A DNA stretch of 32,000 bases, taken from the NCBI GenBank assembly GCA_041395025.1, contig JAWLBH010000001.1:90001-122000 (forward strand). Reading direction: 5' to 3'. A program made the position numbers and the translations under genes. The DNA is from Chlamydiales bacterium (lineage in GTDB: Bacteria; Chlamydiota; Chlamydiia; Chlamydiales; JAAKFR01). How positions within the stretch are numbered: position 1 is the stretch's first letter; every line of letters begins with the position of its first letter. Under the pieces are notes generated by a model. It had not been told where the DNA came from. It searched no databases and saw only the letters and a program-made list of their open reading frames with translations. Positions 1 to 32,000 of the stretch are shown piece by piece.

Positions 1-241
1 TTATTGTAAAAATGAAATCTTTATCCTTGTATGAAAAATTATTGATTTGCTGAGATCCAAACCAGCTTAGATGGATCTTATCAATAGAAAGAGTTCCAGA
101 ATTATAGGTATTAAACCATTCAAGTCCTTTTTTCATTCCATATGAGCTAGAAATAAATGTAGGTAATAAAAGAATAAAAAAGAGTCCAAGAATCAATAAA
201 AAAGTAAAGGTCCAGAGAATGTTTTTAAAAAAATAAGACAT
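1..241 (-). CDS. N-terminal part of a membrane-anchored protein that continues beyond the left window edge (absent from the supplied ORF track; possibly AsmA/TamB-like, family guess weak)
   Basis: Hand translation of the minus strand from ATG (complement of 239-241) gives 80 stop-free codons to the window edge: MSYFFKNILWTFTFLLILGLFFILLLPTFISSSYGMKKGLEWFNTYNSGTLSIDKIHLSWFGSQQINNFSYKDKDFIFTI. There is a single N-terminal hydrophobic anchor followed by polar sequence. Confidence 0.4.
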   Translation of the reverse strand, partial: MSYFFKNILWTFTFLLILGLFFILLLPTFISSSYGMKKGLEWFNTYNSGTLSIDKIHLSWFGSQQINNFSYKDKDFIFTI

Positions 242-250
242 AAAAGAGGA

Positions 251-1567
251 TTAGTTGATCTTTTTTAAGAGAATGTTCGCATCTGATTCCTCCATAATCC
301 TGTCAAATTTTTTTAAACTATTTAAGATGGAATTAACCTCTAGAGAAGAGGTTAATTCCATCTGCTCACCTCTTGCATTGACCTTATCAATCACTGATTT
401 AATTGTTAGTTTATCGATATTATCAGCTGGTTGAAAACCAATTGTACTATATTTATTTCCAATCACTTTAGAAAGAATTTTTGCTTCGATTAATTGATTA
501 AGCAGACTTTTTGTTAACGATAGGGGAATGGTAAGTTTATTAGTTATTTGAGTAATAGGTATAGGAGATTTTTTTTCTAAAAAAAATTTAACTGATAAGT
601 GGGTGATCCTAATCAAAAGAACCATGCGAAAATGATAACTAAGATCACTTTCTTTTATGAAAAACATTGACGAATTTACATGTTGAATAGCAAATGATAA
701 TTTGGCACCTAAGAGGATAATAATCCAGCTAATATGGATCCAGATAAGGAATAAAGGAAACGCTGCAAATGTTCCATAAATCGCATTGTAATTAGTGACA
801 CCGATCTGAAAATGAAAATAGATCCATTGGATCAGTTGATATATACCACTAACAATGATCCCTGCTATAAGAGCAGGAATCAGCGCCACGCGTGTATTAG
901 GAATAAAAATATAGATAAAAGTAAATATAAAGGAATTAAGGAAAAAAGGGGTGAAATTTAAAAAAGGAAGAAAATAAACTGTCAAATTTTTAAAAAAATG
1001 TTCTTGGATAAAAATTTCAAATGCAGTAGATAAGTGTAAAGTTATCCCACTAGATATCAATACAGTTATAGGGCAAAGAAAAATCATAAAAAAGTAATCT
1101 GTGATTCTTCTTATCAAGAGTTTTTTTTCTTTTGCTTCCCAGATAGTATTCAAGCTTGTTTCAAGATAAAGAAAAATTTTAAATCCTGTCCAAAGCAAAA
1201 TTAAGATACCAATTCCAGTAATTAATCCTCGATGAGTCTTTTCTAAAGAGGTATTTGCAAATTGAAAAATCTTTTCAATCACAATTTTTTGTTCAATGAA
1301 TCGATTAAATAACCAGCTTTTAAAAGCTGATTCAAATTTTAATCCACGTGCTATTTCTATAAGGACAGCAAAAATTGGAACAATCCCAAGACAAGAATAA
1401 TATGTAAGAGCAGAAGCACCTTGTTGAATCTGTTTTTTTGTAAATCCTTCAATACTTAGTAATAGAATACGCACAAAACGCATCCAATGAGCCTGTATTT
1501 TTGAAAGAGATTTTAGATCGGTAGACCATATCTTTTTTGTCAGTGTTCGAATCGACCATATATCCAT
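251..1567 (-). CDS. yihY: YihY/BrkB-family inner-membrane protein with a ~130-aa soluble C-terminal extension
   Basis: 438 aa. The N-terminal signature GASALTYYSCLGIVPIFAVL and about 6 hydrophobic segments are typical of the YihY (formerly 'RNase BN') family. The last ~130 aa are non-hydrophobic. Confidence 0.75.
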   Translation of the reverse strand: MDIWSIRTLTKKIWSTDLKSLSKIQAHWMRFVRILLLSIEGFTKKQIQQGASALTYYSCLGIVPIFAVLIEIARGLKFESAFKSWLFNRFIEQKIVIEKIFQFANTSLEKTHRGLITGIGILILLWTGFKIFLYLETSLNTIWEAKEKKLLIRRITDYFFMIFLCPITVLISSGITLHLSTAFEIFIQEHFFKNLTVYFLPFLNFTPFFLNSFIFTFIYIFIPNTRVALIPALIAGIIVSGIYQLIQWIYFHFQIGVTNYNAIYGTFAAFPLFLIWIHISWIIILLGAKLSFAIQHVNSSMFFIKESDLSYHFRMVLLIRITHLSVKFFLEKKSPIPITQITNKLTIPLSLTKSLLNQLIEAKILSKVIGNKYSTIGFQPADNIDKLTIKSVIDKVNARGEQMELTSSLEVNSILNSLKKFDRIMEESDANILLKKIN

Positions 1568-1604
1568 ATGTGATTTTTTGTTGATCTTAAAACTAGTTTA
1601 TTTC

Positions 1605-1646
1605 ATTGGTAATCAATATCATTAATTAATGATATTGATTACCAAT
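1605..1646. repeat. Perfect 42-bp palindrome (attggtaatcaatatcattaa|ttaatgatattgattaccaat)
   Basis: Checked base by base: the reverse complement of 1626-1646 equals 1605-1625. It lies between the stop of the Inc-like gene (1742) and the yihY start (1567). Confidence 0.9.
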
Positions 1647-1648
1647 AG

Positions 1649-1674
1649 ATATTATATATTTAAATATATAATAT
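1649..1674. repeat. Perfect 26-bp palindrome (atattatatattt|aaatatataatat), 2 bp from the 42-bp palindrome
   Basis: Checked base by base: the reverse complement of 1662-1674 equals 1649-1661. Confidence 0.9.
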
Positions 1675-1741
1675 TTTGAATTTATAATCATCTTAAAAAA
1701 TCAGAAATAGAAAGACATCGCATTACTATGACTATATCTTT

Positions 1742-2830
1742 CTAAATTTTTTGTTGAATACGGTGGTATTTTTTAAAGTCTTTAGATAATTTAGACATCT
1801 TTTCCACGAGCTTGTTAAACCTTCCATTATCTTCTTTAAAATCAGAAAATTCTTCTGTTATAGAACGCAACTGAATCGATATTTGATTTTTAATCTCCTC
1901 GAGGCCTTTGACCTCATCAGTAATTTTTTTTAATGTTTCTTTTTGAAGGGTCATGTTCTCATCGTTAATTTTCAACTGTCCTTCTAACTTGGCAACTTCT
2001 AACAATAAGCTGCATTTTTCTTCTTTCAATGTAGCTATAAGTGACATTAGGTGTTTACTGCACTCTGAAAATTTTAATTCTTTGATATCATCAAAAAGAT
2101 TTTTTACAGTATACATGCTTATTTTCCATGAATTGAATAGATTAGTTACTTCACCTTGCAATTGATTTTTCTCAGTATTTAGATCGACTAAATGTTTTTC
2201 AAAACAAGCCAAGTGTTTTTCAAACACTTCATAACTCTTATTTGTAGCTTGAGAAGTAGACAAAAGACTTTTATTGGCAGATTGAAAATCATGAATCATT
2301 GATTCAATATTGCTTTTCATATTTTTTAAGTTCGTGATTTCTGAACTCATTCTCTCAATGAGAGTTTCGTATTCTTTATTATCTTGTGTTGTTTTTTCTA
2401 ATAAGCTTTTAAATGTCAAGATTGATTGCTTCATTTGCCCATTGTTATGTTTCATAGCTACTACTTCATTTTTTAGATGAGTCTCACTTTTTTGTATTTT
2501 TTTGATAGATTGCTGAAGTTCTATATTATTTGTTTCAAATTTTTTTAAATGCTGAAATTTATAGCTGATATAAATCATGTAGCATGAACTAATAGAGCTT
2601 AATCCAAAAAAAACAATAAAAGGATAGTTATTAACAAACACAGACCAGATAAGAGAAACTTTAGATGCAATAAAAAATAGACCACTTAAATATACTCGCC
2701 ATTTTGAGAGATAAGTAAAGTAAGTTTTTTTTTGAGAATGACTCTTTTGTCTTTGATGCGAATAAGGTAAAGGTTGAAGTTTAGGCCGTTGATATTGAAA
2801 AAGTTGATTAGATAAATACTCACTAGACAT
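1742..2830 (-). CDS. Putative inclusion-membrane (Inc, IncA-like) protein: bilobed hydrophobic domain plus long coiled coil
   Basis: 362 aa. A polar ~45-aa N-terminus is followed by two ~20-aa hydrophobic lobes separated by NNYP (YLSGLFFIASKVSLIWSVFV-NNYP-FIVFFGLSSISSCYMIYISY; aa ~47-90, nt ~2561-2692). The remaining ~260 aa are K/E/L/Q/N-rich heptad-like sequence. I recognise no sequence-level homolog; the call rests on architecture. Confidence 0.5.
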   Translation of the reverse strand: MSSEYLSNQLFQYQRPKLQPLPYSHQRQKSHSQKKTYFTYLSKWRVYLSGLFFIASKVSLIWSVFVNNYPFIVFFGLSSISSCYMIYISYKFQHLKKFETNNIELQQSIKKIQKSETHLKNEVVAMKHNNGQMKQSILTFKSLLEKTTQDNKEYETLIERMSSEITNLKNMKSNIESMIHDFQSANKSLLSTSQATNKSYEVFEKHLACFEKHLVDLNTEKNQLQGEVTNLFNSWKISMYTVKNLFDDIKELKFSECSKHLMSLIATLKEEKCSLLLEVAKLEGQLKINDENMTLQKETLKKITDEVKGLEEIKNQISIQLRSITEEFSDFKEDNGRFNKLVEKMSKLSKDFKKYHRIQQKI

Positions 2831-2896
2831 GTCCTCTAGCTCCTTTAAGAATTTGTTAATGGAGAGGACTATACAGATATGGTTTTTTTTTGAAAT

Positions 2897-4339
2897 CTAT
2901 TCGTGGGTATTTTTGTAAATTTCTTCTTTAATTTCTTTAAGGACTAAAAGTTTCCAATGGGGTTTGCGCATTGAAAATATAATTAGAGGAATAGAAAAAT
3001 TAATTAAAAACCCAGTAATCACGACGATTTCAAAAGGTAATATTTCCATCTTAAAATATTTAACTGGAGGGGTAAAACTAAGAAAAAGAGCCAAAAGAGC
3101 GCTACCAATTCCCATCAATCCTGCAATCCAGATTCCTAAATTTTTGAAAGGAATTTTGTAAACGCGTCGCACATTTGGGTAGCGATAGCGCAAAACAATC
3201 CCAGAAATAAATAACAAAATATACATTAGCAAATACATTTGTGCACTTAAAGCACTTAGTAACCAATAAGCGATGCTTACATTAGGGATGTACAAAAAAA
3301 TAAAAGCAGAGATTGTGACAGCAATCGCCTGAAAAAGCATCAAGTTAACCGGTATATGTCGATCATTAGTTCTATGGAAAATAGGAGGAAGGCAGCCATA
3401 TTCAGTGGTGACAAATAACCCTTTTACACCTGCAATCACCCAAGCATTTATCTCTCCAATACTTCCTAAAATAGTCATTAAAAAGACAATCGGTATAATC
3501 CACTGTAGATGATAGAGATCGAAAAAAAAGCGAAAAGCATCTAAAAGGCCAGAGACTAGACTAATTTTTTCAGGGGGAATGACTATAGCAATGGCCAAAG
3601 AACCTAGAATCAAGATTGCAAGGATAAGAAAGGTTGCCATCAACATTGCACGCGGATAATTTTTTTGGGGGTCTTTAACTTCTCGAGCTAAGTTCGCATT
3701 GGCTTCTAATCCACTCAGTGCAAGAAAAACTCCACTGAGAAAAACCAGATTAGTTGGATTTAAGTCAGGGACAAATTGCATGGATTCAAAAGCCACCATG
3801 CCTTTGGTGATCACCCAGTGTAGGGCCATCCCAATTAGAATTAATCCAGGTAAAATAGCGCCAAAAATTACACAAATTGCACTTACCAAGGCAGAGGTTT
3901 TTATGCCTAGAAAATTTGTAAATGTAATTCCCCAAAATCCAATTATTATCACTGATAAAAGAAAAAATTTACTTTTAGCAAGCTCTGGATCAATAAATTG
4001 AGCAAGAATGGCTCCAACGAAAGCTAGCATAGCAGGATACCAAGTCATATTATGAAACCACTGCATCCAAATAGCAAAAAACCCCCATCGATTACCTAAG
4101 GCTGTCTTCACCCATACATAAATTCCTCCTTCTTTTGGCCATCCAGAAGCAAGCTCTGCTGATATCAGGGCATAAGGAATCATGAAAAATAAAGCAGCGG
4201 CAGAATAAAAAAAGATAGAACTAAATCCATAAGCCGCTGTGAATGGAAGATTGCGTAAACTAATGACAACAGCAAGAGAAAGCATTCCTAATAGAAATAC
4301 ATTAAGCGTTCGGCGTGGTTTAAGAGGTTTTAAATTCAT
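2897..4339 (-). CDS. APC-superfamily amino-acid permease/antiporter
   Basis: 480 aa with about 12 hydrophobic segments. The motif SAELASGWPKEGGIYVWV is characteristic of APC amino-acid transporters (YjeM/GadC-like). Confidence 0.8.
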   Translation of the reverse strand: MNLKPLKPRRTLNVFLLGMLSLAVVISLRNLPFTAAYGFSSIFFYSAAALFFMIPYALISAELASGWPKEGGIYVWVKTALGNRWGFFAIWMQWFHNMTWYPAMLAFVGAILAQFIDPELAKSKFFLLSVIIIGFWGITFTNFLGIKTSALVSAICVIFGAILPGLILIGMALHWVITKGMVAFESMQFVPDLNPTNLVFLSGVFLALSGLEANANLAREVKDPQKNYPRAMLMATFLILAILILGSLAIAIVIPPEKISLVSGLLDAFRFFFDLYHLQWIIPIVFLMTILGSIGEINAWVIAGVKGLFVTTEYGCLPPIFHRTNDRHIPVNLMLFQAIAVTISAFIFLYIPNVSIAYWLLSALSAQMYLLMYILLFISGIVLRYRYPNVRRVYKIPFKNLGIWIAGLMGIGSALLALFLSFTPPVKYFKMEILPFEIVVITGFLINFSIPLIIFSMRKPHWKLLVLKEIKEEIYKNTHE

Positions 4340-4344
4340 GGATT

Positions 4345-5421
4345 TTATGCTATTGTTATTCTAGAATTTAGATAAATAGATTGAATCATATTCAGAAGTT
4401 GTATTCCACTTTTCATTGAACGTTGAAAGGCTTTTCTGCCTGAAATTAAACCCATCCCTCCTGCTCGTTTATTAATCACAGCTGTGCGAGCAGCAGCAGC
4501 AAAATCTTCTTTTCCCGATGGTCCTCCAGAATTGATTAAACCAATTCGCCCCATATAGCTATTGACAACTTGATAACGACATAAGTCAATGGGATGATCT
4601 GAAGATAATTTAGAATACACTTGATCATTAGTGTGTCCAAAATTAAGAGTTTGAAAACCACCATTATTTGTTGGAAGTTTTTGTTTGACAATATCTGCAC
4701 CAAGTGTTGCACCAAGGTGATTCGCTTGACCGGTTAAGTCAGCGGCACTATGGAAATCTATATTCGTTGTTTTAAAAGCAGGATTACGTAAATAACACCA
4801 AAGTATTGTTGCCATTCCGAGTTCATGAGCATAGGAAAAGGCTTTGCTAACTTCAATAATTTGTCGAGAGCTTTCAGAAGAACCAAAATAAATGGTAGCT
4901 CCTACAGCGACTGCACCCATTTCATATGCCTGATGAATATTAGCAAAAAAGATTTGGTCAAATGTATTTGGGTAACTCAAAAGTTCATTATGATTGAGCT
5001 TTAAAATAAAAGGAATTTTATGAGCATAGCGTCTAGCTAATATACTCAATACTCCGTACGTTGATGCAACAGCATTGCACCCTCCTTCAATTGCAAGCAA
5101 AATGATATTTTCCGGATCAAAATATTCCGGATTTAATGAAAAAGACCCCCCTGCAGAATGTTCAACTCCTTGATCCACAGGAAGAATAGAAAGATACCCC
5201 GATCGGGCAAGCGTCCCTGAATTAAAAATAGTTTGCAGGTTACGCAATACTCTATTATTTCTATCAGATTGACTAAAGATTCGATCCACCCAATCTTTAC
5301 TAGGTAGATGTAGTTTTTCTTTTGGGATAGTTTGACAGATATGGTTGAGTAAGAAATCTGCTTCGTCACCAAGTATCTCCTCAATTTGCGATGCTTTTAG
5401 ATCTAGATTTCCCACTCCCAT
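4345..5421 (-). CDS. fbaB: Class I fructose-bisphosphate aldolase, FbaB/DhnA type
   Basis: 358 aa, near-collinear with E. coli FbaB as I recall it. Shared stretches include [87 protein letters not shown] and a C-terminal ITIA. Confidence 0.93.
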
Positions 5422-5521
5422 TTATACCTCCCTAGCGTACCTACTTAAAAAAAGAAAACTCAAGTTAATGATAAAAAAATAATCGTGAACCTAAACTAAA
5501 CCATTTCATACTGATAAATTT

Positions 5522-5550
5522 TTTACAAATATTTTCCAATTTATTATAAG
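5522..5550 (+). promoter_or_regulatory. Candidate sigma70/66-type promoter for metNIQ (TTTACA-N17-TATAAG)
   Basis: -35 at 5522-5527 and -10 at 5545-5550 with a hand-counted 17-nt spacer. Such matches arise easily by chance in AT-rich DNA. Confidence 0.25.
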
Positions 5551-5564
5551 ATTCTGTTTTTATC

Positions 5565-6593
5565 TTGAGTGTCTACGTGAAAGAAAAAATTGTTTGTATC
5601 AAAAATTTAACAAAAACCTATAAGACTCAAACTAATAAATCTCCTTACTCTGCAATTAAAAATATTAATTTGGTGATAAATAAGCGAGAGATCTTTGGAA
5701 TGATCGGACCTAGCGGAGCAGGGAAAACAACTTTAATCCGTTGCCTAGTTGGTTTAGAGCGTCCGACTCATGGGGTGATAAGAATTGGAGACGCAGAAAT
5801 TACTCTTTTTGATCATACCCAAATACGTTTGGCTCGTAGAAAAATTGGTATGATCTTTCAGAATTTTAACTTATTTTCTTCATATACTGTTTTAAATAAC
5901 ATTGCCTACCCACTTCTTTTAGAAGGTATGTCTTATGAAAAACGTATGAGAAAAGCTCGTGAGCTTTTAGAGCTTGTAGGATTAATAGATAAAGCACATG
6001 CTTATCCAGCCCAAATCAGTGGAGGAGAGCGACAAAGAGTCGCTATAGCTCGTGCTTTAGCTAACAATCCAGATATTTTGTTTTGTGATGAAGCAACATC
6101 TGCTCTTGATCCAAAAACAACTTATGAGATTTTAAGTCTTCTAAATAAGCTAAATGAAGAGCTTGGTTTAACAATTTTTCTTATCACCCACGAAATGGAA
6201 GTCATTAAACAAATTTGCACACACGTGGCAGTGCTTGAAAATGGGGAAATAATAGAACAGGGTAGGGTAGCAGATCTCTTTGCTAAACCTCAACATCCTA
6301 TGACACAAAGGTTATTGCAAAATATCCATCATGATCTTCCACCAAATTTTAAAAAGAAAGGAGCTATTTTACTTCGCCTTTCTTTTAATCAAAAAACAGT
6401 TGGAGAACCTATTATTTCACGTCTTTTGCAGAAATATAAAGTTGAAATCAATATTCTTCTTGGTGGTATTGATATTTTAAAAACTGAAATGATTGGTAAC
6501 CTTATTATCAATTTATCAGGAGAGCAAGAAGAATGTTCTTTGGCTCGCAATTTTTTAGAATCTCAAGGGGTATTTTGTGATGAGATTCACTGA
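5565..6593 (+). CDS. metN: Methionine ABC importer ATP-binding protein MetN (start uncertain: TTG 5565 or GTG 5577)
   Basis: 342 aa with Walker A GPSGAGKTT, signature ISGGERQR and Walker B ILFCDEATSALD. A C-terminal NIL/ACT-like domain is typical of MetN. It is followed by metI and metQ. Confidence 0.88.
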   Translation: MSVYVKEKIVCIKNLTKTYKTQTNKSPYSAIKNINLVINKREIFGMIGPSGAGKTTLIRCLVGLERPTHGVIRIGDAEITLFDHTQIRLARRKIGMIFQNFNLFSSYTVLNNIAYPLLLEGMSYEKRMRKARELLELVGLIDKAHAYPAQISGGERQRVAIARALANNPDILFCDEATSALDPKTTYEILSLLNKLNEELGLTIFLITHEMEVIKQICTHVAVLENGEIIEQGRVADLFAKPQHPMTQRLLQNIHHDLPPNFKKKGAILLRLSFNQKTVGEPIISRLLQKYKVEINILLGGIDILKTEMIGNLIINLSGEQEECSLARNFLESQGVFCDEIH

Positions 6594-7260
6594 GAACTTC
6601 CTTCTCATCTGGAAATTGATCCCTATAGAACTTTGGCACACTGTCTATATGGTTGGAGTATCAACTTTTTTTGCACTTTTCCTTGGATTACCTATAGCAA
6701 TTATATTACGTTTAACTGATTATAAAGGACTTAAAGAAAATAAACTCATTTATCAGACTTTAGGAACAATCGTGAATATTGGGCGTTCAATTCCCTTTGC
6801 TATTTTAATTATTACGATTTTTCCTCTTACACGCTGGATTGTGGGTACTAGTATTGGTACAACAGCTTCTATCGTTCCTTTAACATTAGCTGCAGCTCCT
6901 TTTTTAGCACGCATGATTGAAGGAGCATTTAAAGAAATTGAAAAAGCAGTGATTGAAGCCTCTTTAGTCATGGGTTCAACAACTTTACAAATAGTAAGTA
7001 AAATTTTTATTCCAGAAGCACTTCCATCTATTATTAATGGGATTACGCTTACTATTGTCAATTTGATAGGGTATAGTGCTATGGCTGGTTTAGTTGGAGG
7101 AGGGGGGTTAGGAAAAATTGCCATACAATATGGTTACCAGCGTTTTAATGGATTTTTAATGGTTTTTACCCTATTCATCATCCTCTTGCTTGTTGAAACG
7201 ATCCAATGGACTGGAAATAAGATTTCAAGAACTATACTAAAAAAAAGAGGACTAGGATGA
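6577..7260 (+). CDS. metI: Methionine ABC importer permease MetI
   Basis: 227 aa with 5-6 TM segments and an EAA-type loop (IEASLVMGSTTLQIVSKIFIPEALP). It overlaps metN by 17 nt and metQ by 4 nt. Confidence 0.85.
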   Translation: MMRFTENFLLIWKLIPIELWHTVYMVGVSTFFALFLGLPIAIILRLTDYKGLKENKLIYQTLGTIVNIGRSIPFAILIITIFPLTRWIVGTSIGTTASIVPLTLAAAPFLARMIEGAFKEIEKAVIEASLVMGSTTLQIVSKIFIPEALPSIINGITLTIVNLIGYSAMAGLVGGGGLGKIAIQYGYQRFNGFLMVFTLFIILLLVETIQWTGNKISRTILKKRGLG

Positions 7261-8042
7261 GAAAATGGGTTTTAGGAATAGGGTTAATTTTACTAGCTTA
7301 CTCATGTAGAACTCCTGATACAACTTTGAAAATTGCAGCAACTACTATACCTCATGCTGAATTACTTAGATTTATTCAGGAAGATTTGATTCATCAGGGA
7401 GTTAATCTTAAAATTATTGAAGTCGATGACTACACACTTCCTAACCGAATGGTTCAAGAGGGGGATGTTGATGCAAATTTTTTTCAACATCAATCCTTTC
7501 TTGATGAAGAAATTCGCATGCATGGTTACGACTTGATGCCTTTGACAGCAGTTCATATAGAACCCTTAGGCATCTATTCTCTTGTCTATAGATCTATCGA
7601 TGCCATCAAAAATGGAAGTAAAGTCGCTATTCCTCAAGATCCAACAAATGAGGCACGTGCTTTGCTTCTATTACAAGATATTGGTTTAATTAAAATACGA
7701 AAGAGTATCGCAAACTTAAACTGCATAACACCATTAGATATTATCGAAAATCCTCAACACTTAAAATTTGAAGAATTAGATGCTTCTTATTTAGTAAGAG
7801 GATTATCAGACGTTGATCTATCAATTATTCCTTCTAATTTTGCTTTGCAAGGGAAATTAAATCCGCTTCGAGATCCGATCGCTGTAGAATGTATTGATCA
7901 TCGGTATGCAAATATTGTTGTGATAAAACCAAAAGACTTAAATAAGGAAAATTTTCAAAAATTAAAACAAGCCCTTAATACAGATAAACTTCGCTTATTT
8001 ATTGAAGAAAAGTATAGGGGATCCATTTTGCCTTCTTTTTGA
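7257..8042 (+). CDS. metQ: MetQ/NlpA-family methionine-binding lipoprotein
   Basis: 261 aa with a signal peptide and lipobox (LLAYSC). NlpA-family motifs are present (DANFFQH, IPQDPTNEARAL, IPSNFA). Confidence 0.85.
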   Translation: MRKWVLGIGLILLAYSCRTPDTTLKIAATTIPHAELLRFIQEDLIHQGVNLKIIEVDDYTLPNRMVQEGDVDANFFQHQSFLDEEIRMHGYDLMPLTAVHIEPLGIYSLVYRSIDAIKNGSKVAIPQDPTNEARALLLLQDIGLIKIRKSIANLNCITPLDIIENPQHLKFEELDASYLVRGLSDVDLSIIPSNFALQGKLNPLRDPIAVECIDHRYANIVVIKPKDLNKENFQKLKQALNTDKLRLFIEEKYRGSILPSF

Positions 8043-8157
8043 TTTAAAGAAGAAAAAATAAAACTAAATTCAAGAGCTTCTATATCTGAAAAAGCAAAAC
8101 TCAATGAGTTAAAAGATGTTATAGCAACAAAAGTCTCTGAAGCAATATGAAAAAAAA

Positions 8158-8508
8158 TTAATTTATAACTTTGAGATTTTTTTGTAAAAATAATATAAAC
8201 AATATAGAAATTAGAAAACCTAAGGGCATAAGAATTGGCATTAGTGAATTGATAGACTGAGCTATAAGCACAGCTGTAGCTCCAACTATCATATTGATAA
8301 AGCTCATAATTGCAGAACCATTTGACTTATCTTCCATACAATCCATAGCAAAACTCGATGCATTATTAAAAACTAGAAATATGCCAAAATAAATAAATGG
8401 AATTGGAAGAAATACAATCCAAAGGTTAATTTTCCCAAAAATAAAGAAAAAAAGCATAGTTGTAATTGCTAAGGCTGAAATTTTTCCTCGTAAGTCATAT
8501 AGACCCAT
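8158..8508 (-). pseudogene. 3' remnant (last ~115 codons, TM10-12) of a DHA1/Bcr-type MFS efflux transporter; 5' two-thirds missing
   Basis: The translation FLVFNNASSFAMDCMEDKSNGSAIMSFINMIVGATAVLIAQ follows the C-terminal Bcr/CflA pattern (N-A-x-x-x-A-M ... G-[ST]-A-S-x-x-x-x-x-x-x-x-x-G-A). Intact members are ~400 aa. The homologous frame runs straight into the GC-rich islet at ~8510, with no upstream MFS sequence on either side. Confidence 0.55.
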
Positions 8509-9296
8509 TGCGTTGCCATCGATGCGTTCGTATTTATGACAATCGAGTCGCCTGAGTTCATAGAAGCAGGAACCGATGGCACGACGACTGAGGCTGGCAG
8601 CTTCTTGAGGGGAGTCTTTCTATGATGGAAAACAAGCTCGACCGCTTTTTTCGCTAAAGCGCTGTCTAAAACATCCAAACGGACCAAAGAGTAAAGATCA
8701 TGGAAATCCTTCATTCTGGTATTGCCTCCTCCTCGGAAAACAATTGTTTCAAGCTTCTCTGCGAAAATGAATTCCTTTGGATAGCAATGCAAAGAAATTC
8801 GGCTTTCAAAGAGCAGGCCTTTCGAAGTGGCTGTCAAATCTATCGGATACTCGATCGGCTCGACGCGGTCTCCGAATCCCAAATCCATGCGGATGACCGT
8901 TTTTGTGGCCCCGAATAGCGCCTGCAAGGTGATCTCAGCCCCTGTGTATGCAAGCTGCGAGTGGTCGAGAATTTTGATTTTAGCCACTTCGAAAGAAAAG
9001 CTGTCATCGGCATCGACATCGCAAATCGCTTGCAGAACTGATCTTAAAGACTGTTCGGTGTTCGACAGCTTTTGAATAAAGAAATCAAGATCCTGCGTTT
9101 CTCTTCCAAGATGAATGTACTTCGCCAGAAGCGTTCCTCCTTTTAAGATGAATTTTTCTTTGTATGAAGACTTTGCTAAGCGCGTAAGAAATCTCTCCAG
9201 GATCAGATTCCTCCAAAGTTCTGCAAAGGTGGTTTCACGCTCCTTCGCCAATGCTTTGATTTTTTCTTTGATTGATTGTTCAATTGCAGATTTCAT
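8469..9296 (-). CDS. abiEii: AbiEii/AbiGii-family nucleotidyltransferase toxin (DUF1814; MenT-like)
   Basis: 275 aa carrying the pol-beta-type NTase motifs described for AbiEii: ILKGGTLL (hGG), DLDFF (DxD), IRMDLGFGD, and FAEKLETIVFRGGGNTRMKDFHDLYSL (KLxxxxxR...RxKDxxDL). The 4-nt ATGA overlap with the upstream antitoxin gene is the classic abiE arrangement. The last ~11-14 codons lie in AT-rich flanking DNA. Confidence 0.85.
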   Translation of the reverse strand: MKSAIEQSIKEKIKALAKERETTFAELWRNLILERFLTRLAKSSYKEKFILKGGTLLAKYIHLGRETQDLDFFIQKLSNTEQSLRSVLQAICDVDADDSFSFEVAKIKILDHSQLAYTGAEITLQALFGATKTVIRMDLGFGDRVEPIEYPIDLTATSKGLLFESRISLHCYPKEFIFAEKLETIVFRGGGNTRMKDFHDLYSLVRLDVLDSALAKKAVELVFHHRKTPLKKLPASVVVPSVPASMNSGDSIVINTNASMATQWVYMTYEEKFQP

Positions 9297-9895
9297 AATG
9301 TAAATGCCGATATATAAGGGGTTAAGTCAACTCTAAGCTTCTTTGCATACTTGAGGAGCTTGTCGATGTCTGGTTTTCTATCCTTGCTTGCTTTCAAATA
9401 AGCTTGCAGAGCCTTCAAAGCGGTTTCCTTGTCTAGATAGCGGAAAGAATCTACAACGGTCCTTTCCCGATCAAAGATCTTGATCTTTCTGCTGCCGATT
9501 TTGACGGTTGTCTGGCCGAAAGAAATATTCCGCATCCGGACAATGCGGGCGTTTTCTCTTGAAGGCGAGGTGGTGGCGTGCGGAATGGCGATCCAAAACT
9601 CCCTCATGATTTCATCCGTCAGCCCGTAATAGCAAAGGGCGGAGATAAGGCAGATGACGCCATTCGGAATGCTTAAAGCGGTTATTGCCAAATCCTCCCA
9701 TTCAAATGCCGAATGGAAATCAATGTCCTTGATTTTATACATCCCCCGGCTGACTTTCTCGATCTGTCCTTTTTGGCAGAAATAAGCCAGCATGCGGGGA
9801 GGGATTCCAGCCTCCCTGCCTTCCGCGGAGGAGAAAACCGCCTTCTTAGAAAGCGCCCTGAAAGCTTCTGAATACTTTGATCTTATCATACCCAT
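9293..9895 (-). CDS. abiEi: AbiEi-family type IV antitoxin / transcriptional autoregulator (N-terminal wHTH)
   Basis: 200 aa. The N-terminal pattern VFSSAEGREAGIPPRMLAYFCQKGQIEKVSRGMYKI matches the AbiEi wHTH signature (...L..l...G.lerv.rG.Y). A C-terminal domain of the usual size follows. The gene sits immediately upstream of, and overlaps, abiEii. Confidence 0.85.
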   Translation of the reverse strand: MGMIRSKYSEAFRALSKKAVFSSAEGREAGIPPRMLAYFCQKGQIEKVSRGMYKIKDIDFHSAFEWEDLAITALSIPNGVICLISALCYYGLTDEIMREFWIAIPHATTSPSRENARIVRMRNISFGQTTVKIGSRKIKIFDRERTVVDSFRYLDKETALKALQAYLKASKDRKPDIDKLLKYAKKLRVDLTPYISAFTL

Positions 9896-9903
9896 AATGT
9901 AAC

Positions 9904-9936
9904 AGAAAAACCCATTAAGCGCAACTGGGTTTTTCT
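9904..9936. promoter_or_regulatory. Inverted repeat AGAAAAACCCA-N11-TGGGTTTTTCT, 9-41 nt upstream of the abiEi start; candidate operator
   Basis: The arms at 9904-9914 and 9926-9936 are perfectly complementary (checked by hand). AbiEi proteins are known to autoregulate by binding inverted repeats in their own promoter region. Confidence 0.35.
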
Positions 9937-10089
9937 ATTACATTTTCATCTCGGAAAACATCTAATAAATCCTTTGAAATAAGATCTTTATATCATAAGG
10001 TCATTAAAGCGTTCAGGTCATAGGCCGACTCATTCAATTGCAGCAGCCTTGTCCGCGCCCTCCGAAAGCTTGACGGCAAACCGCTTAAG

Positions 10090-10320
10090 CTATTTTGCAG
10101 GAGACAAAGGAGCCGGCGCAGGAAGCGCTGGATCCTTATTGATGACCTCGACGGAAATCTTAACGTCGGTGTCTTTTTGAAACGCCTCTTTGTCTACAGT
10201 CAGGCTGATTGCTTCCTGCGTCTCGATATCCTCGATAGCCGTAAAAAGCCCGGGAAGCATTTGAGAGCATCCTGATAAAACCAAAGACAAAATGGAAAGA
10301 GAGATTAAATGATAAAGCAT
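10090..10320 (-). CDS. Small hypothetical lipoprotein (76 aa) encoded on the GC-rich islet
   Basis: The N-terminus MLYHLISLSILSLVLSGCSQ is a signal peptide with a lipobox (L-S-G-C). Composition is GC-rich like abiE. No family recognised. Confidence 0.5.
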   Translation of the reverse strand: MLYHLISLSILSLVLSGCSQMLPGLFTAIEDIETQEAISLTVDKEAFQKDTDVKISVEVINKDPALPAPAPLSPAK

Positions 10321-10461
10321 AAAGCCCCCATGTTAAGTTCTGACAATCCATTCAATGGGTACTTGAGTCAAATAGGGGCTTTAAGAGTGCTTGAGAGTAG
10401 TTAATTCAACGTCTGATAATTTATCTTATGTTGTGATTTCATGTAAATATTTATATCCAAC

Positions 10462-10490
10462 TTGACATAGAATTTTATTTCTATTAAGAT
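10462..10490 (+). promoter_or_regulatory. Near-consensus promoter TTGACA-N17-TAAGAT, ending 8 nt before ATG 10499
   Basis: -35 TTGACA at 10462-10467, a 17-nt spacer at 10468-10484, and -10 TAAGAT at 10485-10490. The predicted TSS falls at or next to the ATG, implying a leaderless or near-leaderless mRNA. Confidence 0.4.
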
Positions 10491-10498
10491 CGCTACTT

Positions 10499-10972
10499 AT
10501 GATTCATTCTATTGCCTCTTCTTCTAGCTTCCTTCCTAGGAATTCTTCTAGCTTCCTTCCTAGGAATTGGGAGGAAATCAAACGAAATTTTTTATTCATG
10601 AAATTCCTAACCAAAATTACATTTGTTGTAATCTCAATTCTTGCTCTTTCTGGATCAGTTTCTCTTTCTACACTTTCCTATTCAATGATTGCCCTATCGT
10701 GTCTTAACACCATGATACAAATGTCCAATAATGGATCAAAAGTTGAATTGATATTTTCAATTGGATTGATATCAATAGGGTTTTTAGGTTTGTATAATAT
10801 TCTATCTATCAAATTTTTGGCTATATCATGTATGGTAATCGCAGGTGAGGTACTTATTGCCTCAGCTCTCCTAAGTGTTGTCACTCTTGGTATTCTTGGT
10901 GTATTGATTTACATGGCTGGTTTATTCTGTTATCGCTTTATAAAAGGACTAAGACAAAGAAACAGTATTTAA
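10499..10972 (+). CDS. Small polytopic membrane protein, unknown function (alternative start ATG 10598)
   Basis: 157 aa with about 4 hydrophobic segments. The N-terminus contains the duplicated octapeptide SSSFLPRN. The internal MKFLTKITFVVISILALSGS also looks like a plausible N-terminus. No family recognised. Confidence 0.5.
   Translation: MIHSIASSSSFLPRNSSSFLPRNWEEIKRNFLFMKFLTKITFVVISILALSGSVSLSTLSYSMIALSCLNTMIQMSNNGSKVELIFSIGLISIGFLGLYNILSIKFLAISCMVIAGEVLIASALLSVVTLGILGVLIYMAGLFCYRFIKGLRQRNSI
10519..10566. repeat. Perfect tandem duplication, 2 x 24 bp (ttcttctagcttccttcctaggaa)
   Basis: Copy 1 at 10519-10542 and copy 2 at 10543-10566 are identical by hand alignment. The duplication is in frame and encodes SSSFLPRN twice. 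Confidence 0.9.
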
Positions 10973-11961
10973 TTTTTTTTTGAATGAAGCAAGCAATAAT
11001 AAGCAGCCCCTTTTAAACTAGCTTTATCATCTAAAATAATTTGGACTGGGACTTCTTTTAACAATTGACGAAAACGCCCTTTATTGAGAAATGCCTCATA
11101 GAAGATCCTTTCTTTTAGCTTAGGTAGGATTTTAGGAGGAATGCCTCCTCCAAGATAAACACCTCCTATAGCCATATACTTTAAAACAGAATTACTACAT
11201 TCCGCTCCAAGTATTGAAACAAATAAATCGAGAGTTTTTTCACAAAGTATAGATTTTTTTTCTAAAGCATGGATCGTAATTATTTCAGCTGGATCCCCTT
11301 TTTGGATCTTTTCAGATAACCAAAGAGGCTCATTAAGACATATTTTATCACGAAAAAAATGATAAATATTGAGTAAACCAGGTCCAGATAGGATACGCTC
11401 ATAGGATATATGATTAAAATGATCATAGAGATAAGACAAAAAGTCCATTTGTAATTGATTACAAGGAGCAAAATCACAATGCCCACCTTCACTTGCAAAT
11501 GGGTAATAGGATTTTCCATCCCAATATAATCCAGCTTCTCCTAAACCTGTCCCTGGAGAGACAATACAACGATTTCCTTCGGGATGTATTACTTTAGAGT
11601 GAATTTGTAAAATACTATCAGTAGGTAAGATTTGAATCGAATAGGCATTTGCTTCTAAATCATTAATGAGATAGACATTTGGAATATTTAATTCATTAAC
11701 AAGAGCTTTGGTATCAATAATCCAAGGTAGATTTGTAGCATAGCATTTTTTCTCTTCAATAGGACCTGCAACAGCGAAACAAGCTGCTTCTATTTTAAAA
11801 TTTTCTTTTGTATTATTTAAATAATCTCGAATAATGAGATTTAAATTTTCATATTTCTGACTAGAAAATGTTGCAAGGTTTATACCTTCATATTCAAGGA
11901 GGGGTTGTTTAAAAAAAGCAAGGTTTACTTTTGTGCCCCCAACATCACCAGCTAAAATCAT
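10969..11961 (-). CDS. glk: Glucokinase
   Basis: 330 aa. The N-terminal ILAGDVGGTKVNLA (ATP-binding DxGGT), the length and the overall pattern are those of bacterial Glk. Confidence 0.85.
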   Translation of the reverse strand: MILAGDVGGTKVNLAFFKQPLLEYEGINLATFSSQKYENLNLIIRDYLNNTKENFKIEAACFAVAGPIEEKKCYATNLPWIIDTKALVNELNIPNVYLINDLEANAYSIQILPTDSILQIHSKVIHPEGNRCIVSPGTGLGEAGLYWDGKSYYPFASEGGHCDFAPCNQLQMDFLSYLYDHFNHISYERILSGPGLLNIYHFFRDKICLNEPLWLSEKIQKGDPAEIITIHALEKKSILCEKTLDLFVSILGAECSNSVLKYMAIGGVYLGGGIPPKILPKLKERIFYEAFLNKGRFRQLLKEVPVQIILDDKASLKGAAYYCLLHSKKN

Positions 11962-12929
11962 CGATTTATCCGTGATAAAAAATTTCTAAAATTTATATGA
12001 GCAATTTTTTCAATCTCTTGTTTTGTAAACACTCTACTTAAATAGTCAATCAGTTTTGGATAAGAAGCTGAATTATCAAAAGATGAGTAAAAAGATGTTG
12101 GAAGTTTCTTATCGAAATCGCCCTCGTAGAAAAAATCAGCTCCAAAACAAAGAGTATCTAATCCACCTATGGAAATAGCGTGAGAAACTTGCTTAATAAA
12201 ATCATCAGGAAATGTTTTTCCTATAAAATCTTTTACAAAATTCAAACCAATTAAACCTTTTCGACGAATAATCTCCTTTGCAATTTCATCAGGTAAATTA
12301 CGTGGGTGATTAGCAATGAATCTGAAATTGGAATGGCTAGCAATAGGAAGAATGTCTAAGTTTTTAGCATCTAAATATTCGAGAATATCATATGCAAGCC
12401 GATCTGATGTATGACTTAAATCAATCGCAATTTTCTTACCACTAAGATATTCTAACAAAAGTGCCCCATCACGCTTTAAGCCAGTTTTTGAGTTATTCCC
12501 TCCACCAAACCGATTTTCATCATTCCATGTCAAACTAATATAGAGAATTGGTCCAATAGTTTTAGAATACTCATCTAAACGCAAAAAAGTCTGTTCCAGA
12601 TCTTCATCTTCCTCACATAAACCAGATGCATTTTCAATTCCCGCAACAATATAGATCTTATTATTTGATTTAGAGATTTCAAAAGCTTTTAGATGTTCAA
12701 TAGATCTAGGATAAAGATTAGGTAAATAATAAAAAATTTCGATTTCTTTTTTAGCTAAATCTACCGACTGTTTCTTAGTCATAGTAAAAATAGCTAAAGT
12801 CTGAAGTAGAACGTGACCTTTAGAAAGCTGTTGAAGAGAACAGCGTGATTCATCATTTTCAGCAACTCTTTTTTTATTTTGTGCTAAGTAGTATAGCAAG
12901 TCACAATGAAAATCAATGATAGGAATCAT
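11958..12929 (-). CDS. Membrane (renal-type) dipeptidase, peptidase family M19
   Basis: 323 aa with M19 landmarks in order: IIDFHCDLL, GIENASG, LTWNDENRFGGG, IAIDLSHTS, PIASHSNFR, RNLPDEIAKEIIRRKGLIGLNF, GADFF. Confidence 0.8.
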   Translation of the reverse strand: MIPIIDFHCDLLYYLAQNKKRVAENDESRCSLQQLSKGHVLLQTLAIFTMTKKQSVDLAKKEIEIFYYLPNLYPRSIEHLKAFEISKSNNKIYIVAGIENASGLCEEDEDLEQTFLRLDEYSKTIGPILYISLTWNDENRFGGGNNSKTGLKRDGALLLEYLSGKKIAIDLSHTSDRLAYDILEYLDAKNLDILPIASHSNFRFIANHPRNLPDEIAKEIIRRKGLIGLNFVKDFIGKTFPDDFIKQVSHAISIGGLDTLCFGADFFYEGDFDKKLPTSFYSSFDNSASYPKLIDYLSRVFTKQEIEKIAHINFRNFLSRINR

Positions 12930-14866
12930 CTATTACCTAGCTTACGATAACGTCCAATCATTCCTCCTGCTAAAACACTTTGAACCTCACGCTGACTCAT
13001 ATCGTGCTTCACAAAAAAGACATAGTTTTGAGTTAGATTTTTTACAGTGACTTGATTGCCTCTTTGAATCTCCTGATGAATATCAGGAAAAGAGCATAGA
13101 TCCTCTTGATGAATCCTTTCCCAGTCCCCTGATTCACAAAATATTAAAGGAACAATACCAAAATTGCATAAATTTGCTCGATGAATGCGAGCAAAACTTT
13201 GTACTATAACAGCTTTTACTCCTAAATAACGCGGTGCAAGTGCAGCATGTTCTCGACTCGATCCTTGACCATAATTTTTCCCTCCAACAATAAAATGTCC
13301 AGAATCCTGATATACTTTTGCTCGATCCGAATAAGTTTCATCAATTTGGTCAAAAACAAATTGACTAATTGCTGGAATATTACTTCGAAAAGGAAGAACT
13401 TTTGAACCTGCTGGCATAATTTCATCAGTCGATATGTTATCTTTAACTTTAATTAAAACGGGGCCTTGAAGCTTGATAGGAAGCTCATGAAAATTAGGCA
13501 ATGGTTGAATATTTTTTCCTTTATCAAGTGGAGTTTCTCTGCCATCTAAACGAGGGGGAAAAACTGCTTCAGCATCAATAAGAAGTTGATCAGGTTCAGC
13601 AACAACTGGGTATTCAATTTCAAGTTTTCGCGGGTCAGTAATTTTTCCTGTAATAGCAGCTGCTGCAGCAGTTTCTGGGCTACAGAGATAGACAGAATCT
13701 TCTTTTGTTCCCGAGCGACCTGGGAAATTTCGAGGAACAGTCCGCAAGGAAGGTCTCCCATTTGCAGGGGCTTGTCCCATACCAATGCACCCATTACATC
13801 CAGCTTGATGAATGCGAGCACCTGAGAAAATCAGTTTTTCTAGATGACCGTTGCGTGCAAGATTTTCTAAAATTTGTCGTGAAGTTGGATTGATATCAAA
13901 AGATACTTGATTATGTGCTTTTTTCCCCTCCATAATTTCAGCAACAATTGCGAAGTCTCGATAACCAGGATTCGCTGAAGAACCTACCATCACCTGATAA
14001 ACATCTTTTCCTTCAACTTGGCTCACGGGTACCACATTTCCAGGGCTACTAGGGCAAGCAATCAATGGCTCTAATTCAGAAAGATTAATTTCTTCATGTA
14101 AATCATAAGAGCAATCTTTATCTGGAAGAATTTCTATCCACTGGCTTTCACGACGCTGACTACGCATAAAGCGGTATATCGCTTTATCAGAAGGGAAAAC
14201 AGTTGTTGAGGCACCTAGTTCTGCACCCATATTTGCAATCACATGTCTATCCATCGCTGAAAGACAATCTAATCCAGGTCCATAATATTCGATAATCTTT
14301 CCCACCCCTCCTGTGACATCATGACGACGTAGCATTTCTAAAATTACATCCTTTGCACTCACCCAATTAGGTAGTTTACCAATAAGTTTAACTCCCCATA
14401 TTTTTGGCATCTGAATATGAAACACCTCTCCTGCAATTGCAAATGCCACCTCAAGTCCACCAGCACCTATGGCTAACATCCCCATACAACCAGCAGCACA
14501 AGTATGGCTATCTGATCCAAGCAATGTTTTTCCTGGAATACCAAAACGCTCCATGTGAATAGGATGACTGACTCCATTTCCAGCTCGACTATAATGAATA
14601 CCAAAACGCTGACAGGCACTTCTCAAAAATAAATGATCTTCAGCATTTCTGAAATCATTTTGAAGAGTATTATGGTCAATATATTGAACAGAAACTTCAG
14701 TTTTAGCAGTAGTGATGTTCATGGCTTCGAGTTCTAACATCACCATTGTGCCTGTTGCATCTTGCATTAAGGTTTGGTCTATTTTTAAGCCGATCTCTTC
14801 TCCTACTTTCATCTCCCCTTCTATAAGGTGATTTTTAATCAATTTCTGCGCAACATTCAAACCCAT
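12926..14866 (-). CDS. acn: Aconitate hydratase (short ~645-aa aconitase-family enzyme)
   Basis: 646 aa with DQTLMQDATGTM near the N-terminus, the Fe-S ligand context GSDSHT...CAAG and NGCIGMGQAP, and a C-terminal swivel domain (GGKNYGQGSSREHAA). Confidence 0.8.
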   Translation of the reverse strand: MGLNVAQKLIKNHLIEGEMKVGEEIGLKIDQTLMQDATGTMVMLELEAMNITTAKTEVSVQYIDHNTLQNDFRNAEDHLFLRSACQRFGIHYSRAGNGVSHPIHMERFGIPGKTLLGSDSHTCAAGCMGMLAIGAGGLEVAFAIAGEVFHIQMPKIWGVKLIGKLPNWVSAKDVILEMLRRHDVTGGVGKIIEYYGPGLDCLSAMDRHVIANMGAELGASTTVFPSDKAIYRFMRSQRRESQWIEILPDKDCSYDLHEEINLSELEPLIACPSSPGNVVPVSQVEGKDVYQVMVGSSANPGYRDFAIVAEIMEGKKAHNQVSFDINPTSRQILENLARNGHLEKLIFSGARIHQAGCNGCIGMGQAPANGRPSLRTVPRNFPGRSGTKEDSVYLCSPETAAAAAITGKITDPRKLEIEYPVVAEPDQLLIDAEAVFPPRLDGRETPLDKGKNIQPLPNFHELPIKLQGPVLIKVKDNISTDEIMPAGSKVLPFRSNIPAISQFVFDQIDETYSDRAKVYQDSGHFIVGGKNYGQGSSREHAALAPRYLGVKAVIVQSFARIHRANLCNFGIVPLIFCESGDWERIHQEDLCSFPDIHQEIQRGNQVTVKNLTQNYVFFVKHDMSQREVQSVLAGGMIGRYRKLGNR

Positions 14867-14908
14867 TCTTATCCTCCTTACGAAAAGCAGAAGGTAGCAA
14901 AATATACA

Positions 14909-15769
14909 TTATTCTGCAGCACGAAATAACCTATTAAAAAGAGCAGCATTCGCCTTAACTGCAGGACTACAATAAATAATAATCTCTTCAATTCCTTTTT
15001 TATCTGCTTCACGTAAAACAGCATACAACTCTTCTGGTTTAATCGATTCAAGGAATAGTTGTTTAGAGGAACAGGAAATAGATGGATATGTTTCAGTAAG
15101 ATGTATTTTGGCTTGAGGAGCATAGTGTTTATATTTCATACCGGGAGCAAGAGGTTTGCTTGTTTTTTCATATACCGTCAATACTTTTTGTCCGATGACC
15201 GCTTCAATTTCCTCTTTGGAGATATTACCTGGTCTTAAAATAGTCGGTGGATCAAATGCAAGAATTGTTGACTCAATTCCTTGAGGAGATGCTCCTCCTT
15301 CCAGGACCATAATTTTATCTCCAAAATCATCACGAACATGTTCTGCGGTTGTACTACTGGGACGTCCAGATAAATTCGCTGAAGGAGCTACAAGAGGCTC
15401 TCCTACAGTTTCTATTAATTCTAATGCCAAGGGATGAGAGGGCATGCGTATTCCAATCTTATCTAATCCTGCTGAAGCAGCATCAGGAACATATTTTTTT
15501 TTCGGAAGAATCAATGTCAAAGGACCTGGCCAAAAATGAGCAGCTAATTTTTCAGGAAAATCATCAACTACCCTATCTATTTGATCAAAACTTGATATAT
15601 GAACAATAAGAGGATTATCTTGTGGGCGCTTTTTTATCTCAAAAATTCTTTGGATAGCTTTAGGAGAAAATAGGCGAGCTCCAAGTCCATAGACAGTTTC
15701 TGTTGGAAAAGCAACAAGTTGATCTTCTAGCAATAAAGCAGCTGCTTGTTTAATGAATTCAATAGACAA
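14909..15769 (-). CDS. tsaC: L-threonylcarbamoyladenylate synthase (Sua5/YwlC/TsaC family), TTG start
   Basis: 286 aa with an N-terminal YrdC domain (VAFPTETVYGLGA, RIFEIKKRPQDNPLIVH, PSANLSGRPS) plus a short Sua5-type C-terminal domain. Confidence 0.85.
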   Translation of the reverse strand: MSIEFIKQAAALLLEDQLVAFPTETVYGLGARLFSPKAIQRIFEIKKRPQDNPLIVHISSFDQIDRVVDDFPEKLAAHFWPGPLTLILPKKKYVPDAASAGLDKIGIRMPSHPLALELIETVGEPLVAPSANLSGRPSSTTAEHVRDDFGDKIMVLEGGASPQGIESTILAFDPPTILRPGNISKEEIEAVIGQKVLTVYEKTSKPLAPGMKYKHYAPQAKIHLTETYPSISCSSKQLFLESIKPEELYAVLREADKKGIEEIIIYCSPAVKANAALFNRLFRAAE

Positions 15770-15895
15770 AATATAGAAATATAGTAAATTAACAACAGTG
15801 GTTATTAGATTAACAAATCTCTCATTTTTTCTTAAGAAGAAGAGAGAATTCTTCTATCTTTTGGGATAAAATTACAATAAATATATCTAAAGTCT

Positions 15896-16393
15896 ATGGG
15901 AAAAAAAACTAAAAAAATATGGTTTAAACATCTTTATTATGGAATCATTCAAGCAGAAAATTTTCTTGGTCATTTGTTATTGTTTATTATCCGCTTCTAC
16001 TGGGGCGGTTTACTAACATTAATGGGATTTGGAAAATTCACAAATCCTGTGATATTTGCAGATTTTCTTAGTTTATTTTCTATTCCAGCTCCTCTATTTA
16101 TTGCTTATCTTATTGCAAGTTTCGAGATCATTGGAGGAATTTCTTTATTTATTGGTTGCTTTAGTCGAATTTCTGCTATTTTTATGATCTTTCTCTTTAT
16201 TGGAATATATCTTGTTGCCTATCAAGAGGCCCTAATGACAATCTTTTCTAATCCAAGCCTTTTTATTCACGAAGAACCATTCCTTTATCTTTATTCTACA
16301 CTAATTATATGCTGTTTTGGCCCTGGCTTTATTTCGATCGATTATTGGATCGAAAAAAAGCCAGGAAAGATAAAATCAATCAATCAATCCTAA
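15896..16393 (+). CDS. DoxX-family membrane protein
   Basis: 165 aa with 4 TM segments. The N-terminal pattern LLLFIIRFYWGGLLTLMGFGKF resembles the DoxX signature. Confidence 0.55.
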   Translation: MGKKTKKIWFKHLYYGIIQAENFLGHLLLFIIRFYWGGLLTLMGFGKFTNPVIFADFLSLFSIPAPLFIAYLIASFEIIGGISLFIGCFSRISAIFMIFLFIGIYLVAYQEALMTIFSNPSLFIHEEPFLYLYSTLIICCFGPGFISIDYWIEKKPGKIKSINQS

Positions 16394-16422
16394 GTCTTTT
16401 AAATTTTAATTATTGAATATCT

Positions 16423-17049
16423 TCAGAAATTCACTTCTCCATTTCTTTGTCCGTTCAATTTTTGCTGTTCTGGATTTACTAAATTGAATGACTCAATAAA
16501 ATGCATGCAATCATTCTTTACATCAATAGTGTTTTTATAAACAGTAAATACTTGATAAAGAGTATTGTGCACTAAAATTAGCATGCCTTGAAAATACACG
16601 TCTTCATTTTCTACTAAAAACTCAAGTGATTTATACCCCTGCAGTTCTGACATTTTTATATTAAGTATTTCAGAGCCAGGAAGAGCTGAGAGCATTCCAG
16701 TAAACCCATCTTGCAAATTCACTTCAGGCTTTGACATATCGACTTGAACCGGATAGTGCCAAACAGAAATGACATAAACAATATTTTCGTTTGGCTCACT
16801 TAGATAAGTATCATAGCTAATTTTCAAATCAGTATTTGGAACATCGATTGTTTGTTCAACATGTTCAGGTTTTTTCGGTAAATTAACCGAAAAACCATCT
16901 TTTTTTGAATCAAACTTTACCCACTCTTCCTTTAAAGATTCATTTTTGAGATCATTAATTGGAATTAGATGAGCTCCTTGAAGAGGAGATGAAAAAAATA
17001 ATCCAAGCACAAATATAGCTAATAACAACTTGTTTAAAAAAATACTCAT
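16423..17049 (-). CDS. Secreted/periplasmic hypothetical protein
   Basis: 208 aa with a clear signal peptide (MSIFLNKLLLAIFVLGLFFSSPLQGA). No recognisable family. Confidence 0.5.
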   Translation of the reverse strand: MSIFLNKLLLAIFVLGLFFSSPLQGAHLIPINDLKNESLKEEWVKFDSKKDGFSVNLPKKPEHVEQTIDVPNTDLKISYDTYLSEPNENIVYVISVWHYPVQVDMSKPEVNLQDGFTGMLSALPGSEILNIKMSELQGYKSLEFLVENEDVYFQGMLILVHNTLYQVFTVYKNTIDVKNDCMHFIESFNLVNPEQQKLNGQRNGEVNF

Positions 17050-17144
17050 ATTAATCCTTAGAATATGATTTTTATTATATAAATAATTCTACTTTAAAAA
17101 GTTTTTTAAAAAAATACTTTTATTAAAAATAAAAACTCTTCTCC

Positions 17145-17173
17145 TTGCGATGAATAATATTTTTATATAAAAT
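17145..17173 (+). promoter_or_regulatory. Candidate promoter for the kdsB-pyrG-ruvX operon (TTGCGA-N17-TAAAAT)
   Basis: -35 at 17145-17150 and -10 at 17168-17173. The SD AAGGAAG precedes ATG 17201. Low specificity in AT-rich DNA. Confidence 0.25.
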
Positions 17174-17200
17174 ACTTTCTTCACAAAAAAAAGGAAGTAT

Positions 17201-17953
17201 ATGACTAGTAATCAAGTAGTTGGAATAATTCCTGCACGATGGAATAGTACTCGATTTCCAGGCAAACCTCTGATTGATATTTTAGGAAAATCTTTAATTA
17301 AAAGAACTTATGAAAAGGCGTTAAAAAGTAGTCGACTTAACAGTTTGCTTGTAGCCACTGATGATCATAGAATTTATGACCATGTAAAAGATTTTGGAGG
17401 GAATGTCTGTATGACTTCTATATCTTGTCCTACAGGGACGGATAGAGTAAGCGAAGCTATTAAAATATCTCAGTCTAATCCTTCCATTGTTGTAAGCATT
17501 CAAGGAGATGAGCCTTGTTTCGATCCTACAACTATTGATACTCTTATCGAACAAATGCAAAAAACTGATGATGCTGTGGTAACTACGCCAGTTACGAAAA
17601 TTACTAATCCGCATGACATCTTGAATTCAGGAATAGTGAAATGTGTGTTTGACTACTTAAATCGAGCACTTTATTTTAGTCGAGCACCAATTCCTTTCTC
17701 AGTAAAATCGAGAACAGTCGATAACTATTATCGTCATATTGGGATTTATTGTTTTAGAGGCTCTTTTCTAGAGCACTATGTGAAGATAAAAAATTCTCGT
17801 CTTCAAAACATTGAGGATTTAGAGCAACTAAAAATTCTTGAAATGGGACACCAAATTTATGTTTCAATAGTTAAAGACCAGGGAATTGGAGTTGATACCC
17901 CGAAAGACTTAAAAAGGATTAAAGAAATTTTATGCGCAAATATATCTTTATAA
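17201..17953 (+). CDS. kdsB: 3-deoxy-manno-octulosonate cytidylyltransferase (CMP-KDO synthetase)
   Basis: 250 aa with VGIIPARWNSTRFPGKPL, IQGDEP and the YRHIGIY motifs typical of KdsB. Confidence 0.92.
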   Translation: MTSNQVVGIIPARWNSTRFPGKPLIDILGKSLIKRTYEKALKSSRLNSLLVATDDHRIYDHVKDFGGNVCMTSISCPTGTDRVSEAIKISQSNPSIVVSIQGDEPCFDPTTIDTLIEQMQKTDDAVVTTPVTKITNPHDILNSGIVKCVFDYLNRALYFSRAPIPFSVKSRTVDNYYRHIGIYCFRGSFLEHYVKIKNSRLQNIEDLEQLKILEMGHQIYVSIVKDQGIGVDTPKDLKRIKEILCANISL

Positions 17954-19533
17954 CAGGTGGTGTTGTTTCCTCTTTAGGGAAAGGTTTAACACTGGCTTCA
18001 ATTGCTATGCTTTTAGAGAAAAAAGGTCTTCAAATTGCTATGCTTAAACTAGACCCCTATCTTAATGTTGACCCAGGCACCATGAATCCTTTTGAGCATG
18101 GTGAAGTCTATGTCACAGATGATGGGACGGAAGCTGATCTTGATTTGGGCCACTACTACCGTTATACTAATGCTTTACTTTCACGTGATTCGACTGCAAC
18201 CACCGGGCAGATTTATGACACAGTGATCAAACAAGAAAGACAGGGGGACTATCTTGGTAGAACAGTTCAAGTGATTCCTCATATTACAGAAGAAATCAAA
18301 AAACGTATTAAAAATTGCGGACAAGTCGCTGGTGCTCAAGTTGTACTTATAGAAATTGGAGGCACAGTTGGAGATATTGAATCTCTGCCTTTTCTAGAAG
18401 CAATAAGACAATTTCGGTATGATTATCAAAATGATTGTCTTAATATTCATATGACTTATGTCCCCTATCTTAAAGCAGCTGGAGAAGTAAAAACTAAACC
18501 AACTCAACATTCAGTTCAAACACTCCGTGGTATTGGAATTTTACCGGATCTTATTCTCTGTCGTTGTGAAAATCCACTTTCATCCGAAATTAAAGAAAAA
18601 ATCAGTTTGTTCTGTAATATTCCTTATGGAGCAGTTTTTGACGAAGTAGATGTAAAAAACACTATCTATGAAGTTCCTATTATGCTTCATAAACAAGGAG
18701 TTACAGAAATTATATGTCGGAAGCTAAACTTAGAATCCCCTAAAATCGATCTTTGTGATTGGGAAAAAATTATTAAAAAAGTCAAAAAAACAAAAGAAAC
18801 TCTCACTGTAGGCATCGTTGGTAAATATTTACAGCATCAAGATGCCTATAAATCTCTTTTTGAAGCACTTCATCATGCAGCAATCGCAGTGGAATATAAT
18901 TTAAAAATCCAAACAATTGAAGCAGATAGAATTACTGAATTTGAAGGATGTGATGGTTATCTTGTCCCTGGTGGGTTTGGTCCGAGGGGTTGGGAAGGAA
19001 AAATCTTGGCTGCAAAATACTGTCGAGAGAAAAACATTCCCTTTTTTGGAATTTGTTTTGGTATGCAAGTTCTTGTTGTTGAATTTGCTCGTCATGTTCT
19101 TGGGTTAATTGAAGCAAATTCAGTTGAAATAGACCCCTTGACAAAAGATCCTATTATTTCTCTATTAAATGAACAGAAGACTAAAGACCATTTAGGAGGG
19201 ACGATGCGTTTGGGATCCTACCCATGCTCTCTTAAAGAAGGATCAAAAACCTATCAGGCTTATGGAGAAAAAAAAATCTTCGAAAGACATCGTCATCGTT
19301 ATGAATTTAATAATCAGTATAAAAACCTAGCGGAAAAACATGGTCTACTTGTTTCTGGAATTTTTGAAAAAGAAAATCTTTGCGAAGCTGTTGAAATTCA
19401 AAATCACCCATGGATGATTGGTGTTCAATTTCATCCAGAATTCAAATCTCGACCAACAAAACCTCATCCTTTATTTCTAGATTTTATGAAATCAATGATT
19501 AAGTATCATGAAAAAACGCATAGTAAGCATTGA
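17932..19533 (+). CDS. pyrG: CTP synthase
   Basis: 533 aa with the canonical N-terminus MRKYIFITGGVVSSLGKG and a C-terminal glutamine amidotransferase domain (GICFGMQ, HRHRYEFN, QFHPEF). Confidence 0.97.
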   Translation: MRKYIFITGGVVSSLGKGLTLASIAMLLEKKGLQIAMLKLDPYLNVDPGTMNPFEHGEVYVTDDGTEADLDLGHYYRYTNALLSRDSTATTGQIYDTVIKQERQGDYLGRTVQVIPHITEEIKKRIKNCGQVAGAQVVLIEIGGTVGDIESLPFLEAIRQFRYDYQNDCLNIHMTYVPYLKAAGEVKTKPTQHSVQTLRGIGILPDLILCRCENPLSSEIKEKISLFCNIPYGAVFDEVDVKNTIYEVPIMLHKQGVTEIICRKLNLESPKIDLCDWEKIIKKVKKTKETLTVGIVGKYLQHQDAYKSLFEALHHAAIAVEYNLKIQTIEADRITEFEGCDGYLVPGGFGPRGWEGKILAAKYCREKNIPFFGICFGMQVLVVEFARHVLGLIEANSVEIDPLTKDPIISLLNEQKTKDHLGGTMRLGSYPCSLKEGSKTYQAYGEKKIFERHRHRYEFNNQYKNLAEKHGLLVSGIFEKENLCEAVEIQNHPWMIGVQFHPEFKSRPTKPHPLFLDFMKSMIKYHEKTHSKH

Positions 19534-19921
19534 CTATGGCCTCAAACGCATTGGATTAGCAATTTCAGATGAAAATCAAATTATTGCTATGCCAATTGGC
19601 CTGATTCTCGCGACTAGTGATATTAGAGAAACCATTGATAGGATCTTAGAAAAATTGAAGAGCTATGAAATCGAAAAATTTTTAGTTGGTTACCCCCTTC
19701 ATCTCAATGGTAAAAGTAGCACCTTAACTGATCAAGTGAATCTTTTTATCGTTTTACTTAAAGAAGTAGTTAATTCTCCGGTTACCAGAATAGATGAGCG
19801 CTTATCAACTCTACAGGCAGAGCGTTTGATGAAAGACAGAGGGATGAGTCGGAAAAAAAGAGTCAAAATCATAGATGCCATGTCTGCTGCTGTCTTACTT
19901 CAAAGTCATCTGGGGTATTAG
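19508..19921 (+). CDS. ruvX: Putative pre-16S rRNA nuclease / Holliday-junction-resolvase-like protein YqgF
   Basis: 137 aa with RIVSIDYGLKRIGLAISD at the N-terminus and DERLST...A near the C-terminus, as in the YqgF/RuvX family. Confidence 0.88.
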   Translation: MKKRIVSIDYGLKRIGLAISDENQIIAMPIGLILATSDIRETIDRILEKLKSYEIEKFLVGYPLHLNGKSSTLTDQVNLFIVLLKEVVNSPVTRIDERLSTLQAERLMKDRGMSRKKRVKIIDAMSAAVLLQSHLGY

Positions 19922-20247
19922 TAAGAACAATTTTTTCATTTATATCTATATTGATATATAGCTTTACTCTTTATATAATTGGTTAAGCGATCAAAATCAA
20001 TGACGAGGAAAGTGAATTCTTTCTTTTCTTTCAAAAAGAAAAATAAATAAAAAGATCTGTTTTTAGTATGGATTATTTTTATTAGTTTAAATTTCTTATT
20101 CAATTAGGTTGCTCATATCAAAAAATAAAGAGCTTTTAAGGGTTGAATAAAAAAATATTATATTTAAATGCATTTTTTTTTATATGGTGATGAATAGTAA
20201 ACGAAAAAGATTTTATCACTATCATCATTAGGGATTTCTAGGTAATT

Positions 20248-21849
20248 ATGGCAAAAGATTCTTCAATTATTTCACAAACGAGACCTCTCTTATTTAATCA
20301 AAATAAAGAGTTAATATTTACAAATCCTTTATTATCAGAAACAAAATCTGAAAGGATTATTGATCCCTGTATTATAGTGATTTTTGGTGCAACGGGTGAT
20401 TTAACAGCTCGCAAACTTTTCCCTGCCCTTTATAATCTTAAAAGAGAAGGACAACTTCCTATGCACTTTGCATGTGTAGGTTTTGCTAGAAGAAAAAAGA
20501 GCAACGAAACATTTCGTAAAGAGATGCACGATGCAGTAAGCCAATTCTCACGTGTCAAACCATTGGATGAAGACCTGTGGTCTTCATTTATGAATCAGAT
20601 TTTTTATCTTACATCTAATTTTGACGAAGAGGCTGGATACGAATCATTAAGTCAACTACTTCTGCATCTTGATAAAAAATTAGGAACACAAGGAAATCGT
20701 GTTTTTTATCTCTCTACTCAACCAAGTTTTTTTCCAAAAATCATTAAAAATTTGAGCCTCCATCGCTTAATTTATGATTCTAATAAAGAAAAGGAAAAGT
20801 TCTCTCGCGTCATTATTGAAAAACCATTTGGTCATGACTATAAATCAGGTATTGCACTTCAAGAGTTTATTCTAAACCATTTAGTAGAAGATCAAATCTA
20901 TCGTATTGATCATTATCTTGGAAAAGAAACTGTACAAAATATCCTAGTGTTTCGATTTGCTAATTCTATTTTCGAAGCTCTTTGGAATAATCATTATATT
21001 GATCATGTTCAAATTACCGTCGCTGAAGAAATTGGAATTGGATCGCGTGGAGCATTTTATGAAGAAGCGGGAATTTTAAGAGATATTGTACAAAACCATC
21101 TCATGCAGTTAATTTGTTTAACAGCAATGGAACCTCCTGCTGTTCTCAGTACAGAAGCAATTAGAGATGAAAAAGTAAAAATATTGAAGGCTCTACGTCC
21201 TATTGACATGAATAATTTTAACAACTATGTCGTTCGTGGACAATATGGGTCAGGTTATATCAATGGTATTTGTGCTCCAGGATACCGCGAAGAAAATAAT
21301 GTCAGTCCTAAATCTCATATTGAAACTTATGTGGCTTTGAAACTTTATATCGATAATTGGCGATGGGGAGGAGTGCCTTTTTACCTAAGAGCAGGAAAAA
21401 GATTACCAAAACGTACAACTGAAATTGCTGTGAATTTTAAAAAGGTACCAAGAATTCTTTTCTCACAGGAAGGATCAATAAATACTAATAATGTCTTAAT
21501 TATTCGTATTCAGCCTAATGAAGGAATTGCTCTTAGGATAAATTGCAAAGTGCCTGGACCAAGCAGCCCAATTCAACCAGTAAAAATGGATTTTCGCTAC
21601 GGCTCTTATTTTGGTTTAACCCCTCCTGAAGCATACGAACGCTTGATTTGTGACTGTATGCTAGGAGATGGTACCCTTTTTGCAAGGGGAGATGAAGTCC
21701 TTACGTCATGGAAATGGATCACTCCTATACTTGAAAGATGGAGCGAAAATCCACCGACAGATTTTCCAAATTATCCATCAGGATCTTGGGGGCCAAAAGA
21801 ATCTGATGAGATGATGACACATGATGGTCATAGGTGGAGATTGATCTAA
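20248..21849 (+). CDS. zwf: Glucose-6-phosphate 1-dehydrogenase (with ~40-aa N-terminal extension)
   Basis: 533 aa with FGATGDLTARKL (NADP site), the active-site motif RIDHYLGKE, and EKPFG. Confidence 0.96.
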   Translation: MAKDSSIISQTRPLLFNQNKELIFTNPLLSETKSERIIDPCIIVIFGATGDLTARKLFPALYNLKREGQLPMHFACVGFARRKKSNETFRKEMHDAVSQFSRVKPLDEDLWSSFMNQIFYLTSNFDEEAGYESLSQLLLHLDKKLGTQGNRVFYLSTQPSFFPKIIKNLSLHRLIYDSNKEKEKFSRVIIEKPFGHDYKSGIALQEFILNHLVEDQIYRIDHYLGKETVQNILVFRFANSIFEALWNNHYIDHVQITVAEEIGIGSRGAFYEEAGILRDIVQNHLMQLICLTAMEPPAVLSTEAIRDEKVKILKALRPIDMNNFNNYVVRGQYGSGYINGICAPGYREENNVSPKSHIETYVALKLYIDNWRWGGVPFYLRAGKRLPKRTTEIAVNFKKVPRILFSQEGSINTNNVLIIRIQPNEGIALRINCKVPGPSSPIQPVKMDFRYGSYFGLTPPEAYERLICDCMLGDGTLFARGDEVLTSWKWITPILERWSENPPTDFPNYPSGSWGPKESDEMMTHDGHRWRLI

Positions 21850-21850
21850 T

Positions 21851-22945
21851 ATGGTAGTGAGCAAAAATCCAATTGAGCTTACCGATATCAATCAAGAACT
21901 CAATCAACTTTGGGATAAGGAACAAGGTAAAAATACCACTCGTGCCTCATTATTTACCTTAATTGTCTATGTTTCAAAAAATACAAAATTAAATTCTTCT
22001 GAGACTTTAATTAAATCTGTAATTAGTAAATTTCCTTGTCGTATTATCCTAGTCATAAGAAGTGATGATCAAAAAGAAACCTATCTACGTACAAGCATTG
22101 CTTCAGAAACAGTCAGTCAAGGTGAATTTCAAATTTTTTGTGAAATCATTAAGATTGAAGTTGCTGGGCCTTTAATAGAAAGGGTGGCTTTTATTATTAC
22201 TCCACAGATTCTTCCTGATTTGCCTGTTTATCTTTTATGGAGATACAACCCAGCCATAGAAAATCTCATCCTTCCTGCTCTAGAACGGATTGCTGATCGA
22301 ATTATATTTGATCCTGAATCAACTTATCATCTGCAAAGATATGCTCAAGTAGTCTCATCTTTTTTAAACCAATTTCATTGTAGAATCGGTGATCTCAAAT
22401 GGAGTAAAATTTCAGGTTGGCGACATCTTTTTGTACAAGTTTTTGATCACTCAGATGCTTTAAAAAAGCTTTTAGAAAGTAAAGTTATTCAGATTTTTTA
22501 TAATAAAAAAAAATCTGAATATCAAGAACATACGGAAATCGAAGCCGCCTATTTACAAGCCTGGATAGCCACAAGGCTTAACTGGAAATTTCAAGCAATT
22601 GAAATAAAAAAGAATCAAATTTACCTTACTTATTTTAATCAGGGAAAGATAGTCACAATCATCATGATTCCTGAGTATCTTCCTGTACTTGCTCCTGGAA
22701 TGATTACTAAAATTGAGATAGAATCTGTAAAGAATCAATCTCGTTATATCTTTAAACATCATCCTGAGACTCGCCAAGTTTTTATCGAATATGCTGATCA
22801 AAACTACTGTGATATTCCTATTTGTATGTATCTTCCAGAAGTTTCTGAAGGTCAAGAAATTATTGAAGAAATTTTTCATCCTTCAGTAGATTTTCACTAC
22901 TACGAAATCCTGCAGCTTTTACAATCAATTTCTTGGGAAAGTTAA
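21851..22945 (+). CDS. opcA: OpcA-like glucose-6-phosphate dehydrogenase assembly/effector protein
   Basis: 364 aa, collinear with actinobacterial and cyanobacterial OpcA as I recall them. Ours versus M. tuberculosis OpcA: TRASLFTLIVY vs GRVLTLIV; KFPCRIILVI vs EHPCRVIVV; LPDLPVYLLW vs LPDTPVVAWW; DLKWSKISGWRHLF vs DLAWSRITYWRALL. It is wedged between zwf and pgl with 1-nt gaps. Confidence 0.8.
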   Translation: MVVSKNPIELTDINQELNQLWDKEQGKNTTRASLFTLIVYVSKNTKLNSSETLIKSVISKFPCRIILVIRSDDQKETYLRTSIASETVSQGEFQIFCEIIKIEVAGPLIERVAFIITPQILPDLPVYLLWRYNPAIENLILPALERIADRIIFDPESTYHLQRYAQVVSSFLNQFHCRIGDLKWSKISGWRHLFVQVFDHSDALKKLLESKVIQIFYNKKKSEYQEHTEIEAAYLQAWIATRLNWKFQAIEIKKNQIYLTYFNQGKIVTIIMIPEYLPVLAPGMITKIEIESVKNQSRYIFKHHPETRQVFIEYADQNYCDIPICMYLPEVSEGQEIIEEIFHPSVDFHYYEILQLLQSISWES

Positions 22946-22946
22946 T

Positions 22947-23696
22947 ATGAAAAAAAACATTGTATGCGATGAACGCCGCTTGATTCAGATTCCTGGAAAC
23001 TACGATCAAACCATTCTCTTTGCTGTAGATAAATGGATTGAATATGCAAACGAATCAATTAAAGATCATAATTTTTTCTCTGTTGCGCTATCAGGAGGAA
23101 CAACTCCAAAAGCAATCTTTCAAAAGCTTGTAAACCAAGCTCATCTTATTGACTGGTCAAAAATTTATGTTTTTTGGAGTGATGAACGTAGTGTATTACC
23201 CTGTCATCCTGAAAGCAATTACCGAATGGCAATGGAAGAAAGTGGATTGGAAAAATTACCTATTCCTAAAAATCAAATATATAGAATGGTGGCTGAATCT
23301 GATATTGAAAGAAATGCGACTAATTATGAAAAGATCATTCAAAGAGTACTTGGAACGCATCCATTTGATCTGATTATGCTTGGACTAGGAGATGATGGAC
23401 ATACAGCTTCACTTTTTCCAAATACTCAAGGTTTAATAGCTAAAGACCAACTGATCGTGGCAAATTACATTCCACAAAAAAATACGTGGAGAATGACCAT
23501 GACATATAAATGTATTAATAGCGCACGCCATACTTGTATGTATGTTTTAGGATCAAAAAAAATTAAAATCATAGAGAAAATTTTAACCTCTGACTACAAT
23601 TATAAAAATTATCCAGCACAAAATATCGGAACGAAACTTAACCCTTCCCTATGGATTTTAGATAAAGAGGCAAGTAAAAAAATCTATTTGTATTAA
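22947..23696 (+). CDS. pgl: 6-phosphogluconolactonase
   Basis: 249 aa with ALSGGTTPK, WSDERSV and LGLGDDGHTASLFP, the DevB/Pgl signature. Confidence 0.93.
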   Translation: MKKNIVCDERRLIQIPGNYDQTILFAVDKWIEYANESIKDHNFFSVALSGGTTPKAIFQKLVNQAHLIDWSKIYVFWSDERSVLPCHPESNYRMAMEESGLEKLPIPKNQIYRMVAESDIERNATNYEKIIQRVLGTHPFDLIMLGLGDDGHTASLFPNTQGLIAKDQLIVANYIPQKNTWRMTMTYKCINSARHTCMYVLGSKKIKIIEKILTSDYNYKNYPAQNIGTKLNPSLWILDKEASKKIYLY

Positions 23697-23814
23697 ACAA
23701 AAAGCTAATTTATTAAAAGACACTAAATTTGAATAAAACTCATGATTTTTTAGAAAACAGATTTAGATAAATCAATCGACGAAATTCTCTCTTTCGATCA
23801 TAATTTATTTACAA

Positions 23815-24810
23815 ATGTTAGTACTTGGAATTGAAACAACATGTGATGAGACAGGAATAGCTCTTGTTTCAAAAGGTCATGAGATTTTATCAAATGTAGT
23901 AGCCACTCAGGATGAACTCCATAGTAGCTATGGAGGAGTTGTTCCAGAAATTGCATCAAGACGTCATATTGATGTACTTCTACCTTTGCTTGAAAAAGCC
24001 CTTTTTGATTCTTTTGATGCAATTGATTTGATAGCTGTAGCAAATGGGCCAGGTTTAATTGGCCCACTTTTAATTGGGATTAACTTTGCAAAAGGATTGG
24101 CTTTTTCATCAAACAAGCCCCTTGTAGGAGTGAATCATGTTGAAGCTCATCTCTATTCAGCTCTGATGGGGTTGTCTCCACCACTTCCCTCTCTTGGCGT
24201 AGTCATATCTGGAGGACATACCTTATTAGCATTTATTGAAAAGATAGGTACTTATACTCTTATTGGGCAAACTCAAGATGATGCAATAGGAGAAGCTTTT
24301 GATAAAGTCGCTAAAATTCTCGGTCTCCCTTATCCAGGGGGTGCACATATTGAAAAACTTGCTCTGCAGGGCGACCCACATCGATTTCGTTTTAAAGCTG
24401 GTAAAATCAAAGGACGTCCTTTTGACTTTTCTTTTAGTGGATTAAAAACAGCCCTTCTTTACCTTGCTAAGGGGCAGAATGCAAACCAGAATTCTCCCTT
24501 GCTTCTTTCTGAGAAAGATAGGCAAGATGCAGCTGCAAGTTTTCAATATGTAGCTTTTTCTGATCTTGTAAAAAAAATCTGTTCTAGTGCAAAACTGTAT
24601 TCTTGCAAAAGTATTTTAGTAGGAGGTGGAGTCAGTATCAACCACTGTTTTCGTGATCTTCTTGAACAAAAATCATCGCTCCCCATCTTGTGGCCTTCAC
24701 AAGATCTTTGCCTAGATAATGGAGCAATGATTGCAGGTCTTGGTTACCATGTCTTTCTTAAGCATGGTCAATCAAAAGATATGAAAGCAAATCCTGGCGC
24801 ATCTCTTTAA
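23815..24810 (+). CDS. tsaD: tRNA N6-adenosine threonylcarbamoyltransferase (Gcp/Kae1 family)
   Basis: 331 aa with MLVLGIETTCDETGIALV, GVNHVEAHL and GGGVS.N motifs. Confidence 0.95.
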   Translation: MLVLGIETTCDETGIALVSKGHEILSNVVATQDELHSSYGGVVPEIASRRHIDVLLPLLEKALFDSFDAIDLIAVANGPGLIGPLLIGINFAKGLAFSSNKPLVGVNHVEAHLYSALMGLSPPLPSLGVVISGGHTLLAFIEKIGTYTLIGQTQDDAIGEAFDKVAKILGLPYPGGAHIEKLALQGDPHRFRFKAGKIKGRPFDFSFSGLKTALLYLAKGQNANQNSPLLLSEKDRQDAAASFQYVAFSDLVKKICSSAKLYSCKSILVGGGVSINHCFRDLLEQKSSLPILWPSQDLCLDNGAMIAGLGYHVFLKHGQSKDMKANPGASL

Positions 24811-24847
24811 CTGCTCATCTCGTGTTTTAAGAAAGGAGTTGTATATC

Positions 24848-32000: not shown

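Follow-up and report, generated by a model that had tools for sequence, protein, structure and literature searches.

A GC-rich islet in an AT-rich Chlamydiales chromosome is very probably a recent, deletion-eroded remnant of a Criblamydia sequanensis-type phage-plasmid

The 32-kb window analysed here (32,000 nucleotides, the whole stretch under study, from contig JAWLBH010000001.1 of a Chlamydiales metagenome-assembled genome) contains a short islet of foreign appearance, the parts of which are listed in Table 1. A sequence-only reading had described it as an abrupt GC-rich islet holding three minus-strand ORFs (a lipoprotein gene, abiEi, and abiEii), and computation bears out both the gene content and the deviation in GC, GC3, tetranucleotide, and dinucleotide profiles. 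The stretch 8505-10400 has 45.1% GC against 33.7% in the rest of the 32-kb window (45% against 34% when the islet is taken as 8505-10433), and it tops every 1896-bp window for GC (window mean 34.6%, sd 3.0). Tetranucleotide distance is maximal in the scanning window from 8501 (z = 10.4 versus non-islet windows), and the dinucleotide relative-abundance distance of the islet reaches z = 5.5. GC3 amounts to 0.48 in abiEii, 0.56 in abiEi, and 0.48 in the lipoprotein gene, as against 0.18-0.24 in nine flanking host genes. The left edge is as sharp as had been claimed, the GC content per 30 bp rising from 0.33 at 8480-8509 to 0.53 at 8500-8529. The right edge indeed fades, because its last ~35 bp belong to an AT-rich intergenic region native to the element, as judged by the homology that extends the foreign DNA to about 10433. 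Of two hand counts of G+C in that reading, 34/60 at 9541-9600 is exact, whereas 10/60 at 8161-8220 is really 9/60.

Table 1. Features of the islet and its borders, from left to right in the 32-kb window.
Feature	Position	Strand	Remarks
Host MFS transporter pseudogene remnant	8158..8529	-	Last ~100-120 codons only; ORF 8158-8508, homology perhaps to ~8529
GC-rich 83-bp junction segment	8505..8588		51% GC; separates the AT-rich MFS remnant from the abiEii breakpoint
abiEii' toxin gene	8589..9296	-	Codons 1-236 only
abiEi antitoxin/repressor gene, full length	9293..9895	-	PADLOC AbiEi, Pfam AbiEi_4
Inverted repeat, putative AbiEi operator in the abiE promoter	9896..9944		Directly upstream of abiEi
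terL (phage large-terminase) scar	9993..10038	-	Last 14 codons and stop
RecT-like recombinase gene scar	10039..10088	+	Last ~16 codons (~49 nt), 1-nt indel
76-aa lipoprotein gene, lipobox LSGC	10090..10320	-	Conserved in the phage-plasmid family as an accessory gene
Element-derived region upstream of the lipoprotein gene	10321..10433		AT-richer; right breakpoint ~10433-10436

On its left the islet borders on a decayed host gene. In a phmmer search of 1.8 billion representatives the MFS remnant matched positions ~290-390 of proteins of 395-412 aa, the full-length homologues being Pfam MFS_1, and tblastn found no N-terminal MFS remnant anywhere in the window. The remnant is host-like in composition (GC 28.5%, GC3 0.21), and the islet apparently takes the place of the 5' two-thirds of this transporter gene. 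The alignment to P0297, the closest MFS homologue, extends to 8529, and the segment 8505-8588 may partly overlap the MFS reading frame. No homologue of this segment was found by blastn-short or tblastx in 874 kb of loci that include the whole Criblamydia plasmid discussed below. Read as a frameshifted 3' end of abiEii, it gave no match in any frame, and a weak tblastx match in L045/L046 (E = 0.04) looks like chance, since it lies outside any complete ORF of at least 70 aa of that 4.5-kb contig.

The central part of the islet is an AbiE pair, a system recently reclassified as a type VII toxin-antitoxin (bioRxiv 10.64898/2026.01.19.700257). As in AbiE of Streptococcus agalactiae and Lactococcus (Dy et al. 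2014, PMC3985639), abiEi and abiEii are bicistronic, the abiEi stop and the abiEii start overlapping by 4 nt (9293-9296). The antitoxin gives a PADLOC AbiEi match of 6.2e-79 that spans profile positions 4-196 of 197. It has an N-terminal wHTH, recognised by Pfam AbiEi_4, joined to a C-terminal antitoxicity domain, and the gene lies upstream in the one operon, as in known AbiE systems. The true start is likely Met3 at 9889, giving 198 aa, and the lineage-specific substitutions in the gene are nine synonymous and one non-synonymous. The inverted repeat in front of it has 19-nt arms (9896-9914 and 9926-9944) with an 11-nt spacer and 95% complementarity, and the palindrome recurs in every homologous locus as a self-inverted BLAST match. 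It is the putative counterpart of the promoter inverted repeats at abiE that S. agalactiae AbiEi binds (PMC3985639).

The toxin has the DUF1814/PF08843 nucleotidyltransferase domain of the AbiE family (Pfam PF08843, 4.3e-36, profile positions 1-198 of 238; PADLOC AbiEii, 2.2e-66, positions 10-229 of 294), but it is cut short. More than 100 AbiEii homologues of 285-286 aa all align to residues 1-236 of the window protein only, and the alignment of the DNA to homologues stops sharply at 8589. The ORF continues past codon 236 for another 39 codons, unrelated to the family, and stops at 8469, so that the ~50 C-terminal residues of the 286-aa family, and with them a full-length toxin, are absent. 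Catalytic motifs I-IV (GG, DxD, K...R, D) are all found within residues 1-236, as KGG, DLDF, AEK..FRG, and KDFHD; they were matched by eye to strings of chain 9hlo_B, via the alignment of the 97%-identical full-length homologue P0010. We read them as the probable equivalents of G49/50, D67/69, K173/R180, and D192 of PMC3985639, a numbering by eye because the 9hlo_B alignment prints no per-residue chain numbers. In the solved structure AbiEi touches the toxin C-terminus (PDB 9hlo_B; bioRxiv 10.64898/2026.01.19.700257). The lost residues fall within the solved chain, where they are part of the folded C-terminal domain and of the AbiEi interface. In view of this truncation the toxin is predicted to be inactive or attenuated, and the islet, unlike the AbiE system that it otherwise resembles, probably has no working toxin. 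Loss of the toxin before the antitoxin would be the order that a toxin-antitoxin module tolerates; the reverse never would be.

To the right of the pair lies the lipoprotein gene, for which 56 homologues were found (62-97% identity) with an invariant G-C lipobox and core. A homologue lies on the Criblamydia plasmid at 50318-50557. In contigs that encode ParA and a primase-helicase this gene always adjoins a RecT-like gene. The recT scar of the islet aligns to the 3' end of a 296-aa gene that is convergent on the lipoprotein gene (L012, L022), and the 296-aa protein matches the PHROG RecT-like ssDNA annealing protein. A 296/199-aa gene pair beside the lipoprotein gene was considered as a second AbiE pair and rejected, the matches being to RecT-like proteins and, weakly, to an exonuclease family. 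In none of 80 metagenome abiE loci does the lipoprotein gene adjoin abiEi; the fused arrangement of the window was not seen elsewhere.

The islet is a mosaic of two scraps, both from a mobile element of one known type. Of these, Module B (8589-10038) comprises abiEii without its last ~50 codons, the intact abiEi with its operator, and the last 45 nt of terL. It is 95.5% identical in nucleotides to metagenome contigs L025-L027, in which the gene order is Mtase-158aa-terL-abiEi-abiEii-83aa-integrase. The homology begins at position 3468 of L025, within its terL (2164-3513; PHROG terminase large subunit, 1.7e-165). The terL scar translates as LNESAYDLNALMTL and a stop, identical to the translation of the last 45 nt of L025 terL, the stop codon being TGA in the window and TAA in L025. 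Module A (10039-10433) comprises the lipoprotein gene with the region upstream of it and, on the other side, the last ~49 nt of the RecT-like gene. Its identity is 94.4% to L022-L024 (over 10039-10431) and 90.6% to L012-L017, and the region upstream of the lipoprotein gene (10321-10433) shows the same identities to the same contigs, ending at 10431-10433. Contigs with 12-16 kb of flank (L012-L014 and L018) carry ParA, a 781-aa primase-helicase, the RecT-like protein, and a PD-(D/E)XK exonuclease; shorter Module A contigs carry the RecT-like and exonuclease genes only. The terL and recT 3' scars abut exactly at 10038|10039, and the deletion junctions that they mark have a microhomology of at most 1-2 bp. 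Both the truncation of abiEii and this two-piece make-up had been overlooked in the sequence-only reading.

Both gene sets of the islet are carried by plasmid 1 of Criblamydia sequanensis CRIB-18 (NZ_LK031773.1, 89.5 kb), along with an integrase and a complete set of phage head and tail genes, among them portal, capsid, sheath, and baseplate. The plasmid has a terL-abiEi-abiEii-integrase module and a RecT-like/lipoprotein module, and the order and orientation abiEii(-), abiEi(-), terL(-) ... recT(+), lipoprotein gene(-) are common to it and the window; for two pieces, such agreement has a chance probability of about one in four. The abiE DNA of the window is 82.7% identical to that of the plasmid, and the element backbone is shared at 46-93% amino-acid identity, so that a remnant of a phage-plasmid is indicated by DNA homology as well as by colinearity. 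Only 8524-10455 of the 32-kb window matches the NZ_LK031773.1-type element. Modules A and B lie ~27 kb apart on the plasmid but are fused in the islet, which keeps 1.9 kb, is chromosomal, and has none of the replication, partition, structural, and integrase genes. In the whole 32-kb window no replication/partition, packaging/structural, or integrase genes were found, only the 45-49-nt scars of terL and recT; since nothing but these scars remains, the islet is a remnant and not a functional phage-plasmid.

The absence of mobility machinery had been pointed out before, and our searches of ORFs, tRNAs, and repeats agree: there is no integrase or transposase among the window ORFs of at least 120 aa, no tRNA in the window, and no direct or inverted repeat beyond chance flanking the islet, nor any terminal repeats or target duplications. 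The hallmarks of a classical genomic island (tRNA/att target, flanking direct repeats, integrase) are thus missing, and no att site or integrase remains in place to indicate the route of entry. The islet had further been said to interrupt a run of core genes (metNIQ ... glk), but that this is a conserved run could not be borne out, as relatives share synteny only up to glk. The nearest relatives (L009-L011, with Glk 65-67% identical) share G6PD...Sua5-acn-M19-glk; their loci diverge or end right after glk and contain no homologues of MFS, metQ, or ORF157. A scan of genome contigs with Glk returned only an unrelated Fibrobacteraceae locus, and queries by exact sequence with the AbiEi and Glk of the window and with protein P0121 gave no match. 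The empty site with an intact MFS gene, expected from the sequence-only reading, was looked for in relatives and not found, as their synteny reaches only to glk, and with no empty site in any relative we infer rather than see an insertion at exactly this locus.

From these data we regard the islet as very probably a deletion-eroded remnant of a C. sequanensis-type phage-plasmid that recently entered this AT-rich chromosome. As to the donor lineage, both halves match parts of the chlamydial phage-plasmid family. Here, or in the DNA from which the islet directly came, a large stretch of the element would once have been unbroken. An internal deletion, a single one of ~27 kb on the Criblamydia layout, would then have fused terL and the RecT-like gene at their 3' ends; a single deletion suffices to explain 10038|10039 because both modules are colinear on NZ_LK031773.1 at that distance, and it could have occurred on the plasmid, prior to any chromosomal capture. 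The two sides of the element would have gone in further deletions: the integrase side, with a loss that reached from abiEii into the host MFS gene, and the replication/structural side, which would have lain upstream of the lipoprotein gene. All junctions would be illegitimate, with microhomology no longer than that at the scars. The integrase, tRNA, and flanking repeats missing from the window would have been removed by deletion. Of the three origins proposed earlier, a decayed mobile element and illegitimate recombination are supported jointly by the 94-95% DNA identity and the terL/recT scars, while an unrecognised insertion mechanism becomes unnecessary: an islet without mobility genes follows from erosion of a known kind of element.

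The arrival of the islet appears to be recent, because lineage-specific changes affect only ~1.4% of its sites (17 synonymous, 3 non-synonymous), amelioration, measured as excess GC-to-AT changes in the window lineage, does not differ from L025, and host housekeeping proteins are only 62-82% identical to those of the nearest relatives. The islet is an instance of ordinary plasmid-to-chromosome gene flow, already documented for chlamydiae.

The reading that comes nearest to erosion in place, and which we consider rather unlikely, is that the element never integrated whole: illegitimate recombination, for instance when a broken MFS gene was repaired, would have patched in no more than one or two small fragments of a co-resident or incoming phage-plasmid, which may itself have carried the deletion already. 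The sole difference from a remnant eroded by deletion lies in where the deletions occurred. The junctions without homology or att-like repeats and the window without an integrase or att remnant would suit such patching, the 83-bp orphan segment resembles filler DNA, and plasmid-to-chromosome gene flow is common in Chlamydiae (PMC7846284). Against it, the two pieces abut exactly in the order and orientation of the plasmid, which is simplest if intervening DNA once joined them, and larger intermediates with the integrase still attached exist in other genomes. Far less probable is homology-facilitated illegitimate recombination with another chlamydial chromosome in which an eroded abiE lay beside an MFS orthologue, so that homologous crossing-over within the MFS gene would have made the left junction, and the right one would be illegitimate. 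In the MFS frame the 83 bp read ...RRLDC..ERIDG.., resembling ...RRERLDC... of P0297, tblastn carries the MFS alignment to 8529 into GC3-rich codons, and the nearest relatives of the host have 47-48% GC; yet the similarity is of only 4-6 residues and could be chance, and in none of the fetched abiE loci does an MFS gene adjoin abiEii.

The metagenomic source of the genome and the abrupt difference in composition from both flanks raise the question of a chimera, in which plasmid-derived reads were stitched wrongly into the chromosome. This we hold to be highly improbable, as it needs three non-repeat junctions within 1.9 kb (8505/8589, 10038|10039, and ~10433), at borders without repeats able to mislead an assembler, and truncated genes that no sampled element has in this form; similar eroded abiE remnants are moreover found in independent assemblies, one of them a complete genome. 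Hardly credible at all is an abiE pair that is itself a mobile cassette, moved by an unrecognised mechanism independent of plasmids and phages. The minimal unit of operator, abiEi, and abiEii does occur in many unrelated contexts, but the terL scar in the window and in several other copies ties them to the terL-abiE-integrase block, terminal repeats and target duplications are absent, no consistent precise ends with a conserved recombination site are seen across loci, and some other copies adjoin transposase fragments, which would provide an ordinary route.

An eroded phage-plasmid remnant has precedents in chlamydial chromosomes. The T4SS island of Protochlamydia amoebophila and tetC of Chlamydia suis are plasmid genes on the chromosome (PMC7846284), and like the islet they are plasmid-family genes of atypical composition. 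Compared with such integrations, the islet is much smaller and heavily eroded, and its source is the phage-like part of a plasmid instead of T4SS or core genes. It also recalls the outcome of prophage decay. Cryptic or defective prophage remnants lose mobility and structural genes and retain defence or addiction genes, and here the survivors are a toxin-antitoxin/abortive-infection module and a small lipoprotein gene. Here, however, the parent is no classical integrated prophage but a replicon of plasmid type that encodes ParA and a primase-helicase, and there are no recognisable att sites.

The backbone of the parent family (ParA, primase-helicase, RecT/exonuclease, terL, portal, sheath, integrase, and two abiE pairs) was found in more than 30 metagenome contigs at 76-99% amino-acid identity, and intermediate stages of decay are visible in other chlamydial contigs: in L002 abiE and an integrase lie with fragments of terL beside PriA and LysRS, and L005, L038, L040, and L098 have abiE with terL scars. 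No match was obtained in IMG/VR, searched with AbiEii, or among the INPHARED phages, searched with DNA. To our knowledge, only Microviridae phages have been characterised experimentally for Chlamydiota. The abiE remnants, at 76-96% DNA identity, occur in chromosomes in which housekeeping proteins share only ~65% identity, which would imply that the element has recently spread from one chlamydial family to another. A 'phage group' of genes has been described on the plasmids of C. sequanensis and P. massiliensis, and for Chlamydiae it is on record that whole plasmids pass between families and that plasmid genes often integrate into the chromosome (Köstlbacher et al. 2021, PMC7846284). We tentatively suggest, as a possibility somewhat short of even, that the islet is the trace of infection by an active, broad-host-range family of tailed phage-plasmids of Chlamydiota; if so, AbiE would be the module that outlasts the rest of the element.

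Here the flow of plasmid/phage genes into a chromosome can be dissected cleanly, and in a lineage that is obligately intracellular and has a small genome drifted towards AT; what survives last of the element is a toxin-antitoxin module, in which the toxin has been truncated. Beyond this locus, the megaplasmid of C. sequanensis type has the look of a phage-plasmid, with numerous relatives that are uncultured; through it environmental chlamydiae could exchange genes, and it could serve as a candidate genetic tool.

The GC-rich islet is real and highly significant, with GC, GC3, tetranucleotide and dinucleotide signals all deviating. GC content is 45.1% in 8505-10400 versus 33.7% in the remaining window, the highest among all 1896-bp windows, and the same block is visible in a 200-bp profile; GC3 is 0.48 to 0.56 in the islet genes (n = 3) versus 0.18 to 0.24 in flanking genes (n = 9). 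Distance in tetranucleotide usage from the remaining window is maximal at 8501 (z = 10.4); for dinucleotide relative abundance the distance gives z = 5.5. As the sequence-only reading had stated, the left edge is abrupt (ca. 8500-8515 by profile) and the right edge gradual; its hand counts of G+C were correct to within one base. The three minus-strand ORFs that it listed were recovered: AbiEii (Pfam PF08843), AbiEi (PF13338, and matched by PADLOC over its full length), and a lipoprotein of 76 aa and no family, in which the lipobox is invariant and a core of 40 residues is highly conserved. The absence of tRNA targets and border repeats was also borne out: the 32-kb window holds no tRNA gene, and no border repeat at the islet exceeds chance level.

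The other ORFs of at least 120 aa in the window are all housekeeping: BrkB, amino-acid permease, aldolase, MetNIQ, Glk, M19 dipeptidase, aconitase, Sua5, KdsB, CTP synthase, RuvX, G6PD, OpcA, Pgl, TsaD, Opp, and PPIase. ORF 10499-10972 (+) encodes a 157-aa multi-pass membrane protein without family match, the N-terminus of which carries a perfect 24-bp tandem duplication (10519-10566; SSSFLPRN repeated twice). The host has 34% GC and a GC3 of about 0.2, while its closest sampled relatives, L009 (GCA_020831465.1, JAFIGI010000048.1) and L010, have 47-48% GC with Glk, aconitase, M19, and Sua5 in identical order at 62-82% amino-acid identity; this suggests strong AT drift in the host's small-genome lineage, whose contig measures 1.32 Mb. 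No empty site was found in the nearest sampled relatives because these are too distant (Glk only 65-67% identical) and synteny is lost directly past glk.

Compared by BLAST with loci fetched through AbiEii and lipoprotein homologues, the islet resolves into two exactly abutting modules. Module B (8589-10038) is 95.5% identical to loci L025-L027 (ca. 45% GC), in which the order is N6/N4 methylase, 158-aa gene, large terminase (449 aa), abiEi, abiEii, 83-aa gene, and tyrosine integrase; homology begins 45 nt inside the terL 3' end. Module A (10039-10431) shares 94.4% identity with L022-L024 and 90.6% with L012-L017 (44-46% GC), where the lipoprotein gene converges on a RecT-like gene, and longer contigs add ParA, a 781-aa primase/DnaB-like helicase, a 548-aa protein, and a PD-(D/E)XK exonuclease. 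Of the RecT-like gene, the window retains about 49 nt at the 3' end. At the junction the recT side runs up to ...GGCTGCTGC(A) and the terL side follows from ATTGAATGAG..., with microhomology of at most 1-2 bp.

Only one PLSDB plasmid holds both modules, the 89.5-kb plasmid of Criblamydia sequanensis CRIB-18 (NZ_LK031773.1). From its annotation, the gene content is that of a phage-plasmid: the record looks like one because ParA, primase-helicase, integrase, and a full myovirus-like head/tail set co-occur. The window order (abiEii, abiEi and terL 3' scar, all minus; recT 3' scar, plus; lipoprotein, minus) is colinear with this plasmid, and therefore one deletion, from near the terL end to near the RecT-like end (ca. 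27 kb on the Criblamydia map), yields the observed junction. A tblastx comparison traces no other part of the 32-kb window to the element.

Features of the window and of the Criblamydia sequanensis plasmid (plasmid rows from its annotation)
Feature	Replicon	Position	Strand	Remark
MFS_1 transporter remnant	window	ORF 8158-8508		C-terminal ~100 residues of ~400-aa protein; adjoins abiEii
Inverted repeat, 19-nt arms	window	9896-9914 and 9926-9944		directly upstream of abiEi; found by repeat search
Integrase	plasmid	19982-20965
abiEii	plasmid	21620-22480	minus
abiEi	plasmid	beside abiEii	minus
terL	plasmid	23177-24526	minus	then methylase and DUF1064
Metal-resistance cargo	plasmid	after methylase/DUF1064
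Small genes, PD-(D/E)XK, 199-aa gene	plasmid	after metal-resistance cargo, before RecT-like gene
RecT-like gene	plasmid	49177-50100	plus
Lipoprotein homologue	plasmid	50318-50557	minus
548-aa gene, DnaB-like helicase, ParA	plasmid	after lipoprotein homologue
Complete head-and-tail set	plasmid	after ParA		portal DUF1073, minor head, DUF2184 capsid, DUF3383 sheath, tail chaperone, baseplate, spike

The toxin gene is truncated. AbiEii covers just the first 198 of 238 PF08843 positions; more than 100 homologues (285-286 aa, 80-98% identity) align only with window residues 1-236, and the DNA alignment breaks sharply at 8589, past which the ORF continues for 39 unrelated codons into its neighbour. 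In AbiE systems the toxin, a DUF1814 nucleotidyltransferase, stops growth, and both nucleotide binding and toxicity require motifs I-IV (PMC3985639). The motif residues are kept here and the conserved C-terminal ~50 residues are missing; we infer that the protein is inactive or weakened, while AbiEi and its putative operator are intact. A toxin-antitoxin module permits this order, in which the end of the toxin goes first; a deletion that entered the operon from its 3' side would also fit. The putative operator, an inverted repeat kept in all homologous loci, resembles that of AbiEi in S. agalactiae (PMC3985639). AbiEi likely starts at Met3 (9889) rather than the annotated Met1 (9895), because 198 aa is the length of most homologues and in L037 a stop codon aligns with Met1. 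The truncated abiEii ORF and the MFS remnant share 40 nt (8469-8508) in different frames, so that an annotation could mistake these two pseudogene-like, overlapping ORFs for two intact genes. No N-terminal part of the transporter occurs anywhere in the window. The 83 bp at 8505-8588 (51% GC) match none of the fetched loci. Possible origins are filler DNA, a piece of unsampled cargo, and a stretch of a GC-richer MFS orthologue; the orthologue is suggested by a weak similarity at protein level, extending to 8529, with P0297, the closest MFS homologue.

We infer that the chromosome received a large part of a phage-plasmid-type element, at or beside the missing 5' two-thirds of the MFS gene, and that deletions trimmed it afterwards. 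Entry would have been either by the element's integrase or through a plasmid, resident or incoming, that recombined illegitimately with the chromosome. On the abiEii side the deletions would have taken out the last ~50 codons of the toxin, two genes of 83 aa and 93 aa, and the integrase, continuing through neighbouring DNA into the MFS gene; the lipoprotein side would have lost everything past ~10433. Comparable intermediates exist: L002 has terL fragments, abiE, and integrase adjoining PriA and LysRS; L005, L038, L040, and L098 retain abiE with terL scars; and only abiE is left in L007/L008 (complete genome of a Rhabdochlamydiaceae symbiont of Dictyostelium). The L007 cassette (OZ197277.1, 9351-10861; 76% DNA identity) has 36% GC versus 40% in its flanks, the opposite of the window, and probably is an older, compositionally adapted resident copy. 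The islet itself looks recently acquired: private substitutions in the window lineage amount to ca. 1.4%, with a GC-to-AT bias no greater than in L025. They comprise 17 synonymous and 3 non-synonymous changes, and therefore most divergence arose while both genes were under selection. An assembly chimera seems unlikely, since it would require three non-repeat junctions inside 1.9 kb. The earlier suggestion of a decayed mobile element or illegitimate recombination is supported, with the parent element now identified, and the unrecognised insertion mechanism also proposed is not required. Köstlbacher et al. (PMC7846284) assigned gene families of the C. sequanensis and P. massiliensis plasmids, terminase included, to a "phage group", and report that plasmid genes have frequently integrated into chlamydial chromosomes. 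The islet is a fresh, well-resolved case of this integration, and its AbiE module belongs to a known family.

Metagenome contigs share the Criblamydia plasmid backbone at 46-99% amino-acid identity, more than 30 of them (e.g. L012-L021, L025, L035-L043, L057, L075, L078) at 76-99%. A second, divergent abiEi-abiEii pair (ca. 47% amino-acid identity to the first) adjoins the portal gene on NZ_LK031773.1 (L032 44995-46451, record 87994-89450), an arrangement repeated in L075 and L078; in the otherwise typical terL-abiE-integrase blocks of L041 (3288-5822) and L043 (8261-10795), an insertion of ca. 2.5 kb separates abiEii from the 83-aa gene. IMG/VR (searched by AbiEii) and INPHARED contain no member of the family, and no paper in the literature library searched names these replicons phage-plasmids. 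The main by-product of interest is this chlamydial phage-plasmid family, which apparently is widespread.
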